From an uncultured Acidobacteriota bacterium (GTDB lineage: Bacteria; Acidobacteriota; Terriglobia; Acidiferrales; UBA7541): a DNA stretch of 64,000 bases. This document shows positions 1 through 64,000 of the stretch, one piece after another. The stretch covers positions 156,360-220,359 of the forward strand of contig CAWAVH010000018.1 of the NCBI GenBank assembly GCA_963785395.1, given 5' to 3'. How positions within the stretch are numbered: position 1 is the first letter of the stretch; the number at the start of each line of letters is the position of its first letter. The position numbers and the translations under genes are program-made. The notes below the pieces were generated by a model. It was given only the letters and a program-made list of their open reading frames with translations. It did not search any database and was not told the origin of the DNA.

Positions 1-695
1 AGAATTCGCAAACGTGTCGTCGATTTTGCTGATCACGTTGCCGCATCGTCAGGATTATTCAGCCGCACGATGTACCAGCCCGCCGCATTTTTGTAAAACT
101 CGCAGCCGCGATGCTTTCGTTCAAATAATCGTAGTGAAACCAGAATTGCGAAGTGTCGTCCGCTTTTCGCGAGCCTGTATAAATTCCATCGATATTGAAT
201 TGCCAGTTGCCCAACGTAAATCGCGCCCTTAATCGGGACGCGGTCGCCCACTTTCCATCCAAACCGCTTCGCTGTGCCTTCGCCGACGATCGCGCCCTCG
301 CCGGTCATTTTCAAAAGTTTTCCATTGTCGTCGGGCACGTTGAATTCGCTGTACATCTGCCGCCAGCGTGGTCACGATCAATCGCGAACTGCGGAAAGAA
401 ATTCTTCTCGTCCTGATAAATTCCGCCGAACCAAGTGGAGTGTGTCATCTGCTTGATTCCCGGAGTTCTCGCCAGTTGCATCCATGTATGCGATCGGCAG
501 CGGCTGAATGAACGAAATTTGTTCATCACGATCAGTCGGTCGGCGCCCGCGACTTCCACTCCCTGATTGAACGCAAGCTGCACATCGCACAGCAGCCCAA
601 ACAAAAACATCGCCACCGCAAACGAACCGATCGTCAGCGCACGTGCGGAATTTCTTCCGCAGCAAACTCACTCTCAGCAATCGCAAATATTTCAT
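1..695 (-). CDS. ABC transporter permease, FtsX/MacB(DevC)-type; 3' end beyond window; frame broken at least 3 times as assembled
   Basis: ATG at 695 (MKYLRLLRVSLLRKKFRT, in frame of ORF 378..1322) continues in ORF 311..616 (AMFLFGLLCDVQLAFNQGVEVAGADRLIVMNK...THSTWFGGIYQDEKNFFPQFAIDRD), ORF 33..356 (GEGAIVGEGTAKRFGWKVGDRVPIKGAIY) and ORF 59..262 (NWQFNIDGIYTG...FWFHYDYLNE). This gives an N-terminal TM helix plus a MacB-type periplasmic domain. It is the third gene of a HlyD-ATPase-permease operon. Confidence 0.75.
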
Positions 696-748
696 ACGGG
701 CGCTCCCCGCTGCGCCTCCGCTCAGCACTCCTTTATCCAGATGCAGAA

Positions 749-1416
749 TCAATGCGCTTGTTCCGCCGCGCGCGGATCGTGCGTCACCATCAGCACAGTT
801 TTCTTGTGATCGTTCACCAGCCGCTGCACCAGATCCAGCACTTCGTCCGCGCTCTTGCGATCCAGATCTCCCGTCGGCTCGTCGCACAGCAAAAATGTCG
901 GATCCGTCACAATCGCTCGCGCAATCGCCACGCGCTGTTCCTGTCCGCCGGAAAGTTGCCGCGGATAATGTTTCATCCGGTCCGCCAATCCCACCAGCGA
1001 AAGCGCCGCCTCCACGTGCGCGCGCCGCTCCGATTTGCTCAGCCTCGTCAGCAGCAGCGGCAATTCCACGTTTTGAAACGCCGTCAGCACCGGAATTAAA
1101 TTGAACATCTGAAACACAAATCCCACGTGCCGCGCCCGCCACGTCGTCAATTTTCCAGACGGACATACTCGTAATCTCGTCGCCCGCCACGCGAACGCTT
1201 CCGTGCGTCGGCACATCCAGCCCGCCAAGCAGATTCAGGATTGTCGTTTTGCCCGAGCCGCTTGGCCCCATGAACGCCACGAAGTCGCCGGCATCCACAT
1301 CAAGATTCAGCCCTTGCAGCACGTCGATCGTTTCCGATCCGCGCTTGATACGTTTTGTCCAGGTTGCGAACGGAAATCAAACTGTTTCCGTCGCCGCTTC
1401 CGTCTACTCGAACCAT
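749..1416 (-). CDS. ABC transporter ATP-binding protein (MacB/LolD/DevA-like); two apparent frameshifts (~1350 and ~1150-1200)
   Basis: Walker [10 protein letters not shown] is in the N-terminal part of ORF 378..1322. Signature [14 protein letters not shown], Walker [13 protein letters not shown] and H-loop MVTHD are in ORF 749..1228. ATG at 1416 is preceded by GAGG, and the first ~20 codons ([23 protein letters not shown]) are in a third frame. Confidence 0.85.
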
Positions 1417-1440
1417 TTCGCTCGCCTCACTGTTTGCAAT

Positions 1441-2694
1441 TCACTGTTTCCGGTTTACTTCTTGCCCATCGTGCAAATCGTCCGGCCCTTTCGTGATCAC
1501 CAGCTCACCTTGATTCACGCCCGCCATAATTTCGATGTTCGTGCCGCGAGTCATTCCGGTGCGCACTGCGCGCCGCTCCGCTTTGCCTTCCCGCAAAACA
1601 AACACAGCCGATTGGCCGTTCGCCGTGTGAACTGACGCCGCAGGCACCAGCGCCGTAGGTTTCGGGGACGTATCAGTTGCTGCGCCGGGTTTCACTTTTT
1701 CCGGCATCGCCATGAACGCAACCTTCACGCCCATATCCGGCAGAATTTTCGGATCCAAATGATCGAACGTCGCGCGCACCTTCACCGTGCCTTTGTCTCG
1801 GTCTGCCGTAGGAATCACGGTCAACACGTGCGCAGGAATTTGCCAGTCGGGATACGCGTCAAGCGTGGCCACTACCGGCTCCGCCGGTTTCACGCGCGCA
1901 ATATAATTTTCATTCACATCCACTTCGATTTCGTTCGAATTCATATCCACAATCGTCGCGATTCCAGTACGCGTAAATCCGCCGCCCGCTGAAATCGGCG
2001 ACACCATCTCGCCCGGCTGCGCATCTTTCGAAACCACAATCCCGCCGAATGGCGCCCGCACCACGCAGTTATCAATATTCTGCTGATCGATTCCCATCTT
2101 TGCGTCTGCCGCGAGCACCGCAACCTTTGCCTGCGCGATTTGTGCCTTCAGCCGATTTACCAATGTTTGCGCGGCATCCAGCGCCTGCGGCGTCGAAATT
2201 CCGCCGTCGGCCAATCCTTGCGTGCGCTTGAATTCGCGTTCGGCGTTTCCTTGCTGCACTTCCAAGTCGGCGATCAAAGCCTGCGTCGCGTCGCGATCCG
2301 CTTTCGTCGACGTCAGCGAAACCTGATAATCCGAATCGTCAAGATTCGCGAGAATAAAATCTTTCGGCACGTACATTCCTTCGGTGATGTAGATCGAGCG
2401 AACTTTTCCAGTGATCTTGGCCGCCACCGTTGCTCGCCGCTGCGGCGTCACATACCCGCTCGCATTCAGCAGCGCCGTCGCAGCAGACCCATCTCCAGCA
2501 GCCAGCGCCGGCGACACTTCCACTTCAGGCTTCCGGCTTCGAAGCGCCGCCATACTTCCAAGCGCAATCACCACCAGCCCCAGAATCGCCGCGCCGATCC
2601 CAAGCCACTTTCCAATGGGACTTCCCCCGCGCTTGCTGGCATCAATACGCAGCGATGCGAGGCTCGGAGCCGAATTGGGCGTGGTCTGTGACAT
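1441..2694 (-). CDS. HlyD-family efflux periplasmic adaptor (MacA/DevB-like)
   Basis: Intact 417-aa ORF with an N-terminal TM helix, a coiled-coil hairpin region, and lipoyl/beta-barrel motifs (VVRAPFGGIVVSKDAQPGEMV, GTVKVRATF). It lies directly upstream of the ABC ATPase and permease on the same strand. Confidence 0.9.
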   Translation of the reverse strand: MSQTTPNSAPSLASLRIDASKRGGSPIGKWLGIGAAILGLVVIALGSMAALRSRKPEVEVSPALAAGDGSAATALLNASGYVTPQRRATVAAKITGKVRSIYITEGMYVPKDFILANLDDSDYQVSLTSTKADRDATQALIADLEVQQGNAEREFKRTQGLADGGISTPQALDAAQTLVNRLKAQIAQAKVAVLAADAKMGIDQQNIDNCVVRAPFGGIVVSKDAQPGEMVSPISAGGGFTRTGIATIVDMNSNEIEVDVNENYIARVKPAEPVVATLDAYPDWQIPAHVLTVIPTADRDKGTVKVRATFDHLDPKILPDMGVKVAFMAMPEKVKPGAATDTSPKPTALVPAASVHTANGQSAVFVLREGKAERRAVRTGMTRGTNIEIMAGVNQGELVITKGPDDLHDGQEVNRKQ

Positions 2695-3018
2695 CTTTAA
2701 CCTTGCTGCTGATTTGTCCGACTTCTGTTTACACGACCCGTTGCGTTTTTTCGCGGGAGGAATCCGCTCTTACCCAGTGACGCACGCCCTATAAGGTCAA
2801 ACGGCTTAGCGCCTCGAAAGTTACGCGCCGGTACAACTGAATTCGCGCGCGCAAGGCTCATGTTTATACAATTTTCCCGCTGCTGGGCACTCCGAATGTC
2901 ATCCAATTTAGCATACGTCCACTCAGCCCCCAAAATTTCGTGTGCAGAGCAGTCCCACGTAGCTTATTGGGGCAGTGTTTGCCCCGCCCGTCTTCCATTT
3001 ATCGAATTAGATTTAAAG

Positions 3019-3044
3019 TGAGCGCTGCCGGCTGCAAGCGCTCA
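3019..3044 (-). terminator. Hairpin terminator candidate downstream of 3068..3619
   Basis: 8-bp perfect stem TGAGCGCT/AGCGCTCA with a 10-nt loop, 24 nt past the stop codon. On the minus strand it is followed by CTTTAAATCT (weak U tract). Confidence 0.4.
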
Positions 3045-3067
3045 TTGCTGCGTCGAAATACTTTGCG

Positions 3068-3619
3068 TTACTCCTCGTCCTCTTCCGGTTTTTCCGAATC
3101 GAGGTCTTCCACTTCAAACTCGTTCTTACGTTTTCGCTGCGGCACGCCTGCTTCCACAGCATTTCCGGCTTCTTCCACGCCGCCAATGATTTCAGCCTCG
3201 TAATCCTGTCCTTCCTCCACCAACTCCTCCACGCTTTCCGAATCCGCTTCAGCTTCCTCTGACAATCCCTGATCCGAACCCGATTGTCCGCCGGAATCCG
3301 AACCAGTTCCGCGCGGGCTCACTGAATTCAATTCCAATTCCGAATCGCCATCAAATGCCGCTTTCGCTCGTTGCGCAGTCGGCCGCTTCGAAGGACTCAG
3401 CGACGACCTCAAGCTCCCCGACGATTTCACCACTGGCACCTCGAGCTTGCGCTTCGCGCTCGCAGCGGGCTTCTTGGCTATCGAAACTTTTCCGCGCGCC
3501 GGCGATTTTTTCGCAACCGCAGCCTTGCCGCGCATCGCAATTTTCTTCACCGGTTTCTTCGCGCTGGCCTTTTTGCTCGCAGATTTCTTCACTTTGTGTT
3601 TAGCTTTTTTGGGAGACAT
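3068..3619 (-). CDS. Hypothetical charge-segregated protein: Lys/Ala-rich histone-H1-like N-terminus, acidic C-terminus
   Basis: 183-aa ORF. N-terminal half is KKAKHKVKKSASKKASAKKPVKKIA...AKKPAASAKRK; C-terminal half is Asp/Glu-rich (EEAEADSESVEELVEEGQDYEAE...SEKPEEDEE). A hairpin follows the stop. No recognisable enzymatic motif. Confidence 0.6.
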   Translation of the reverse strand: MSPKKAKHKVKKSASKKASAKKPVKKIAMRGKAAVAKKSPARGKVSIAKKPAASAKRKLEVPVVKSSGSLRSSLSPSKRPTAQRAKAAFDGDSELELNSVSPRGTGSDSGGQSGSDQGLSEEAEADSESVEELVEEGQDYEAEIIGGVEEAGNAVEAGVPQRKRKNEFEVEDLDSEKPEEDEE

Positions 3620-3746
3620 ATCCGCAGTCTACCAAGCCCCGCCGTCCGCCGCCATACCAACGAATCTGTAGGTAAATTCCCCACGTCCCCATCGCATTCC
3701 TTGACCATCCTTTCCACATCACGTTATTCTTGCTTCACCGACTCTT

Positions 3747-4950
3747 ATGACGCACGTCTACTTTGACCACAATGCGACCACCCCCGTAGATCCGGCGGTC
3801 CTCGCGGCGATGCTGCCGTTTCTCACCACTGAATTCGGCAACGCCAGCTCGATTCATTCCTACGGCCAGCGCAGCCGCGGCGCCGTGGAAAACGCCCGTG
3901 CCCAAGTTGCCGCGCTTCTCGGAGCGCAACCAGGCGACATCGTCTTCACCGCAGGTGGCACCGAATCCAACAATCTCGGAGTTTTCGGCCTGATCGGCGC
4001 GGAAACCGGCGAGCACAAGCACATCATCACCACGATGATCGAGCACAGCGCCGTCCTGAATCCGTGCCAGGCGCTTGCGGAGCGCGGCTTCGACGTCACG
4101 TTTCTTCCGGTAGGCGCAGACGGAATCCTCGATCCCGCGTCAGTGCGCGCTGCGATAAAACCAGAGACGATTCTCATCTCCGTGATGCACGCAAACAACG
4201 AAATCGGCACGCTTCAACCCGTCGCCGAAATCGGACGTATCGCTGCCGAAGCCGATGTGTGGTTTCATTGCGACGCCGTGCAATCCGCCGGAAAATTTCC
4301 GCTCGATGTAAACGAAATCGGCGCGGACACTCTCGCGATTTCCGGCCACAAAATTTACGCTCCCAAGGGAGTTGGCGCGCTCTACGTGCGGAAGGGCGTC
4401 AAGCTCACTCCGCTTCTTTACGGCGGCCGCCACGAACGCGATCGCCGCCCGGGCACAGAAAATGTTGCGGGCAGCGTAGCTCTCGGGCGCGCCGCGGAAA
4501 TCGCGCGCGAAACCCTCACTGAAGAAATCGCGCGCATCTCTGCGCTGCGAAATCGCTTCGAGCAGGGAATACTCGCCAAAGTTTCCGGCGCGCATGTAAA
4601 CGCCCTCGAATTCGCCGCGCGTGCCGAATACTTCCAGCATCACGTTTCCCGGCCTCGAAGGCGAAGCGCTTGTCATCGCGCTCGATCTCAAAGGTCTCGC
4701 GTGTTCCACCGGCGCTGCATGTTCTTCCGGCGCGATTGCTCCTTCGCGCGTGCTCACCGCGATCGGCTTGGCCGCGCCGGAAGCGAAAGCAAGTTTGCGA
4801 TTTAGCCTCGGCCGCCGCACCACAGACGCCGATGTTGATTTCGCGCTCGGCGTGATTCCCGAAGCAGTCGAGCGCCTGCGCGCTCTCGCGCCGCAACCAA
4901 AGAAACCAGTCGCCGTCAAGCTAGTGCCAAGTATTTCAGAACCAATATTC
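3747..4950 (+). CDS. Cysteine desulfurase (IscS/NifS family, YrvO-like partner of MnmA); frameshift ~4610, stop codon not identifiable
   Basis: ORF 3747..4805 carries FDHNATTP, GGTESNN and the PLP-lysine motif SGHKIYAPKGVGALY. The C-terminal part continues in the frame of ORF 4621..5328 (PNTSSITFPGLEGEALVIALDLKGLACSTGAACSSG...RFSLGR). That frame runs on into mnmA without a stop, so the end is approximate. Confidence 0.85.
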
Positions 4951-6093
4951 ATGGATTCGCAAAATCACAATACGGGTTCGACGGCACGCGGCCCTGACGG
5001 CCGTAGCGATGAGCGGCGGCGTCGACAGTTCCACCGTCGCCGCAGTTCTGCGCAATCGCGGCGAAAACATCATCGGCCTCACCATGCAGCTCTGGAATCA
5101 GCGCCGCTTGCCCGAACTCGCCGGCGAAAGTCATGGCGGCCATCGCTGCTGCTCCATCGACGACGTATACGACGCGAAGCGCGTCGCCGAGCATCTCCAA
5201 TTTCCGCATTACGTCGTGAATTTCGAAGATCGGTTCGAGCAGGATGTGATCAAGCCATTCGTCGCCGATTACGTCGAAGGCCGCACGCCAATTCCGTGCA
5301 CGCTCTGCAACAGCCACGTGAAATTTGATCAGTTGCTCGCAACCGCGCGCCAGATCGGCGCGGATCGGCTCGTCACCGGACACTACGCGCGCATTCGCTT
5401 CAACGAAAATTCTGCGGCGCTACGAACTTCTGCGCGCTCGCGACGATTCGAAAGATCAATCCTATTTTCTTTTCGGCCTGACGCAAGAGCAGATGTCGCG
5501 CACAGATTTTCCGCTCGGCGAACTAACGAAAGACGAAGTCCGCGCTATCGCTCGCGAAGCGCAATCTCCCCGTCGCCGAAAAGCCTGACAGCCAGGAAAT
5601 CTGTTTCGTTCCTCAGGGAAATTACGTGCAATTTATCCACGCCTATCTCGGCGAGCAGGGAACTGCGCTTGCCGAAGAACCCGGCGAAATTGTTACCACC
5701 AGCGGCGAAGTAATCGCCCATCATCGCGGCGTCCACCAATTCACCATCGGCCAGCGCAAAGGTCTCGGATTCTCCGCCGGAAAAAAATATTACGTTGTCT
5801 CGCTCGATCGCGATTCGCGCCGCGTAGTGGTTGGCGGCGATGATGAATTGCAAAGCGCCGAATGCCAGGTCCGCGACGTAAATTGGATCAGCACTCCACA
5901 AATCACCGCGCCCACGCGCGCCACTGTAAAAATTCGTCACCGTCACGAACCGGCAGGCGCGACGCTCCATCCGTGCGGCGAATCGACGCGTACTCAAATT
6001 ATTTTCGACGACCCGCAGCGCGCCATCACTCCTGGCCAAGCCGCAGTCTTTTACGATGGAGAAGCAGTCCTCGGCGGCGGCTGGATCGCCTAG
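4951..6093 (+). CDS. mnmA: tRNA 2-thiouridine(34) synthase MnmA; at least 3 apparent frameshifts (~4954, ~5410, ~5565)
   Basis: PP-loop AMSGGVDSS and TPIPCTLCN are in ORF 5009..5713. [24 protein letters not shown] is in ORF 5325..5588. DSQEICFV-like and the C-terminal beta-barrel (GQRKGLGF...[19 protein letters not shown]) are in ORF 5626..6093. Confidence 0.88.
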
Positions 6094-6239
6094 CGCCTGA
6101 TTCTTGTCGTCGCCAACTTCCGTTCACACGTCCATCCTGAGAGCTATCCGAACAGGGTAACCGAAGCGCGCTGTTAGCGTCCCGATGCCTTTTATCGGGA
6201 GATCTGGCCCTCTTTGAATTTCCGGGGAATTTGCTTCGC

Positions 6240-6755
6240 CTAAATAAACAAACCTTCATCAGAAGTATCAGCAGCAGACGGCGGCTCGCCCGCGGGCCGT
6301 CGCCCCGAGCGCAAAACTTCGAGCCCCATTTTTATTCCGCGAATAATCGCGGTGGCCTGTCGCACCGGGCCTTCAATTGTCCTTCGGATGCTCGACCCTG
6401 TTTCTTCCACGGCTTCCAGCGCGCCCGTGAGGATTTGGTCCATGTGAATCAGCTGAATCCGCGTGCGATCCAAAGTTTCGGTAACCACGCGATCGAATTT
6501 AATCGCCTGGCTTCGCGCAAGGCTCACAACATCGGACGCATCAGAAACGATTCCCACAATCTGTGGTTTCGTTTCGCGGATCAAATCGTCCACGCGCGAA
6601 ATTACAGGAGTCACTTTCGTATGAATTTCGTCGATCACACCCAGCAGCCGTTCGTTCAGCCGGCGCAGTTGCGAAAACATGCCCACCAAAATCGCGGCCT
6701 GAATGACGACGGCGACAGACGTCACCACCACGAATATGATTAGCGTCGTTTCCAT
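6240..6755 (-). CDS. DUF948 (YtxG-like) membrane-anchored coiled-coil stress protein
   Basis: 171-aa ORF with an N-terminal TM helix (LIIFVVVTSVAVVIQAAILVGMF) followed by a long helical region. It lies immediately downstream of a YtxH gene, as in the Bacillus ytxGH pairing. Confidence 0.65.
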   Translation of the reverse strand: METTLIIFVVVTSVAVVIQAAILVGMFSQLRRLNERLLGVIDEIHTKVTPVISRVDDLIRETKPQIVGIVSDASDVVSLARSQAIKFDRVVTETLDRTRIQLIHMDQILTGALEAVEETGSSIRRTIEGPVRQATAIIRGIKMGLEVLRSGRRPAGEPPSAADTSDEGLFI

Positions 6756-6780
6756 TCATGCGCCTCGAGTGTGCTTTGCC

Positions 6781-7077
6781 TTACTGAGCTTTTCCTTTTT
6801 CGCGCTGATATGCTTCGCGGCCCGCGTCCACCGCCGCCGAAATCGATTCGCGCTGGCGCGACGCCACATCTTTTCCGCGTTCAATCAAATCGTCCGCGCG
6901 CTCGCGCAGTTCGCGCGCTTTGCGCTGCGCAAAGTCTTTCCCCTCGTCCGCTTTCTTCGAAAGAAATTCGCGCGTTTCTTCGCCCGATTTCGGCGCGAAC
7001 AGAATCCCGATCAGCGCGCCAATCCCCAGGCCAACCATAAAATAACTGACTTTGCTTCCAATATTGCTCTCACCCAT
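6781..7077 (-). CDS. YtxH domain-containing protein
   Basis: MGESNIGSKVSYFMVGLGIGALIGILFAPKSGEETREFL is the typical YtxH TM plus APKSG motif. ATG at 7077 is preceded by GAGGT. The ORF track extends to 7149, but the upstream part lacks an RBS. Confidence 0.75.
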   Translation of the reverse strand: MGESNIGSKVSYFMVGLGIGALIGILFAPKSGEETREFLSKKADEGKDFAQRKARELRERADDLIERGKDVASRQRESISAAVDAGREAYQREKGKAQ

Positions 7078-7298
7078 CTGCGTTACCTCGCGATTCACGG
7101 AGTGCTGCCAAACCTCTTCGACCGTAGCACACATATACGGTGGTTTCAACCAGTGTGAAACGGTAGAAGTCAGGCAGTTTCGGTGTAGCGCGCTCGCACC
7201 GGAGCGGCTGGCGAATTACTTGTCAAAGCATCCGTCTGCGACGCCATTTCCACCCGGTAGACAAATTGGCTCTTTACGAGCCATAATAATCGTGTAGA

Positions 7299-8861
7299 TT
7301 GGCCCAGCAGGAGAAGCCAATGCTTCCTCTTCAGCTTCAGCCCGAAAGCCACGTTCCGCTCTATATCCAGTTGCGCGACCAGGTCCGCGCTCTCGTCCAC
7401 GGCGGCGATTTGCGCCCAGGCGACCGCATTCCCGCCACGCGCGAACTGGCCGTACAACTCGGAGTGCATCGCACAACAGTCGCGAATGCTTACGCCGAAC
7501 TCGAATCCGAGGGCCTCATTCGCGGGCACGTGGGCCGCGGCACCTTTATTTCCGGCGACGGCAATGGCTACAAATTCTCGGCTGCTCCACCCGCGCTCAA
7601 CGGCAATGGCACCGTCCGCTGGGAATCGCTCTTCGCCGATGAGCGCACCGAAGAAGCGCTCAGCCGTCTCGCGCAACCCGCGCCCGGCACAAATATATCC
7701 TTCGTCACCGCATGCCCTGAAGATAGTTCCTTCCCGCTCGAAGATGTCCGTGCCTGTTGCAACACCGTGCTGCGCCGCGAAGGCGCGAGGCTTTTGCAAC
7801 TCGGTCCGTCAGACGGATATCCCGAGCTGAAGCAAGTCCTCGTCGAACTGCTGCACACAGAAGGCCTGCAAATAAAAGATGATTCGCTTCTCATCACCGA
7901 TGGCTGCCAGCAAGCCCTCGATTTAATTTGCAAAGCTTTCTTGCGTCCTGGCGATAGCGTAGTCCTCGAAAACCCCGGCTATCCGGGAGCCATCGCGATT
8001 TTCGCGGGCGCGCGTGTGCGCTGCCTCGCCGCGCCAGTGCACAGCGGCACTGAGCCCGGCACAACAGCTGGCCTCGATCTCGCCGCACTCGAAGCTACTC
8101 TGCAGGCGAATCGCGTAAAACTTATTTTGCTCACGCCCGATTTTCACAATCCTACTGGAACCACGATGTCGCTCGCGGCGCGCCGCAAGCTGCTCGAAAT
8201 TGCCAGCCGCCATCAGGTTCCGGTGATCGAAGATCACATTTACGCGCGTCTGAATTCCGGGTCCGAGCGATTGTCTTCGCTTCGGCAACTCGATCGCGCC
8301 AATCTCGTAATTCAAATCGATAGCTTTTCCAAAGTTGCCTTTCCCGGATTGCGCGTCGGCTGGATAATCGCGCCGCCAAATGTCATCGAGCGTCTTCGCC
8401 TGGTGAAGCAGACCACCGATCTTCACACCGATCAGCTCGCGCAAGCCGTCCTCGCCGAATTCACTCGCCGCGGATTGCTCACTCGCCACATCGCGAAAAT
8501 GCGCAAGATTTACGCGAAGAAATTGGCTATCGTAGAAACCGCTCTTGCGCGTTTCATGCCGGCCGGAACCCGCTGGACGCATCCCACCGGCGGAATGGCC
8601 GTGTGGGTGGAACTCGTTCCCGGTTTTGACGCGAGCGAATTGCTGATCCACGTGCGCGAGCGCGGCGTGCTCTTCGCCCCCGGCCGCTATTTCTTTATTC
8701 AGAATCCGCAGCCGAATACTCTGCGTCTTAGTTTCACCAATGTTGACGAGCGCAAGATCTCGCGCGGAATCGCAACGCTCGGCGACGCGCTGCGCGTGGA
8801 AATGAAGAAGCGCCAGCGCGGCACTCGGTTCGAAGAAAGCGCGCGAGTGGCGCTCGTTTAA
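7299..8861 (+). CDS. MocR-family regulator: GntR-type HTH fused to a PLP-dependent aminotransferase-like domain (PdxR-like candidate)
   Basis: Intact 520-aa ORF. N-terminus PLYIQLRDQVRALVHGGDLRPGDRIPATRELAVQLGVHRTTVANAYAELESEGLI is a GntR winged helix. The C-terminal fold-type I domain carries the PLP-lysine motif DSFSKVAFPGLRVGW. Confidence 0.88.
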   Translation: MAQQEKPMLPLQLQPESHVPLYIQLRDQVRALVHGGDLRPGDRIPATRELAVQLGVHRTTVANAYAELESEGLIRGHVGRGTFISGDGNGYKFSAAPPALNGNGTVRWESLFADERTEEALSRLAQPAPGTNISFVTACPEDSSFPLEDVRACCNTVLRREGARLLQLGPSDGYPELKQVLVELLHTEGLQIKDDSLLITDGCQQALDLICKAFLRPGDSVVLENPGYPGAIAIFAGARVRCLAAPVHSGTEPGTTAGLDLAALEATLQANRVKLILLTPDFHNPTGTTMSLAARRKLLEIASRHQVPVIEDHIYARLNSGSERLSSLRQLDRANLVIQIDSFSKVAFPGLRVGWIIAPPNVIERLRLVKQTTDLHTDQLAQAVLAEFTRRGLLTRHIAKMRKIYAKKLAIVETALARFMPAGTRWTHPTGGMAVWVELVPGFDASELLIHVRERGVLFAPGRYFFIQNPQPNTLRLSFTNVDERKISRGIATLGDALRVEMKKRQRGTRFEESARVALV

Positions 8862-8886
8862 TCGAGCGGCGAGCGAAAATCAATAT

Positions 8887-9354
8887 ATGGAACAAAACAT
8901 CAGCTCCGAAATAATCAAGCTCGAACCCCGGGCCGATAACGTGTGCTTCGGCTGCGGTGGCGGCAACGCGAACGGAATGAAACTCGTGTTCGAAGCCGAT
9001 CCCACGACTCGCCGCGTCACCGGAAAATTTCAACTCGGCCCCGAATATCAGGGCAGCCTTGGAATGCTGCACGGCGGTATTATCGCGGTGCTTTTCGATG
9101 AAGCGATGGGTAAACTCTGCCGCTTCAGCGATGCGCGCGCCGTGACCGCCGAACTCAGCGTCGAATATTTGAAACCGATTCGCGTGAATCAAGAAATTAT
9201 CGTTGAAGCCTTCGAAACCGAACGCAAAGGCCGCCAACTTTTTCATCAAGGCGAAATTCGCAGCACAGATGGAGCGCTGCTCGCGCGGGGAAAAGCGCGA
9301 TTCGTAATTATCGATCCCGCGAAATATGCCGAGGCCAACTTACTGCAAAAATAA
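8887..9354 (+). CDS. PaaI-family hotdog-fold thioesterase
   Basis: 155-aa ORF with CFGCG...NGMKL and GMLHGGIIAVLFDEAMG, characteristic of PaaI/YbgC-type thioesterases. Confidence 0.8.
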   Translation: MEQNISSEIIKLEPRADNVCFGCGGGNANGMKLVFEADPTTRRVTGKFQLGPEYQGSLGMLHGGIIAVLFDEAMGKLCRFSDARAVTAELSVEYLKPIRVNQEIIVEAFETERKGRQLFHQGEIRSTDGALLARGKARFVIIDPAKYAEANLLQK

Positions 9355-9414
9355 TTTCGCAGTACCGCAACAAAACGATTTCGAGATAAAGTTCCAAACG
9401 AAAAGGGGACAACA

Positions 9415-10392
9415 ATGGCACGAGAGCAGCGCAAAAACGGAAAAAATAACGGCAAGAATGGATCGCACACTTCAAAAACAAATGGCGCCGCCGAAGTTGC
9501 GGCTGTGCAATCTCCGCAAAATCTCTGGCGCGTAAAAGTCGGTCTCGCCGAAATGCTCAAGGGCGGCGTGATCATGGACGTCACCAATGCCGAGCAGGCG
9601 CGCATCGCCGAAAACGCCGGAGCATGCGCTGTGATGGCGCTTGAGCGCGTTCCCTCCGACATTCGCAAAGAAGGCGGCGTCGCTCGCATGGCCGCTACAA
9701 GTGTGATTCGCGAAATCATGGATACCGTCAGCATCCCGGTGATGGCCAAAGTTCGCATCGGCCATTTCGCCGAAGCGCAAGTTCTCGAAGCTCTCGAAGT
9801 GGATTTCATCGATGAGAGCGAAGTGCTCACTCCCGCTGACGAAGAAAACCACGTTTGGAAACACGATTTCCGCGTCCCCTTTGTTTGCGGCGCGCGAAAT
9901 CTCGGCGAAGCTTTGCGCCGCATCTCGGAAGGCGCAGCCATGATTCGCACCAAGGGCGAAGCCGGCTCCGGAAATATCGTCGAAGCAGTGCGCCACATGC
10001 GCACCATTGTCGGCCAGATGCGCAAACTCACAACCATGCGTGGTGATGAACTCATGCACGCCGCGAAAGAACTAGGCGCGCCTCTCGAATTGATTCGCCA
10101 GGTTGCCGAAACCGGAAAACTTCCCGTGCCGAATTTTTCCGCGGGCGGAATCGCAACTCCCGCCGATGCCGCGCTCGTTCGCCAGTTGGGCGCCGAAGCA
10201 ATTTTCGTCGGCAGCGGAATTTTCAAATCTTCCGATCCCGAACGCCGCGCAAAAGCAATCGTGAAAGCCAACACTCACTTCAACGATCCAAAAGCAGTTC
10301 TCGAAGCGTGCGAAGAACTCGGCGAAGCCATGAAGGGAATTGATGTTCGCCAGCTCGAAGAGAAAGACTTGATGCAAACACGCGGCTGGTAA
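9415..10392 (+). CDS. pdxS: Pyridoxal 5'-phosphate synthase lyase subunit PdxS
   Basis: Intact [44 protein letters not shown], ...[27 protein letters not shown] and [18 protein letters not shown] are near-invariant PdxS blocks. Confidence 0.95.
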
Positions 10393-10464
10393 TCGCAAAA
10401 AACAAAATCGCGTGTTACATTCTTCAAATTGGTGATCGCGCATCGCTCGCGTCCGCAAAAAACA

Positions 10465-11038
10465 ATGAAAATCGGCGTCATCGCGGTACAGGGAGATTAC
10501 GAAGCGCACGCCGCTGCCATCGAACGCGCTGGCGGCGAAACGATATTGGTGCGCACTCCCGCCGATGCAAAAAATGTGGACGCTCTTGTTCTCCCCGGTG
10601 GCGAGAGCACTACGCAACTTCAATTTCTGCAGGAAGAAGGGCTCGATAAAGTGATTCGCGAATTTGCGAAACACGGCAAGCCAATCTTCGGCACTTGCGC
10701 TGGAGCAATTCTTGCTCGCGAAAAAAGTTACCAATCCCGCACAGAAATCTCTCGGCGTTGCGGACATCGTCGTCGCCCGAAACGCTTATGGACGCCAGCT
10801 GTCGAGCGAAGTGCGCGAGGGCGAATCGAAAATTTCGGATGCGCCGCTTGAAATGGTTTTCATCCGCGCGCCCATCATCGAAAAATCCGGCACGAACGTA
10901 AAAATTCTCGCCGAATCCGGCGGCCATCCGGTACTGGTGCAGCAAAATAAAATTCTGATCGCAACTTTTCATCCCGAACTTTCCGCGGATTCCACCGTGC
11001 ACAAATACTTTTTGAAAATGGCGCGCAATGGGCACTGA
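10465..11038 (+). CDS. pdxT: Pyridoxal 5'-phosphate synthase glutaminase subunit PdxT; one apparent frameshift ~10715
   Basis: MKIGVIAVQGDYEAH...LVLPGGESTT...PIFGTCAGAI (catalytic Cys) is in ORF 10429..10851. It continues as ARNAYGRQLSSE...FIRAP...ATFHPEL in ORF 10664..11038. Confidence 0.9.
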
Positions 11039-11522
11039 TCTACCACCGGCAAAAACTCGAATACTTTTCGTGTGCCTCGGCAATTGCTGCCGCAGTCCGA
11101 TGGCCGAAGCAATCACGCGTCATCGCGCGAGCGATGTTCTGGCCGCATCGAGTGCTGGAACAATCGCGCTCGGTTTCGTCGCTCCATTCACTACGCAAGT
11201 TCTCGCGGAGCGCGGCATAGAAATTTCCGAACTTCATTCGAAGCCGCTCACTCGCGCCGCGCAGCACGCCGCGGATATTCTCGTGAACATGACCGGCCGC
11301 CCGAACGAAGAAGTCTTCGGCGAACACGGCGAGCGCGCCCTCGAATGGAAAATCACCGATCCTTACGGCGGCCCGATCGAAGACTATCGCGGCACATGCG
11401 ATGAAATCGAAACGCACCTCGCGGAACTCGTTGCGCGATTGCGCGCCAAGCGCGCGAAGTCCACAAAAACCGTGGGCGAAATTGCCGCGCGGCAAAACGT
11501 TGTCCGTCCGAAGAAGAATTAG
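11028..11522 (+). CDS. Low-molecular-weight protein-tyrosine phosphatase / arsenate-reductase-fold protein
   Basis: Contains the CX5R(S) P-loop ILFVCLGNCCRSPMAEA and the downstream DPYG acid loop. The start overlaps the pdxT stop by 11 nt. Confidence 0.85.
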   Translation: MGTDLPPAKTRILFVCLGNCCRSPMAEAITRHRASDVLAASSAGTIALGFVAPFTTQVLAERGIEISELHSKPLTRAAQHAADILVNMTGRPNEEVFGEHGERALEWKITDPYGGPIEDYRGTCDEIETHLAELVARLRAKRAKSTKTVGEIAARQNVVRPKKN

Positions 11523-11530
11523 GAGCTCTC

Positions 11531-12203
11531 GTGCGGCGCGAAAAAACCAGTGTCTCCCAGGAAGATTATTTGAAAGCGATCTGGGAGATGCTCGAAGAAG
11601 AAGAGACGCCGATCAGCGCGCGCCTCGCCGAGCAGCTTGACGTCACTCCTCCCGCTGTCACGGCCGCGCTGAAGCGCATGACCCGCGACGATTATCTCCG
11701 CGTCGGCCGCGATGGCGGCATTCGCCTCACTGCCAAGGGACGCGGCGTTGCGCAGCACCTCGCGCTGCGCCATCAGCTCGCGGAAAAACTTCTCACCGAT
11801 ATCATCGGCCTCGAATGGGCAAAAGCTCACGAAGAAGCCGAACGACTCGAACATGCTATCTCTCCTGAAGTGGAAGCGCTGCTCGTCGCACGCTTCGGCG
11901 AAAACGCGACTTGTCCCGCATGGAGTTCCTTTCGTCGGCGGCATCACGAAACTTCGCAAAAAACATGGCGCTGTTCCGCTTTCGGATGTTCCCGAAGGCG
12001 AATCCGTGCAAGTTCTCGCAGTGTACGAACGCGATCCAAAATTCTTACAATTTCTCGATCGTCTCGCGCTCAAGCCCGGCGTGGAAGCCCGCGTCCGCAA
12101 ACGCGAGTACGATCAAACCACTTTGCTCACCATCAATGGCCGCAACGTGCACTTGGGCGTTCCGGCGACAAGCCGCATCTGGGTGAAACGCCTCAGCACT
12201 TAG
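11531..12203 (+). CDS. DtxR/MntR-family metal-dependent transcriptional regulator with FeoA/SH3-like C-terminal domain; frameshift ~11910
   Basis: GTG at 11531 follows AGGAG. SQEDYLKAIWEMLEEEE..ISARLAEQLDVTPPAVTAALKRM and HLALRHQLAEKLLTDIIGLEWAKAHEEAERLEHAISPE are in ORF 11531..12253. The C-terminus (ATCPHGVPF..., SDVPEGESVQVLAVYERDPKFLQFLDRLALKPG) is in ORF 11712..12203. Confidence 0.85.
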
Positions 12204-12289
12204 TTTGGCCGCGCGAATACTCGCGCGCAACTCTTGCGGTCGATTCCATTTAAACTGGCTAGCCAGCAGAATTTCCAACGGAGGCATCG

Positions 12290-12610
12290 ATGCCCCTAAT
12301 TGACATCAATACACTTAATGCAATCGAACGCTTACCCGGCTGGTCTGGCCGCTATTTCCATTCCGAGAACATGACGGTCGCGCATTACGATTTCAAGAGC
12401 GGCTCCGCGATTCACGAACACTTCCACCCGCAGGAAGAAGTCTATGAAGTAATTGAAGGCGCACTTGAGCTGGTCATCGACGGCACCGCACAAATCGCGC
12501 GCTCCGGCTTCGTCGCGATTGTCCCAAGCAATGCGCGCCATTCAGTCAGGGCTCTCACGGATGGGCGCGCGATCATCATCGACTATCCGCGGAGACGCGA
12601 ATTCGAATAA
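12290..12610 (+). CDS. Cupin domain-containing protein
   Basis: 106-aa ORF with the cupin metal motif AIHEHFHPQEEVYEVIEG ... NARHSV. Confidence 0.8.
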   Translation: MPLIDINTLNAIERLPGWSGRYFHSENMTVAHYDFKSGSAIHEHFHPQEEVYEVIEGALELVIDGTAQIARSGFVAIVPSNARHSVRALTDGRAIIIDYPRRREFE

Positions 12611-12667
12611 TCTCGATTCAGTTTTGAACTATGTCGCGGTGAAATCGCGGCTGGGCTGCGCGTCTCT

Positions 12668-13201
12668 TTAGCTCTTGCGTTGGCGCTCAGAGCGAAACCA
12701 CTTTTCGTGAATGCGAATTCGCAGGCTGACTGTCGCTTTACCCGGTGCCTCGCCGTCGACTGCAGGAGTTGTTGGAGAAGCACTATCGATCGGCGCCGCT
12801 TCTACTGTTCCTTCTGTATTGCCGATGGCGTAGTTGATCGTAAATCCATCAACGCCATTACCAGATTGAGCTACCACTTCGCCGTTTTGTGCTTTTAGTC
12901 GAGCGGCGACATCATCGCGCAATGCCTGCATTAACGGGGCCCAATCCTGCGAGTTGATTACCAGCGTCGGTTCGAAATCCTCTTCGTGAGTTGCAAACTC
13001 GCGGCCCGCGCCGCCGCTTGTCACCGCCGCCTCCTGCGAAAACTGATCGGCTTTGAAGCGATCGATCACATTTTTCGGCGAGTACGTTTTTAGAAACGTG
13101 CTCTCATTTTCGGGCGTGGAGTACACCAGCCGATTCTGATCCAGGGCGACCCAAGTCAGGCCGACAGCTGCGACGATCGGCAACACAATAGCGAGCTTCA
13201 T
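12668..13201 (-). CDS. Hypothetical exported protein
   Basis: 177-aa ORF with an N-terminal signal/anchor MKLAIVLPIVAAVGLTWVAL. No recognisable domain. Confidence 0.6.
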   Translation of the reverse strand: MKLAIVLPIVAAVGLTWVALDQNRLVYSTPENESTFLKTYSPKNVIDRFKADQFSQEAAVTSGGAGREFATHEEDFEPTLVINSQDWAPLMQALRDDVAARLKAQNGEVVAQSGNGVDGFTINYAIGNTEGTVEAAPIDSASPTTPAVDGEAPGKATVSLRIRIHEKWFRSERQRKS

Positions 13202-13342
13202 ACTTCACCTCAAGAATTTCGCGTGTGGCAGGGGACGACCCACCGTTCCTACAACGATACGCTCTCTAGTTTTTAATGTCTACGCTTAGGCCATTTGAGA
13301 TCGAGGCTGGCAGCGCACGGTTTGACTTGCTTTGCTAATTGG

Positions 13343-13792
13343 TCAAACCGGCGGCTTCATATCCTTGCCGCAGATTTGCAGGTCGTATCCATTCACATCG
13401 CGAACATGATAACTATTGTCGGTGTCGAGCTTCGGGTTCAATCCGCGGCGATCGAGTTCAGCTTTCACGCCTTCTTTGTCCCAGGTCTCGATGGTGTATG
13501 CGATGTGATCGATTTTCGGCGTCGCATCCGCTTGGCGCGAGTTGCGCGGAATCAAAAAGCTATTCGAATCGCCCAGCACCATAAAGCATTGCGTGCCCGT
13601 ATCGCCCACTACTTTCATTCCCATCAAATCCGCGTAGAAATCACGCGTCTTCGCGTAGTCGGCGCACTGGTACGAAATGTGATTCACGCCGATGGTCTTA
13701 AACCCCTTCGACGTTTGCGCCTCTACGGGTGCAACTCCCGCCGCGCTCGCGGCCACCACCGCGATACTCTGGATCAGTTGTCGCCGCGTCAT
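13343..13792 (-). CDS. VOC (glyoxalase/bleomycin-resistance/dioxygenase fold) family protein with twin-arginine signal peptide
   Basis: MTRRQLIQSIAVVAASAAGVAPVEA is a Tat-type signal, followed by GVNHISYQCADYAKTRDFYADLMGM...IDHIAYTIE...YHVRDVNGYDLQI. The ORF track start at 13828 is an alternative. Confidence 0.8.
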   Translation of the reverse strand: MTRRQLIQSIAVVAASAAGVAPVEAQTSKGFKTIGVNHISYQCADYAKTRDFYADLMGMKVVGDTGTQCFMVLGDSNSFLIPRNSRQADATPKIDHIAYTIETWDKEGVKAELDRRGLNPKLDTDNSYHVRDVNGYDLQICGKDMKPPV

Positions 13793-13995
13793 TCGTCCCG
13801 CCCTCGAATTCGTCGAGCAATTTCCCAATCACATTTTCCATGGCCATCCTCCGAAGGAGCTAGCTGCCGTGCCGCGGCCGCCATTGAACCACGAACCGAC
13901 AGATTTCGCGCAAACATTCACGTCTTGCCGCAACGCCCCGATCAAGTTTTCGAGAGACTCTTTCTCGAATGCCCCGTAAAATCATTTTGAACAAA

Positions 13996-15682
13996 ATGAA
14001 AACGGTTCGTCATGTCTCCGCAACCATTGTGCGCTAGCGATCTGCGCGCTATTTCTGACAGTGCCGTGCCGCTCAGCTTCGCAAAGCGCTTCCAAGGAAA
14101 ACGCTCAGCCATCGACTTCAAATGAATTCCAGCAATTTGAAGAAGACATTGAAACAATTCGAGCTGAACTGAAAAGTTCCCGGAATGGCCGCCGCCGTGG
14201 TACGCGACGGCAAAATGGTTTGGCGGCACAATTTCGGTGAAGCAGATGCAGAGTCGCACGCGCCCGTGACCGACCAAACTTTGTTTCCCATCGCGTCCAT
14301 CAGCAAAACGATGGCGGCCGTGGTGATCATGCAGCTGGTGAACGAAGGCAAACTGAAACTTTCCGATCCGATCACGAAGTACCGCCCCGAGTTGCCGTTT
14401 CCGCCGACGATTACGATCGAACGAATTATGTCGCACACCGCCGAAGGAATTCCCGGCGAGGAATTTCTGTACAGCGGCGCGCTGTATGGATTGCTCACCG
14501 GCGTAATCGAACGCGTGGAGCACAAGCCGTACGCACAGGTGCTCAACGAGCGGATCTTTCATCCACTGCAGATGAACGACACGTTCGCCGGATTGCCCGC
14601 CGACAAATCCGCGGCGAATACAAAATCTGTAGCGTCGCGAATCGCCACGGGGTATCAACTCGATCCGCAAACGCATGAGGCTGCTCCTCTTTCGATCGAT
14701 CTTTCCAGAATCAGCACAGCGACCGGAGTAATTTCTGATATCGGCGACCTCGCCAAATATGCGGCCGCGCTCGACACCGACAAACTTGTTGCCACGCGCC
14801 ACGATGGAATTGATAAGCACACCGCAGCGCTCGACTCGCGGCGGGACTTTGCCGTATGGGCTCGGCTGGTTTGCGGAGGAGTATCTCGGCGAACAAATCG
14901 TTTGGCATTACGGCCAAGAGCGCAATTATTCGAGTCTGTTTGTGCGCGTACCATCGAGACATCTCACTTTCATCATGCTCGCGAATTCCGTCGCGCTAAG
15001 CGATGCGCCGCGGCTCAGCGATGGTGAACTTGCGCGATCACCTGCAGCGCTTGCGTTTCTTGCTGATGTGGTGCTCGCCGTAAATCCGGAGTCAGCAATC
15101 ACTCCATCAGAAGCGATCGCCTCATTGCGCGGCGAAACTTTGCGCAGCGTGCCGGCGAACACTCCGCAGAATCAAAGCGTGCGATTGCTGGCGCGCGATG
15201 CGCTCGTGGCGCAATCGCGCATCGAGTCGTATTTGGGCCACGCCGACAAATCCGCCGCGCTGATGACGCATTGCGTCGATCAATTTCCTGGACTCGGCTT
15301 GCCGCGCGAAACCGCAACGCTTTTCTATCTGGTGCAACTTCACTCCTCCGAATTGCGCGATGTGACGATCGAAGTCGCGCATGCGCTTGTGGAAGTACAT
15401 CCAACGCTCGCTCCAGCGTTGTACTTTGCCGGAGTGGCTGAGCAACAAGCCGGCCACGACGACAAAGCGCAAGACTTCTGGAAGCGCGCATGCAATCAGT
15501 GGCCGCATACCGAACATTGGTCGGTGGGGAATTCATGCCTCGAAGCTGGCCGCAGCTACGTTGAAAACAATGAAAAACTCGCCCGGCTTTATTTGGGCCG
15601 CGCGATCGAAGCCGCGGCTGATGATGAAACTTCCGCCGAAGCGCGGAAGCTGCTTGCAAAGCTTGGCGACACACCGCAATAA
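13996..15682 (+). CDS. Serine hydrolase (beta-lactamase/PBP4* fold) with C-terminal helical TPR-like extension; apparent frameshifts ~14033, ~14175, ~14790
   Basis: The signal-peptide region starts at ATG 13996. NEFQQFEEDIETIRAELK joins PGMAAAVVRDGKMVW if one A of AAAA (14172-14175) is removed. SxxK motif is PIASISKTM (ORF 14185..15027). It continues as YGLGWF...WHYGQERNYSSLFVRVPS...IMLANS plus a helical repeat tail in ORF 14759..15682. Confidence 0.82.
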
Positions 15683-15747
15683 TCGCTGCGGATTCGCGTT
15701 CGTGGCGCCCGCCTGCAAAGACGCGCCGCGCGATTCGATCACACATC

Positions 15748-15972
15748 ATGTTCTTCGCTCTGCGTTACTACTGGACTGCGGCAAAGGGCCATCGACTGAG
15801 CCCGTGGCGAAGTCCATATTTGCGCTGGCGGATGGAAACATTTTTTGGCGCGGAAGCCGGCGACGGCAGCGCGCGCGAATTTATCCGGTTGATGTGGAGA
15901 GAGCGCGAACGAATGGGGCGCTTTCTGAGTTGGGCGCACGAAAGGCAGCGCGAGCAATCGCAAAGGCGATAA
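15748..15972 (+). CDS. Small hypothetical protein (74 aa, Trp/Arg-rich)
   Basis: ORF MFFALRYYWTAAKGHRLSPWRSPYLRWRMETFFG.... No SD sequence and no recognised domain. It fills the gap between the hydrolase and the radical SAM gene on the same strand. Confidence 0.35.
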   Translation: MFFALRYYWTAAKGHRLSPWRSPYLRWRMETFFGAEAGDGSAREFIRLMWRERERMGRFLSWAHERQREQSQRR

Positions 15973-16049
15973 GTATTTTGTTCGTTTCGTCAAAACGAGA
16001 TCCTTCACCCATCCTTATCGGATAGACTCAGCACGACGGCCGCACGCAA

Positions 16050-17172
16050 ATGTCTGATCTAAAAATTCTCCAAAAGACGCAGAACCTGCACCCCGCTCAG
16101 TGGTGGGAGCCGATGGGTGATGGCCGCGTGCATTGTTATTTGTGTCCGCGGCACTGCCACATTGGAGAAGGGCAGGCCGGCTTTTGTTTTATTCGCGTGA
16201 ATCAGGGCGGCGCGCTTTACAGTCTTGGATATGCGTCGCCTGCCGCGATGCAAATCGATCCGATCGAAAAAAAACCGCTGAACCATTTTCTGCCGGGCAC
16301 ACGAGTGTTTTCGATGGGCACGGCCGGTTGCAACATGGGCTGCTTTTTCTGCCAGAACTGGGACATTTCCAAATCGCACGCCGATCAAGTGCGTTCGCAA
16401 TACGTGCCTGCCGAAGATGTGGTGGCGCTGGCGATCGAACACGATTGCAAATCGATCGCATTCACTTACAACGAGCCGACGATTTGGGGCGAATACGTAA
16501 TCGATATTTGCCACGCAGCGCGCGAGCAGGGCATCGCGACGGTGATGGTGAGCAACGGATACATCACGCGCGAAGCGTTCCACGATATTTACGATCACGT
16601 GGACGCGGCGAACATCGATTTGAAAGCGTTCTCCGAAGATTTCTACGGACGAATCACGCTGACACATTTGAAGCCCGTGCTCGACATGCTCGAGTGGCTG
16701 AAAAATGAAACGAACGTTTGGTTCGAGCTGACAAATTTAATTATTCCAACGCTCAACGACGGCGCGCGCGAGTTTCACGAGCTGAGCGAATGGGTGCTCG
16801 AACATCTCGGTCCCGATGTGCCGCTGCATTTCACGGCGTTTCATCCCGATTTCAAATTGCGCGATAAGCCGCCCGACTCCGCCGGAAACATTGCACGCTG
16901 CGCGGCGCATCGCGCTCGACACTGGACTGCATTACGTCTACGAAGGAAATATTCATCACGGCGCCGGCGAGACGATTTGCCCGAAGTGCGGGGCAATCCT
17001 CATTCGGCGATCGTGGCATAGCGTGATGCAAAATCGTTTGCATCAGGGCGCATGTTTCTCTTGCGGCACCGCCATTTCGGGACGATGGACGATACCGGGC
17101 GTGACCGATTCGGTTGCGAACCGGCGCGACCCTGCGCGGGTTGCTCGGAAGTATGAGACGTTGAATCTGTAA
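16050..17172 (+). CDS. AmmeMemoRadiSam system radical SAM enzyme (AmrS-like); one apparent frameshift ~16875
   Basis: HCYLCPRHCHIGEGQAGFC (N-terminal Cys cluster), the radical SAM CX3CX2C motif GCNMGCFFCQNW and NEPTIWGEY are in ORF 16050..17021. The C-terminus (HAARRIALDTGLHYVYEGNI...CPKCG...) is in ORF 16816..17172. Confidence 0.85.
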
Positions 17173-17220
17173 GTGATCGAGCTTGTGCTTCCAATTCCGG
17201 AAATGGGAATGTGCTAGTTG

Positions 17221-17297
17221 GATGATTTCTCTCGCCCCCCACCCCCCCTCGAAAACACCTGTTTTTTGGCTAAGTGTTGAATCTACGGGAGTTGCGG
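17221..17297 (-). repeat. Degenerate half-copy of the G6-N-G6 promoter-linked element
   Basis: The minus strand reads ...AACTCCCGTAGATTC...GAGGGGGGGTGGGGGGCGAGAGAAATCATCC, matching the 3' part of the 56118..56198 copy (AACTCCTGTAGAATC...GAGGGGGGTGGGGGGCTTGCTGATGATCGC) with an internal insertion. Confidence 0.6.
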
Positions 17298-17396
17298 TAA
17301 TTTCGCGACAGCAAAAAGGCCCTTTGCCTTCAGCCTTCGCCGGGTGTGCAGCTGCGGCCAAGGAATCCTATTCGTTCTAGTCTGAGATTCGGGATA

Positions 17397-17479
17397 CCCC
17401 CCTCCCCCCTGTTTTTGCGTAACTGCAGATTCTAAAGGAGTTAGCTAGTACTACTCCCGTATCTACAGATATAGTTAGA
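17397..17479 (-). repeat. Conserved ~83-nt non-coding module (copy 1): DR-hairpin-DR-G6AG6
   Basis: The reverse complement aligns with 56118..56198 with 7 mismatches over about 83 nt. It contains ATCTGTAGATACG / ATCTGCAGTTACG repeats flanking GGAGT-N11-ACTCC and ends in GGGGGGAGGGGGG. Confidence 0.85.
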
Positions 17480-17525
17480 GTTAAGGCCGAATTAGGGGGC
17501 CGAGTACTATCGAAAGAGGTGCGCC

Positions 17526-17559
17526 CCAAAAGCAAAACCCGCGCTGGTGGGCGCGGGTT
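17526..17559 (-). terminator. Rho-independent terminator-like hairpin about 15-45 nt downstream of the predicted promoter
   Basis: 9-bp stem AACCCGCGC/GCGCGGGTT with loop CCACCA (minus-strand sense), followed by TTGCTTTTGGGG on the minus strand. Confidence 0.6.
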
Positions 17560-17578
17560 GGTATAACTCTCCACCAAC

Positions 17579-17607
17579 ATTATCTCATGTCAAGCAAATC
17601 ATGTCAA
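17579..17607 (-). promoter_or_regulatory. Consensus-like sigma70 promoter TTGACA-N17-GATAAT (minus strand)
   Basis: The minus strand reads CTCATTATTTCTCTTGACAtgatttgcttgacatgaGATAATgttggtggag. It has the same hexamers, spacing and similar flanks as the promoter at 55969..55997. No CDS lies downstream on this strand. Confidence 0.6.
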
Positions 17608-17714
17608 GAGAAATAATGAGAAATATGCAGATAACTCGGTGACTTATAGGAGAGCCCGTGGGCGATGAGCCTACGACGGGACGAACTCCAGGAGAATTGG
17701 TTCGATTAGCGATG

Positions 17715-17740
17715 GAAAAAAGGGCGGGCCAAGCCCGCCC
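17715..17740 (-). terminator. Rho-independent terminator of 17754..18209
   Basis: GGGCGGGC/GCCCGCCC stem 14 nt after the stop codon, followed on the minus strand by TTTTTT. Confidence 0.8.
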
Positions 17741-17753
17741 GTAAAGCGGTGTG

Positions 17754-18209
17754 CTAGCGTTTGCGGCTTGCGCGGCGCACGGTCTTGCGCGCTTTGCGTG
17801 CGGTTTTCTTGGCGGAGCGAGTGGTGCGGCGAACAGATTTTCGAGCGGTTTTCGCCGCAGAACGCACAGACTTGCTTACTGCCTTCGCAGTCTTGCGAAC
17901 CTTTTTTGCGGAGCTTCGAGCTGACTTCTCCGTTTTACGAACTGAGCGAGTGACTTTGCGCGCAGCATTTCTGCCTGCGCGAATCAGTTTTTCGGCGTCA
18001 TGTTTTGCAGTGGTGGTTCTGGCGGCGATTTTGCCCATGGCGGAGCCGGTCTTTTCGCCGATGGTCTCCATCGTGTCGCTGATGGTTTCCATTGTGGAGC
18101 CGGTTTTTGCGGCGATCGTACCAAGCGTTGAGCCAATCGATTCCGCGACGCTAACCAGGAGATCGTGTTCTTTGTCGGGCGCATGGTTCTTATGATCGTG
18201 AGAGGCCAT
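17754..18209 (-). CDS. Hypothetical repeat-built basic protein (Gly/Thr/Ser 11-mer-like repeats N-terminal, Lys/Arg-rich repeats C-terminal)
   Basis: 151-aa ORF. It reads SIGSTLGTIAAKTGSTMETISDTMETIGEKTGSAMGKIAA, then RKVTRSVRKTEKSARSSAKKVRKTAKAVSKSVRSAAKTARKSVRRTTRSAKKTARKARKTVRRASRKR. It has its own terminator. Confidence 0.7.
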   Translation of the reverse strand: MASHDHKNHAPDKEHDLLVSVAESIGSTLGTIAAKTGSTMETISDTMETIGEKTGSAMGKIAARTTTAKHDAEKLIRAGRNAARKVTRSVRKTEKSARSSAKKVRKTAKAVSKSVRSAAKTARKSVRRTTRSAKKTARKARKTVRRASRKR

Positions 18210-18315
18210 TTGGTTGCTCCTTCGAAATTATTTCGCAGAATCGAGCGAGTGACACCATCTCGTACAGGAGAATCATTGAACCACAGAATTTGTTTTGCGC
18301 AACGCCAATTCGAAG

Positions 18316-18585
18316 TTAAACCTTTTTCGCGTCGCGATAAGCCTCTTCGCCGGCGTCGATCGCGTCGGTTACGCGGTCTTTTGCCAGCTCCACGAGTTTT
18401 TGCGCGCGCTTTTGCACCTGTTTACCCGTCGCGCGGGCTTCATCGAGCAGGTCGTTCGCACCGTCAGCGATATCGCCGCGAAGCCGTGCGCCGGATTTCG
18501 GAGCGAGGAGTAGCGCAGCGCCGACCCCGATGCCCAAACCTGCGAGGAAAATACCAATTTTTCCGGACACGTTATCTCTCGTCAT
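18316..18585 (-). CDS. YtxH domain-containing protein
   Basis: MTRDNVSGKIGIFLAGLGIGVGAALLLAPKSGARLRGDI is the YtxH motif. ATG at 18585 is preceded by GGAG. The ORF track alternative start is 18630. Confidence 0.78.
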   Translation of the reverse strand: MTRDNVSGKIGIFLAGLGIGVGAALLLAPKSGARLRGDIADGANDLLDEARATGKQVQKRAQKLVELAKDRVTDAIDAGEEAYRDAKKV

Positions 18586-18695
18586 CTCGGATCTCCAATC
18601 ATTCAACCAGTTATTTGAGTCGGTAGGCATGGTATTGGTGACAGCAAAGGGGGAGGAACTCCGAAATGGAGTTCCTCCCGCCTCGAATCACTAAA

Positions 18696-19277
18696 TTACA
18701 GTGTGCCCCCAGCAGCTCTACGAGCGACATCTGTATCCGACTTCGGCGTGTCAGTTGCCGCTTCGCCGGTAGATGAAACGTCTTCTGCGCCAGTACGCTG
18801 CAACACATCCTTCGCGCGCTTGATCTCCTCGGAAGTATCGCAATGCACGGAAAGAAGAATTCCGCCCTTTTGCAGACGGCCTTCGTAGCGCTTTGCCTCG
18901 AATTCGGGAATTCCCACGCCGATCAGCGCGCCAGTGACTCCGCCAACCGCTCCGCCGACTCCGAGTCCTGCAAGCCCCGCCATGATTGGACCAGCCGCGA
19001 TGAAGGGTCCCAAGCCGGGAATCGCGAGCAGTCCAACGCCCGCCAGAACGCCAAGTGTGCCGCCGATTACGCCACCGGCAGTGACGCCTGCAGCGGTGCC
19101 TTCAGGAGCTTTCGTGGTCTTTTCGGTGCCCATATCTTTGGGACCGTCGAGACTTTCAGGCAATAGAACCGAAACGTCGGCGGTGGGGAAGCCGGCTTTG
19201 ACGAGAGAATCCACGGCATTCTCTACGGAGCTTCGGGTGGAATAGATTCCAAAAACTGCCACTTTTTTTCCTGACAT
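18696..19277 (-). CDS. General-stress-type protein with central glycine-zipper membrane segment
   Basis: 193-aa ORF. The N-terminal domain is KKVAVFGIYSTRSSVENAVDSLVKAGFPTADVSVL. The Gly-rich hydrophobic core is GVTAGGVIGGTLGVLAGVGLLAIPGLGPFIAAGPIMAGLAGLGVGGAVGG. The C-terminus is FEAKRYEGRLQKGGILLSVHCDTSEEIKRAKDVL. The functional name is uncertain. Confidence 0.7.
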   Translation of the reverse strand: MSGKKVAVFGIYSTRSSVENAVDSLVKAGFPTADVSVLLPESLDGPKDMGTEKTTKAPEGTAAGVTAGGVIGGTLGVLAGVGLLAIPGLGPFIAAGPIMAGLAGLGVGGAVGGVTGALIGVGIPEFEAKRYEGRLQKGGILLSVHCDTSEEIKRAKDVLQRTGAEDVSSTGEAATDTPKSDTDVARRAAGGTL

Positions 19278-19331
19278 GTCTGAGTTCTCCTTTGAATTTA
19301 ACTGAATTAGGAATCGATCACGCGACAGAGA

Positions 19332-19889
19332 CTACGCTCGTGCTGACCTAGCTTTCTTGGGCTGCGATTTTTTTGAATTTTTGCCTTCTTCGGATTCGCC
19401 CGAGTTCGCGGCAACCACGTTGATGTCACCGGCCAGCTCCGTCAACTTCTCGTCGGTGGCTTTCTCCTCTTTCAAAGTTTCTTCGAGCAGCGAAACGGCT
19501 TCACTTTCACCGAGAAGCTCGGCGTAGGTGCGGACGCAGCCGTAGCCGGCGATTTCGTAATGCTCGACGCGTTGGGCGGCGGAGATGAGACCCGCGTCCA
19601 ACTCCTCCGGCGCGGGATCTTCTTCGATCATTTCTGCGCCTTCCTTGATGAGGCCTTCCATTCCTTTGCAGGTCTTGCCCTTGGGACTTTCACCGAGGCC
19701 TTTGAAAATTTGTTCGAGCCGCGACACGTGGCCCTTGGTTTGTTCGAGATGCTCTTCGAAGCCGGTACGCAAGTCGGCCGACGTGGAAGCCTTTGCCATT
19801 TTTGGCAAGGCTTTTACGAGCTGGTTTTCTGCGCTGTAAAGATCTTTCAATTCTTCGATGTACAGGTGCTTCAAGCGATTCGCTTCCAT
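19332..19889 (-). CDS. Ferritin-like DUF892 (YciE/YciF family) protein
   Basis: LYIEELKDLYSAENQLVKALPKMAKA...HLEQTKGHVSRLEQIF...QRVEHYEIAGYG is the typical YciE/YciF four-helix-bundle signature. Confidence 0.85.
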   Translation of the reverse strand: MEANRLKHLYIEELKDLYSAENQLVKALPKMAKASTSADLRTGFEEHLEQTKGHVSRLEQIFKGLGESPKGKTCKGMEGLIKEGAEMIEEDPAPEELDAGLISAAQRVEHYEIAGYGCVRTYAELLGESEAVSLLEETLKEEKATDEKLTELAGDINVVAANSGESEEGKNSKKSQPKKARSARA

Positions 19890-20080
19890 TGGCTCTCCTC
19901 TTCAACGATCCGAATTTTTTCGAGCTGATCTGCAACTTACTCGGGAGGCTCCGTGTGAGAGCGCTCCGACGGCGGGAAACTGCTGCCTCTACAGTAGACA
20001 GCTATCCGCAACGAGATGCCATACGGGGAAGGGCGTAAAAACGAACAAGTGAAACGTGCAACGTGAGGCGCGAGATCAAA

Positions 20081-21919
20081 CTACTTCGTGGTGGGAACAA
20101 CTTGCCCCGCGGTGAAGGCAACGTGCTGAAGCACCTGTGGCAAAGTGGTGAAGAATCCGTGAGATTTTTGCAGATTGAGCCGGCTTGCTGTTTTTTGTAT
20201 GTCTCCCTCGAAATTCCAAAGGCAAATCAGGATTTGCAAATGGGGGGACTGAGTACGAAGTTTTGCGTAGAGAGCGCGAGCATGGTTCACCGCGAACGGC
20301 GGCAACGCCGAGATGCAAACGATATCAGGATGCAATTCCTTTACCTGAGCCAACATTTCCGCGGTTGTGCCGAGTGGAATGCTTTCAGCGGTGTGGCCCT
20401 GGCGTTCGAGAAGGCGGGCAAGCAGGGTGCCAATTACGTCGTCCGCGTCGTCGCGCGCTGGGATGCACACGACGTTGAGATGATTCGAGTCCTCGTCCGC
20501 GCGGCCCAAGGGTGGCGCAGATTCGCCCTCCTCGCTCTCCTTTTCTACGCCGGGATCGTCACCAATCTCCTCGATAATTTCGCGAGTGCTCTGATAAATG
20601 AAATTTTGCGTTTCCTCGTCCAGATCGTTCCTATGGCGGTCCTGCTCGGCGAGACCAAGCGCGGGAATTACCACCAAGCCGTAAAGATCTTCCATCGATT
20701 TGTCTTTCAAATATTGCTCGAGGACGTGTTTGGCTTCGTTCTGGTCCGTCGCGAGAAGGCGTTGGTAATACTGAGCTTCTGGCGGGAGAACAGGTTCGTC
20801 TCCGAAAAGTACATTGAGAAAGCTGAGGCTCGGAATGTAGCGCCCCATCACCACGAGGCAAACCGTGAGAGGCGTGGAAAGTACGAGTCCCGGAAAGCCC
20901 CAGATCAGCGTCCAGAATATGGCGGCGACTAGAATCGCGAGCGGCGCAAGTCCCAGATGTGAGCCATACAGAAGCGGTTCGACAGCATTCGCAATAACGA
21001 TCTCCAAGACGGCGAAGAGTCCCACGGTTGCAATGGCGTGCTGCCATCCCGGAAAAACCGCCAGCGACAAAATGATGGGCATGAGCGCGGCGATCGGCGT
21101 GCCAACGTAGGGCAGAAAACGAAGCACGGCGGCGCTCACTCCCCACAGCGAGGCATTCGGAACTCCGATGAAGTGCAAGCCCGCAAAGATGAGCAGACCG
21201 AAGGCGGAATTTACCGCGAATTGAAGGAGCAAATATCGATTGATTCGCTGGGTAGCTTCGTCGAACGCTTGAGTCATCAACTTCAAACGGCCGCCGCCCG
21301 CCAGTCGAATCATTCGATTGCGCAAGTCTTCGCGGCCTACAAGGATAAACACGGTGAAGATAACCACGATACCCGCGGTGCCCAGCGGGCCGAGAATATT
21401 TTCGGCGGATTCGAGTGGGTTAACAGGTGGCACTACTTCCACGGCTAGAGGCCGCGATGGAGAGGATCCCGCAGCCGGCGTCGGGGCTTTTCGAGAGCCA
21501 TTTGCAGCCAGCGTTCCTGGAGTGGCGTCGTCGATTTCTTTCGCCAACTCCTTGACGGTATCGGAGGCCTTGTCGAGGCTTTGGCTTCTTCCGCTTTTCA
21601 CGGTTTGAATTTTCTGCGCAAGCGTTTGCTTATAAGAGGGCAGTTGGCTTGTTAAATCCACGAGTTGATGTGAAGTTTGCCAGACCATCAGGCCAACTAA
21701 AGCCATGGGGACCAGGATCACAATAAAGACAGCGAGTATTCGGGGGAGTTTGATTCTTTCGAGAGAGCTTACCGCGGGTGTGAGCAGAAGCGCGAAAAGC
21801 GCGGCGAGCGCCAGGGGCACAAAAACAATTCGAGCGAAATAGAGAGCGGCAACAACCACCACGGCTGCAACGACGCCCAGGAGTTTCGAGTTCTCGCTGG
21901 ACGCCGACGCTCGCTTCAA
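20081..21919 (-). CDS. AI-2E (PerM/YhhT) family transporter fused to a C-terminal B12-binding-like (flavodoxin-type) domain
   Basis: Intact 612-aa ORF. The multi-TM AI-2E core includes RINRYLLLQFAVNSAFGLL, RFLPYVGTPIAA and EPLLYGSHLGLAPLAILVAAIFWTLIWGFPGLVLSTPLT. The roughly 130-aa cytoplasmic tail VVCIPARDDADDVIGTLLARLLERQGHTAESIPLGTTAEMLAQVKELHPDIVCISAL resembles the cobalamin-binding domain pattern but lacks the DxHxxG histidine. Confidence 0.8.
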   Translation of the reverse strand: MKRASASSENSKLLGVVAAVVVVAALYFARIVFVPLALAALFALLLTPAVSSLERIKLPRILAVFIVILVPMALVGLMVWQTSHQLVDLTSQLPSYKQTLAQKIQTVKSGRSQSLDKASDTVKELAKEIDDATPGTLAANGSRKAPTPAAGSSPSRPLAVEVVPPVNPLESAENILGPLGTAGIVVIFTVFILVGREDLRNRMIRLAGGGRLKLMTQAFDEATQRINRYLLLQFAVNSAFGLLIFAGLHFIGVPNASLWGVSAAVLRFLPYVGTPIAALMPIILSLAVFPGWQHAIATVGLFAVLEIVIANAVEPLLYGSHLGLAPLAILVAAIFWTLIWGFPGLVLSTPLTVCLVVMGRYIPSLSFLNVLFGDEPVLPPEAQYYQRLLATDQNEAKHVLEQYLKDKSMEDLYGLVVIPALGLAEQDRHRNDLDEETQNFIYQSTREIIEEIGDDPGVEKESEEGESAPPLGRADEDSNHLNVVCIPARDDADDVIGTLLARLLERQGHTAESIPLGTTAEMLAQVKELHPDIVCISALPPFAVNHARALYAKLRTQSPHLQILICLWNFEGDIQKTASRLNLQKSHGFFTTLPQVLQHVAFTAGQVVPTTK

Positions 21920-21993
21920 AGGTGGACTCGCGTTACTTGCATGTGTCCGGCGGCTAGGTGCGAAGCGCCGGCCTTAATTAGATTGGAAGGGGA

Positions 21994-22146
21994 TCAGTGA
22001 ATTGCGCCGAGCAAATATAAAATCAGGACGATCAGCAGCACGGTGCCCACAATTCCTAAACCGCCGCCGGTGCCCCACTTTGAATATCCGTAGTAGCCGC
22101 CGCCACCGCCGAACAACAGAATCAGTACGATAATTAGAAGCAGCAT
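21994..22146 (-). CDS. DUF3309-family small membrane protein (50 aa; below ORF-track cutoff)
   Basis: Hand translation of the minus strand gives MLLLIIVLILLFGGGGGYYGYSKWGTGGGLGIVGTVLLIVLILYLLGAIH*. This is two TM helices around a Gly/Tyr loop, the typical DUF3309 pattern. Confidence 0.7.
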   Translation of the reverse strand: MLLLIIVLILLFGGGGGYYGYSKWGTGGGLGIVGTVLLIVLILYLLGAIH

Positions 22147-22231
22147 TCCGAGATTCCTCTCTGGGTGCGAATTAGAATCATCGCGGCAATCACCGCGAAA
22201 CTGAAATTGGCGTGCAGCGGGTATCGCCGCG

Positions 22232-22438
22232 CTAAAACTTGTTTTTTACGCGCTTCAACGCTTTGGACCAATTCTTTGCGGTTTTGCGCATGAGCTTGAT
22301 TTCGCTGCCGAGAGCTTTTTTAATCAGCGGCTGATTTCGAGCCTCTTTTTCGAGCATTGCGGCGCGGCGAAGAAAAGCGTCCATTTGCTTTTTCAGGAAA
22401 GCGACATCTTTTGCGATTACTTTCTTGACGGTAGCCAT
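22232..22438 (-). CDS. Small basic helical hypothetical protein (68 aa)
   Basis: MATVKKVIAKDVAFLKKQMDAFLRRAAMLEKEARNQ...KALKRVKNKF. The internal ATG at 22438 is preferred over the ORF-track start at 22516, which overlaps the divergent gene. Confidence 0.45.
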   Translation of the reverse strand: MATVKKVIAKDVAFLKKQMDAFLRRAAMLEKEARNQPLIKKALGSEIKLMRKTAKNWSKALKRVKNKF

Positions 22439-22554
22439 ATTGAAGATGAGATGAGGAAAGGGCCAATTCGGACGCTGTGGAAAGATGCGAGTCATTACTA
22501 TCGTCGGCGCATCCAAATGTCAGGGAGTACAATAGAGGCTCACAGGAGGCTTTC

Positions 22555-22953
22555 ATGCCCGCAGCGATACCAGATAATTTCAAGGATTTGTTTCAGAAGC
22601 CCGCATTCGCAAATCTCGCGACCATCATGCCCGACGGCACCCCGCAGGTGACTCCGGTGTGGTGCGATTTCGACGGCAAAGACATTCTCATAAACACAGC
22701 GGAGGGACGCCAGAAAGATAAGAACGTGCGCCGCGATCCGCACGTATCGCTGGCGATTTCCGATCCTCAGAATCCGTATCGCTATCTTGAAGTGCGCGGG
22801 AAGGTTGTCGACATCACCCAGAACGGTGCATCAGCGCATATCGACAAGATGGCGAAAAAATATCTGGGAAAAGATAAATATCCGTTTGCGCAGCCGGGCG
22901 AAGTGCGATTGATCCTGAAAATTGAGCCGGAACATTTTTCGCACATGGGCTGA
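22555..22953 (+). CDS. Pyridoxamine 5'-phosphate oxidase (PPOX) family / F420-dependent-like small flavin-binding protein
   Basis: ATG at 22555 follows AGGAGG. LFQKPAFANLATIMPDGTPQVTPVWCDFDGKDILINTAEGRQKDKNVRRDPHVSLAISDP..PYRYLEVRG is the typical split-barrel PPOX pattern. Confidence 0.82.
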   Translation: MPAAIPDNFKDLFQKPAFANLATIMPDGTPQVTPVWCDFDGKDILINTAEGRQKDKNVRRDPHVSLAISDPQNPYRYLEVRGKVVDITQNGASAHIDKMAKKYLGKDKYPFAQPGEVRLILKIEPEHFSHMG

Positions 22954-23033
22954 ACCGAGATTTCGGAATGCTTGCGCCGTCCGAGGGTAATCCGATTCCT
23001 CTAGCGGCCTCCCGCGGTACACCACTATAGTAA

Positions 23034-23313
23034 GTGGGTATGGTAAACGCGGGTCACGACGCTACGTCCAATAATCGGAGTCGATCTCGAAGGTTCGCTC
23101 CAGTGTGGAGAGCATTGATCGAAACGGGTTCGATCATGTTTCTTTTCTATTCCAATTTGCTGATGGGGGAATTTAGCGGAGCGAATTCTGTCCACGGCAA
23201 GACGCTGATGTTCGCGCTCAGCGATATTTTTACCGTGACGAATTTTAAGATGGGATCTGATTTCCGCGCTAATCGGGTATCTTGCGTTCGAATTTCTGCG
23301 GCGCAAACTTTAA
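23034..23313 (+). CDS. Possible small membrane protein; needs a frameshift ~23255
   Basis: ORF 23034..23321 has the hydrophobic stretches ALIETGSIMFLFYSNLL and LMFALSDIFTV. A +2 frame gives a convincing terminal helix LISALIGYLAFEFLRRKL* ending at TAA 23311-23313. No homology recognised. Confidence 0.3.
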
Positions 23314-24420
23314 GGTCATAACACCCCAGCCGTAGCGCTCCGAGTGAGTCACCCGCTCGCGGAATGCTGTGCGCACCTGCGACACGAATTCGCTGCAGCC
23401 TACAGTTGTCGTGCCATGCGCTGCGATATCGGGAGTGCGATACCCGGATTCGAGAGTGCGATCAAGCGCCTGCTCAATCGAATTCGCTTCGTTTGCGAGA
23501 CCAAAGCTTTCGCGCAACAGCATCGCCGCGCTCAAGATCGCGCCGATAGGATTCGCCAAGTTTCGGCCAGCCAGCGAGGGCGCGGATCCGTGAATCGGCT
23601 CGAAGAGTGACGGTCCAAGCCCCCAGCTCATCGAAGGAATTAATCCCAGCGAGCCTGCGACGCCCGCGGCGCCATCGCTCAAAATATCTCCAAACATATT
23701 GGAGGTGAGCATCACGTCAAATTGTTTTGGCGCGATCACCAGTTGCAGCGCCGCGTTATCCACATACATGTGCGTGAGATTTACGGACGTATGTCCTGCG
23801 CCTAATTGCGTGACCACTCGGCGCCACAACACTGAACTGGCGAGCACGTTTGCTTTGTCTACTGAAACGAGTTTGCCGCTGCGTCGCTGTGCGCGTTCGA
23901 AAGCGAAATGCGCTACGCGTTCAATTTCTGGAGTGGTGTAGCGTTCGAGATCGCTTGCTTCGTTGGCTTCGCTGTGATGTTCCGCGAAATAAATTCCACC
24001 AGCAAGCTCGCGTACGATTTCGATATCCACGTCGCGCGCGAACTGAGGCTTCAGCGGAGACACGTCGAGCAGCGCTGCGCGCACGCGAATCGGCCGCACG
24101 TTGATGTACAGCCCAAGTTCTTTGCGAACGCCGAGCAGCCCGCTCTCAGGCCGCGTGCCAAGAGGTAGCGCGTCCCACTTGGGCCCGCCTACGGCACCCA
24201 GAAGAATTGCGTCGGCCGCGCGACAAGCTACCAAAGTTTCGGCGGGCAGCGGCGAACCACATCGATCGATGGCGCTGCCGCCAAACGGCATGTCGAGCAT
24301 TTCAAATCGATGCCCGAATTCCGCTGCACAATCTTGCAGCAGCGTGACAGCCGCCGCGGTTACCTCGGGGCCGATGCCATCGCCCGCGAGAACTACAATG
24401 CGTTTGGATATTGCGGTCAT
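23269..24420 (-). CDS. leuB: 3-isopropylmalate dehydrogenase
   Basis: RIVVLAGDGIGPEV, ELGLYINVRP, IVRELAGGIYF, SVDKANVL, MYVDNAALQLV..PKQFDVMLTSNMFGDILSD and GSLGLIPS are LeuB blocks. The last ~20 aa may be read-through. Confidence 0.92.
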   Translation of the reverse strand: MTAISKRIVVLAGDGIGPEVTAAAVTLLQDCAAEFGHRFEMLDMPFGGSAIDRCGSPLPAETLVACRAADAILLGAVGGPKWDALPLGTRPESGLLGVRKELGLYINVRPIRVRAALLDVSPLKPQFARDVDIEIVRELAGGIYFAEHHSEANEASDLERYTTPEIERVAHFAFERAQRRSGKLVSVDKANVLASSVLWRRVVTQLGAGHTSVNLTHMYVDNAALQLVIAPKQFDVMLTSNMFGDILSDGAAGVAGSLGLIPSMSWGLGPSLFEPIHGSAPSLAGRNLANPIGAILSAAMLLRESFGLANEANSIEQALDRTLESGYRTPDIAAHGTTTVGCSEFVSQVRTAFRERVTHSERYGWGVMTLKFAPQKFERKIPD

Positions 24421-24476
24421 ATTTCGCGGCGCTCCGCGATTCCCCCTGGAAATTGCGCTACAACCTGGTTGAAAAG

Positions 24477-25676
24477 CTAGCTCGCTGCGGCAGCTGTGGC
24501 CGGCGAAGCAGCTTCAACAGTGTGCCCGCGCCGCGCTTGTCGCAAACAATTCAGCAGATCGCGATCGGATACTGATTTATTCGCGTCGGCGAGTTTCATC
24601 ACGCTCTTGTAGCATTCGTCGAGTTCCGAATCGCTCAAACGATAGCCCATCTCTCCGAGCCGCGTGCGCACGGCATTACGGCCGGAATGTTTGCCGACCA
24701 CCAGACTGCGCTTCGGTACGCCAACCGCTTCCGGCGAAATAATTTCATACGTAAGCGGATTCTTGATAATTCCATCCTGATGGATTCCTGCTTCGTGCGC
24801 GAATGCGTTTGCGCCAACCACAGCTTTATTCGGCGCGACGCCCGTGCCGGTAATTTCCGCAAGCAAACGGCTAGCCGGATAAAGTTGCGGCAGACGAATG
24901 CCGGTGGTCACTTTGAAATGTTGTTCGCGTACGGCGATAGCGACCACAAGTTCTTCGAGCGAAGCGTTTCCCGCGCGCTCGCCGATTCCGTTGATTGTGC
25001 ATTCCACCTGGCGCGCCCCAGCGGCGACGGCAGCGAGCGAATTCGCCACAGCCATGCCAAGATCGTTGTGGCAATGCGCGCTGTAGGTGAGTCCTTCGCG
25101 ATCGTTCAGATGTTCGCGCACGCGAGTAAACATCGCGCCGTATTCCTGCGGAACGCTGTAGCCCACGGTATCGGGAAGATTCAGAATCGTCGCGCCCGCT
25201 TCGGCGGCAACCTCCATCGCGCGGCAAAGAAAATCGATGTCGCTGCGGCTGGCATCTTCGGCCGAAAATTCCACTTCATCGCAATGATGTCGCGCGTAGC
25301 GGACCATCTGGCCGATCGCGGAAAGCGCTTCTTCGCGCGTGATGCGCAATTTGTAGCGCAGATGCAAATCCGAAGTTGCCAGGAAAATGTGTACGCGGGA
25401 ATGCGCGGCGCCTGCGATCGCGGAAAGCGCGGCATCCACATCTTTTTGCGTGGCGCGAGCAAGTGCGGCCACACGGCAGTGCCGCACCGCGGTAGCGACG
25501 GCGCGTACACCTTCGAAGTCTCCGGGTGACGCGATAGGGAATCCGGCTTCAATGATGTCGACGCCCAGCGCTTCCAATTGGCGCGCCATGCGCACCTTTT
25601 CGCTGACGTTCATCGAAAAGCCTGGCGATTGCTCGCCGTCGCGAAGCGTGGTGTCAAAAATCTGGATCTTTTCCAT
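24477..25676 (-). CDS. 2-isopropylmalate synthase / citramalate / homocitrate synthase family enzyme, short form lacking the C-terminal regulatory domain
   Basis: MEKIQIFDTTLRDGEQSPGFSM, GVDIIEAGFPIASPGDFE and HCHNDLGMAVANSLAAV are DRE-TIM aldolase motifs. The protein ends at 399 aa, and the leuB start is only 56 nt after the stop. Confidence 0.85.
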   Translation of the reverse strand: MEKIQIFDTTLRDGEQSPGFSMNVSEKVRMARQLEALGVDIIEAGFPIASPGDFEGVRAVATAVRHCRVAALARATQKDVDAALSAIAGAAHSRVHIFLATSDLHLRYKLRITREEALSAIGQMVRYARHHCDEVEFSAEDASRSDIDFLCRAMEVAAEAGATILNLPDTVGYSVPQEYGAMFTRVREHLNDREGLTYSAHCHNDLGMAVANSLAAVAAGARQVECTINGIGERAGNASLEELVVAIAVREQHFKVTTGIRLPQLYPASRLLAEITGTGVAPNKAVVGANAFAHEAGIHQDGIIKNPLTYEIISPEAVGVPKRSLVVGKHSGRNAVRTRLGEMGYRLSDSELDECYKSVMKLADANKSVSDRDLLNCLRQARRGHTVEAASPATAAAAS

Positions 25677-25776
25677 TCGCGGTGTGTACGCCCGAGCGAG
25701 GTCGGCCGGACGTCCCCCCAAGCGAAATGGTATGGCTGGGGCAGGGAAGCGTCCAATTTATAATTGTTGCAGTGTC

Positions 25777-25793
25777 TATAAGTATCGCTTATA
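25777..25793. promoter_or_regulatory. Candidate LysR-type operator (T-N11-A containing palindrome)
   Basis: Perfect inverted repeat TATAAG-tatcg-CTTATA in the leuA-like/LysR divergent intergenic region. Confidence 0.35.
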
Positions 25794-25798
25794 AAGAA

Positions 25799-26743
25799 AT
25801 GGGCGAGGAATTGGCGCAAATGGACTTGAACGAACTGCAGGTTTTTCTGACAGTGGCGCGCGAGAAGAGCTTTACCCGCGCGGCGGCGCGTCTCTACCGA
25901 ACTCAGCCGGCCGTGAGTATGTCGGTGCGGAAGCTACAAGACTGGGTGGGCGAGCCGCTTTTCGTAAAAGGATCGCGCGCGGCGCGCCTGACCGGCGCGG
26001 GCGAGATGTTACTCGAGTATGCCGAACGCATGCTCAATCTACGCGAAGAGGCGCAGCGAGGACTATCTGAATTGCGCGCTCTGGGGCGTGGGACTTTATC
26101 GCTTGGTGTGAACGAAAGCTCGATTCACGCGTTGCTGCCCGCGTTCGCTCGCTACAGGAAACTTTATCCGCACATCAAGATCAGCGTCCTCCGCGTTTTT
26201 TCGCGCGCGATTCCCGAGGCGCTGCTGAATTACAAGCTCGATATGGGCGTGGTTACGTACGTGCCGCAGGAAGCGCGGCTGGCGGCGGTGCCATTTTTCT
26301 CGGACAAGCTCACATTTGTCGTGAACCCCGAGCACAGATTGGCCAAGAAGAAGGTAGTGGACATCACCGATCTCGGCGAAGAAGTCTTCGTCGCGCACAT
26401 CGTAGATTCGCAGCACCGTTCGAAAGTGATTCAGCTCTTTGAAAAGCATCGCGTGCCGCTGAATCGCCAAGTCGAGTTGCCCACAATTGAGAGCATCAAG
26501 CGATTCGTGGAGATGGGTATGGGTGTCGCAATCGTTCCGCGAATGTGCGTACGCCACGAAGTGGAAGAGGGCCGACTGGCCGAGGTGCGCATCCGTCAGC
26601 TGAATATTCCGCGGCGGCTTTATCTAGTTTACCGCCGCAACGAAAAACTCAACCACGCGGCGAATGCGCTGCTGAAGCTGCTGCGCAGTGAGAACGAACG
26701 TTCGGACACTCCCGGTTCACATGAATCCGAGATCGCTCTGTAG
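25799..26743 (+). CDS. LysR-family transcriptional regulator, divergent from leuA-like/leuB
   Basis: MDLNELQVFLTVAREKSFTRAAARLYRTQPAVSMSVRKLQDWVGEPLF is the HTH, followed by a LysR substrate-binding domain. Alternative start at ATG 25820; the ORF-track start at 25682 overlaps the leuA-like gene. Confidence 0.88.
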   Translation: MGEELAQMDLNELQVFLTVAREKSFTRAAARLYRTQPAVSMSVRKLQDWVGEPLFVKGSRAARLTGAGEMLLEYAERMLNLREEAQRGLSELRALGRGTLSLGVNESSIHALLPAFARYRKLYPHIKISVLRVFSRAIPEALLNYKLDMGVVTYVPQEARLAAVPFFSDKLTFVVNPEHRLAKKKVVDITDLGEEVFVAHIVDSQHRSKVIQLFEKHRVPLNRQVELPTIESIKRFVEMGMGVAIVPRMCVRHEVEEGRLAEVRIRQLNIPRRLYLVYRRNEKLNHAANALLKLLRSENERSDTPGSHESEIAL

Positions 26744-26904
26744 CGATACAAGCCGTTGACTCGGCAGGCCCGAGCGTCTTACCTAGATAATCTTCTGAAA
26801 CAGACGTGACGTTTCGCGGTTTGCTGCGTCTTATTGGTAGAAGGCGCTATTTAGGCCTATTCCTTTCGGAAGGTCATCTATGGGAGAGGCTGTCTAACAC
26901 AACA

Positions 26905-27258
26905 ATGCCAAAACGAGGAACGCCACCACTTAAAGGTGAAGTGCTTCAGGGCACGCTTGATTTTCTGATTTTGCAGACGCTGGTGCTGGGGCCTGCGCAC
27001 GGGCACACGATCGCGCACGTGATTGAGCGGCGGTCGGATGATGTGCTGCAAGTAGAGCACGGTTCTCTGTATCCCGCGCTGCATCGATTGGAAGATCGCG
27101 CATGGATTTCTTCTTTCTGGGGCACGTCTGAAAATAATCGCAAGGCACGGTACTACCGGCTCACTCCGAAGGGGCGGAAGCAGCTCGCGGAGCAAATCAG
27201 CCGATGGGAAGAATTGGTTCATGCGATCGGGCGCGTGTTGAAACCGGTTGCGGATTGA
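26905..27258 (+). CDS. PadR-family transcriptional regulator
   Basis: [55 protein letters not shown]...[16 protein letters not shown]. It lies immediately upstream of the ADOP permease. Confidence 0.9.
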
Positions 27259-27311
27259 GCTGTCGAATTGATCGGCAATGAAACTGGCGGCGTCGCGCCG
27301 CCGGAGCGGAC

Positions 27312-30028
27312 ATGAGAGACGGTGTCATCGCGAGATTGCGGCGTTTTTTCCGGCGTGAAAGTTGGGACGCTGAACGCGCTCGAGAAATCGAGAGCTACCT
27401 GGAAATTGAAGCCGCGGAAAATATCGCGCGCGGAATGACGGCCGCAGATGCGTGGTTCGCAGCACGAAAGAAATTCGGCAACACAACGCTGGTGCGCGAG
27501 GAGATCTATCACATGAACAGCCTGGGCATTCTCGAAACGCTGTGGAGCGACCTCCGATACGGCGCGAGACTGCTGCGATTGAATCCTGGATTTGCGGCGG
27601 CTGCGATTCTTTCGCTCGCGCTCGGCATCGGCGCGAACACCGCGATATTTCAATTGCTCGATGCAGTGCGGCTGCGCGCGCTTCCCGTGAAAAATCCGCA
27701 GGAATTGGTGCAAGTCAAACTCGATCTCCGCACGGCCGTACCGGTAGCTTCGTAACGGACTATCCGAGCTTGACGAACGCTCAATGGGAAGAAATCCGCG
27801 CCCACCAGGAAGTGTTTTCAGATACCGCGGCGTGGGCTCCCGAAAAGTGGAATCTCGCGCGGGGCGGCGAGACGCGCAACGCGCAAGGGCTGTGGGTAAG
27901 CGGAAGTTTATTTTCCACGCTCGGTGTGCATCCCTTGATAGGGCGCTTAATAAATGGCAGCGACGATCGCGCGGGTTGCGGTGCGTCGAACGCGGTAATC
28001 AGCTACTCGTTCTGGCAACACGAATATGGCGGCCAGACGGATATCATCGGGCGCCAAGTGTACTTACAGGGGTACCCCTTTCAAATCGTTGGGATCACGC
28101 CGCCAAGTTTTTTCGGAACCGTCGTTGGGCATTCGTTCGACGTGGCAATTCCGCTGTGTGCTGAACCGCTGCTGCACGGAGAAGACGCCTGGATGCCGCG
28201 CAAAGATACCTGGTGGCTAGTCGTCAATGGGAGACTCAAGCCGGGAATCACAGCTGAAAAAGCAACGGCCCAGTTACGCGCGATTTCGCCGCAGATTTTT
28301 CAAGCTACTCTCCCCACGACCTACAACCCGGGTGACGTCAAGCACTACCTCGGCTTTAGGCTTGCGGCGTTCCCGGGAGCGCTTGGCGTCTCAAATTTAC
28401 GCGACGCCTATGCTGACCCTCTCTGGCTTTTACTCGCTCTTGCCGGGCTGGTACTTCTCATCGCGTGCGGCAATCTCGCGAATCTGATGCTGGCTCGTGC
28501 GAGCGCGCGAGAGAAGGAAATTGCTGTGCGGCTCGCGATCGGCGCATCGCGCGGACGCCTGGTGCGGCAATTGCTCGCGGAGAGTTTGTTGCTTGCGGTG
28601 ATAGGAACTGTGCTTGGCGCGTTTCTGGCGCAATGGGTGAGCCGGTTCCTGATCAGGTTCCTGAGCACTGGCAACAACCAGCTATTTGTGGATTTGGGAA
28701 TGGACTGGCGCGTTCTGGGATTTGCCGCAGGGCTGGCTGCTTTGACTTGTCTTCTCTTTGGTTTGGTGCCGGCCTTGCGAGGAACGCGCGTGGCGCCGGG
28801 AACGGTGCTCAAGGCTTCCGGGCGTGGAGTTACATCTACGAGGGAGCGATTTGGATTACGGCGCGTGCTGGTGGTGGCGCAGGTGGCGTTGTCGTTGGTG
28901 CTGTTGATCGGAGCTTTCCTTTTCGCGCGCAGTTTGCGCAATTTGCTGACGATGGATACCGGTATTCACGATGAAGGCGTTCTGGTGGCCGACGTGGATT
29001 TCACGAGAGAAAACACCGCGACAGACAGGCGCGTGGACTACATGCGCAGGATGCTTGAGCAGGTGCGAGCGATACCAGGAGTCGTCTCTGCCGCGGATTG
29101 CTACGTCACGCCGTTGAGCGGCGGCGGTTGGAATCAGGCTGTGATCATCAGCGGCGCTTCGCTGGATTCGAAGGACGGCAAAGACGAGAGCTGGCGCAAC
29201 ATGGTGAGCAACAATTATTTCCATACGTTGGGCACTCCCATTCTTGAGGGCCGGGACTTCGACGAGCATGACACTCTGCAATCGCCGCGCGTCACCATCG
29301 TAAATGAGGCGTTTGTCCACACATTCTTCAACGGTCAGGATCCGCTCGGGAAAACATTTCAATTCCAGGAACCAGTCGGAAGACCGCGGCCACTCCTGCA
29401 GATCGTTGGAGTAGTAAGGGATACGAAATATCAGGATCTGCGGGACGATCTGCGGCCTATCTCGTTCGTTCCGAGTTCGCAGAGTGAGCATCCGCAGCTT
29501 GGCGACACGATTTTGATCCGGACAGTTTTGCCGACGAACGAGATGATGTCTGCGGTGAAAGATGCAGTGCATAGCGAAAACGTCGACATCACTTTTACAG
29601 TGATGCACACGATGATTCAGAACTCGCTCATCGGCGACAGGTTGATTGCGCTGCTCTCGGGATTTTTTGGATTGCTGGCGGAGCTTCTCGCGACGATCGG
29701 TTTGTACGGCGTGATGTCTTACATGGTTGTGCGCCGGCGAAACGAATTCGGAATTCGGATGGCGCTGGGCGCCGGACGGCTTCAATTAGTTTCGATGGTC
29801 ATGCGCGAAGCCGGAGTGATGCTGGTAATTGGACTCGTGATCGGAACAGGCCTCGCTCTCCTCGGATCGAAGGCTGCTGAGGCTTTGCTGTATGGCTTGA
29901 AGCCCACTGATCCGCTGACAATTACTGCCGCGATTGTGATTCTTTCTTTGGTTGCAGCGGCAGCGAGTTATGTGCCGGCGTTGCGCGCGTCGCGGCTCGA
30001 TCCGATGATTGCGCTGCGCGACGAATAA
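27312..30028 (+). CDS. ADOP-family (duplicated orphan) MacB-like permease with two FtsX modules; one apparent frameshift ~27740
   Basis: The N-terminus is in ORF 27312..27755 (LWSDLRYGARLLRLNPGFAAAAILSLALGIGANTAIFQLLDAV). The remainder is in ORF 27452..30028, with two 4-TM FtsX repeats and the terminal SYVPALRASRLDPMIALRDE. Confidence 0.88.
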
Positions 30029-30063
30029 TTCGCGAGCAAAATTTTCGATTCCAGACGTAATCG

Positions 30064-31932
30064 CTACTTCAAGTACCAGGGCACATTGATCACCGCGATG
30101 CGCTGGCTTCCGCGATAGAGCAGGGAAGCCTTGAGCCAGGTGGCGCGCTGGTTGTGAAGAAAATATTGATACCAGTGCTTTTCCACCAGCTCGGGAATGA
30201 TTACGGCAATCTGTCTGCCGGGGTGCTCGTGTTCGAGTTCGAGAACGTATTTCACGATCGGATCGATGACGTAGCGGTACGGCGAATCGATAATTTTTAG
30301 ATACGGCGCTTTTCTTCCAGCTTCTTCGAGCGGAACCTGAACCATTTCTTTCCACTGAGCGCGAAGGGTTTTTCGATCGGTCGCGGATTCGTCTTCGATG
30401 TGGACCACCTGCACATCCGGCGACAGATTCAATCCAAATTCGAGGGCCAGCCGCGTAACTTTATTCAGAGACATGATTGGGATCACGACGATCGGCGGGT
30501 GAAGTTTCCGGACATCGAGGGGAGTGGGGCCTCCGATTTTGCGGTGCATGAAATCGTAATGGCGGCGAATCGAATACATCAGGATCATGATGGAAGGAAT
30601 CACGAGTACGGTGATCCATGCGCCATCGGAAAATTTTGTAACGCTGACGACGCATACAGTGCCAGCCGTTGCGATTGCGCCGATCGCGTTGATGGTGATG
30701 GAAAATCGCCAACCCTTTCCGCGATTGCGGCGCCAGTGCTGCACCATTCCTGCTTGTGAAAGAGTGAACGCGAGAAAAGCGCCGACGGCATAGAGGGGAA
30801 TTAAGCGGTCGGTGACGCCACCGAAAATGACTAGCAACAGCGCGGCCAAAATCGCGAGCACAATCACGCCCATGGTGAAGACGAGGCGGCGGCCGCGGGT
30901 GGCGAGCGGCGTGGGCAGGTAGCAATCCTCGGCGACAAGGCGGCAAAGGCGCGGGAAATCCGCGAACGCCGTGTTGGCTGAGAGCGAGAGCACCAGAAGG
31001 ATCGATGCGATCGTCACCATGTAAAACCAACCGCGGCCGGCGACTGCCGCGGTCAATTGAGAAAGCACGCTTTGATAGCCGCGTCCGGGAGGCGTGGCGC
31101 CGATGCCGTACGCGTGCGAAAGAAATGCGATTCCCAGCAACAAGATGATGAGCAACGCGATGATTACGCTGAGTGTTTTTTGAGCGCTCTGTGTGACGGG
31201 TTTACGAAAAGCTTGCACTCCGTTGCTTACGGCTTCAACTCCTGTCATCGCAGTGCAACCGCTGGCAAACGCTTTCAGCAAAAGCCACGCGCCCACAGTG
31301 ACGGTCGCGATGGGCATTGGCGATGGCGGAGAAACCGGCACGGGATGTCCGCCGGATACGATCATTCTGAAAATGCCAACGCCGACGACGATAAGCAGAG
31401 TGCCCACAAATAAATAAGTGGGCAGCATGAAGATTGCGCCCGTTTCGCGCACGCCGCGCAAATTTACGATGGTAATGATCAGCAGGATGCCGAGGCAGAG
31501 TTCGAGAGTGCGCGGCTCAAGCGATGGAACCGCTGAAACAAGAGCGCCAACGCCGGCGGAAATTCCAACTGCGGCGGTGAGGACGTAGTCGATCATGAGA
31601 GCCGATGCAGCTAGAAGTCCCGCGAAGGGTCCAAGATTCTGTCCAGCGACGGTGTAAGAACCACCGCCATTTGGGTAGGCCTCAATCGTTTGGCGGTACG
31701 AGAGATAAACGATTGCGAGCAGAATAACGATGCTGATGGTGATAGGAACGATGTAGCGGATGCCGCCCGCGCCCAAAACGATCAGAAGGGCGAGAGCTGC
31801 TTCAGGTCCGTACGCGGCGGAACTGAGCGCATCGAGCCCGAAGACTGGAATACCCGCAAGAGGGCCGAGGCGCTCGCCTCGTTCTTCCGACGTGCTAAGA
31901 GCTTTCCCGAAAAGCAGATTTACGAGCTTCAT
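30064..31932 (-). CDS. APC-superfamily (amino acid/polyamine/organocation) permease with C-terminal cytoplasmic domain
   Basis: MKLVNLLFGKALSTSEERGERLGPLAGIPVFGLDALSSAAYGPEAAL followed by about 12 TM segments and a roughly 170-aa soluble tail. Intact. Confidence 0.8.
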   Translation of the reverse strand: MKLVNLLFGKALSTSEERGERLGPLAGIPVFGLDALSSAAYGPEAALALLIVLGAGGIRYIVPITISIVILLAIVYLSYRQTIEAYPNGGGSYTVAGQNLGPFAGLLAASALMIDYVLTAAVGISAGVGALVSAVPSLEPRTLELCLGILLIITIVNLRGVRETGAIFMLPTYLFVGTLLIVVGVGIFRMIVSGGHPVPVSPPSPMPIATVTVGAWLLLKAFASGCTAMTGVEAVSNGVQAFRKPVTQSAQKTLSVIIALLIILLLGIAFLSHAYGIGATPPGRGYQSVLSQLTAAVAGRGWFYMVTIASILLVLSLSANTAFADFPRLCRLVAEDCYLPTPLATRGRRLVFTMGVIVLAILAALLLVIFGGVTDRLIPLYAVGAFLAFTLSQAGMVQHWRRNRGKGWRFSITINAIGAIATAGTVCVVSVTKFSDGAWITVLVIPSIMILMYSIRRHYDFMHRKIGGPTPLDVRKLHPPIVVIPIMSLNKVTRLALEFGLNLSPDVQVVHIEDESATDRKTLRAQWKEMVQVPLEEAGRKAPYLKIIDSPYRYVIDPIVKYVLELEHEHPGRQIAVIIPELVEKHWYQYFLHNQRATWLKASLLYRGSQRIAVINVPWYLK

Positions 31933-32058
31933 AGGTGACGCCGACTCTCCCCTTATCGAAGCGCAAGCGTTATAACCGTACAGAAACTCCAAAGCGGTGC
32001 CACGCAGCTTCCACGGTTAGCGGCGCGTTAGCTGTATTCCAGTCACTTTGAATCTTTT

Positions 32059-32070
32059 CTTGAGATCAAG
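32059..32070. promoter_or_regulatory. Candidate MarR operator palindrome
   Basis: CTTGAgaTCAAG lies 20 nt upstream of the marR-like ATG, and a further ATCAAG half-site lies at about 32080-32085. Confidence 0.3.
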
Positions 32071-32089
32071 CATCTCTATATCAAGGCAT

Positions 32090-32608
32090 ATGGCACAGAA
32101 CAATCAACGGCGACCGAAGCACCCAGTCTCTTCCGGGGTACATCTCTGGCTGGTGCTGTGGAAGGCCAGCCGGTCGCTGGAGACCTATGCGCGGCACAAC
32201 ATTAACCGACTGGGGGCAGGAATCGGAATCTGCCAGAGCGATTTCGCGGTTCTTGAAGCGTTGCTGCATAAGGGCTCGCTGACGGTAAATGAGCTTGGCG
32301 CAAAAGTGCTGCTAACGAGCGGCTCGATCAGTACAGCGGTCGAGCGGCTTGTGGTTCGTGGCCTGGTGGCGCGCCGCGCCGACGAAATCGATCGGCGTGC
32401 GCGAATTGTAGTGCTAACGCCGCGCGGCCGCGGAGTGATCGCGAAACTTTTTGCTGAACACAAACGCGCGCTGGACGCCGCGGTTTCGGCGCTCTCGCGG
32501 CGCGAACGAGCAACGCTTGTGAAATTGTTGCGCAAACTCGGCCTGAGCATCGGCCAGCTTGCAAATTTGCAATCCCGCGCCGCGCTGAGCAAAACGGGGC
32601 GCAAGTAA
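32090..32608 (+). CDS. MarR-family transcriptional regulator
   Basis: FAVLEALLHKGSLTVNELGAKVLLTSGSISTAVERLVVRGLVARRADEIDRRARIVVLTPRGR is the winged-helix MarR signature. Confidence 0.88.
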   Translation: MAQNNQRRPKHPVSSGVHLWLVLWKASRSLETYARHNINRLGAGIGICQSDFAVLEALLHKGSLTVNELGAKVLLTSGSISTAVERLVVRGLVARRADEIDRRARIVVLTPRGRGVIAKLFAEHKRALDAAVSALSRRERATLVKLLRKLGLSIGQLANLQSRAALSKTGRK

Positions 32609-32613
32609 AATTC

Positions 32614-33498
32614 TTGGAGGACAAAATGTCAGAACTAAAAAAAGTACTCGGAGTTTTCGGTCCCGGCTCTACGCACTGGGTCGGCGACGGCTTTCACGTA
32701 CGAAATATTTTTCCGTCGAACGGAGTGGAAGAACAGATCAGTCCTTTCCTGATGCTGGATTATGCGGGCCCTACTGATTTCAAACCGACAAACAAGCCGC
32801 GCGGCGTGGATGAACATCCGCATCGCGGTTTCGAAACCGTGACCATCGCGTACCAGGGTTGCGTGGAGCATCGCGATTCCGCGGGTAACTCGGGCACGAT
32901 CGAAGCAGGCGACGTCCAATGGATGACGGCGGCCTCCGGGGTCGTTCACGAAGAAAAACACGAGCGCGAATTTGCTGCGCAGGGCGGAACGTTTGAAATG
33001 GTACAGCTCTGGGTGAATCTGCCGAAAAAATACAAGATGACGGCACCCCGTTACCAGGCACTTACGAAGGCTGACATCCCTGTGGTGCAGCTTGGCGACG
33101 GCAATTACGCCCGAGTGATAGCGGGCGAACTTGACGGCGTAAAAGGCCCCGCGAAGACGTTCACTCCCGTGACCGCGATTGACGTGCGGCTTAAGGGCGG
33201 AACTTCTTGCGATTTGAAGCTGCCCACCGGCTACAACACGGGGGTGGTGCTGCTTCGAGGCGACGTGGAGCTGAATTCCGAGATTCAGCTGAGCGGTGAA
33301 GCGAAGCTCGCGCTGCTGAGTCCCGAAGGCGACCACGTCTCGCTAACGGCTAAGAAGGATACGATCCTTCTCGTGCTGGCTGGCGAACCGATCGATGAGC
33401 CAGTGGCCAGCTACGGTCCGTTTGTAATGAACACGGAAGAGGAGCTGGTGCAAGCGGTTAGCGATTACCGCGCCGGGAAGATGGGACGCTTGAGCTGA
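32614..33498 (+). CDS. Pirin family protein
   Basis: GFHVRNIFPS...FLMLDYAGP...DEHPHRGFETVTIAYQG..EHRDSAGN...GDVQWMTAASGVVHEE is the pirin bicupin signature. Alternative start at 32626. Confidence 0.9.
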   Translation: MEDKMSELKKVLGVFGPGSTHWVGDGFHVRNIFPSNGVEEQISPFLMLDYAGPTDFKPTNKPRGVDEHPHRGFETVTIAYQGCVEHRDSAGNSGTIEAGDVQWMTAASGVVHEEKHEREFAAQGGTFEMVQLWVNLPKKYKMTAPRYQALTKADIPVVQLGDGNYARVIAGELDGVKGPAKTFTPVTAIDVRLKGGTSCDLKLPTGYNTGVVLLRGDVELNSEIQLSGEAKLALLSPEGDHVSLTAKKDTILLVLAGEPIDEPVASYGPFVMNTEEELVQAVSDYRAGKMGRLS

Positions 33499-33540
33499 AA
33501 ATTCACTTAAGTTGTTTATTTTTAATAGATTAGGCGGCTG

Positions 33541-33574
33541 ACAACCCCTCCCTCCCCCGGAGGGGTTGTTTTTG
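33541..33574 (+). terminator. Rho-independent terminator of the pirin gene
   Basis: 11-bp perfect stem ACAACCCCTCC/GGAGGGGTTGT with a 7-nt C-rich loop, followed by TTTT. Confidence 0.8.
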
Positions 33575-33668
33575 TATAGTGATGATTCTAATAGAGTTAC
33601 CTAGTACTATTACTAAAAACTTATTCATTCTAAAGGAGTTAGGTCTGTTTTTGAGGTGTTTTTTGGCG
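33575..33668 (-). repeat. Degenerate copy of the promoter-linked element (no promoter recognisable)
   Basis: GATTCTAATAGAGTTACCTAGTACTATTAC and ATTCTAAAGGAGTTAGG resemble ATTCTAAAGGAGTTAGCTAGTACTACTCC of 17430-17458. GAGGTGTTTTTTGGCG resembles ACACCTGTTTTTTGGC at 17265-17280. The C-rich tract is recruited into the adjacent terminator. Confidence 0.5.
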
Positions 33669-33782
33669 ATTTTGCGCCTGAATCCTATCACGCGCCTGCT
33701 TTCTGGCCTGGACTTGTTTCACACGTTTTGACCTCTACATTTACCTCCCAACTGAGTCCCAAGCATGGCCGGGGCGGAACCT

Positions 33783-33820
33783 GGGCGAGGCCTGCCTGCT
33801 TCGCAGTCGAGCCTAGCCCC
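33783..33820. repeat. 38-bp REP-like palindromic repeat, copy 1
   Basis: GGGCGAGGCCTGCCTGCTTCGCAGTCGAGCCTAGCCCC has 34 of 38 identities with 37519..37556. The arms GGGCGAGGC/GCCT(A)GCCC are inverted repeats. Confidence 0.7.
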
Positions 33821-33921
33821 TACGGCGGATGGCGACTGACGGCCCCTCCTCGGAGACAAGTCGTCGAAATTTATCAGCACCGATTTGGAGATCTGTCGAG
33901 GGGGTTGAACGGAACTCGCCG

Positions 33922-33956
33922 GAAAAGAAAAAGCCCGAACCTTTTGGGGTTCGGGC
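33922..33956 (-). terminator. Rho-independent terminator downstream of tRNA-Phe
   Basis: 9-bp stem GCCCGAACC/GGTTCGGGC, followed on the minus strand by TTTTTCTTTTC. Confidence 0.7.
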
Positions 33957-34041
33957 GCGGAGATGCTCCGTTTATTAGTATGCCATGAGGTATAACGGGA
34001 GTCAAGGGCAACGCTGGAGAAGCATGGTCCGCGATTTGGAA

Positions 34042-34116
34042 TGGTGCCGGGGGGCAGAATCGAACTGCCGACGCCAGCCTTTTCAGGGCTGCGCTCTACC
34101 AGTGAGCTACCCCGGC
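34042..34116 (-). tRNA. tRNA-Phe: tRNA-Phe (anticodon GAA), CCA encoded
   Basis: The minus strand reads GCCGGGGTAGCTCACTGGTAGAGCGCAGCCCTGAAAAGGCTGGCGTCGGCAGTTCGATTCTGCCCCCCGGCACCA. It has a 7-bp acceptor stem, anticodon stem CAGCC/GGCTG with loop CTGAAAA, and T-arm GGCAG-TTCGATT-CTGCC. Confidence 0.95.
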
Positions 34117-34132
34117 ACGGTGAGAGTTTTTC

Positions 34133-34161
34133 ATTTTGCCGGATTCTAGGAATGTAAGCAA
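34133..34161 (-). promoter_or_regulatory. Possible tRNA-Phe promoter TTGCTT-N17-CAAAAT
   Basis: The minus strand reads TTGCTTacattcctagaatccggCAAAAT, and the tRNA 5' end lies 16 nt after the -10 element. Confidence 0.3.
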
Positions 34162-34380
34162 GTCGAGTGGAGAGAATAATTTCTCGGCGAGGAGATTATA
34201 AGAGGCGGACTAAGGCGTGAATCATCAGGACGCAGTACAAAACAGAGCCTGAGTGATTCGTGAGGCAGAACGGATACGAGACTCAAAAAAGGCTAAGGCG
34301 CACCGGCTGAGAGCCGGTGCCACGTGCCGGTGCCACGGAAGCGTTGAAAAACAGATTGTTGCGGGCGGATAATTCTGGGT

Positions 34381-34965
34381 ATGAGCACACCAATTCAATT
34401 CGATGCGGGGCGGACGGCTGTGTTGGGAATGGATTGTCAGACGGCAATTGTGACTGGCTACGTAAAGGACCAGGATGGATTCTTGAAGCGGGCGGCGAGT
34501 GTTTTGAAGCACGCGCGAGCTGCGGGGATGACGGTGATTCATGTGCAGGTGGGATTTCGTCCAGGGCTGCCGGAAATTGGAACGCGGAACCCGTTGTTCG
34601 CGGCTTTGAAGAATTCGCCGGAGCGGCAGCAGATTTTTCAGGGAGCGGGTGGAGCGATTCATCCGGCGCTGGCTCCTGAGGGCGAAGACATTGTTGTGAC
34701 GAAGCACCGCGTGAGCGCGTTTACTGGAACTGATCTCGAAGTGATTCTGCGGGCGAAGGAAATCGACACGCTGGTGCTTTTTGGAATTGCGACGAGTGGA
34801 GTGGTGCTGTCTACGTTGCTAGCGGCTTCGGATGCGGATTACCGGGTGGTTGTGATTCGAGATTGCTGCACGGATCAGGACGCGGAACTTCACTCGAATC
34901 TGATTGAAAAACTTTTTGCCCGCAGGGGAACAGTATTGACTGCGGCAGAATTTGTCGCCGCATAG
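34381..34965 (+). CDS. Isochorismatase-family cysteine hydrolase
   Basis: Intact 194-aa ORF. AVLGMDCQ, VVTKHRVSAFTGTDLEVILRAKEIDTLVLFGIATSGVVLST and VVVIRDCC give the isochorismatase fold pattern. Confidence 0.8.
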   Translation: MSTPIQFDAGRTAVLGMDCQTAIVTGYVKDQDGFLKRAASVLKHARAAGMTVIHVQVGFRPGLPEIGTRNPLFAALKNSPERQQIFQGAGGAIHPALAPEGEDIVVTKHRVSAFTGTDLEVILRAKEIDTLVLFGIATSGVVLSTLLAASDADYRVVVIRDCCTDQDAELHSNLIEKLFARRGTVLTAAEFVAA

Positions 34966-35079
34966 TAATCTCCGGAATCGTCTACCAAATTGGCTTTTCC
35001 CCTGGCATTTCCTCGCACGGATTGCGGTAACAATTCGCACATCACAGCGTCCTAGCTGATGAGGAGTTCCGGAGAATCC

Positions 35080-37514
35080 ATGAACCAAATTTGGCAGGAC
35101 TTACGTTATGCGGTTCGCACGCTATTGAAATCGCCCGGATTCGCCTGCGTGGCGATCCTGACGCTGGCCATTGGAATTGGCGCGACTGTCGCGATGTTTT
35201 CGATTACGAATAGCGTGCTGCTGCAGCCGCTGCCATACCGGGATGCCGACCGGATGGTGAACCTATCGGGGATTAGCCCCGTGCGAGGAATAACGGGAAT
35301 AAATGTGTCGCTGGTGCGAATGCAGTTTCTGCAAGAGCGATCGCACACGATGGATTCATTTGGGGCGTACCTGCCGATCAGTTCCAGCTTGACGACGCGC
35401 GGAAATCCCGAGCAGGTGAACGCGGCGCTGGCGACGAGCAGCTTGTTTGATTTGCTTGGCGCGGTTCCAGAAATCGGCCGTAATTTTCTTCCGGCGGAGG
35501 AAAAATCGGGCGGGGCAAACGTGGCGCTGATCTCGGACGGATTTTGGCACAGCCATTTCGGCGCGCGTCCGGATATCGCCGGGCAAGAAATGGCGATTGA
35601 CGGAAAGAGCGTGACGATTATTGGGGTGCTGCCAGGCACGTTCCAGTTTTTGTTATCACAGCCACCACCGGAGGTGTGGTTTCCCCGAGTGTTTGAGAAC
35701 CCCGCGCTTCCCTTGGCGCGAATCTATAGCGGTGCGGCGTATTTGGGTGTCATCGGGCGGCTGCGCGCGGGGCAAACTGTGGCGAGCGCGCAGAAAGAAC
35801 TCGACGCGCTGGACAATCCGTATAAGGCGCAATATCCGGCGTACGTAGACACGAAAGATTATTTGCTGGTAGCGGACTCGCTAAAAGATTCGGTGGTGGG
35901 TACTGCGCGCGCGTCGCTGCTGGTGCTGCTCGCCGCGGTGGGATTTCTTTTGCTGATCGGCTGCACAAATCTCGCAGGATTGCTGCTTTCACGGGCTACG
36001 GCGCGGCGAAAGGAGATCGCGATTCGAAGCGCGCTGGGAGCGTCGCGCGGGCGGCTAGTGCAACAATTACTCACGGAAAGTTTATTTCTTTCGTGTGTGG
36101 GCGGGGCCATCGCGATTTTGCTTGCGAGGTGGGCGCTGCCGCTGCTGCGGCTCCTCCCGGCGGGCGTGGTGCCGAGAGTGGAAGAAATACGAATGGATGG
36201 AACTGTGCTGGTGTTTTCGCTAGCGCTATGCGTGTTGACGGGAGTGGCGTTTGGGCTGGTGCCGTCTTTGCAGACGTCGAGAAGAGCTTTGCAAGATGCG
36301 TTGCAGGATGCGAACCGGGGTTCGAGCGGGGGAAGGGTGGCGGGAGATCGCGATCGATCTTGGTGGTCGCGGAAGTGGCAGTGGCTTTGGTGCTAATTTG
36401 CACGGCGGGGCTGCTGATCAAGAGCTTTGGTAATTTGCTGCGAGTGAATCCAGGATTCGATCCGAAAAATGTGATGACATTTGAGATTACTTTGCCGCAG
36501 GCGCGCTATCCGCAGCCGGCGCAAAAGGCGGAGCTGTACCGGCGGCTGGTGGAATCGGTAAGCGCGACGCCGAATATTGAATCGGCCGGCGTGGTGAGTT
36601 TTTTGCCGATTGGCGGCGGCGTGAGACAAGTTTTCGTGTGTCCTGAAGGAACGGTGTGCCAGGGCGTGGGGAAAGATCCGCTGATCGCGATCCGGCAGAT
36701 CACTCCGGATTATTTTACAACGATGCGAATACCACTGTTGAAGGGCCGGGTATTCGACGAGCACGACAACGCAAATTCCAGAATTGTGGTGATCATCAAC
36801 GACACGACAGCGAAGCAGTTTTATCCCGGGCAGGACCCGATCGGCAAACATCTGACGCAGTCGCGGGGAAACATTGAGGGAGAAATCGTGGGAGTGGTGG
36901 CGAGCGTCCACTTCGGGGGACTGAGCACAGCATATTTCGGTGAAATGTATCTGCCGCAGGAGCAGAGTCAGGCAGCGTCGATGGCTCTGGTGGTGCGGTG
37001 GAAATCTGCGCCGGGTTCCGTAGTGGATTCGGTGAGGGCCGCGCTTTCAAAAATTGATCCCGATTTGCCGCTGTCCGGAATTTTGAGCATGGATGATGTG
37101 GTGTCCGTTTCGGTGGCACAGCCGCGGTTGACGACGGATGTGACCGTGGCATTCAGTTTCCTCGCGTTGCTGCTGGCGGCGATCGGAATCTACGGAGTGA
37201 TGGCGTACTCGGTGACGCAACGCAAGCAAGAGATTGCGATTCGGATGGCGCTGGGCGCGCCGCCGGCTAGCATTCTGAGTTTAGTGGCCCGGCAAGGACT
37301 GCAACTGGTGGTGCTGGGAGTGGTGATCGGGCTTTTGGGAACGATTGCGTTCACGCGAGTGCTGGGAACAATTTTATTTCAGATGAGCGCGCGTGATCCG
37401 ATGACACTGGTTGGAGTGACGATCGTGTTGATCGCGGTGGCGGCGGCGGCGTGCTACGTGCCCGCACGGCGGGCGATGAGGGTTGATCCGGTTACGGCGC
37501 TTAGAGGGGATTAG
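35080..37514 (+). CDS. ADOP-family MacB-like permease (second copy, no adjacent PadR); one apparent frameshift ~36340
   Basis: [41 protein letters not shown] is in ORF 35059..36396. It continues as [25 protein letters not shown] ... [21 protein letters not shown] in ORF 36093..37514. Confidence 0.88.
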
Positions 37515-37518
37515 TGGT

Positions 37519-37556
37519 GGGCGAGGCCTGTCCGCTTCGCGGTCGAGCCTCGCCCC
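37519..37556. repeat. 38-bp REP-like palindromic repeat, copy 2
   Basis: GGGCGAGGCCTGTCCGCTTCGCGGTCGAGCCTCGCCCC has a perfect 9-bp inverted-repeat stem. It sits between convergent genes (ADOP permease / ftsK) and may act as a bidirectional terminator. Confidence 0.7.
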
Positions 37557-37589
37557 CCACGAAACATTTCGCTTCGGAAACTCGCGCAA

Positions 37590-39948
37590 CTACTTCATCG
37601 AGCTATCGTACTCGCGCATCCAGTCTTTGCTTTTGAGAAGTTCGCGCGGCTTGGTGCCATCGGGCGGACCGACGATGCCGTCCTTTTCCATGATGTCAAT
37701 CAAGCGTGCTGCGCGGCCGTAGCCGATGCGCAGTCGGCGTTGCAGAGTGGAAGTGGAAGCGCGTCCAGCTTCGCAAACGACGCGGACGGCGTCTTGATAG
37801 AGCGCGTCGTCGACCTCTTCGTCGCCGCCACCTTCGCCATCGCCGATGGTGGTCGGTCTCTTCGCGTGGAGCTTCGAGCAATTGATTGTTGTAGACGGCC
37901 TTGGCTTGTGCGCGCCAGAAATCGCAAACCGCGACGATTTCATCTTCAGTGACAAGCGAGCCGTGCATGCGATGCAGGCGTGAAGATCCCGCCGGAAGAT
38001 AGAGCATGTCGCCGCGGCCGAGGAGAGATTCGGCGCCATTGGCATCGAGAATCGTGCGCGAGTCAACTTTGCTGGCAACGCGGAAAGAAATGCGGGCAGG
38101 GAAGTTGGCTTTGATAAGTCCGGTGATTACGTCGACTGATGGACGTTGCGTGGCGAGAATTAAATGGATGCCGACGGCGCGAGCCATCTGTGCGAGGCGC
38201 GTGATGGATTCTTCTACGTTATTCGTGTCGACCATCATCAGGTCGGCCAACTCGTCGATGACTACGACGAGGTAGGGAAGCGGCTTGTGCTCGGATTCTT
38301 CCACGTCTTCGAAGAGAGAGAGCGATTCGCCGCGCTGGAAGCTGCGATTGTACTGGTCGATGTTGCGGACGCCGCGCTGCGCGAGCAGTTTGAGGCGGCG
38401 CTCCATTTCGCGCGTGGTATTGCGCAAAACGTTTGACGCAACTTTTGGATCGGTGACGACCGGCGCGAGAAGGTGCGGAATATTTTCGTAGAGGCCCAGT
38501 TCGAGCCGCTTCGGATCGACCATGACGATCTTCAATTCTTCCGGAGTCGCTTTGTAGAGCATCGAAACGATCAGCGAATTCAGGAAAACGCTTTTGCCGG
38601 TGCCCGTGGAGCCGGCAATTAGCAAGTGAGGCATGGACGCCAGATCGGTGATGCGATGGCGCCCGATGAGATCCTTGCCCATTGCGAGAGTTAGCTTCGA
38701 CGCGGAATTGATAAATTCCGGTGATTCGAGCTCGTCGCGCAATGCGATGGTTTGGCGATTCTGATTGGGGACTTCGATGCCGATGGTGGATTTGCCTGGG
38801 ATGCGCTCGATCAGGATTGATTCGGCGCGCAACGCGAGACACAGATCATCGGCAAGACCTGTGATGCGGCTGTACTTGATGCCCGCTTCAGGCTTGAATT
38901 CGTAAGTTGTGACGACGGGGCCGGGATTGATTTGCGTGATGTAGCCGGTGACGTCAAATTCCTTGCATTTTTCTTCGATGGCTTTCGCGCACGCTTTCAA
39001 TTCTTCTTCAGGAAGTTTTTCGCCGCGTTCAGAACTGCGCAGCAAGTTCATTGGAGGAAGTTTGAAACCGCCTGCTGATTTCGCGATTTTGGGATCGCGG
39101 CCAGATTTCGCGGCCGCTGGCGCAGGAGTTTCGGGCTGCTCCTTTTGTTCGCGGAAGCGCAGGACTACGGGGGCGCGCTTGCTGGAACGTTCGGCAGGCT
39201 CGGCGGCCTCGGGTTCCTGTTCTTCTTCATCCAAATTGGCAATCACGGCCTTTTGCATCGGCTTGGCGACGGTGGCCTGTTGCGTCACAGGCTGGCGTCC
39301 GGAAATCTTCACATCTTCCAGGCGTTTTTGCAGGCGCGCCTGTTCGCGCTTCTCTTGCCATTCAAACCAATAATCTTTCGCGCGTTCGAACATGTTTAAT
39401 TTCGCAAACGGCATCTTGGCGAATTTGTGCGGCCGCAATGAATCGAGAATCTTGTGGTGAGAAATAGCGCGGCAAGCAGCGCGGAAATAATCACGAGTTG
39501 CGCGCCAATGACTTCCCAACGCGGCTTCGGCGCCATTCGCGACGAGTTCGCCGAATAATCCTCCCGGAGGAGCGGCACCGCGCACTTCGGGCAAATGCCA
39601 GAGCGCCAGGAGCGCAGGGAAGCCGAGCACCATCAGCGAATAGCCGATCAGGCTGGCGATGGCGGAATCAATTGTCTTGCTGCGGAACCAGCGCGCGCCT
39701 AGCGCGAAAATTCCCGCGGGCAAAAGAAACGCCGCATAGCCAAAACCCTGGAATAGCAAATCGGAGCTGTGCGCTCCTACAGGCCCGATCCAGTTGACAG
39801 GGCGGCTGCTTGCTCCTGCAACATTGAATGATGGATCGTGCGGATTGTAGGAAAGCAAACTCAAAGCAATCAGCAGACCGAAGCTGATGCTTAAGAAGCC
39901 GATCAATTCGTTCAGTCGGCGGTTTTCCGTCGGGGTCAATAAGCGCAC
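37590..39948 (-). CDS. ftsK: DNA translocase FtsK; frameshift ~37870 and a probable compensating pair ~39440/~39530
   Basis: N-terminal TM segments, Walker A LIAGSTGTGKS, ILATQRPSVDVITGLIKANFPARISFRV (ORF 37696..40047), and the gamma domain LQRRLRIGYGRAARLIDIMEKDGIVGP (ORF 37590..38078). GTG at 39948 is preceded by AAGGAG. The TM4-like IGAQLVIISALLAALFLTTRFSI is in ORF 39396..39578. Confidence 0.9.
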
Positions 39949-40003
39949 ACACTTCTCCTTGATGGCGGATAGCGGTGAATCTTTGCCCCTCGGGGCGCGG
40001 GCG

Positions 40004-40849
40004 CTATCGCGCGGGTCCGAGGTGGAGGAACACGAACAACAGGACAACTATACCTAAGAGAATTCGATACACAACGAAAAGCTTGAAGGTGTGTGTCTGG
40101 AGATAACGCAGAAAAAACGCGATCACGGCGTAGCCCACGATTGCGGAAACGGCAATGGCGATGAAAAGCGTCGACATCGGCAGATCTAGAGTTCCCGCGC
40201 GATGAGCATGTATTAATTTGGGAAGCTCTTTTAGGCCTGCGCCTGCGATTAGCGGTGTGGAAAGCAAAAAGGAAAATCGCGCAGCGGTGGCGCGGGTCAT
40301 GCCGCGGAAGAGGCCGGTAGTGATGGTGATGCCGGAGCGCGAAACGCCCGGGAAAAGCGCGAGAGCTTGCGCGCCGCCGATGGCGAGCGCGTCGCCCATC
40401 GTTGTTTGCGAAAGGTCGCGGCTGAGCCGTGTTGCGCGATCAGCCCACCACATCAGCAGACCGACTGCAATTAGCAGCGTTGCGATAATTGCGGGCTGCT
40501 GAAATCTTTCTTCGATTGTTTTTTCGAATAGCGCGCCTACAATCGCTCCGGGAATCGTGCCGATCACCAGATACCAGAACAATCGCTTGCGCCATGCTAG
40601 ATCTTCCGGATTTCCGGCCAGGGAATTGCGCATCCCAATACCCGCGAAAAACAGTTCCACCCATTCGCGAAGAAAATAAATGAGCACGGCCGCGAGAGTT
40701 CCCATATGAAGCGCGACATCGAATGCCAGGCCGGGTTCCGTCCAGCCCGCGAACCACGGAATCAGCACAAGATGCGCGCTGCTGCTGATGGGCAGAAATT
40801 CGGTGAGTCCCTGAACGACTGCCAGAATGATTGCTTGGGCGAGGGGCAT
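40004..40849 (-). CDS. uppP: Undecaprenyl-diphosphate phosphatase
   Basis: AVVQGLTEFLPISSSAHL, FDVALHMGT and PGVSRSGITI are BacA/UppP signature motifs. Intact 281 aa. Confidence 0.93.
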   Translation of the reverse strand: MPLAQAIILAVVQGLTEFLPISSSAHLVLIPWFAGWTEPGLAFDVALHMGTLAAVLIYFLREWVELFFAGIGMRNSLAGNPEDLAWRKRLFWYLVIGTIPGAIVGALFEKTIEERFQQPAIIATLLIAVGLLMWWADRATRLSRDLSQTTMGDALAIGGAQALALFPGVSRSGITITTGLFRGMTRATAARFSFLLSTPLIAGAGLKELPKLIHAHRAGTLDLPMSTLFIAIAVSAIVGYAVIAFFLRYLQTHTFKLFVVYRILLGIVVLLFVFLHLGPAR

Positions 40850-40885
40850 GCTTATTAGAGCTCCGATTCGTTCGTTCAGTGCTTT

Positions 40886-41353
40886 CTACGCGGCCGGTTT
40901 GTGCGCGATGTGCTTGATCATGTAGTAGGCGTCGACGTTGCGCAGATAATAGTTTCGGATCACGCCGGCAGAAAGATAGCCGTGGCGCGTCCAGAACGCA
41001 ACGGCGGCGGCGTTGTCAGTTGCGGTTTCGAGCATGATCTCGCGAACGCCACGCGCGGCGAGTTGCGTTTCGATCGCGGCGTAAAGTTGCGAGCCGATTT
41101 GCTGACGGCGGGCAGCGGGATCTACGTCGAGAGTAATGATGTGCGCTTCAGGCGGCGCGGATTCGGCGACGATGAAACCGGTGATGTGCGGGTTTTCATT
41201 ATTTTCGGCGACGATGCAAATCGCTCCGGGAATCGCAAGATATTGGCGGAGGGTGCGCTTTGAGTACGCGATTCCGCGTGGGTAGCAAATCTGATCGAGC
41301 TGGAAGAGCGCATCAAAATCTGCTGGACTGTACGGACGCAGCATCGGACGCAA
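40886..41353 (-). CDS. GNAT-family N-acetyltransferase (RimI-like)
   Basis: ITLDVDPAARRQQIGSQLY...ETATDNAAAVAFWTRHGY is the acetyl-CoA binding Q/RxxGxG/A-like motif in a 155-aa ORF. Confidence 0.8.
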   Translation of the reverse strand: MRPMLRPYSPADFDALFQLDQICYPRGIAYSKRTLRQYLAIPGAICIVAENNENPHITGFIVAESAPPEAHIITLDVDPAARRQQIGSQLYAAIETQLAARGVREIMLETATDNAAAVAFWTRHGYLSAGVIRNYYLRNVDAYYMIKHIAHKPAA

Positions 41354-41370
41354 CTCTTACGCGCTGAGAA

Positions 41371-43039
41371 TCAGACTTCGAGAATCACCGGCAAGATGAG
41401 CGGGCGCTTGGAAGTCTGCTTCTTGAAATAATGCTTCAAGTCCACGCGAATTTTTTCCTTGATGACACTGTAATCGGAAGTTTCCTCGGCGTTGGATTGT
41501 TCGATAGTGCGCAGCATTACCGCACGCGCGCCTGCCATGATTTCCGTGTTGTCGTCGGAGGGCAAAAAGCCGCGGCTTACAATTTCTGGCTGCGATCCAG
41601 CGCGGCCATTGTGCTTATCAATGGCGATGATGGGGACTACCACGCCATCTTCGGAGAGATGTCGCCGGTCGCGGATCACTACCTCTTCAATTTCCTCGAG
41701 TGAGCCGGAATCCACCAGCACGCGGCCTGCAACAACGGGCTCGCGGCGATAAGCTCCGCCATCGGGAGTGAATTCGATCGGCTGGCCATCTTCAATCAGC
41801 AGAATTTCTCCGCTCACCGCGCCGACCTGATGCGCGATCGCCGCGTGCCGGAATAATTGGCGGTATTCGCCGTGAACTGGAACAAAATATTTCGGCCGCA
41901 CGAGATTGAGCAGGAGTTTTTGTTCTTCCTGGCTCGCGTGTCCGGAAGTATGAATCGTGCCGCCGGAATTATCGTAGTAGACGAGCGCGCGGCGACGGAA
42001 CATGTGGTCCAGCATGCGGAAAATTGCTTTTTCGTTGCCGGGAATGATTCGCGCGGAAAGGATTACGGTGTCTTGCTCGTCGACACTGAGCATGCGGTGG
42101 TTATCAACGGAAATTCGCGAGAGCGATGACATCGGCTCTGCCTGGCTTCCGCTGATCAGTACCACAAGTTTTTGCGGGTCGAACGCACGAAGATCCTGCG
42201 GGCGGACGACCATGCCATCCGGAATTCGCAGATAGCCAAGCTGATGCGCGATTTCAACGTTATCCACCATGCTGCGGCCAACGAAACCCAACTTTGCGGC
42301 CGACGGTGGCGGCAACGTCTACGATTTGCTGAATGCGGTGGATGGACGAGGCGAAACACGAAACCAAAACTTTTCGCGGAGCTGCGCGGCAGAGTTCTTC
42401 GATGCGCGGGCCAACGGCGCGTTCGGAAAGCGTGGCGCCGGGACGCTCGATGTTGGTGCTGTCGCTGAAGAGTGCGAGGACGCCTTCGCTTCCGTATCGC
42501 GCGAAAGCGTGCAGATCAAAAATGTGGTTGTCCAGCGGCGTCGGATCAATTTTGAAATCGCCAGTGTGGATGATCACTCCCACCGGCGTGCGCACGGCAA
42601 GCGCGACGCAATCTACCGTGCTGTGCGTTACGGAAATGAATTCGATACCAAACGGACCGATCTTGATCGTCGAGCCGGCTTTCACTTCGTTGAGCTTGGC
42701 GCTTTCTGCGAGGCCGTGCTCTTCGAGGCGGCGCTTTACCAGCGCGAGCGTGAATCGCGTGCCGTAGATCGGCACATTGAGATCGCGGAGAATGTAGGGC
42801 AGCGATCCGATGTGATCTTCGTGGCAATGCGTGAGCACGATGGCCTTAACCATCGCTTTGTGCTGCTTCAGGTAGGTGATGTCAGGAATTACGATGTCGA
42901 CGCCGAGCAACTCAGCTTCGGGGAACATCATTCCGGCGTCGATCACGATGATGTCGTCCCCGAATCGCAGGGCGAGCATGTTCATGCCGAACTCGCCCAA
43001 ACCGCCTAAAGGAATTGCCCAGAGAGATTTTTGACTCAA
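41371..43039 (-). CDS. rnj: Ribonuclease J (beta-CASP metallo-beta-lactamase RNase); one apparent frameshift ~42290
   Basis: GGLGEFGMNM, VLTHCHEDHIGSLPY and HTGDFK are in ORF 42260..43039. The beta-CASP and C-terminal domains (SGSQAEPMSSLSRI, IHTSGHASQEE, VPVHGEYR) are in ORF 41371..42315. Confidence 0.9.
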
Positions 43040-43189
43040 AATAAACTCCGCATGAGAGACATCATCTTATCACGTTACTTCCCGTTTAGAATGCGAATAG
43101 GCGATTCAGCGCAGCGCTGAACGTTCTTGCGGCACGCGACACTACTTCCAAAATTTGCAGCAAAGAATATTTACAGAAGGAAGCTCAAC

Positions 43190-43489
43190 CTAATCGTTGT
43201 TGCCGCCGGAAAATAGGCGAGCGATCGCGACTAAGACGACCGCGCCAACCGTGGCTGCAGCGAGGGAATAAATGGTTCCGCCGCCAAAAATTCCCAGTTT
43301 GGAGAAAATCCAGCCGCCCAGCACCGCTCCGATTAATCCGAGAATAATGTTGCCGAGGCAACCGAATCCCCGTCCTCGAGAAATTAGACCGGCGATCCAG
43401 CCTGCGATTAACCCGATGACGATCCATGCGATCAGCGAGGTGCGAAAATCAAGAACCCAGACGCGATTCTGAAGCAGCATCAAGAGCAT
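43190..43489 (-). CDS. GlsB/YeaQ/YmgE-family (transglycosylase-associated) stress membrane protein
   Basis: IAWIVIGLIAGWIAGLISRGRGFGCLGNIILGLIGAVLGGWIF is the family signature. The internal ATG at 43489 is preferred over the GTG at 43567. Confidence 0.8.
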   Translation of the reverse strand: MLLMLLQNRVWVLDFRTSLIAWIVIGLIAGWIAGLISRGRGFGCLGNIILGLIGAVLGGWIFSKLGIFGGGTIYSLAAATVGAVVLVAIARLFSGGNND

Positions 43490-43588
43490 GAAAGGACTCC
43501 TAGAGCGCGAGGTGCCGGCGAAAGTCGGCGGGACGCCCGCATTGTAACTCAACACGATTTGATTCACGAGAGTTTGAAAGGTTTGCCG

Positions 43589-44680
43589 CTAGCCGTGCGC
43601 GGGCTCCTGTTGCGTCATGCAGTGGATGGTTCCGAGACCCAAGACTAGATCGCGGCAGGCAATCGCAATAATTTTACGATCAGGAAAAAGAGACGCGAGG
43701 GTATTGAGCGCAACGCGATCGTTCGCATCACTAAATGTGGGGACGAGTACGAGTTTATTCGCGATATAAAAATTCGCGTAGCTCGCGGGAAGGCGTTGTC
43801 CGTCGAAGAATACGGGCGCGGGCATAGGCAATGTTTCCACGCGCAAGGGATGTCCATCCTGGTCGCGCATTTGTTTCAGCAGCGCTAAATTCTCTTGCAG
43901 CGGAGAATAATTTGCGTCAGACCGATTCTCTTCAACTACCGTGACAACCGTCGTAGCGTTTACAAACCGCGCCAGGTCGTCCACGTGTCCGTGCGTGTCG
44001 TCTCCCGTGATTCCATTTTTCAGCCACAGCACATTCGTCGCGCCTAAGTAGTCGCGAAAAATAGTTTCAATCTCTTCGCGAGCAACCCCCGGATTGCGCG
44101 CCTGCACGTCGCTCAGCAGACATTCTTCCGTGGTCATCAAAGTACCGCGGCCGTTTACTTCGATGCTGCCGCCTTCAAGCACTACACGGCATTTCTTGTG
44201 CTCGGGTTGCCACACGTGATGTTTCGTTTCACTGTTCGCTTTTGTAAAAGCCACGGAATCTTTGCGCGCGTTGTCGTATTTCGCCCAGGCGTTAAAGAGC
44301 CAGTGCGTCGCAGCCACTTCGTTCGTTGCATTCTTGATGAAAATCGGACCGAAATCTCGAATCCATCCGCGATCGGTGGGCACGCGAATAAATTCCACGG
44401 AATCAAGATCGGCGTGCGATTTTTTCAAGACCGAAATAGCTTTTATTTCCGCCGCGCGATCGTTCACCAGTATTCGCACGCGCTCAACTTTTGCAAGATG
44501 CCGGACAATATCCGCATACACCCACGGAATCGGCGAGAATTTTCCGGGCCAGTCTGTCAGTTCATGCGGCCACGCAAGCCACGTCGCCGCGTGCGGGTCC
44601 CACTCCGCCGGCATTCGATAGCCCAGCGAAAATGGAGTCGGTTGCGATTTCACTTTCGTCGCGCTCATTCGTCGAGCCAC
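43589..44680 (-). CDS. aguA: Agmatine deiminase
   Basis: YRMPAEWDPHAATWLAWPH..DWPGKF, WIRDFGPIF, EGGSIEVNG and the C-terminal catalytic GLGTIHCMTQQEP. Intact. Confidence 0.9.
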   Translation of the reverse strand: MARRMSATKVKSQPTPFSLGYRMPAEWDPHAATWLAWPHELTDWPGKFSPIPWVYADIVRHLAKVERVRILVNDRAAEIKAISVLKKSHADLDSVEFIRVPTDRGWIRDFGPIFIKNATNEVAATHWLFNAWAKYDNARKDSVAFTKANSETKHHVWQPEHKKCRVVLEGGSIEVNGRGTLMTTEECLLSDVQARNPGVAREEIETIFRDYLGATNVLWLKNGITGDDTHGHVDDLARFVNATTVVTVVEENRSDANYSPLQENLALLKQMRDQDGHPLRVETLPMPAPVFFDGQRLPASYANFYIANKLVLVPTFSDANDRVALNTLASLFPDRKIIAIACRDLVLGLGTIHCMTQQEPAHG

Positions 44681-45571
44681 CTTTGTAGTATCGGTTGATA
44701 AGCGTCGATGCGGCGGTCACGCAAAAACGGCCAATTGCGGCGCGTGTCCTCGGATTTGGCAGGATCGCATTCCACCACCAAAATCTCTTCCTTCTTATCG
44801 CCCGCTTCGGCCAGCATCTCGCCAAACGGGCTTGCGACAAAGGAATGGCCCCAGAATTCGAGCCCCGCTTTTTTTGTTCCTTCGAATCCGACGCGATTTG
44901 CGACGGCGATGTAAGTTCCATTCGCAATCGCGTGCGAGCGCTGAATCGTTTGCCACGCATCGAGTTGCGCCGCTCCGAATTTCTTTTTCTCGCTCGGATG
45001 CCAGCCGATGCTCGTTGGATAAAAAATCACCTGCGCGCCTTGCAGCGCAACAAGTCGTGAACCCTCCGGATACCACTGGTCCCAACAGATTTGCACACCA
45101 ATGCGCGCATACTTCGTATCGAAAACCGGGAATCCTAAATCACCGGGCGTGAAATAGAATTTTTCGAAATAGAGCGGATCATCCGGAATGTGCATCTTGC
45201 GGTATCGCCCAAGCATCGATCCATCCGCGTCAATCACCACAGCCGAATTGTGATACACACCGGCGGCGCGTCGCTCAAACACGGAAACCACTAACGCCAC
45301 GGACTTTTCTCTTGCCACCGCTGCGAGTGTTTCCGTCGTTGGACCAGGAATGCTCTCGGCTAGCGCGAATAAATCCGCATTTTCTTCGCGGCAGAAATAT
45401 TCGGAGCCAAACAATTCGTCGATGCAAATAATTTGCGCGCCGCGCGTTCGCTGCTTCTCGAACCTTTTCTGCGGCGCGCGAGCGATTTTCGTCCCCGTTC
45501 GCCGTCGAACGCATTTGGATCAGTCCAACCGTAAACTTTTTCGTCGCGGCGCTGCCGTTCTCACGAGCCAT
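44665..45571 (-). CDS. aguB: N-carbamoylputrescine amidase (nitrilase superfamily); one apparent frameshift ~45435
   Basis: The N-terminus MARENGSAATKKFTVGLIQM is in ORF 45275..45622. The core ELFGSEYFC..., YRKMHIPDDP.YFEKFYFTPG and the catalytic CWDQWYPE are in ORF 44665..45414. It overlaps the aguA start by 16 nt. Confidence 0.88.
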
Positions 45572-45756
45572 GCTAAGAATCCTACCATGTCCTTGCATGG
45601 AAAAAATCTGTGCCGGTCTCAATTTCTCTCTTTCTTTGCGCTCGGATTTCTAATATTAATTAATTCCAATTCGGCGGCGATTTTATTTTACAAAAAATAG
45701 TTTTTGTTGCCTTCGCGTGTGTAAGATGTGACGCATAAATCCATTTTGGAGAGCCG

Positions 45757-46842
45757 ATGGCAAAAGCAAAAAAGACGGTGACGGGCCGCGTGCTTCACAA
45801 TCCGGTGAAGGACAAGCTCAGACCAACTTTCCCGCTGGATCTTTCCAAGGTGCACTCGATCGACGATCTCGTCCGCGCCATGGGCGAAACCGCGTTTACC
45901 GGCCGCCAGGTGGGCGATGCGGCTGACGTTCTTGAAGCGATGGCGCGCGACAAAGAGTGTTTCGTGGTCTTGACTCTTTCCGGCGCGATGACCGTCGCGA
46001 AGATGGGCCTGATTTTTTGCGACCTCGTGGAATCCGGCATTGTGAAAGCAATTGTTTCCACGGGCGCGCTGATGGCGCACGGCCTGGTGGAAGCCACGGG
46101 GCTGAAACATTATCGTTACGATCCCAAAATGAATGACCGCGAACTTTTTCGCGCCGGTTACAACCGCGTCTACGATTCGCTCGAACCAGAAACGAATCTC
46201 GATCACGTGGAAGAGGTCGTTCAGAAAATTTTGAACGATTGGGACGCTTCCGAAGTGATGTGCAGTTGGAAATTTAATCGCAAGATCGGCGAGTATCTTC
46301 AGAAAATTACAACGGGACGCGGAATCTTGAAAACCGCGGCGCAATGTAACGTGCCGGTATTCGTTCCCGCTTTCACGGATTCGGAATTGGGCATCGATTT
46401 CGCATTGCATCAGCGCTCGCGCAAACGCCGCAACGCGCAGCCGCTTCGCTACGATCCATTCGAAGATTTCGAATATTTCGCGAAAACCATGATCGGAAAA
46501 AAGAAAATTGGCATCGTGACCATCGGCGGTGGCGTGCCGCGCAACTGGTCGCAGCAATTTGGAGTATTCGCCGAACTGCTCGCTCGCCGCGGCTACGAAA
46601 AATTGCCGCTGAAACGTTATCACTACGGCTTGCGCATTTGTCCCGAACCGGTGCATTGGGGCGGCCTTTCCGGCAGCACTTACTCCGAAGCGATTTCGTG
46701 GGGCAAATTTGTGCCGCCGGAAGAGGGCGGAAAATTTGCGGAAGTTCTCGACGACGCAACCGTCGCGCTTCCACTTGTGGTCGCGGCCGTGCTTGAGCGC
46801 CTGAAATACTTTAAGCGCGGGAAAAAACGCGCCGCAAAGTAA
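45757..46842 (+). CDS. Deoxyhypusine synthase family protein (bacterial DHS homologue; possible homospermidine synthase)
   Basis: Intact 361-aa ORF. LTLSGAMTVAKMG, STGALMAHG, VPAFTDSELGID, TIGGGVPRNW and YSEAISWGK give the DHS fold pattern. Confidence 0.85.
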   Translation: MAKAKKTVTGRVLHNPVKDKLRPTFPLDLSKVHSIDDLVRAMGETAFTGRQVGDAADVLEAMARDKECFVVLTLSGAMTVAKMGLIFCDLVESGIVKAIVSTGALMAHGLVEATGLKHYRYDPKMNDRELFRAGYNRVYDSLEPETNLDHVEEVVQKILNDWDASEVMCSWKFNRKIGEYLQKITTGRGILKTAAQCNVPVFVPAFTDSELGIDFALHQRSRKRRNAQPLRYDPFEDFEYFAKTMIGKKKIGIVTIGGGVPRNWSQQFGVFAELLARRGYEKLPLKRYHYGLRICPEPVHWGGLSGSTYSEAISWGKFVPPEEGGKFAEVLDDATVALPLVVAAVLERLKYFKRGKKRAAK

Positions 46843-46874
46843 TAATCCAGCGATCCCTTTTCGCGCGGTGAATT

Positions 46875-47480
46875 GTGGCTGCAAAAACTTCAAAGGGCCT
46901 AACCGACGAATCCTACAAAGCGCGCATCGGCGATGCAGCCCTCATCGAAAAGAGCGGCAAGAATTGGGCGCAGTGGTTCGCGATTTTGGATAAATCCGGC
47001 GCCGCGAAATTGAATCACCCCGAAATCGCCGACATTCTCTACTCGAAGCACAAAGTTCCCGGCTGGTGGGCCCAAATGATTTCCGTTGGCTACGAACAGG
47101 CCCGCGGAATTCGCGGGAAGTATGAAAGCTGCAACTCCACGTTCAGCGCGAACTGCAGCCGCACCTTCGCCTGCAACGTGAAAAATATTTTCCGCGCGTG
47201 GTCCAACGACGCGGAACGCAAAGCGTGGCTCAGCTCCGATAAACTTGTGATTTCAAAAATAAATGAAAACAAGACTGTCCGCGGCGCCTGGGACGGCGCA
47301 AGCCGCGTCGAAATTCGATTCACTCCAAGAGGGGAAGGGAAGACTCAAATCGCCGTCGATCACATGAATCTCGCCGACAGCGCTGCCGTGGAAAAAATGA
47401 AAGCGTTTTGGGCGAAAAATTTAGAGAAATCTCAGGGAAAAAGTGGAAGTACCCGCTGGCGCCAGGTCAAAGCGCGCTAA
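46875..47480 (+). CDS. DUF4287 domain protein with SRPBCC/AHSA1-like C-terminal half
   Basis: GTG start. KNWAQWFAILDKSGAAKLNHPEIADILYSKHKVPGWWAQMISVGYEQARG is the DUF4287 pattern. The C-terminal part is beta-rich (RVEIRFTPRGEGKTQIAVDH). Confidence 0.65.
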   Translation: MAAKTSKGLTDESYKARIGDAALIEKSGKNWAQWFAILDKSGAAKLNHPEIADILYSKHKVPGWWAQMISVGYEQARGIRGKYESCNSTFSANCSRTFACNVKNIFRAWSNDAERKAWLSSDKLVISKINENKTVRGAWDGASRVEIRFTPRGEGKTQIAVDHMNLADSAAVEKMKAFWAKNLEKSQGKSGSTRWRQVKAR

Positions 47481-47483
47481 GAA

Positions 47484-48038
47484 CTAATCGCCCTCAAGCA
47501 GAATCGCCGCCGAAAGCACCGTAGTCCACAATCCGCGCTTGTCTCCTACGGCAGATTGAGTGATGTTCAGCGTGCGCACGATCTTGTTGGAGATTCTGTA
47601 GACTTCTTTTTTCTCGTCCCACGAAAGCGCCGCATCGAATTCCACATTCAGCGTCGTGGCGAGCATTTCCGCGGCGAGCTCTTCGGTATATTCGCCCGCG
47701 ACTTCTTCGGTTTCGCCGAATGAATGATGCTCCGACAAATATCCATACATCGATTTGTCAGACGGCAGCGCGAGTCCCACGCCAGCCGCGATCAATCGGT
47801 GCGGTTCGCGCGTGGAATTTTCGCTGATCACCGTGAACGCCACTTGTCCGGGCTTAATGTGCTTCAATCCTTCGCTGCGCGAAATCAATTTGCAGTTTGG
47901 CGGAAAAATACTGGAGACGCGCACGATGTTGCACGCCGCGATTCCCGCATTGCGCAACGCGAGCTCAAAGCTCGAGAGACGCTCCCGATGTTTTCCTACG
48001 CCTTTTGTGAGAAAAATTTTCTTCGCGACGAACGCCAT
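47484..48038 (-). CDS. pdaD: Pyruvoyl-dependent arginine decarboxylase
   Basis: MAFVAKKIFLTKGVGKHRERLSSFELALRNAGIAACNIVRVSSIFPP contains the self-cleaving Ser-Ser site. The ORF-track N-terminal extension to 48137 is unlikely. Confidence 0.85.
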   Translation of the reverse strand: MAFVAKKIFLTKGVGKHRERLSSFELALRNAGIAACNIVRVSSIFPPNCKLISRSEGLKHIKPGQVAFTVISENSTREPHRLIAAGVGLALPSDKSMYGYLSEHHSFGETEEVAGEYTEELAAEMLATTLNVEFDAALSWDEKKEVYRISNKIVRTLNITQSAVGDKRGLWTTVLSAAILLEGD

Positions 48039-48215
48039 GTACTGTTTTGGGCTCCGGTGTCTGCAGTCAGATGAACTGCTCGGCAATGATAGCGCGAAAG
48101 CGAGCGCGAAAATAGCAAGAACGCCGCGCACTGTCAATGCGATTCACAGATTTGTGGAAGAATTCTTCTTCGAGTAACAATTCGCAGTGCGATTCGCCGC
48201 AAAAAAGCGCCGCAT

Positions 48216-48788
48216 TCAACTTTTCATCGCCACTTGCACGAATTTCACCAGCACCGTCGATATGATTTGCAGTTTTCGCAGGTCGTCGCTTCGAAAATCC
48301 GTCCCCGACTCTTCCTGCGAACGCGCTTTCCGCGAAATTTGCACCACGCCGATCGTTTTATTTTCCAAAAGTATCGGCGCGCTCATAATTTTCTGAATAG
48401 TTTCGCCTTGAGTTCTTCCGATCGGCACCGCTTCGAATACAGACGCATGCCGCGAGTTCGCAAAATTGTTGCTGATCTCTCCGCGCTTTTCGCGCGCCGT
48501 TTTTGCCGCTAGAGATCCCGTGCTGCTCAGTGGAATCGTTCCAATCGTGCGCAACTTGTCGGGAATAATAAATTTCAGCAGTTTTCCCTTCGCGATCACT
48601 CCAAGCACCGCGACTTCATCGTTTGCCACTCCGAACGCGTGCGCGATTCTTCCCGCGATCGCATCCAGAATTTCGGGATCGGTTGGTTCGGGCGCCAGTT
48701 CAAGCCGCGCCACAAGCGGGTCAATTTCCGCTGCTGCCGGGATCGCTTTTGTCACTCGCGCCTCATTGTGCGGTTGGTTCGTGCTCAA
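48216..48788 (-). CDS. GAF domain-containing protein
   Basis: 190-aa ORF. The pattern ...EVAVLGV...LKFIIP..L...GTIPL.SSTGSLAAKTAREKRGEISNNF....H..VFE......QKIMSAPILLENKTIGVVQISRK is GAF-like. Confidence 0.65.
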   Translation of the reverse strand: MSTNQPHNEARVTKAIPAAAEIDPLVARLELAPEPTDPEILDAIAGRIAHAFGVANDEVAVLGVIAKGKLLKFIIPDKLRTIGTIPLSSTGSLAAKTAREKRGEISNNFANSRHASVFEAVPIGRTQGETIQKIMSAPILLENKTIGVVQISRKARSQEESGTDFRSDDLRKLQIISTVLVKFVQVAMKS

Positions 48789-48922
48789 TTATAGCCAAAC
48801 ATGCGTTCTTTGCCACGCGGCAAATTTCTCCGTGTAGCCGTCTTGCAATGCCCTCGCGGAATTTCTATACTGCAACTTCCGGTCCGGTACTGAGTCCGGC
48901 GGAAAGCGAGTCGGGAGATTTA

Positions 48923-49581
48923 ATGGCGTCCTCAAGTTCCGGCGCAAAGGCAGATCACAGTTTCTTCTTCGCAAATTACATTCTCTGACGGGCCTAATCC
49001 CCATTGGCGCCTATTTAGTCGACCATATTTGGTCGAATAGTTATGCGCTGGTCGGCGAAGCGAATTACAACCATCAGTCCGCTGACTTGCAAACCGTTCC
49101 CTGGCGCATCCCCATCGAAATTCTGGTGATCTGGGTGCCGCTTGCGTATCACGCGTTCTACGGATTTTACGTTTGGTCGCGCGGCAAAAATAATGTCTCT
49201 GCGTATCCGTGGGTCGGCAACTGGATGTTCACCGTTCAGCGCTGGACGGGCCTGCTCGCATTCATATTTATCGCCTGGCATCTTTACGACGAACGTTTCC
49301 TCACGCACGGCATGTCCACCTACGCCGACGTTTACAACACCATGCAGAATCCGTGGTTCTTCGCATTCTTCCTGGTTGGCGTCACTGCGTGCTCCGTGCA
49401 TCTCGGCGTCGGCATTTGGAATTTCGTCTGCAAGTGGGGACTCGCAGCGACAGTGAAATCGCAGCGCGCCGCGGGACTTCTCGGCGCGGCCATCGGCGCC
49501 GTCATGGTTTTCATGAGCGTCACAATTGTCATTTGCTTCCGCTACGGCTGGCATCCGCTGAACTCTTACTGTCCCAGATAA
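48923..49581 (+). CDS. sdhC: Succinate dehydrogenase cytochrome b558 subunit; one apparent frameshift ~48980
   Basis: ATG 48923 (MASSSSGAKADHSFFFANYI) shifts to SLTGLIPIGAYLVDHIWSNSYALVG... and ORF 49087..49581, with 5 TM helices and conserved His residues (AYHAFYG, IAWHLY, CSVHLGVGIWN). Confidence 0.82.
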
Positions 49582-49582
49582 A

Positions 49583-51363
49583 ATGAAACAGCCCAAAATT
49601 ATCGTCGTGGGCGGAGGCTTGGCCGGTTTGATGGCCACGATTCGCGTGGCCGAAGCCGGAGTTCCCGTCGATCTTTTTTCCATCGTGCCCGTAAAGCGTT
49701 CGCATTCTGTTTGCGCGCAGGGCGGAATCAACGCCGCGAAAAATACCAAGGGCGAAGGCGATTCCGCCTGGCAGCATTTTGACGACACCGTTTACGGCGG
49801 CGATTTCCTCGCGAATCAAGCGCCCGTCAAGCGCATGTGCGAAGCCGCGCCGGGAATCATCGATCTGCTGGATCGCATGGGCGTCATGTTCAATCGCACG
49901 CCCGAAGGAAATCTGGATTATCGCCGCTTCGGCGGCACGCTTATCCATCGCACCGCATTTGCGGGAGCGACCACCGGCCAGCAACTTCTCTACGCGCTCG
50001 ATGAGCAAGTTCGCCGCTACGAAGCCGAAGGCAAAGTAAAAAAATACGAAGGCTGGACATTTCTTTCCGCCGTGATCGACGACGCCGGCATTTCGGCCGC
50101 GGCATCTGCGCCATGGATTTGAAAACCATGGAAGTGAAAACTTTCCCCGCCGACGCCGCGATTTTCTGCACTGGCGGCATCGGCGCAATTTTTGGCCGCT
50201 CCACAAATTCCGTCGTTTGCACCGGCATCCGCGCAATCCGCGCTTTTCCAGCAGGGCGTGGACTACGCCAACGGCGAATTCATTCAGGTGCATCCCACGG
50301 CGATTCCCGGCGAAGACAAACTTCGCCTGATGAGCGAATCCGCGCGCGGTGAAGGCGGCCGCGTCTGGGTGCCCAAGAGCGCCACCGATAAGCGCGCGCC
50401 AAATTCAATTCCCGCCAACGAACGATTTTATTTCCTCGAAGAATGGTATCCGAAGTACGGCAACCTGGTTCCGCGCGACGTCGCAACGCGCGCCATTCAC
50501 AAAGTTGTTTTCGAATTGAAACTCGGCATCAGCGGCCAGCAAGCCGTCTATCTGGACGTGACGCACATTCCGCGCGAAATTCTCGACCGCAAGCTCGAAG
50601 GCATTCTGGAAATTTACGAAAAGTTTCGTCGGCGTGGATCCGCGCGTCGAACCGATGAAAGTTTTTCCCGGCATGCATTACACCATGGGCGGCATCTGGG
50701 TCGATAACGAAAATCAGGCCACGAAAGTTCCCGGAATTTACGCCGCCGGCGAATGCGAATATCAATATCACGGCGCGAATCGCCTCGGCGCGAATTCTCT
50801 CGTCTCCTGCATTTACGGCGGCAGGATCGCCGGCCCCGCCGCCGTGAAATACGGCCGCAATCGCTCGAAAAAGGCGCGAGTCAGTCGCCTTCGTCCGTCT
50901 TCGAGCGCGAACAAAAGCGCCAGCAGGGAATTAACGAAGCGCTGGTCGCGCAGCAGCGGTGCCGAAAATCCCATCACCATCTGGAAAGAAATGGGCGAAT
51001 GGATGACGGAGCACGTCACCGTCACGCGCAAGAACGATGGCATCGAAGCGACCGACGCGAAATTGCAGGAACTGCTCGAGCGCTACAAGAAAATGAATCT
51101 TTCCGACCGCACCAGGTGGTCGAATCAAACTCTTAATTTCGCGCGCGAGCTTTACAACATGTTGATTCTCGCGCGCGTCATCACTCTCGGCGCGCTGGCG
51201 CGCAACGAATCCCGCGGCGCACACTACAAGCCCGATTTCCCGGAGCGCGACGACGCCGAACTGGCTGAAAACCACGCGCGCAAAATGGGTGAACGGCGAG
51301 ATCAAGCTGACGTACGAGCCGGTGGATATTTCGCTGCTTCCGCCGCGCACGCGAAAATATTAG
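49583..51363 (+). CDS. sdhA: Succinate dehydrogenase flavoprotein subunit; at least 6 apparent frameshifts (non-functional as assembled)
   Basis: IIVVGGGLAGL, SHSVCAQGGINAA (ORF 49583..50122); FPADAAIFCTGG (50113..50352); FIQVHPTAIPG, SESARGEGGRVW (50192..50707); YTMGGIWVD, HGANRLGANSL, ESRGAHYKPDFPERDD (50634..51431). The terminal NWLKTTRAKWVNGEIKLTYEPVDISLLPPRTRKY ends at TAG 51361-51363. Confidence 0.9.
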
Positions 51364-51398
51364 CCGCAAGTTTGCGGACGATGAGAATTCGAGGTACC

Positions 51399-52154
51399 AT
51401 GGCCGACAAAAAAAGTCATCGTCAAGCGTAAAGCGCCAGCAGACGCCCGAGCGAGCGCCCGCACTGGGAAGAATTCGACGCTCGACTTGGCGTCCGCACA
51501 TGAACGTCATCATCTGTCTGCGCGATATCGCCGAGCGTCCCGTCCACCGCGACGGCAAAACCACCACGCCAATCACCTACGACTCGAATTGCCTGGAAGA
51601 AATTTGCGGCTCTTGCGCGATGGTCATCAATGGAAGAGCGCGCATGGCCTGTTCCGCGCTCGTCGATCATCTCGATCAGCCCATTCGCATCGAGCCGATG
51701 ACGAAATTTCCCGTCGTGCGCGATCTGGCCGTCGATCGCACCTTGATGTTTGAAAGTTTAAAGCGCGTGAAAGCCTGGATTCCCATCGACGGCACCTACG
51801 ATCTCGGCGAAGGCCCGAAGATCGCGCCCGAAGTTCAGGAAAAGGCCTATCCGCTTTCGAACTGCATCACCTGCGGCAGCTTGCCTCGAAGTTTGCCCGC
51901 AAGTGAACGCGAATAGCAATTTCGTCGGCGCCGCGATCATCAGCCAGGTGCGCCTCTTCAACATGCATCCGACCGGCGCGATGCATGCGCACGAGCGCCT
52001 GGAAGCCGTCAGCGCCACAGGCGGCGTGCAAGATTGCGCCAACGCCCAAAATTGCGTGCACGCCTGCCCGAAGTCAATTCCGCTCACCGAATCCATCGCC
52101 GAAGTGAACCGCGACGCGATTCTGCAAAACACATTAGGTTGGCTCTTGGGATAG
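51399..52154 (+). CDS. sdhB: Succinate dehydrogenase iron-sulfur subunit; at least 4-5 apparent frameshifts
   Basis: MADKK then an A7 run (51408-51414). VKRQQTPE, PHWEEFDARLGV and MNVIICLRDI...SNCLEEICGSCAMVINGRARMAC (ORF 51500..51916) are in different frames. The C-terminal ferredoxin part ...NAQNCVHACPKSIPL is in ORF 51903..52154. Confidence 0.88.
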
Positions 52155-52169
52155 TGCGATTCCTGGGAA

Positions 52170-52193
52170 CGCCGATCTCCGTATCGGCGCTTT
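52170..52193 (+). terminator. Hairpin terminator candidate after sdhB
   Basis: CGCCGAT-ctccgt-ATCGGCG followed by CTTT, 16 nt after the TAG. Confidence 0.4.
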
Positions 52194-52413
52194 ACTTCTG
52201 CTTAAAATTCTCGTCATCTGCGCCTTTTGCATCCCGATGTTTTGTATCGGGGCTGAATTCCGCTCTAGCGAGTGAGGTGATCTGCGTCTCAGGTTTTGAT
52301 CGGGAGCATCGCAGTGCCCTCGAAAAACTTTTTGCCTCGCACTTCAACCCCACTCCGCCGCCCCGTCCGCAATCACTCGGCCGGGGCGTCTTTAACTCGG
52401 AGCGGTCACCTCA

Positions 52414-52695
52414 CTAATTGTGATCCGGATGTTGATGGCGCCAATTCCAATAATCGCGTTGCTCTTTCTTGCTGGCATTTTTGAACTCGTGATTCTTTTT
52501 GTGGTTGTCAGTCAAATACACTCCCCAAGCGCGATTCTCGTTGTCGTCCCACGCGTGGTAGTCGTTGTGATCCTTATCGTAAAACTTCACCTGAACGCTT
52601 GCTTCCTGCGGTACGGGAGCGGCAAATATCGCCACCGGTGCCGCAAGCACAGCGGTTAGAACGAGCGAAGCGAAACAGCGTTTTGCAAGATGCAT
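52414..52695 (-). CDS. Small secreted His/Asp/Asn/Trp-rich hypothetical protein (93 aa)
   Basis: ATG at 52695 is preceded by GGAGGAG. The signal peptide is MHLAKRCFASLVLTAVLAAPVAIFA. The mature part is KFYDKDHNDYHAWDDNENRAWGVYLTDNHKKNHEF...YWNWRHQHPDHN. Confidence 0.7.
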   Translation of the reverse strand: MHLAKRCFASLVLTAVLAAPVAIFAAPVPQEASVQVKFYDKDHNDYHAWDDNENRAWGVYLTDNHKKNHEFKNASKKEQRDYWNWRHQHPDHN

Positions 52696-52927
52696 CGTGT
52701 ACTCCTCCAAAATTTCAGAATGTCCGCTTTTTAATTTGCGGCACCCACCACTCTGCCCGCTCACCATCCCGCCGTATGTCCAAAACAGCACACCGTTCCT
52801 TCCCGCGCATATCTTCAAATGAGGGTGCCCCATGTTCGGCCCGCAAAGCGGGCGAACGTGGGCTTGCCGATCGCCATACCCGAACATTTCTCCGCGGCAT
52901 CAAACACCCGAGTCCCTGGAGAATTTC

Positions 52928-53956
52928 ATGCCGCCATCCGCAATCAAATCCCGTGCAGCACAAATCTCCCACGCCAATGGCCCATTCGAAATCGTTGAAC
53001 GTGAAATCCCCGCGCCCGGTCCCGGCGAAGTCCGCATCAGAGTTCAAGCCTGCGGCGTCTGCCACAGCGATTCGATCGTCAAGACCGGCGCATTTCCCGG
53101 CCTCGAATATCCGCGCATTCCCGGACACGAAGTTGTCGGCGTAATCGAATCCATCGGCGAAGGCGTCCCAAATTTCAAAGTGGGTCAGCGCGTAGGAGTC
53201 GGCTGGCACGGCGGAAGTTGCGGCTATTGCGATCACTGTCGCCGCGGCAATTTTTTCAGCTGCCAAACAATCACGAAGATCACCGGCATCTATCGCGACG
53301 GCGGCTATGCCGATTACATGCTCGCGCTAGCTTCGGCTGTCGCTCGCGTTCCCGATGAACTCTCCGCTGTCGAAGCTGCGCCGCTCATGTGCGCTGGCGT
53401 CACCACTTTTAATTGTCTGCGCAATTCCGGCGCGAAGCCCGGCGAAGTCGTCGCGATCCTCGGCCTCGGTGGACTTGGCCACCTCGGAGTTCAATTCGCC
53501 GCCAAGGCAGGCTACAAAACCATCGCCATCGCCCGCGGCAAAGACAAAGAGCCACTCGCAAAGCAGCTAGGCGCCGCTCAATATATTGATAGTCAGTCTC
53601 AAGATCCAGCTGCCGAACTCCAAAAGTTAGGCGGCGCAATAGCCGTCCTGGCCACCGTCACCGATGCCGGCGCCATGAAATCCGTAATCGGCGGCCTCGC
53701 TCCAAATGGAGTTTTCATGGTCATTGGCGCCGTCCCTTCGCTCGACGTGCCATCCTTGCAGTTGCTCACCAATCGCCAAGCAGTAAAGGGCTGGTACTCT
53801 GGCACTTCAATCGATTCTCAAGACACTCTCAACTTCAGCGTTCAAACCGGCGTCCGCTCCATGAACGAATCCTATCCCCTCGAACAAGTAAACGAAGCCT
53901 ACGAACGCATGTCCAGCGGCAAAGCCCGCTTCCGCGTAGTCCTAAAGCTCGAGTAG
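52928..53956 (+). CDS. Zinc-dependent alcohol dehydrogenase (MDR family)
   Basis: ACGVCHSD, PGHEVVGVI, structural zinc CGYCDHCRRGNFFSC and the NAD motif LGLGGLGHLGVQFA. ATG at 52928 follows GGAG. Confidence 0.9.
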   Translation: MPPSAIKSRAAQISHANGPFEIVEREIPAPGPGEVRIRVQACGVCHSDSIVKTGAFPGLEYPRIPGHEVVGVIESIGEGVPNFKVGQRVGVGWHGGSCGYCDHCRRGNFFSCQTITKITGIYRDGGYADYMLALASAVARVPDELSAVEAAPLMCAGVTTFNCLRNSGAKPGEVVAILGLGGLGHLGVQFAAKAGYKTIAIARGKDKEPLAKQLGAAQYIDSQSQDPAAELQKLGGAIAVLATVTDAGAMKSVIGGLAPNGVFMVIGAVPSLDVPSLQLLTNRQAVKGWYSGTSIDSQDTLNFSVQTGVRSMNESYPLEQVNEAYERMSSGKARFRVVLKLE

Positions 53957-54023
53957 CGCAGCCATTCTTGGCTGCGGCCTTTGGTTCATCTTCTGACGTT
54001 GAGGGTGCCGCATCCTTGGAAGT

Positions 54024-54872
54024 TTAAGGGTGCGGACTTTGACTTTGCGCTTCCGTCTCCAGATATCTCAAAATCAGCGCCGCAAGCCTCCCAGCCGCCC
54101 CCTCCTGCATTTCCAAATACAACTCCGGCTCAATCACCTCAAGCTCCATCAACCAAATCCGCCCGCGGTCGACCACCACATCCACCCGAGCAAAAACGGC
54201 AGGCCACGGAAGCAGCTTCAAAACTCGAGCCGCAAACGGCAACGCGATCGCGGGAGCCTCTCCCGCGATCACTGTCCCACCGTGCTCCACCTGCACCCGA
54301 AAATCCTCAGCCGCAGGCTTCTTATTCACCGCATGGCTGTACTCACCGCCGATAAAAACCAGCGACCACTCGCCTTCCGTCTCAATCGCCTCAATGAACC
54401 GCTGTACAATCGCCGGTCCGCGCACTATCCCCGAATTTCTCCGCTCCGTTCGATGTGCGCTAGCCGACACCACCGGCTTCACCACTGCCTCGCGCCACCC
54501 GCGCGCAGCGCACACCTCGCCCAAATCGATTTCCTGTCCAGCATCCACAAAAATCGTTTCCGGAATCACAGCCCCGCCCGCCGCAAGTTCACCCAAATAA
54601 GTTTTGCTCGCATTCCACCGGATCAACTCAGGCGAATTCACCACCACAACGCCGCAACTCTCCAGCCGCCCAATCCACTGCAGAAATTTCTCCACCTGCA
54701 AATGGTAATCCCAGCAAGACCGCACAACCACCGCATCAAACCCACTCCACTCCCGCGCCGCATCCTTCCAATCCACCACCTCAACCTCAAATCCAATCGC
54801 CACAAGCGCATCCACCAGCCGGCGATCACCAACCGGCAGCACCTCCTCCGAACTAGCAATTCCAATCCGCAT
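54024..54872 (-). CDS. ATP-grasp domain-containing protein (RimK/GshB-like), function unknown
   Basis: 282-aa ORF from MRIGIASSEE. ...SKTYLGELAAGGAVIPET..., AVVKPVVSASAHRT, SLVFIGGEYSHAV and WLMELEVIEPEL resemble the ATP-grasp fold order. Confidence 0.55.
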   Translation of the reverse strand: MRIGIASSEEVLPVGDRRLVDALVAIGFEVEVVDWKDAAREWSGFDAVVVRSCWDYHLQVEKFLQWIGRLESCGVVVVNSPELIRWNASKTYLGELAAGGAVIPETIFVDAGQEIDLGEVCAARGWREAVVKPVVSASAHRTERRNSGIVRGPAIVQRFIEAIETEGEWSLVFIGGEYSHAVNKKPAAEDFRVQVEHGGTVIAGEAPAIALPFAARVLKLLPWPAVFARVDVVVDRGRIWLMELEVIEPELYLEMQEGAAGRLAALILRYLETEAQSQSPHP

Positions 54873-54966
54873 TTCAGTTCCCGGTCTCAATTTCTCTGCT
54901 CTCCTACCACGAGTGAGCCTTCCAATCAGCAGATGATCACACGTAAATAATGCTGCCAGTAGCAAG

Positions 54967-55039
54967 GTTTTGTATCAGGGCACGACCTCTGGTCGTGCCA
55001 ATTAACTTTGTAAATGACTCCGGCTGTAGCCGCTGAGTC
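54967..55039. repeat. REP-like two-hairpin element (GTATCAGGGCACGA family), copy 1
   Basis: GGTTTTGTATCAGGGCACGACC-tct-GGTCGTGCC (9-bp stem), followed 16 nt later by GACTCCGGCtgtaGCCGctGAGTC. It shares the leader GGTTT..GTATCAGGGCACGA with 58811..58844. Confidence 0.65.
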
Positions 55040-55060
55040 ACGCAATCTCGCAGAAATGTC

Positions 55061-55813
55061 TCACTGCAAAATCTGAAACGCGCACTGCACAGTCGCTCGT
55101 AGGATTATTTTTTCAGGATTGATTACCGGCGCATTCGGCGCACTTATCGGAGAAAGATCCTTATACTTCACCGGAGGCATTCGCTGAACTTCAACCGTCT
55201 GATCCGCGACAGGCATCCTTACGACTGATCGAATTTGAGTCACATCCACATTTGCAAATCTCAGCACTCCAACTTTCTGGCCCTTCTCCGCCAGCGCCGC
55301 ATTCGCCCTACCGGTCGCCCGCCGCATCGCGTCCGCCACAGCTCGCTGCTTCCCAGCCTCCTCATCCGCCAGCGAATACGTCAGCGAACGAAAATCCGTA
55401 ATCTCATCCGTCACCGATTCATCCATGATCGGCCCCAGCTTCGTAAAGTCCCGCACCTTCAAAACAATTTGGCTCGTCACCCGAAACGATCGTGCGCGCT
55501 TCTTCCGGTCTCCCTCATAGTAGGGAGTCACCAGCAGCACTCCGCTAAACACATCCGCTTTCGCAATCCCATTCTTATCCGCGAGCGCCGCGATTTTTTG
55601 CAGCGCCGCTCCCGCCTTGTCATACGCGGGATTCAAATTCTTTTCCTGCGAAGCAATGTCAAACGTCAGCGTCGCCAGGTCCGGATCAGCTTCGTAAGTT
55701 CCTTCCGCCTGAATCACCAGCGTATCAGCAACAAATTTCACATCCGAGTTCTGTGCCTTCGACGCAAAAGGGAACAGTGACAGCACCACCACACAAAAAG
55801 CCGCGCGTTTCAT
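55061..55813 (-). CDS. SIMPL (DUF541) domain-containing periplasmic protein
   Basis: Signal peptide MKRAAFCVVVLSLFPFASKA. The two-lobed pattern includes VIQAEGTYEADPDLATLTFDI..., AYDKAGAALQKIAA and AVADAMRRATGRANAL. Confidence 0.7.
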   Translation of the reverse strand: MKRAAFCVVVLSLFPFASKAQNSDVKFVADTLVIQAEGTYEADPDLATLTFDIASQEKNLNPAYDKAGAALQKIAALADKNGIAKADVFSGVLLVTPYYEGDRKKRARSFRVTSQIVLKVRDFTKLGPIMDESVTDEITDFRSLTYSLADEEAGKQRAVADAMRRATGRANAALAEKGQKVGVLRFANVDVTQIRSVVRMPVADQTVEVQRMPPVKYKDLSPISAPNAPVINPEKIILRATVQCAFQILQ

Positions 55814-55968
55814 CCTCTCCTCCTGGACTGGCTACCTCGACGCCTGCCCACTGCGATGCCCCCTCCGTTACCGGTGTTGCACCGTAAAGACATCCTAACC
55901 CACGTCCGAAATTCCCATTTTGGAACTCCGTCCGGATGGGACTAGTACTCTCATTTTATATTTAGTTC

Positions 55969-55997
55969 TTGACAACTGTTTCGGTTTTTGAGATAAT
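55969..55997 (+). promoter_or_regulatory. Consensus-like sigma70 promoter TTGACA-N17-GATAAT (plus strand)
   Basis: CTCATTTTATATTTAGTTCTTGACAactgtttcggtttttgaGATAATgcacatggag. It has an AT-rich upstream flank and is homologous to the promoter at 17579..17607. It lies 370 nt upstream of the dipeptidase ATG. Confidence 0.6.
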
Positions 55998-56117
55998 GCA
56001 CATGGAGAATTTCCTTCAAAATTCACGGTCGCAGGGCTTGTTGTCGCGCAGAACTGCGCTCGAATAGTTCCAAAACGGAAAAAGAGGCTATCAGGGGGCT
56101 CCGATGCCACGTAAGTC

Positions 56118-56198
56118 TAGCTATATCTGCAGTTACGGGAGTAGTACTAGCTAACTCCTGTAGAATCTGCAGTTACGCGAAAAGAGGGGGGTGGGGGG
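56118..56198 (+). repeat. Conserved ~83-nt non-coding module (copy 2): DR-hairpin-DR-G6TG6
   Basis: CTAGCTATATCTGCAGTTACGGGAGTAGTACTAGCTAACTCCTGTAGAATCTGCAGTTACGCGAAAAGAGGGGGGTGGGGGG. It contains two exact ATCTGCAGTTACG repeats and has 7 mismatches to the reverse complement of 17397..17479. Confidence 0.85.
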
Positions 56199-56366
56199 CT
56201 TGCTGATGATCGCTTCAGAATCCGAACGGCAACTTTTGAGCACGACGTTGGCTGGGCCGTCCAGCTCAAAACCGGCAGGCCGGCCCAATTGCGCCGCAAC
56301 ACTTGAGGCAACACCCATTTCTTTCGTCCTTAACTCTCGGAAAGGCTTTAAGGTATTCTCACTCGC

Positions 56367-57913
56367 ATGAAAATTGTGACCGCGGTTGCTGCCGGCCTGC
56401 TCCTCGCCGCCATGCTTCCGGGACCTGCTATGACTGACGACATCGCCGACCGCGCGCACAAAATTCATTTCAGCTCGATCGTGGTGGATACCCACGACGA
56501 TACGCCGCAGCGATTTTTCTTCGAGAATTTCGATCTCGGTCATCACGACCCGCATGGGCAGCATCGATATTCCGCGAATGCGCGAAGGCGGCCTCGGCGC
56601 GATATTTTTCTCGATCTGGTGTCCTGCAACTTTGACGGGCCCACCCGCCGTCCAGCGCGCTCTCGATTTGATCGATGGAGTTCGCGAGCAGGTGAACAAG
56701 CATTCGCAAGATTTAGTTCTCGCCACAACCGCGGACGAAATTCGCCGCGCGCACGAGCAGGGAAAGATCGCCATCCTCATCGGAGTTGAGGGCGGCTACA
56801 TGATCAACAACGATCTCGGCGTGCTCCGGCGAATTCGCCGCGCTCGGCGTGCGATATATGACGCTCACACACACCCTCGATATCGATTGGGCTGATTCGA
56901 GTACAGACGTGCCGAAGCACGATGGCCTCACTCCATTTGGCAAAGATGTAATTCGCGAAATGAATCGCCTCGGAATGATGGTGGATATTTCGCACGTCTC
57001 CGACAAAACTTTTTACGACGCGCTCGAAGTGAGCAAAGCTCCGCTCATCGCATCGCACTCATCGTGCCGCGCGATCAGCGGCGCTCCGCGCAACATGACA
57101 GACGACATGATCAAAGCCCTAGCTGCAAAGGGCGGCGTGATTCAAATTAATTATCACGTGAGCTTTCTAAGCGATGCGTATCGCACCGCCGCCGCAAAAA
57201 GCGATGAACTGAAGCAGCGCACCGCGGCCGCCGAAAAAATCGCAGGCACAAACGAAGCAGCCAGTGTTCGCGCCGATGATTCCGTCGCCCACCAAATGAT
57301 GGACGAAGGAAAACTTCCCAAAGTAAATTGGGAAGAAATTATGGATCACATCGATCACGCCGTAAAATTAGTCGGCGCAGATCACGTCGGCCTCGGCTCC
57401 GATTTTGATGGCGCCACAATGCCCATCGGCATGGAAGATGTCTCCAAAATTCCGCAACTCACCGAAGCCATGCTTCGCCGCGGCTACACCGAACAAGACA
57501 TTCGCAAAATTCTCGGCGGCAACACGCTCCGAGTTATGGCCGAGAACGAGCATGTCAGCCATGAACTTCAATCGGCCGAGCAAGGCACACTCCTTTCTAA
57601 AGAAGTTCCGAAAACCTCGCCCACGAATCCAAAGCCACAACCCCCTACATGCGCCTATTGTCCGCGTCCGGACTATTCGGAAGAAGCTAAGCACGCCAAG
57701 CTCGAAGGCGATGTGCTTCTGAGCGTCCTGGTTGGAATCGATGGCAAGGCTTTCGACATTGATGTGATCAGGGGCATGGGAATGGGCCTCGATGAAAAGG
57801 CTGTAGAGATCGTCAAAAAGTGGAAATTCAACCCTGGATTGGATAGTGACGGCAAGCCAATCAAGGCGCGAGTGCAGATAATTGTTTCGTTCCGACTTCT
57901 GGGACACGGTTGA
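56367..57913 (+). CDS. Membrane (M19, renal-type) dipeptidase fused to a C-terminal TonB_C-like domain; apparent frameshifts ~56550 and ~56835
   Basis: The signal peptide and IVVDTHDDTP are in ORF 56367..56789. IDIPRMREGGLGAIFFSIW...ILIGVEGG is in 56554..56895. MTLTH, MMVDISHVSD, LIASHSS, GLGSDFDG and the tail CPRPDYSEEAKHAKLEGDVLLSVLVGIDGKAFDIDVIRGMGMGLDEKAVEIVKKWKFNPG...VSFRL are in 56849..57913. Confidence 0.85.
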
Positions 57914-57942
57914 TTACCAGAAAACTTGAGGAGAAAACAAGA

Positions 57943-58752
57943 ATGAAGATTTCAAAGTACAAAGCAACGATCGCGGTTTTGGCGATGGCTCTTGGGACAT
58001 CGCTAGTTAGCGCGCAGACGGCGACGCAAACTCCGCCTCCCGCGAAAAAGCCCGCGACTTCGACTGCTACAAAGAGCACGGCCGCGGCAAAGCCGGCTGG
58101 ACCGGGATACGATAAAGCGCTTCTTACTCCCGCTCTGCTGAAAGCAAAAGCTCCCGACGATTTCTCGGTGAAATTTGTCACCACCAAGGGCGATTTCACC
58201 GTGCAAGTCACTCGTGCGTGGGCTCCGCTAGGCGCCGATCGTTTTTACAATCTCGCGAAACATCATTTTTTTGATGGCGTCACATTTTTCCGCGTGATTC
58301 CCGGCTTCGTCGCGCAATTCGGCATCAGCTCATTTCCCGCCGTCGCCAAAGCCTGGGATGGCAACGCCGCTCAAATTAAAGACGATCCAGTCATACGCCA
58401 CAACACAAAGGGCACGCTCGTCTTCGCCACATCCGGACCGAATACGCGCAGCACGCAACTCTTCATCAATTACGGAGATAATTCCAGACTCGACGCCAGT
58501 GGCTTTTCGCCATTCGGTGAAGTCTCCGATGGAATGGACGTGGTGCTAAGTTTTTTCGGCGGATACGGCGATGCCGGAGCCCCCGACCAGGAAAAAATGA
58601 CGGCGCAGGGCAAGGCCTACACAGACGCAGGTTTTCCGAAACTGGATAGTGTGAAGACCGCAACCCTGATCGAGCCGCCGAAGCCAGCGGCCACGCCAGC
58701 AAAGAAGCCAGCGCCGAAACCAGCGACAACTCCGAAGCCGCAAGGGAACTAG
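57943..58752 (+). CDS. Cyclophilin-type peptidyl-prolyl cis-trans isomerase, exported, with Pro/Ala/Lys-rich linkers
   Basis: ATG 57943 follows GAGGAG. It has a signal peptide, and FFRVIPGFVAQFG ... GTLVFATSGPNTRSTQLFINYGDN is the cyclophilin core. Confidence 0.85.
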   Translation: MKISKYKATIAVLAMALGTSLVSAQTATQTPPPAKKPATSTATKSTAAAKPAGPGYDKALLTPALLKAKAPDDFSVKFVTTKGDFTVQVTRAWAPLGADRFYNLAKHHFFDGVTFFRVIPGFVAQFGISSFPAVAKAWDGNAAQIKDDPVIRHNTKGTLVFATSGPNTRSTQLFINYGDNSRLDASGFSPFGEVSDGMDVVLSFFGGYGDAGAPDQEKMTAQGKAYTDAGFPKLDSVKTATLIEPPKPAATPAKKPAPKPATTPKPQGN

Positions 58753-58810
58753 TGCACGATGGCGCGCAATTAGCTGAAAGCTACGCCGCGCGTCTTTGCA
58801 AGGAAGAGAT

Positions 58811-58844
58811 GGTTTACGTATCAGGGCACGAATTTATTCGTGCC
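58811..58844. repeat. REP-like element (GTATCAGGGCACGA family), copy 2, first hairpin
   Basis: GGTTTACGTATCAGGGCACGAA-ttta-TTCGTGCC with an 8-bp stem. Confidence 0.65.
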
Positions 58845-58855
58845 GTCGCGACAAC

Positions 58856-58888
58856 AAAACGACAGGGGTTTTAACCCCTGTCGTTTTT
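58856..58888. terminator. Bidirectional rho-independent terminator between the PPIase gene and mdh (second hairpin of the REP-like unit)
   Basis: AAAACGACAGGGG-ttttaa-CCCCTGTCGTTTT is a 13-bp stem flanked by A and T runs, 4 nt from the mdh stop. Confidence 0.8.
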
Positions 58889-58891
58889 GAT

Positions 58892-59831
<940 letters not shown>

Positions 59832-59911
59832 ACTTCGTCTCCTTGAGAGGAAAATTGAATTAGAAATCGAAACTCAAAAACAAAATGTTTCGCAAAAACA
59901 ATTCACAGCAA

Positions 59912-61333
59912 TCAGCGAGCCGCAGAAACGTGGGCCATGTTCTCGATAATCGCAGTCGCGAATTCCGATGTCTTAACTTTCGTCGCGCCGGGCATCATGC
60001 GTTCCAGATCATACGTCACGCGCTTTTGCTCGATGGTTTTTTCGATGCCGCCTTCGATCAGCCGCGCGACTTCGCTCCAGCCGATGAAGTCAAACATCAT
60101 CGCGCCGGAAAGCATGACGGAGCCGGGATTGATCACATCTTTATCGGCATATTTCGGAGCGGTTCCATGCGTTGCTTCGAAGCATCCGAATCCGTCGCCA
60201 ACATTTGCGCCGGGCGCCATGCCGAGTCCGCCAACTTGCGCGGCGCATGCGTCGGATAAATAGTCGCCGTTGAGATTGGGCGTGGCCATCACCTGATATT
60301 CTTCCGGCCGCATCAGCACTTGCTGGAAAACGGAATCGGCGATGCGATCGTTGATCAAAAGTTTTTGTTTCCACTGGCCGCGGCCGTGAGTCGCGTAGAT
60401 GGAATCGATTACCGATTTCACTTCCGCGTACATTTCGTTGCGGAAAGTTTCGGTGCCTTGTTCGAGGCCGGGTTCAATCATCGCAGCATTTTGTTCCGCG
60501 GTGAGTTGCGGATTTTTGTCGAGGTTGTCGACGATCCAGCTTTCGCGCTCGGTGATAATTTGCGCGCGGAATTCTTCGCGAGCGAGATCGTAGCCCCAGT
60601 CGCGAAATGCGCCCTCGGTGAATTTTTGGATGTTGCCTTTGTGTACGAGCGTCACGATGCGCTTTTTATTTGCGAGCGCATATTCGATCGCGCGGCGCAC
60701 AAGGCGTTTCGTTCCAAATGGCGACATCGGTTTGATGCCGACGCCGGAATCCATGCGGATTTGTTTCTTGGTGCCTTTGAGCATTTCGTTGTTCAGAAAG
60801 TCGAGCAGCTTTTTCGCTTCGGGGGATCCGGAGCGCCACTCGATTCCGATGTAAACGTCTTCCGTGTTTTCGCGGAAGATCATGATGTTCATTTTCTCGG
60901 GATGAAGCACGGGAGAGGGAACGCCGGGAAAATATCGCACCGGGCGAGTGCATGCATACAAATCCAGAATCTGGCGGAGCGCGACGTTGAGCGAACGAAT
61001 TCCACCACCGACGGGAGTTGTGAGCGGCCCTTTGATCGCCACGCGGAAATCGCGAATCGCATCGACGGTATCGTTGGGCAGCCACTCTTTCAGTGCGTTG
61101 AAGGATTTTTCGCCGGCGAGAACTTCGTACCATTCCACGCTGCGTTTGCCGCCGAAGGCGCGCTCGACTGCCGCATCGAAAACGCGGCGCGACGCCTTCC
61201 AAATATCGCGTCCAGTTCCATCGCCTTCGATGAAAGGAATAATTGGATGATCGGGAACCTGAAATTTTCCGCCGGCGTACTCGATGGGTTTTCCACCCGC
61301 CGGAATCGCCGCTCCGTTGTAAGTCGCTTTCAT
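59912..61333 (-). CDS. icd: NADP-dependent isocitrate dehydrogenase
   Basis: Intact 473-aa [63 protein letters not shown] and [11 protein letters not shown] are conserved blocks. Confidence 0.95.
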
Positions 61334-61524
61334 TTCACCTGGTCCTTGACCGCGTTCGATGTTGCTGCACAGAAACTATTTGCGTGATTCGCGTCTGCTT
61401 CCGCATGCGCGGATTGCCGCCGGCAGAATCGCGAAGAGAGGAATTCACTCCGGGACTGAAGAAGATAACATTCGAGCGCGCAGAGTTCCAAACGAATCTT
61501 GGGGAATTATCTGCGCGGATTTCG

Positions 61525-64000
61525 TTACGTTTCGCCTGTCCAGATTTTCTCGTAGAGCGCGCGAGTTTCTTCGCGCATCACGCGCAGCTCCTGGCGAACG
61601 TGATAGTGCTTGTCGCGAACGGAAATATTCCAGCGGCGCAGCAAGGATTCCACGCGCGCGGCAAGCGCTGGTTCGGGATCGCGACTTGCGCTGTGGCCGG
61701 TGATCAAGCGAATGGCGTGATCGACGCTGCGATAGAAAAGCGCCGACGCGCGCAGATCGTTGGCGATAGCTGGCGGACATGCCTGAGGCGAGTGGCCCCG
61801 CGGATTCGAGCGACGCGATTTGCTGCAAGATATTTCCGCGCGGGAGAGATTCCGGCGCGCAAGCCGCGAGAAAGGAAAAGCAGCGCGACGATGTAATCCA
61901 CATCGTAAAAACCGCCGGCAACTTTCTTGAATTCGCGTTCGGGCGGGCGTCCCGCTTCCCAAACGCTGCTTTCGTTGACGAGGCGTTCGCGCATTGCGGC
62001 AAGTTCGGCGCGCAGCGCGGCGGCATCGGTGAAACGTTGCGCACAGATTTCATGGATGTCGCGAATCAATCGTTCGCCGAGTTCGATATTTCCGGCAATC
62101 GCGCGCGCTTTAAGGAAGGATGCGCCTTCCCACGCGCCAGCATCGCGGCGGAAGTATTCGAGAATATATGAAGTGCTCTGGACAATTTCGCCTTCGGCTC
62201 CGCGCGGACGGAGACGCGTATCGACAGGGAAGAGCATTCCATCGCGCGTCTGGCTGCTGGCGAATTGTACGAAGCGTTCGACAACACGGCGCCACGGCTC
62301 GCGTTCTTCGGATGCGAGATCGGACGTCGCGAAGATCACGTCGGCGTCGGAGCCGATGTCCATTTCGCTGGAGCCGAGACGGCCGAGCGCGATTACAGTG
62401 AGCGGTCCGGAATTTAGTTCATGCGAAGTAATGCTGCTTCGCGATTCGACGGCGATATCGCGCGCGGCGAATTCAAGAGTTTCGCAAATCGCTCGATCAG
62501 CGTGCTCGGTGAACCGAGCAAATGTTTCGAACGGCGGAATCGCAGTTTTTAGCGCATTCAATAACGGAGATGAAAACTTCCTGGTGATAATCCTGGCGAA
62601 CGGAATTCATGTCGCGCGGAAAAATGCTGTGCTGAATGGGCGGTTGCTGGGTCGCGTTGCGATCTTCGGCGGCTACCACGCGAATCAGGTGCGGCTCGCG
62701 CACCAGCCATTCAGCGGCGAAATCGCTTGCCGTGAAAAGTGTAGCGGCGCGCGAAAGCCAGCCGGGATTTTCCGCGAGGTCGTTCATCAACGCCGCGTCG
62801 AGCGATGCGGAAGTCAGGTAATTCAGAATCCCGCGGCGAGCATGGGCGTCGCCGCCGTGCGCGATTTCGTCGTAGGCATGCGCGACGATCGGCCAATCCG
62901 CGCCGATCCGGCGAAGTAAAGCGCCGGGACCGGTTTCGGATTCGGATTCGAGCGGCGGCGCGGGAGTTTCGGGCTGAGTTTCGGCGGCAAGCAAGCGTTC
63001 GTAAATTTCGCGCACTTCGCTGAAATGCTGGCGCAAGACGTTCGAGCAATTGCTCGCCCGCCGTGCGACCGGCGGACGCGTCAGGTTCCACACCGCATCG
63101 GCGAGCGAGACGTTCGATCGCTTCGGGTGATCGCGGAAGAGTGTGGCGCTGCAATCCATCGCGAAGTTGCAAGCGATGTTCTGCGCGGCGGAAAAATTGG
63201 TATGCGGCGCTGAGGCGATGAAAATCGCGGCTGCTCAAATGAGATTTGTCATGCAGGCGCTGCATCGCTACGAGAGTGGTTCCGGAGCGAATCCACGGCT
63301 CGCCGCCGCCGTACAGGCGCTGCAAACATTGCACGATGAATTCGATATCGCGAATTCCGCCGGGGGTGAGTTTCACGTTCCAGAGTGCGGTGTGATCGCC
63401 GGGCTCAGAATTGCGGCGCAACTCGCGCGTAATTTCTTCGCGCGCGCGAACGACCGCGCCAAGCGCGACGAGATTAAATTCAGGGCGATAGACAAGAGGC
63501 TGCACTTCGCGGACAAATTTATTTCCGGTGACGACGTCGCCCGCGGAACAGCGCGCCTTGACGAGCATTTGCAATTCCCACTCGCGCGCCGCTCCGCGAT
63601 AGTAGGCAAGCGCGGCTTCAATGCTGGTGGCGAGAATCCCTTCGCGGCCCTGTGGGCGAAGGCGCAAGTCGACACGGAAGAGAGCGCCGTCGCTGGTCAT
63701 CTCGGTGAGAAGTTTCGAAACGCCTTGCGCGAGACGCACAAAGAATTCGGAATTTGTTGTGGGGCCGAGGCGGCCGCCGGTGGTGGCGCCATCGCTGCCG
63801 TAAATAAACATCAGGTCGATGTCGGAACTGTAGTTAAGTTCCTGGCCGCCAAGTTTTCCGAGGGAGAGAATCGCGAGCCGCGAATTTATGAGCTTGCCTT
63901 CGGAATCGGCGGATTGCGGCAATCCGTAATCGTGTTCGAGTTTTTGTTCGCAGATGCGCAGCGCGGTATCGAGCAAAACGTCGGTAAGCTGCGAAAGTTC
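61525..64000 (-). CDS. glnE: Bifunctional glutamine synthetase adenylyltransferase/adenylyl-removing enzyme GlnE; 5' end beyond window; several apparent frameshifts
   Basis: Two nucleotidyltransferase modules: LGKLGGQELNYSSDIDLMFIY...FRVDLRLRPQG (ORF 62711..63976) and LGRLGSSEMDIGSDADVIF...FPVDTRLRPRG (ORF 61704..62561). The C-terminal LFYRSVDHAIRLITGH...ALYEKIW is in ORF 61525..61962. Confidence 0.88.

Follow-up and report, generated by a model that had tools for sequence, protein, structure and literature searches.

Two copies of a repeat of about 83 nt, each preceded by a candidate promoter close to the consensus, lie in the window (the whole stretch of DNA that was analysed, 64 kb), and the question raised by this locus is whether they are copies of a stand-alone small RNA (sRNA) gene, as proposed in the preliminary description, or an element of another kind. 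The reading that best accounts for the data (probability about 0.6) is that copy 1, copy 2 and two further copies are promoter-linked, orientation-locked mosaic repeat cassettes of many Acidobacteriota, and not a folded sRNA gene.

Copies of the repeat in the window

By direct count, positions 17397-17483 (minus strand) and 56112-56198 (plus strand) have 87 nt in common with 8 mismatches, and the 83-nt repeat with 7 mismatches that had been reported is recovered within them. The same two arms, being 91% complementary, are returned by a repeat finder as the longest repeat of the 64-kb window, and there are 14 inverted 20-mer matches in the real window, compared with 0 shared 20-mers in shuffled windows. 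The G6-N-G6 motif, with 1 mismatch allowed, occurs at 3 sites of the window (4 overlapping matches, for 0.05 matches expected), and ATCTGCAGTTACG, with up to 2 mismatches, has 5 matches (1.08 expected), 4 of which are inside the two modules. Outside the 87-nt core, weaker homology between copies 1 and 2 extends for ~35 nt upstream (from T(T)CGA(A)TAGT) and for ~50 nt downstream. Two further copies, which are absent from the preliminary description, are found on the minus strand at ~17235-17300 and ~33545-33650. The features of the window are as follows.

~17235..17300, minus strand: degenerate partial copy (3' half), with unit AACTCCCGTAGATTCAACACTTAGCCAAAAAACAGG, a 9-nt insert and a G7-T-G6 tail; unit HMM E=1e-4
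17345..17512 (boundaries approximate), minus strand: extended cassette 1, a ~170-nt block that is absent from the sister genome L022
17397..17483, minus strand: module copy 1, in the order unit 1, GGGAG, TAGTACTAGC motif, unit 2, G6-A-G6 tail
17397-17409, minus strand: G6-A-G6 tail of copy 1
17418-17430, minus strand: core of unit 2 (TAACTCCTTTAGAATCTGCAGTTACGCAAAAACA) of copy 1
17458-17470, minus strand: core of unit 1 (ATCTGTAGATACG) of copy 1
17526..17572, minus strand: short promoter-proximal predicted RNA, with a 5' hairpin (GGUGG...UACC), terminator stem 17559-17536 and a U-run
17579..17607, minus strand: candidate sigma-70-type promoter TTGACA-17-TGaGATAAT, 11/12 consensus match, extended -10
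~33545..33650, minus strand: diverged copy 3, with a unit, TAATAGTACTAGG, a second unit, an A-run and CCCCTCC/GGGGGAGGGAGGGG
33925..34010, minus strand: weaker promoter-like site, 5' hairpin and intrinsic terminator, 5' of copy 3 and downstream of tRNA-Phe
34042-34116: tRNA-Phe
55969..55997, plus strand: candidate sigma-70-type promoter TTGACA-17-TGaGATAAT, 11/12 consensus match, extended -10
56068..56250 (boundaries approximate), plus strand: extended cassette 2, with weaker homology to the flanks of copy 1
56112..56198, plus strand: module copy 2, with unit cores at 56125-56137 and 56165-56177 and a G6-T-G6 tail at 56186-56198
56367..57913, plus strand: M19 membrane dipeptidase with a TonB_C domain, co-oriented, 3' of copy 2, split over three reading frames

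Both window modules have the layout unit 1, GGGAG, TAGTACTAGC, unit 2, AAAA, G6NG6, and the same order of parts is seen in copy 3. The unit HMM matches copy 1 at 17414-17443 (E=2.7e-08) and copy 2 with E=9.5e-08, and the match to copy 3 is weak (E=0.063). Extended cassette 1 begins at the unit-like TTCGATAGTAC and stops ~55 nt beyond the G-run; extended cassette 2 begins at TCGAATAGTTCC, immediately 3' of the hairpin GCGCAGAACTGCGC.

The near-identical TTGACA-N17-GATAAT promoters that had been placed ~100-120 nt 5' of both modules are indeed present, and they also carry the TG of an extended -10. They are the only two 11/12 matches on both strands of the window, for a background of 6 sites with at least 10/12 in 128 kb (both strands). 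Between the promoter and the module of copy 1 sits an intrinsic terminator (stem 17559-17536, followed by TTTTGCTTTT), and the short RNA predicted at 17526-17572 folds with z=-3.0, none of 200 shuffles folding as well. This layout is repeated at copy 3, where the hairpin and terminator fold with z=-3.9; the promoter-like site of copy 3 was assigned by eye only and scores below 10/12. It is also correct, as stated previously, that copy 1 has no co-oriented gene downstream, and about one-third of the arrays of the family described below are like it.

The sister genome MFD05521.bin.2.149 (~93-96% identical) has an intact copy-2 locus. At its copy-1 locus (L022), window positions 17341-17515 are swapped for ~40 unrelated nt, so that the module is missing, and the promoter at 17579-17607, the terminator (with changes only in its loop) and the partial copy at ~17235-17300 are retained. 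No terminal inverted repeat (TIR) and no target-site duplication (TSD) are seen at this junction between the window and L022.

A repeat family of the Acidobacteriota

A degenerate search pattern, built from the positions common to three copies near 17 kb and 56 kb, matches 39 loci among species-representative genomes, and genuine arrays are present in 27 MAGs, of which 25 are labelled Acidobacteriota, Terriglobia, Acidiferrales, Acidoferrum, Sulfotelmatobacter or Solibacter and two Dormiibacterota. The other 12 loci belong to unrelated phyla, are devoid of the surrounding features and are about as many as expected by chance. When JGI metagenomes are scanned with one 19-mer of the consensus unit, at least 120 contigs match, most of them apparently from soil projects. 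The module belongs to a conserved Acidobacteriota family, with arrays in genomes as well as metagenomes. In the combined genome and metagenome loci, the listed matches to the unit HMM form 153 clusters of 1-5 units, which fall into ~137 contexts when sorted by flank similarity. Only 3 clusters beyond the seeded ones are found in 582 kb (~1 site per 190 kb), which suggests that there are tens of sites per genome. A phage origin was considered and rejected, as the viral contigs hold one genuine array only. A literature search on the unit sequence returned no paper, and the cassette family, of which we have found no earlier description, is apparently undescribed.

Four parts make up the module: the repeated unit of ~30 nt, whose HMM consensus is TAACTCCTTTAGAATCCGCACTTACGCAAA, the ACTAGC motif, a run of A and a tail rich in G. 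The unit is without internal palindrome, contains CUCCUUU in every copy and has a 16-nt asymmetric core (TA.AATCCGCACTT.C) that is almost invariant. Units are mostly present in 2-4 copies (range 1-5), arranged head-to-tail with a period of 39-40 nt, and the order of the module is constant, consisting from 5' to 3' of the (A)CTAGC motif, the units, the A-run and a G-rich tract like GGGGGnGGGGG, such a tail being present at 105 of 145 arrays among the matches listed. The 5' part of the cassette often has a degenerate unit, followed by a near-consensus sigma-70 promoter and then by a variable leader of 70-390 nt, which is mostly C-rich and G-poor and has a short hairpin terminator in about one-quarter of the cases; degenerate units are found also upstream of the -35 element. 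The window modules are a divergent subtype, having CTGCAG where the family consensus has CCGCAC. The G6-N-G6 tail allows only two G-quadruplex tetrads, and some family tails carry four G-tracts. The unit may resemble the 3' third of a tRNA (T-loop, T-stem and acceptor strand), and perhaps also the 16S 3' end or boxA (CUCCUUUAGAA) and a -10 hexamer (TAnAAT). Comparison by eye of the unit with IHF sites, the DnaA box, sigma-54 and ECF promoters, KOPS and Ter gives no fit.

The consensus arrays contain 31% C and 13% G, compared with a background of 29% C and 28% G, and the excess of C over G, which is seen over 400 nt or more 5' of the tail, reverses at the tail. The window modules without their tails are not G-poor.

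The genes downstream of the arrays are mutually unrelated and include xseA, alaS, proS and genes for aldo/keto reductases, an ECF sigma factor, a KpsF-like protein and EVE-domain proteins. With crude gene calling, the longest ORF downstream of the array runs in the same direction in 62 cases and converges on it in 32, and when only promoter-bearing cassettes are counted, per context, these numbers are 21 and 9. A riboswitch or gene-specific leader, which would have one downstream family that is always co-oriented, is not seen in this set of diverse genes with its 62 versus 32 orientations. With about two-thirds co-oriented and one-third convergent, the arrangement does not match a pure 5'-UTR element, and it does not match a pure terminator either. 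The flanking proteins (173 Pfam families in 149 ORFs) have no recurrent partner.

Candidate promoters read into the arrays in one orientation

For the family as a whole, a promoter was counted when a sigma-70 match of at least 10/12 was present within 400 nt upstream of the array. Among the matches listed, a promoter reading into the array is found for 66 of 142 clusters (46%), or 59 of 127 contexts, and a promoter on the far side, reading back into the array, for 0 of 131. At the genome loci, the forward and reverse numbers are 10 of 27 and 1 of 27. Most array promoters lie ~80-220 nt 5' of the first unit and, judged by consensus match, they are the best promoters of the loci examined. In the metagenome contigs listed, ~98% of the units (all but 6 of 337) are co-oriented with their neighbours, and few inverted units are present. 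A terminator-like hairpin between promoter and array occurs in 17 of 71 promoter-bearing cases, copy 1 included, compared with 6 in the reverse-strand control.

One cassette type, with TTGACAgcgaccGTAATCATGTGGTAATAT-GTTCTTTGAT..., four units and the tail, is found behind at least 8 different upstream flanks, and pairwise comparisons show that its homology extends from 10-35 nt 5' of the -35 element to the tail. As the same cassette recurs behind so many flanks, the description of the repeated entity as promoter, variable spacer and conserved module is correct, and this arrangement, which had been noticed at two sites, is a general and strongly asymmetric property of the family. The uniform orientation of the promoters could reflect inheritance and not selection, because whole cassettes share descent.

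Conservation, turnover and mobility

At orthologous loci, the arrays are 91-96% identical and the promoters 76-100% (mostly 84-100%), compared with only 59-86% for the adjoining non-coding DNA (upstream, spacer and downstream); in the spacer, there are large indels, with length shifts of hundreds of bases. The higher conservation of the arrays could stem from gene conversion among copies. The positions of arrays 5' of xseA and 5' of alaS are kept across species. Arrays that share a context can differ in their number of units, one context having arrays of 2, 3 and 4 units and another arrays of 1 and 3. The identity of copy 1 to L001 (100%) and of copy 2 to L020 (99%) was rejected as evidence of intergenic conservation; it is uninformative on the element because the kilobase-long mosaic tracts concerned include genes.

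An unlikely explanation of these properties is that the cassette is a selfish or neutral mosaic repeat, which is non-autonomous and without function for the host, spreads through the action of some enzyme or through recombination and carries its promoter as a passenger. Such a repeat would agree with the presence and absence of copy 1 between close relatives, with the variable unit number at orthologous loci, with the occurrence of one cassette behind at least 8 different flanks, with the density of ~1 site per 190 kb and with the insertion sequences that the arrays draw. Y1 transposases of the 'TIRYT' type, specific to Acidobacteria and accompanied by repeat families, are also on record (PMC3733652). 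However, the retention of arrays and promoters above the level of the adjoining non-coding DNA, and of the sites 5' of xseA and alaS across species, is not in agreement with such a passenger, and the signs of mobility are missing in several respects. The boundaries of the cassette homology (~35 nt 5' of the -35 element and the G tail) are not mutually inverted, as is relevant for MITE or IS ends; the single polymorphic junction has no target-site duplication; and inverted array pairs at kilobase distance number none in the 153 listed clusters (sample of ~0.8 Mb). Nor is there a recurrent flanking protein. With respect to REP and REPIN features, the unit is not palindromic and no Y1 transposase is present in the top 25 of the 173 flanking families.

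The preliminary description had named IS-end fragments as one outcome that would speak against it, and these are not what is found: the flanking genes are diverse, and the nearby transposases are insertions into arrays. The IS1595, IS3 and IS5 elements seen in the sample of ~0.8 Mb have TIRs and TSDs of their own. At L061/L097, where arrays flank a transposase, a 4-unit array is interrupted by an IS1595-family element, which has TIRs of its own and is accompanied by a duplication of 8 bp (CTTATAAC), and the TIR-transposase-TIR layout of L039 resolves to IS5- and IS3-family insertions beside two head-to-head arrays.

RNA structure and coding capacity

It is quite unlikely that the cassette is a stand-alone trans-acting sRNA, for example an unstructured multi-seed or sponge RNA acting through its anti-Shine-Dalgarno-like CUCCUUU. 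In its favour are the strong candidate promoters that read into the arrays, the CUCCUUU in each unit, the one-third of the arrays, copy 1 included, that are without a co-oriented downstream gene and the absence of the element from Rfam. The last point had been anticipated, and a search with Rfam 15 of the window, 21 related loci and consensus arrays gives no match at the element, at gathering or E-value thresholds. Conserved structure and covariation are, however, missing. RNAalifold on 31 distinct three-unit arrays gives 0 consensus pairs, and with dinucleotide shuffles as the reference the median folding z is +0.5 when only the arrays are folded and +1.15 when flank and tail are included, z being positive in 27 of the 31 arrays, so that the arrays fold no better than shuffles. 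The two window modules have z=-1.3 and -1.7, which is not significant. The arrays are thus predicted to be unstructured as RNA.

The stems that had been proposed are specific to the lineage of the window. The GGAGT-N11-ACTCC hairpin is conserved in this lineage only, and elsewhere ACTAGC is followed by variable sequence; likewise, pairing between two CTGCAG sequences is confined to this lineage, as the family consensus is the non-palindromic CCGCAC. Of the substitutions between copies 1 and 2, one keeps a G-U pair, as had been noted, and two others break pairs without compensation; copy 2 of the sister genome has one further stem substitution, which is also uncompensated.

The transcript from the promoter at 17607 is also difficult to reconcile with a stand-alone sRNA that contains the module, as the terminator precedes the module and L022 keeps promoter and terminator without it. 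Moreover, no U-run or terminator follows the tail, so a defined 3' end is lacking, two-thirds of the arrays are closely upstream of a co-oriented gene, and an sRNA gene would not usually occur at tens of loci in a genome with differing numbers of units. Most probably, the element is not a folded stand-alone sRNA gene. The possibility of a coding repeat was rejected as well: 39- and 40-nt periods are mixed and there are indels between units, therefore no reading frame is kept, and the module is non-coding, as had been concluded from the two copies. Taken together, the observation made in the preliminary description is confirmed, and its interpretation holds in part; the module is non-coding, conserved and promoter-linked, and the conserved stems and the stand-alone sRNA are not supported.

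Binding-site arrays or transposon ends as alternatives

Arrays of sites in duplex DNA, bound around strong promoters by a regulator, a nucleoid protein or a roadblock, are likewise improbable. The nearly invariant 16-nt asymmetric core, the direct repeats with their fixed 39-40-bp period, the degenerate units 5' of the -35 element and the few inverted units are all compatible with protein binding. Strict co-orientation with transcription (66 versus 0) is, however, not needed for a duplex site, a spacing of 39-40 bp is out of helical phase, the G-poor strand bias reaches well past the units, and no candidate protein gene is linked among the flanking families.

A single mobile element of 38.8 kb (17397-56198), with copies 1 and 2 as its inverted terminal repeats, is suggested by the inverted orientation of the two copies, with the G-runs outermost and the promoters directed outward, but this reading was rejected and is almost certainly wrong, as the interval holds housekeeping genes (leuA/leuB-like, tRNA-Phe, AI-2E transporter) and a third copy, the sister genome has no copy 1 and keeps both flanks, and paired inverted arrays occur at no other locus among the clusters listed.

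Possible mode of action of the cassettes

The copies in the window are thus best described as promoter-linked, orientation-locked mosaic repeat cassettes. They are intergenic, multi-copy and modular, with a variable number of units, which are the properties of the interspersed mosaic tandem-repeat class (BOX-/MIRU-like), a class that is defined by architecture and not by homology. The cassettes are constrained in primary sequence and in orientation, and we infer that a cassette would act, if at all, by its primary sequence in the transcribed orientation.

We tentatively favour a mode of action in which the cassette would be a single-stranded, sequence-specific platform, either as nascent RNA or as the non-template strand, that recruits a factor. 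This factor would control how much transcription from the strong promoter reads through, or what becomes of the transcript. In its most concrete form the platform, with Rho-type loading, would serve as a portable attenuator or as a backup terminator. The spread of the cassettes would be due to duplication and recombination and would involve no dedicated transposase. An attenuator or backup terminator fits the position of copies 1 and 3, which are behind a terminator and facing a convergent gene. The consensus arrays have rut-like traits, being C-rich, G-poor and predicted to be unstructured, and the attenuator fits this composition but not that of the window subtype; the Rho-loading version fits the window modules poorly because, without their tails, these are not G-poor.

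It is also possible, although rather doubtful, that the portable cassette of promoter, array and G-cap is read by some dedicated factor, or by Rho/Nus via the boxA-like or -10-like core. If this is true, the factor-read cassette would be a new phylum-specific layer of transcription control, movable between genes.

Comparison with known systems

The cassette family counts as a member of the known class of bacterial interspersed mosaic repeats; it has no sequence relation to BOX elements, MIRUs, BIMEs or Correia elements, which are its nearest counterparts by architecture. BOX elements have the structure boxA-boxB(n)-boxC with tandem units of ~40-45 nt and can affect the expression of neighbouring genes. 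The pneumococcal BOX elements are, like the cassettes, modular intergenic mosaics, with a head, a variable number of ~40-45-nt units and a tail, and are found near unrelated genes. BOX elements, however, have inverted ends like those of MITEs and stable predicted hairpins, whereas the cassettes are predicted to be unstructured and have no TIRs; the two are unrelated in sequence, and in the cassettes a consensus promoter is linked 5' of the array in a single orientation. MIRUs, the interspersed repetitive units of mycobacteria, are direct tandem repeats of 40-100 bp inside operons, with short ORFs that overlap the flanking genes. They share with the cassettes the intergenic location, the direct tandem arrangement, the orientation with transcription and the variable copy number. 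The cassettes differ in that no frame is conserved, in having a candidate promoter of their own and in ending in an A-run and a G-run.

In type III toxin-antitoxin loci, the ToxI repeats adopt pseudoknot folds, and a toxin gene of the ToxN/AbiQ type invariably lies behind them. The arrangement of a promoter followed by tandem direct repeats of ~34-48 nt is shared with the cassettes, but the arrays of the latter are predicted to be unstructured and their downstream genes are diverse housekeeping genes. No ToxN/AbiQ/CptN-type toxin is present in 10 downstream proteins or in the top 25 families (149 flanking ORFs).

Some BIMEs are Rho-dependent attenuators. The REP/BIME elements of Escherichia coli and the REPINs resemble the cassettes as multi-copy extragenic mosaics in transcribed non-coding DNA and as targets of insertion sequences (PMC3733652; PMC8049555). 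REPs are palindromes headed by GTAG or CGTC, and RAYT genes are associated with them (PMC3733652; PMC8049555). In contrast, the cassette units are non-palindromic, neither head is present in them and no link to RAYT genes is found. Repeated non-coding DNA with strong promoters near unrelated genes is also known from the Correia elements of Neisseria and from 'promoter reuse' and mobile promoters (PMC3575422; references in PMC11602168). The Correia elements are MITEs bounded by TIRs with TA duplications, whereas no TIR or TSD is seen for the cassettes, in which the promoter is 70-390 nt 5' of the array.

Significance of the cassette family

For the prediction of sRNAs, the cassettes are a trap, because primary-sequence conservation behind a strong promoter mimics an sRNA gene. 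The Acidobacteriota are among the most abundant soil bacteria, and to our knowledge their non-coding genome is almost uncharted. The family is widespread (at least 120 metagenome contigs) and adjoins many unrelated, mostly housekeeping genes, such as xseA, alaS and proS. Even if the cassettes are selfish, they supply strong candidate promoters, draw insertion sequences and are likely assembly breakpoints, and if they modulate transcription, they would be a major portable regulatory device of the phylum.

Sequence variation around copies 1 and 2

When the window is compared with its relatives, kilobase-long tracts of 99-100% identity are found at 17060-20359 (against the related contig L001) and at 54919-56518 (against the related locus L020), whereas the flanks are 85-98% identical, and the presence of such high-identity tracts within more divergent flanks of related genomes suggests recent recombination. 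The first G-run of copy 1 of the repeat cassette (window 17403-17409) reads G7 in the JGI contig L002 (near position 6850) but G6 in L001 and the window, a homopolymer length variation reflecting either sequencing error or slippage. The following genes beside copies 1 and 2 are split in the window:

16050-17172, plus strand: radical SAM (amrS-like) gene, in two frames (16050-17021 and 16816-17172)
56367-57913, plus strand: M19 membrane dipeptidase carrying a TonB_C domain, downstream of copy 2, in three frames

The amrS-like gene is a single gene of 373 amino acids in L001, and its break in the window is due to one indel near 16760-16909, which is either a frameshift error or the mark of a pseudogene. 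In the M19 dipeptidase, the frame 56367-56789 has a signal-peptide-like N-terminus, and the frames 56554-56895 and 56849-57913 cover the Pfam profile positions 36-129 and 132-318, respectively; this distribution over three frames implies two frameshifts.

Insertion elements and host range

Insertion elements are found at the arrays of the cassettes in other contigs:

L061 3010-5110, also in L097: IS1595-family element, TIR CAGGATTAT..ACTTGACAAAAGT, with an 8-bp duplication CTTATAAC
L039 1500-3070: IS3- and IS5-family elements, in or beside arrays

The IS1595-family element occupies the identical position of a 4-unit cassette in both of its contigs, and it may be that the arrays are preferred IS targets. 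Two typical three-unit arrays (L008 and L026) are present in the MAG SMAG_U11514, labelled Candidatus Dormiibacterota, such that either these are mis-binned acidobacterial contigs or the family is present outside the Acidobacteriota. An Acido-Lenti-1 RNA (RF01687, 51.8 bits) is also seen in contig L059 (146-191, minus strand), about 4.4 kb away from the array of the same contig, to which it has no relation.

Leaders, tails and predicted short RNAs

The variable leaders of seven other loci (L060, L081, L086, L066, L053, L010 and L036) hold further short repeat families, being runs of CAACTTT-type heptamers, of CTCTG(T/C)G and of CACT(C/A)GC, each of which is G-poor on the transcribed strand. 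Gain or loss of these short-repeat blocks alters the leader length, which is 92 versus 345 nt at orthologous loci. Directly 3' of the G-rich tail, the motif (T)GTTAT(T/G)GTTAAC(T/C)AG recurs, sometimes as the perfect palindrome TGGTTAACCA; it is present in L008, L009, L026, L028, L030, L042, L055, L066 and L074 and in many three-unit arrays, and is apparently the ACTAGC-type module that in the window lies ahead of the units. In the cassette type of L053, L063 and L068, the predicted transcript begins with GUUCUUUGAU, which we take to resemble the boxA of rRNA leaders (the NusB/NusE site); a presumed likeness to boxA and to a -10 element is also seen in the unit core CUCCUUUAGAA with its TAnAAT hexamer.

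The window is predicted to encode two short RNAs close to their promoters, each about 45-60 nt long:

17526-17607, minus strand: 5' hairpin and intrinsic terminator (z = -3.0)
33925-34010, minus strand: 5' hairpin and intrinsic terminator (z = -3.9)

Both have a GGAG-containing 5-bp 5' hairpin followed by a strong intrinsic terminator, with a cassette immediately downstream. The first is kept in the sister genome, where its cassette is absent, and a similar order of promoter, short terminated RNA and array is found in L050, L071, L074, L101 and L106. These short terminated RNAs may be actual small RNAs or attenuators of the cassette loci.

What the first reader, a model, noticed from the sequence alone, without database searches (positions are those of the whole stretch)
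55969..56366. Copy 2 of the promoter + module forms a ~365-nt leader upstream of the dipeptidase-TonB_C gene
The TTGACA-N17-GATAAT promoter at 55969-55997 predicts a start near 56004. The conserved module occupies 56118-56198, and the next CDS (dipeptidase, ATG 56367) is on the same strand with no obvious intrinsic terminator in between. In this context the module could be a cis-regulatory leader (riboswitch-like or protein-binding), or an sRNA processed from a 5' UTR. This contrasts with the gene-less copy 1. A partial echo of the hairpin (GGGACTAGTACTCTC, 55939-55953) lies just upstream of the promoter.
Basis: seen in the sequence. Interest (0 to 1): 0.65.

Follow-up and report, generated by a model that had tools for sequence, protein, structure and literature searches.

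The report
Self-promoted repeat cassette, not a riboswitch
The promoter and module upstream of the dipeptidase gene are one slightly decayed copy of a previously undescribed repeat family in soil Acidobacteria, made of many self-promoted mini transcription units that end in the same sequence cassette, and it is not a regulator dedicated to this gene.

Summary
A near-consensus promoter (55969-55997), the 87-nt module (56112-56198) and a same-strand dipeptidase gene with no terminator in between are all present. The module is not a folded leader RNA specific to this gene.

Of these, 102 are in Acidobacteriota MAGs (Ca. Acidoferrum/Acidiferrales, subdivision 2), with up to 10 per MAG.

Family layout:
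- A strong sigma-70 promoter, often with an upstream ATTCGAAT or TAGTACT palindrome.
- A GTG or ATG start about 5 nt after the -10 box (leaderless type).
- A unique, C-rich stretch that is kept free of stop codons.
- One to four conserved "units" (CCTTTAGAATCnnCACTTAC).
- An A-run followed by GGGGGGNGGGGGG.

The start-codon frame stays open, but pN/pS is about 1, and the same unit is read in different frames. There is no consensus RNA structure and no Rfam or Pfam match. The gene downstream is co-directional in half of cases and convergent in the other half.

Copy 2 has a truncated ORF of 21 codons. The dipeptidase gene has its own conserved proximal block that looks like a leaderless promoter. 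Function is unproven. My best guess is a translation-coupled RNA cassette.

The parts
55938..55952 (+). It is a palindromic TAGTACT-type element about 22 nt upstream of the -35 box, and a probable promoter-upstream protein-binding site.
   Evidence: Conserved in L002 and L063. TAGTACT occurs 8 times against 0.42 expected. Related GTACTAGTAC or AGTACT motifs, or ATTCGAAT, sit at the same place in other family promoters; TTCGAA is present in 25 of 63.
55969..55997 (+). Distal sigma-70-type promoter: TTGACA, 17-nt spacer, TG-extended GATAAT.
   Evidence: A twin lies at copy 1. Conserved in L002 and L063. Across the family, 54 of 108 elements carry such a promoter upstream on the same strand, against 0, 1 and 3 in controls.
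56002..56067 (+). Leaderless-type ATG, 4 nt after the -10 box, opening a 21-codon ORF (MENFLQNSRSQGLLSRRTALE, stop TAG). This is the truncated counterpart of the long family ORF. The +1 frame stays open through the G-run.
   Evidence: RTG offsets after the -10 box in the family: 5 nt in 31 of 64 promoters, 3-4 nt in 11.
56112..56198 (+). Module, copy 2. Degenerate unit 56115-56136; lineage-specific hairpin GGGAGT/ACTCC with a TAGTACTA loop 56137-56158; terminal unit CTAACTCCTGTAGAATCTGCAGTTAC 56151-56176; GCGAAAAGA 56177-56185; G-run GGGGGGTGGGGGG 56186-56198.
56206..56370 (+). 54-codon ORF starting 7 nt after the G-run. Its stop codon overlaps the dipeptidase start as ATGA. Probably fortuitous.
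   Evidence: In L002 this frame is open for only 20 codons and has no start codon.
56290..56366 (+). Conserved proximal block containing TTAACT (56330-35), an 18-nt spacer, TATTCT (56354-59), 7 nt, then ATG, with no Shine-Dalgarno sequence. Candidate own (leaderless-type) promoter of the dipeptidase gene.
   Evidence: Sequence. Near-identity to L002 while 56199-56289 does not align. TANNNT about 12 nt before a start codon is the known signature of leaderless genes (PMC3160421). Below the threshold of the promoter scan, so this is inference.
56367..57913 (+). Secreted M19 dipeptidase fused to a TonB_C domain. In the window it is broken by two 1-nt insertions, near 56554 and 56831.
17579..17607 (-). 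Copy-1 promoter: TTGACA, 17-nt spacer, TG-extended GATAAT.
17377..17574 (-). Copy-1 leaderless-type ORF. GTG lies 4 nt after the -10 box. The 65 codons run through the terminator-like hairpin and module A in the family's usual frame (..NSFRICSYAKTGGRGVSRISD*).
   Evidence: family rule.
17536..17559 (-). Terminator-like hairpin followed by TTTTGCTTTT, between the copy-1 promoter and its module.
   Evidence: The same layout appears in L057, L019, L043, L088 and L108.
17397..17483 (-). Module, copy 1 (A-type).
   Evidence: Absent from the orthologous locus L066 in the GTDB representative of the same species.
17235..17309 (-). Second cassette, B-type: GTCGCGAAATT..CCCGTAGATTCAACACTTAGCC..GGGGGGGTGGGGGG.
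   Evidence: Counterparts in L066, L057 and L002.
33543..34005 (-). Further, divergent family locus. Promoter TTGACT-17-CATACT (34005-33977); intrinsic terminator (33956-33923); two units with TAGTACTA between them (33643-33575); A-run; and a GC hairpin in place of the G-run.

Best explanation
**What it is (shown).** The region 55938-56198 is one member of a family of autonomous, self-promoted mini transcription units specific to Acidobacteria subdivision 2 (Ca. Acidoferrales). A canonical member has these parts, in order:
1. A palindromic upstream element, ATTCGAAT or TAGTACT-type.
2. A near-consensus sigma-70 promoter.
3. A GTG or ATG at the transcription start (leaderless start).
4. A locus-specific, C-rich, G-poor stretch of 50-300 nt in which stop codons are avoided in that frame.
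5. One to four nucleotide-conserved units, CCTTTAGAATCnnCACTTAC, in direct or inverted orientation.
6. An A-run.
7. GGGGGGNGGGGGG, an extended Shine-Dalgarno-like tail.

**How it likely works (inferred).** The cassette acts as a linear RNA sequence, not as a folded aptamer and not as a protein domain. Ribosomes that start at the 5' end must read through it. This translation would keep the C-rich RNA clear of Rho and of secondary structure, and would deliver or pause ribosomes on the SD-like tail. The output would be read-through transcription or ribosome loading into whatever lies downstream. That is sense for the dipeptidase gene at copy 2, and antisense for the convergent gene at copy 1.

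**Copy 2 specifically.** The long ORF is cut to 21 codons, so this copy looks decayed. Its strong promoter probably adds a long transcript on top of the gene's own proximal promoter. It is not a dedicated switch for the gene.
For: **Family and taxon.** The pattern scan found at least 114 loci, 102 of them with Acidobacteriota titles and up to 10 per MAG. It found none in viral contigs. Depth spikes over the module in soil metagenomes, with different flanking sequences.

**Promoter link.** 54 of 108 elements carry a promoter upstream on the same strand, against 0, 1 and 3 in controls. TTCGAA lies upstream of the -35 box in 25 of 63 promoters, where about 1 is expected.

**Leaderless start.** RTG sits exactly 5 nt after the -10 box in 31 of 64 promoters. 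This is the leaderless-gene signature described in PMC3160421.

**ORF kept open.**
- The RTG frame is open up to the G-run in 28 of 41 units, against 3 and 5 for the other two frames.
- In the unique variable region alone there are 18 stops in the RTG frame against 47 and 38, and 31 of 40 units have no stop against 7 and 18.
- Frame preference holds at cluster level: 19 of 32, p = 0.002.

**The peptide is not what is selected.**
- pN/pS is 0.5-1.4 in paralogue pairs, with no third-position bias.
- The same unit is read as PLESALT or as FRIRTY.
- Variation within the unit falls on codon positions 1 and 2.
- No Pfam match.

**Not a folded RNA.** RNAalifold gives 0 consensus pairs on 62 members, and Rfam gives nothing.

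**Not tied to the downstream gene.** 50 co-directional against 50 convergent.

**Locus conservation.** L002 keeps the echo, the promoter, the terminal unit, the G-run and the proximal block, but not the hairpin or the spacer.

**Composition.** The variable region is 34% C and 21% G.

**Transcription.** Cassettes occur in metatranscriptome contigs.
Against: - No strand-resolved RNA data exist. No transcription start, 3' end or ribosome occupancy was observed. Metatranscriptome contigs can include DNA.
- The Rho and ribosome steps are pure inference.
- Copy 2, L002 and about a third of members lack the long ORF, so translation cannot be essential for every copy.
- About 40% of elements showed no recognisable promoter within 400 nt.
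- Units occurring in inverted orientation fit a DNA-level or recombination origin better than an RNA reading.
- The downstream-gene orientation count rests on a crude ORF heuristic.
- The pN/pS values come from only four paralogue pairs in two genomes.
- Presence/absence and module swapping between close strains (window versus L066 and L002) look like selfish or recombining DNA.
Confidence: 0.4

Rival explanations
1. One reading: the module is a cis-regulatory leader of the dipeptidase-TonB_C mRNA. It would act as a riboswitch-like or protein-binding element in a roughly 365-nt 5' UTR.
For: Same strand, strong promoter, and no terminator-like site between 55997 and 56367. The G-run is SD-like and is followed by an ORF whose stop overlaps the dipeptidase ATG. 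The promoter, terminal unit and G-run are kept at the orthologous locus in L002.
Against: - The element is multi-copy, with downstream genes that are unrelated or convergent.
- No consensus structure and no Rfam match.
- The hairpin and the spacer down to the gene are not conserved in L002, and the coupling ORF is absent there.
- No element is present upstream of the 69%-identical orthologue in L003.
- The gene has a conserved proximal block that looks like a leaderless promoter.
Confidence: 0.1
2. Selfish mosaic intergenic repeat, similar to BOX, BIME or MITE elements. The cassette would spread by recombination, gene conversion or an unknown transposase and have no function of its own. Promoters and open frames would be by-products.
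For: - Dispersed and multi-copy, with sub-units in variable number and in both orientations.
- Sub-families share the variable dinucleotide within an element, which suggests concerted evolution.
- Presence/absence and module swapping between close strains.
- Sharp element boundaries in metagenome contigs.
- No conserved RNA fold.
Against: - By eye, no terminal inverted repeats or target-site duplications at the boundaries of three paralogues.
- No transposase context was seen.
- The strong, oriented link to a promoter 130-400 nt upstream, across unique DNA, is not expected for junk repeats.
- The same applies to the precisely placed RTG, frame-specific stop avoidance in the unique region and the shared upstream palindrome.
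- The terminal unit is conserved across many species.
Confidence: 0.25
3. A family of trans-acting small RNAs. The repeated units and their A-rich spacers (CAAAAACAAAG, ACAAAAAA) would titrate an RNA-binding protein such as Hfq, as the CrcZ and RsmZ sponge RNAs do. Alternatively, the variable region would act as a seed.
For: - Own strong promoters, a shared upstream palindrome suggesting a regulon, and many paralogues per genome.
- A repeated motif followed by an A-rich tract, one to four times per RNA.
- A variable 5' part with a constant 3' part.
- Independence from the downstream gene.
- Presence in metatranscriptome contigs.
Against: - No conserved terminator or hairpins presenting the motif.
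- It does not explain the RTG at the transcription start or the frame-specific avoidance of stops.
- No binding protein has been identified.
Confidence: 0.15
4. A family of small leaderless protein genes whose product carries a conserved C-terminal tag (..DLKSFRIRTYKKGGGRG).
For: The RTG lies at the start site. ORFs of 45-135 codons are kept open. The last unit is read in the same frame in 24 of the 28 open ORFs.
Against: - pN/pS is about 1, with no third-position bias.
- Upstream units are read in another frame within the same ORF.
- Variation within the unit hits codon positions 1 and 2.
- The stop position is not conserved, ranging from 3 nt to over 1 kb after the G-run.
- B-type cassettes carry a TAG in that frame.
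- No Pfam match.
- The sequences are low-complexity and rich in Pro, Ser and Arg.
Confidence: 0.1

Closest known systems
Mosaic intergenic repeats: pneumococcal BOX elements (boxA-boxB(n)-boxC) and E. coli BIMEs/REP
   Same: Short, dispersed and intergenic. Built from sub-modules whose number and orientation vary around a constant end module. Co-transcribed with neighbouring genes. Lineage-restricted, with many copies per genome.
   Different: This family is tied to its own consensus promoter, to a start codon at the transcription start, and to a stop-free unique stretch. It ends in A6 followed by G6NG6. No conserved palindrome or stem-loop was found. The comparison with BOX and BIME rests on my own knowledge, not on a test run here.
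Neisseria Correia elements and other promoter-bearing MITEs
   Same: Small multi-copy elements that carry or create promoters and alter expression of adjacent genes. They show presence/absence polymorphism between strains.
   Different: No terminal inverted repeats or target-site duplications were seen. The promoter is separated from the repeat by 50-300 nt of locus-specific DNA, so promoter and cassette are not one compact mobile unit.
Mycobacterial MIRUs and leaderless small ORFs/uORFs of Actinobacteria
   Same: A TANNNT -10 box a few nt before an RTG, which is the leaderless layout (PMC3160421). Short ORFs in intergenic repeats whose translation matters more than the peptide they encode.
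   Different: Different phylum. The repeat cassette and G-tail have no counterpart. Leaderless genes look rare in this lineage otherwise; there is only a weak peak at 5-8 nt.
Protein-sponge sRNAs with reiterated motifs (CsrB/RsmZ, CrcZ)
   Same: Several paralogous genes per genome. A reiterated short motif with A-rich tracts. Own regulated promoter.
   Different: No GGA or CA-motif hairpins. No terminator. A translated frame runs through the repeats. No partner protein is known.
Riboswitches and structured 5' leaders (Rfam families, including Acido-1 and Acido-Lenti-1)
   Same: Position of copy 2 between a promoter and a same-strand gene.
   Different: No Rfam hit at gathering or permissive thresholds. 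No consensus structure. No consistent downstream gene.

Membership tests
Riboswitch / structured cis-regulatory leader | Conserved secondary structure (aptamer) supported by covariation | tested here: not met
   RNAalifold on 62 members gave 0 consensus pairs. Single-sequence folds have z-scores of -1.2 to -1.3. The two window copies differ by changes that break pairs.
Riboswitch / structured cis-regulatory leader | Lies in the 5' UTR of a functionally coherent set of genes | tested here: not met
   50 co-directional against 50 convergent downstream ORFs. Downstream genes include icd, ctaD, leuC-like and xseA-like genes and TPR proteins.
Riboswitch / structured cis-regulatory leader | Match to a curated RNA family | tested here: not met
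MITE (non-autonomous transposon) | Terminal inverted repeats and target-site duplication | tested here: not met
   The boundaries of three paralogues in one MAG (L040, L059, L070) were inspected by eye. No TIR or TSD was seen.
MITE (non-autonomous transposon) | Multi-copy, with presence/absence polymorphism between close strains | tested here: met
   Module A is absent at L066, and the module is swapped in L002.
REP/BIME-type extragenic palindromes | Conserved imperfect palindrome of 20-40 nt | tested here: not met
   Conservation is in the linear sequence. Hairpins are specific to sub-families.
BOX-type mosaic repeat | Constant end module plus a variable number of internal sub-units | tested here: met
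   One to four units upstream of an invariant terminal unit, A-run and G-run.
Leaderless gene | TANNNT -10 box 5-8 nt upstream of RTG, without a Shine-Dalgarno sequence | tested here: met
   RTG lies 5 nt after the -10 box in 31 of 64 promoters. In copy 2, ATG lies 4 nt after GATAAT. The signature is described in PMC3160421.
Leaderless gene | ORF maintained by selection | tested here: met
   for the family. Not met for copy 2 itself, where the ORF stops after 21 codons.
Protein-coding gene family | Purifying selection on the amino-acid sequence, or a recognisable domain | tested here: not met
   pN/pS is 0.5-1.4. Units are read in two frames. No Pfam match.
Independent sRNA gene | Own promoter, defined 3' end, and detectable transcript | tested here: inconclusive
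   The promoter criterion is met. No conserved terminator was found. Cassettes occur in metatranscriptome contigs, but strand and ends are unknown.
Rho-dependent, translation-coupled attenuator | C-rich, G-poor untranslated or weakly translated RNA whose read-through depends on ribosome occupancy and on Rho | not testable with these tools
   Only the composition could be checked: 34% C and 21% G.

The most novel reading that the evidence does not exclude
Acidobacteria subdivision 2 carries a co-regulated set of dozens of leaderless mini-genes per genome. Under this reading their translation is selected but their peptide is not. They exist to run ribosomes through a nucleotide-conserved cassette ending in an extended anti-Shine-Dalgarno-complementary A6-G6NG6 tail. 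This would be a translation-sensing device acting on ribosomes or Rho, controlling read-through into neighbouring genes in sense or antisense, and driven by a dedicated regulator that binds ATTCGAAT or TAGTACTA palindromes.
Probability: 0.2. Interest if true: 0.8.

Novelty: new variant of a known kind. Interest (0 to 1): 0.6.

Why it matters
Acidobacteria subdivision 2 is abundant in soils and peat but uncultured, and almost nothing is known about how it regulates its genes. A promoter-linked repeat family with a shared upstream palindrome would define a large, previously unseen regulon.

The family also gives ready-made strong promoters and leaderless starts for this phylum. Its ORFs are kept open while their peptide sequence drifts neutrally, which makes them a clean natural test case for translation that matters only as an act.

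For annotation, there is a practical point. These units will be mis-called as hypothetical small proteins, or as N-terminal extensions of real genes. In-frame run-ons into icd, ctaD and a TPR gene were seen.

Tried and rejected
- **Rfam.** Searched the whole window, both copies at E up to 10, and 18 family loci. Only tRNAs were found.
- **Exact 21-mer of the hairpin.** It found 0 genomes and 1 metagenome contig, L001, which has the hairpin alone. The GTDB representative differs by one base, so I redesigned the pattern around the 3' end.
- **Exact-protein look-up of the neighbouring SIMPL gene.** Not on record.
- **RNA structure.** Single folds were unremarkable and the consensus fold was empty. 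A long-range pairing between the G-tail and a C-rich 5' segment is only marginally better than with flanking DNA, -22.5 against -20.5 and -19.6 kcal/mol. I dropped this as a main idea.
- **Protein family.** No Pfam match for six family peptides.
- **Translational coupling through the ORF 56206-56370.** Not conserved in L002.
- **Phage origin.** 0 hits in viral contigs.
- **Literature.** No paper contains the unit sequence or describes such a family.
- **RNA evidence.** Only two metatranscriptome runs hold related contigs, and they carry no strand information.
- **Rejected by inspection of the sequence:**
  - DGR template/variable repeats: the differences between copies are not adenine-specific.
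  - Retron: no reverse transcriptase nearby.
  - CRISPR array: spacers of about 12 nt and no cas genes.
  - tRNA-derived element: the similarity to a T-arm is superficial.
  - IS200/IS605 ends: no conserved hairpins.
Full report
**1. The observation**

- A TTGACA, 17-nt spacer, TG-extended GATAAT promoter lies at 55969-55997. A twin lies at 17607-17579 on the minus strand.
- The module is an 87-nt repeat, 56112-56198 = 17483-17397 inverted, 91% identical.
- No terminator-like site lies between the promoter and the ATG at 56367.

Two corrections are needed.
- The dipeptidase-TonB_C gene is split into three frames in the window. Soil-metagenome contigs of close relatives lack one base at 56554 and one at 56831. 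Removing these two bases gives a 514-aa protein that is 95% identical to an intact database protein.
- The predicted start at about 56004 coincides with an ATG at 56002.

**2. The organism**

Dipeptidase homologues and all related loci come from uncultured soil and peat Acidobacteriota. Their titles read Candidatus Acidoferrum, Acidiferrum, Acidiferrales or 'gp2'. The GTDB representative of the same species is MAG MFD05521.bin.2.149. Its locus L063 is the copy-2 locus with one base changed, which is why an exact 21-mer scan found nothing.

**3. The module is a dispersed repeat**

When metagenome contigs are laid on the window, depth jumps from about 5 to 26-47 exactly over the cassette. Contigs with unrelated flanks break off at 56112 and 56197/8, and at 17397/8.

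Comparing copy 1, copy 2, a second G-rich cassette at 17309-17235, and the orthologous locus L002 showed that the shared part is the 3' end: TAGAATCnnCAnTTA, then an A-rich stretch, then GGGGGGNGGGGGG.

Of these, 102 are in Acidobacteriota MAGs, with up to 10 per MAG. There were none in 2.9 million viral contigs.

The canonical element reads:

[..GTAACTCCTTTAGAATCCGCACTTCC]AAAAnCAnnG[GACTTAAAGTCCTTTAGAATCCGCACTTAC]AAAAAAnn-GGGGGGAGGGGGG

It is often followed by TnTTATnGTTAACCAG and a variable hairpin. There are one to four units, and these are sometimes inverted.

The window holds a further, divergent member at 34005-33543 on the minus strand.

**4. The cassette belongs to a promoter-driven unit**

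- Of 108 acidobacterial elements, 54 have TTGACW-N16-18-TAnnnT within 400 nt upstream on the same strand. The three control placements gave 0, 1 and 3.
- The promoters are related to each other. 25 of 63 carry TTCGAA, usually as ATTCGAAT, 20-36 nt upstream of the -35 box, where about one is expected.
- A subset carries AGTACT or GTACTAGTAC at that position instead. The window's 'echo' belongs to this subset.
- TAGTACT occurs 8 times at 5 sites in the window against 0.42 expected. Four of those sites are in the two finding loci and the fifth is in the divergent family locus near 33.6 kb.

The echo is therefore most simply a palindromic promoter-upstream site, presumably for a dimeric DNA-binding protein. 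That last step is inference.

**5. A leaderless, open, but neutrally evolving reading frame**

Evidence that the frame is kept open:
- A GTG or ATG sits exactly 5 nt after the -10 box in 31 of 64 promoters, and 3-4 nt after it in 11 more. This is the known signature of leaderless genes (PMC3160421). Leaderless layouts look rare among ordinary genes of these loci.
- In 28 of 41 such units that frame is open all the way to the G-run. The other two frames are open in 3 and 5.
- Within the locus-specific region alone, before any repeat unit, there are 18 stops in the RTG frame against 47 and 38. Stop-free units number 31 of 40 against 7 and 18.
- The RTG is in phase with the only frame that passes the terminal unit in 19 of 32 independent sequence clusters, p = 0.002.

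Evidence that the peptide itself is not conserved:
- The same nucleotide unit is read as PLESALT or as FRIRTY, even within one ORF.
- Variation within the unit falls on codon positions 1 and 2.
- pN/pS is 0.5-1.4 in four paralogue pairs, with no third-position bias.
- The stop lies anywhere from 3 nt to more than 1 kb after the G-run.
- No Pfam domain matches.

Copy 1 in the window obeys the rule: GTG at 17574, then 65 codons through module A in the usual frame. Copy 2 does not. Its ATG at 56002 opens only 21 codons, while the +1 frame remains open to just past the G-run.

**6. Not a folded RNA, and not tied to the next gene**

- RNAalifold on 62 terminal cassettes returns no consensus pair.
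- Rfam gives nothing at any threshold.
- The GGGAGT/ACTCC hairpin of the window's module is specific to this lineage. It also occurs alone in L001.
- The nearest downstream long ORF is co-directional in 50 cases and convergent in 50 (a crude heuristic). In the window, two of the three loci face convergent genes.

**7. The copy-2 locus compared across relatives**

The relative carrying a 95%-identical dipeptidase (L002) keeps five features:
- the SIMPL gene end;
- the echo and the promoter;
- a short ATTTCCTCAAAAT stretch;
- the terminal unit and the G-run;
- the last 77 nt or so before the ATG, which are almost unchanged.

The degenerate first unit, the hairpin, and the 90 nt after the G-run do not align. 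L002 also has about 500 nt of extra DNA upstream.

The conserved proximal block contains TTAACT, an 18-nt spacer, TATTCT, 7 nt, then ATG, with no Shine-Dalgarno sequence. I read this as the gene's own leaderless-type promoter. It falls below the promoter scan's threshold, so this is inference.

The 69%-identical orthologue L003 has no family element upstream. At copy 1, the GTDB representative (L066) lacks module A altogether. So the cassettes come and go between close strains.

**8. Mechanism**

Shown:
- a large, lineage-specific family of oriented units made of promoter, start codon, open frame and cassette;
- conservation at the nucleotide level;
- no consensus fold;
- no dependence on the downstream gene.

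Inferred:
- The units are transcribed from the mapped promoters. Support is weak: cassette-bearing contigs occur in two metatranscriptomes.
- They are translated from the 5' end.
- Translation is needed as an act, for example to keep the C-rich, G-poor RNA (34% C, 21% G) free of Rho or of structure, and to bring ribosomes onto the tail.
- The A-run plus GGAGG-containing tail is complementary to the usual 16S 3' end (..CCUCCUUUCU, from my own knowledge).

At copy 2 the likely net effect is a second, long transcript into the dipeptidase gene from a strong, probably regulated promoter.

I give this composite model 0.4.

**9. Comparison with known systems**

The family resembles BOX and BIME mosaic repeats in its modular build, Correia-type elements in bringing promoters next to genes, and actinobacterial leaderless small ORFs in its start architecture. 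It fails the defining tests for riboswitches, MITEs, REP palindromes and protein families (see the membership table).

I found no description of it in Rfam, in Pfam or in the searchable literature.

I file it as a new variant of dispersed intergenic repeats and multi-copy small transcription units. Its unusual and testable feature is selection for translation without selection on the peptide.

Noticed in passing
window 56367-57913 (near 56554 and 56831): The M19 dipeptidase-TonB_C gene is broken by two single-base insertions relative to soil-metagenome contigs and to a 95%-identical intact 514-aa protein. This is either assembly error (the related MAGs appear to be long-read assemblies) or a very recent pseudogene.
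   Followed up: partly
window 34005-33543 (-): A further, divergent family locus lies just downstream of tRNA-Phe. It has a promoter, then an immediate intrinsic terminator, then about 280 nt, then two units with TAGTACTA between them. The G-run is replaced by a GC hairpin that also serves as the terminator of the convergent + strand gene.
   Followed up: partly
Family promoters, e.g. L079, L014, L035 and L099, 20-36 nt upstream of the -35 box: The palindrome ATTCGAAT (TTCGAA in 25 of 63 promoters, about 1 expected) marks the family's promoters and is sometimes duplicated. It is a candidate operator for a dedicated regulator.
   Followed up: partly
window 17446-53, 17503-09, 33602-09, 55943-49, 56142-49: TAGTACT(A) is about 20-fold over-represented, and every site lies in a family locus. 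It occurs both upstream of the promoter and inside the module. This suggests a DNA-level binding site present twice per locus.
   Followed up: partly
window 33782-33820 and 37518-37556: An unrelated 39-nt GC-rich repeat, TGGGCGAGGCCTGYCYGCTTCGCRGTCGAGCCTMGCCCC, 90% identical between the two sites. One copy sits inside the divergent family locus. It looks like another small dispersed element.
   Followed up: no
L040, L012 and L086 (all from MAG SPRUCE 639): Three paralogues in one genome share the promoter, a 5' GTGTTATC..ATTCGAACG handle and the units. The distance from GTG to the terminal unit is exactly 172 nt in all three. The roughly 50 nt in the middle are unrelated in sequence, so this is a fixed-length hypervariable segment.
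   Followed up: partly
L052, L073, L099: The family ORF runs on in frame, without a stop, into the next real gene (isocitrate dehydrogenase, a TPR protein, and cytochrome oxidase subunit I). Gene callers could report false N-terminal extensions.
   Followed up: no
L064 and L100 (DASPOJ01, labelled Candidatus Methylomirabilota): Two short contigs of a MAG labelled as another phylum carry canonical family elements. Mis-binned acidobacterial contigs are the likeliest explanation, with horizontal transfer as the alternative.
   Followed up: no
window 55874-56024: A 151-nt contig from a soil metatranscriptome run (X13) spans the distal promoter itself. If it is RNA and not contaminating DNA, some transcript crosses the promoter. 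One candidate is the 5' end of the divergent SIMPL gene's mRNA.
   Followed up: no
Unit core, all family members: The invariant core of every unit is GAATC or GATTC, i.e. GANTC, the recognition sequence of CcrM/HinfI-type adenine methyltransferases. Other 6-bp palindromes (CTGCAG, GTTAAC, TTCGAA, AGTACT) are also frequent in the elements.
   Followed up: no
L001 421-441: The lineage-specific hairpin GGGAGTAGTACTAGCTAACTCCC occurs alone, without units or G-run, about 50 nt upstream of an ORF on an unrelated metagenome contig. It is therefore a separable sub-module.
   Followed up: no
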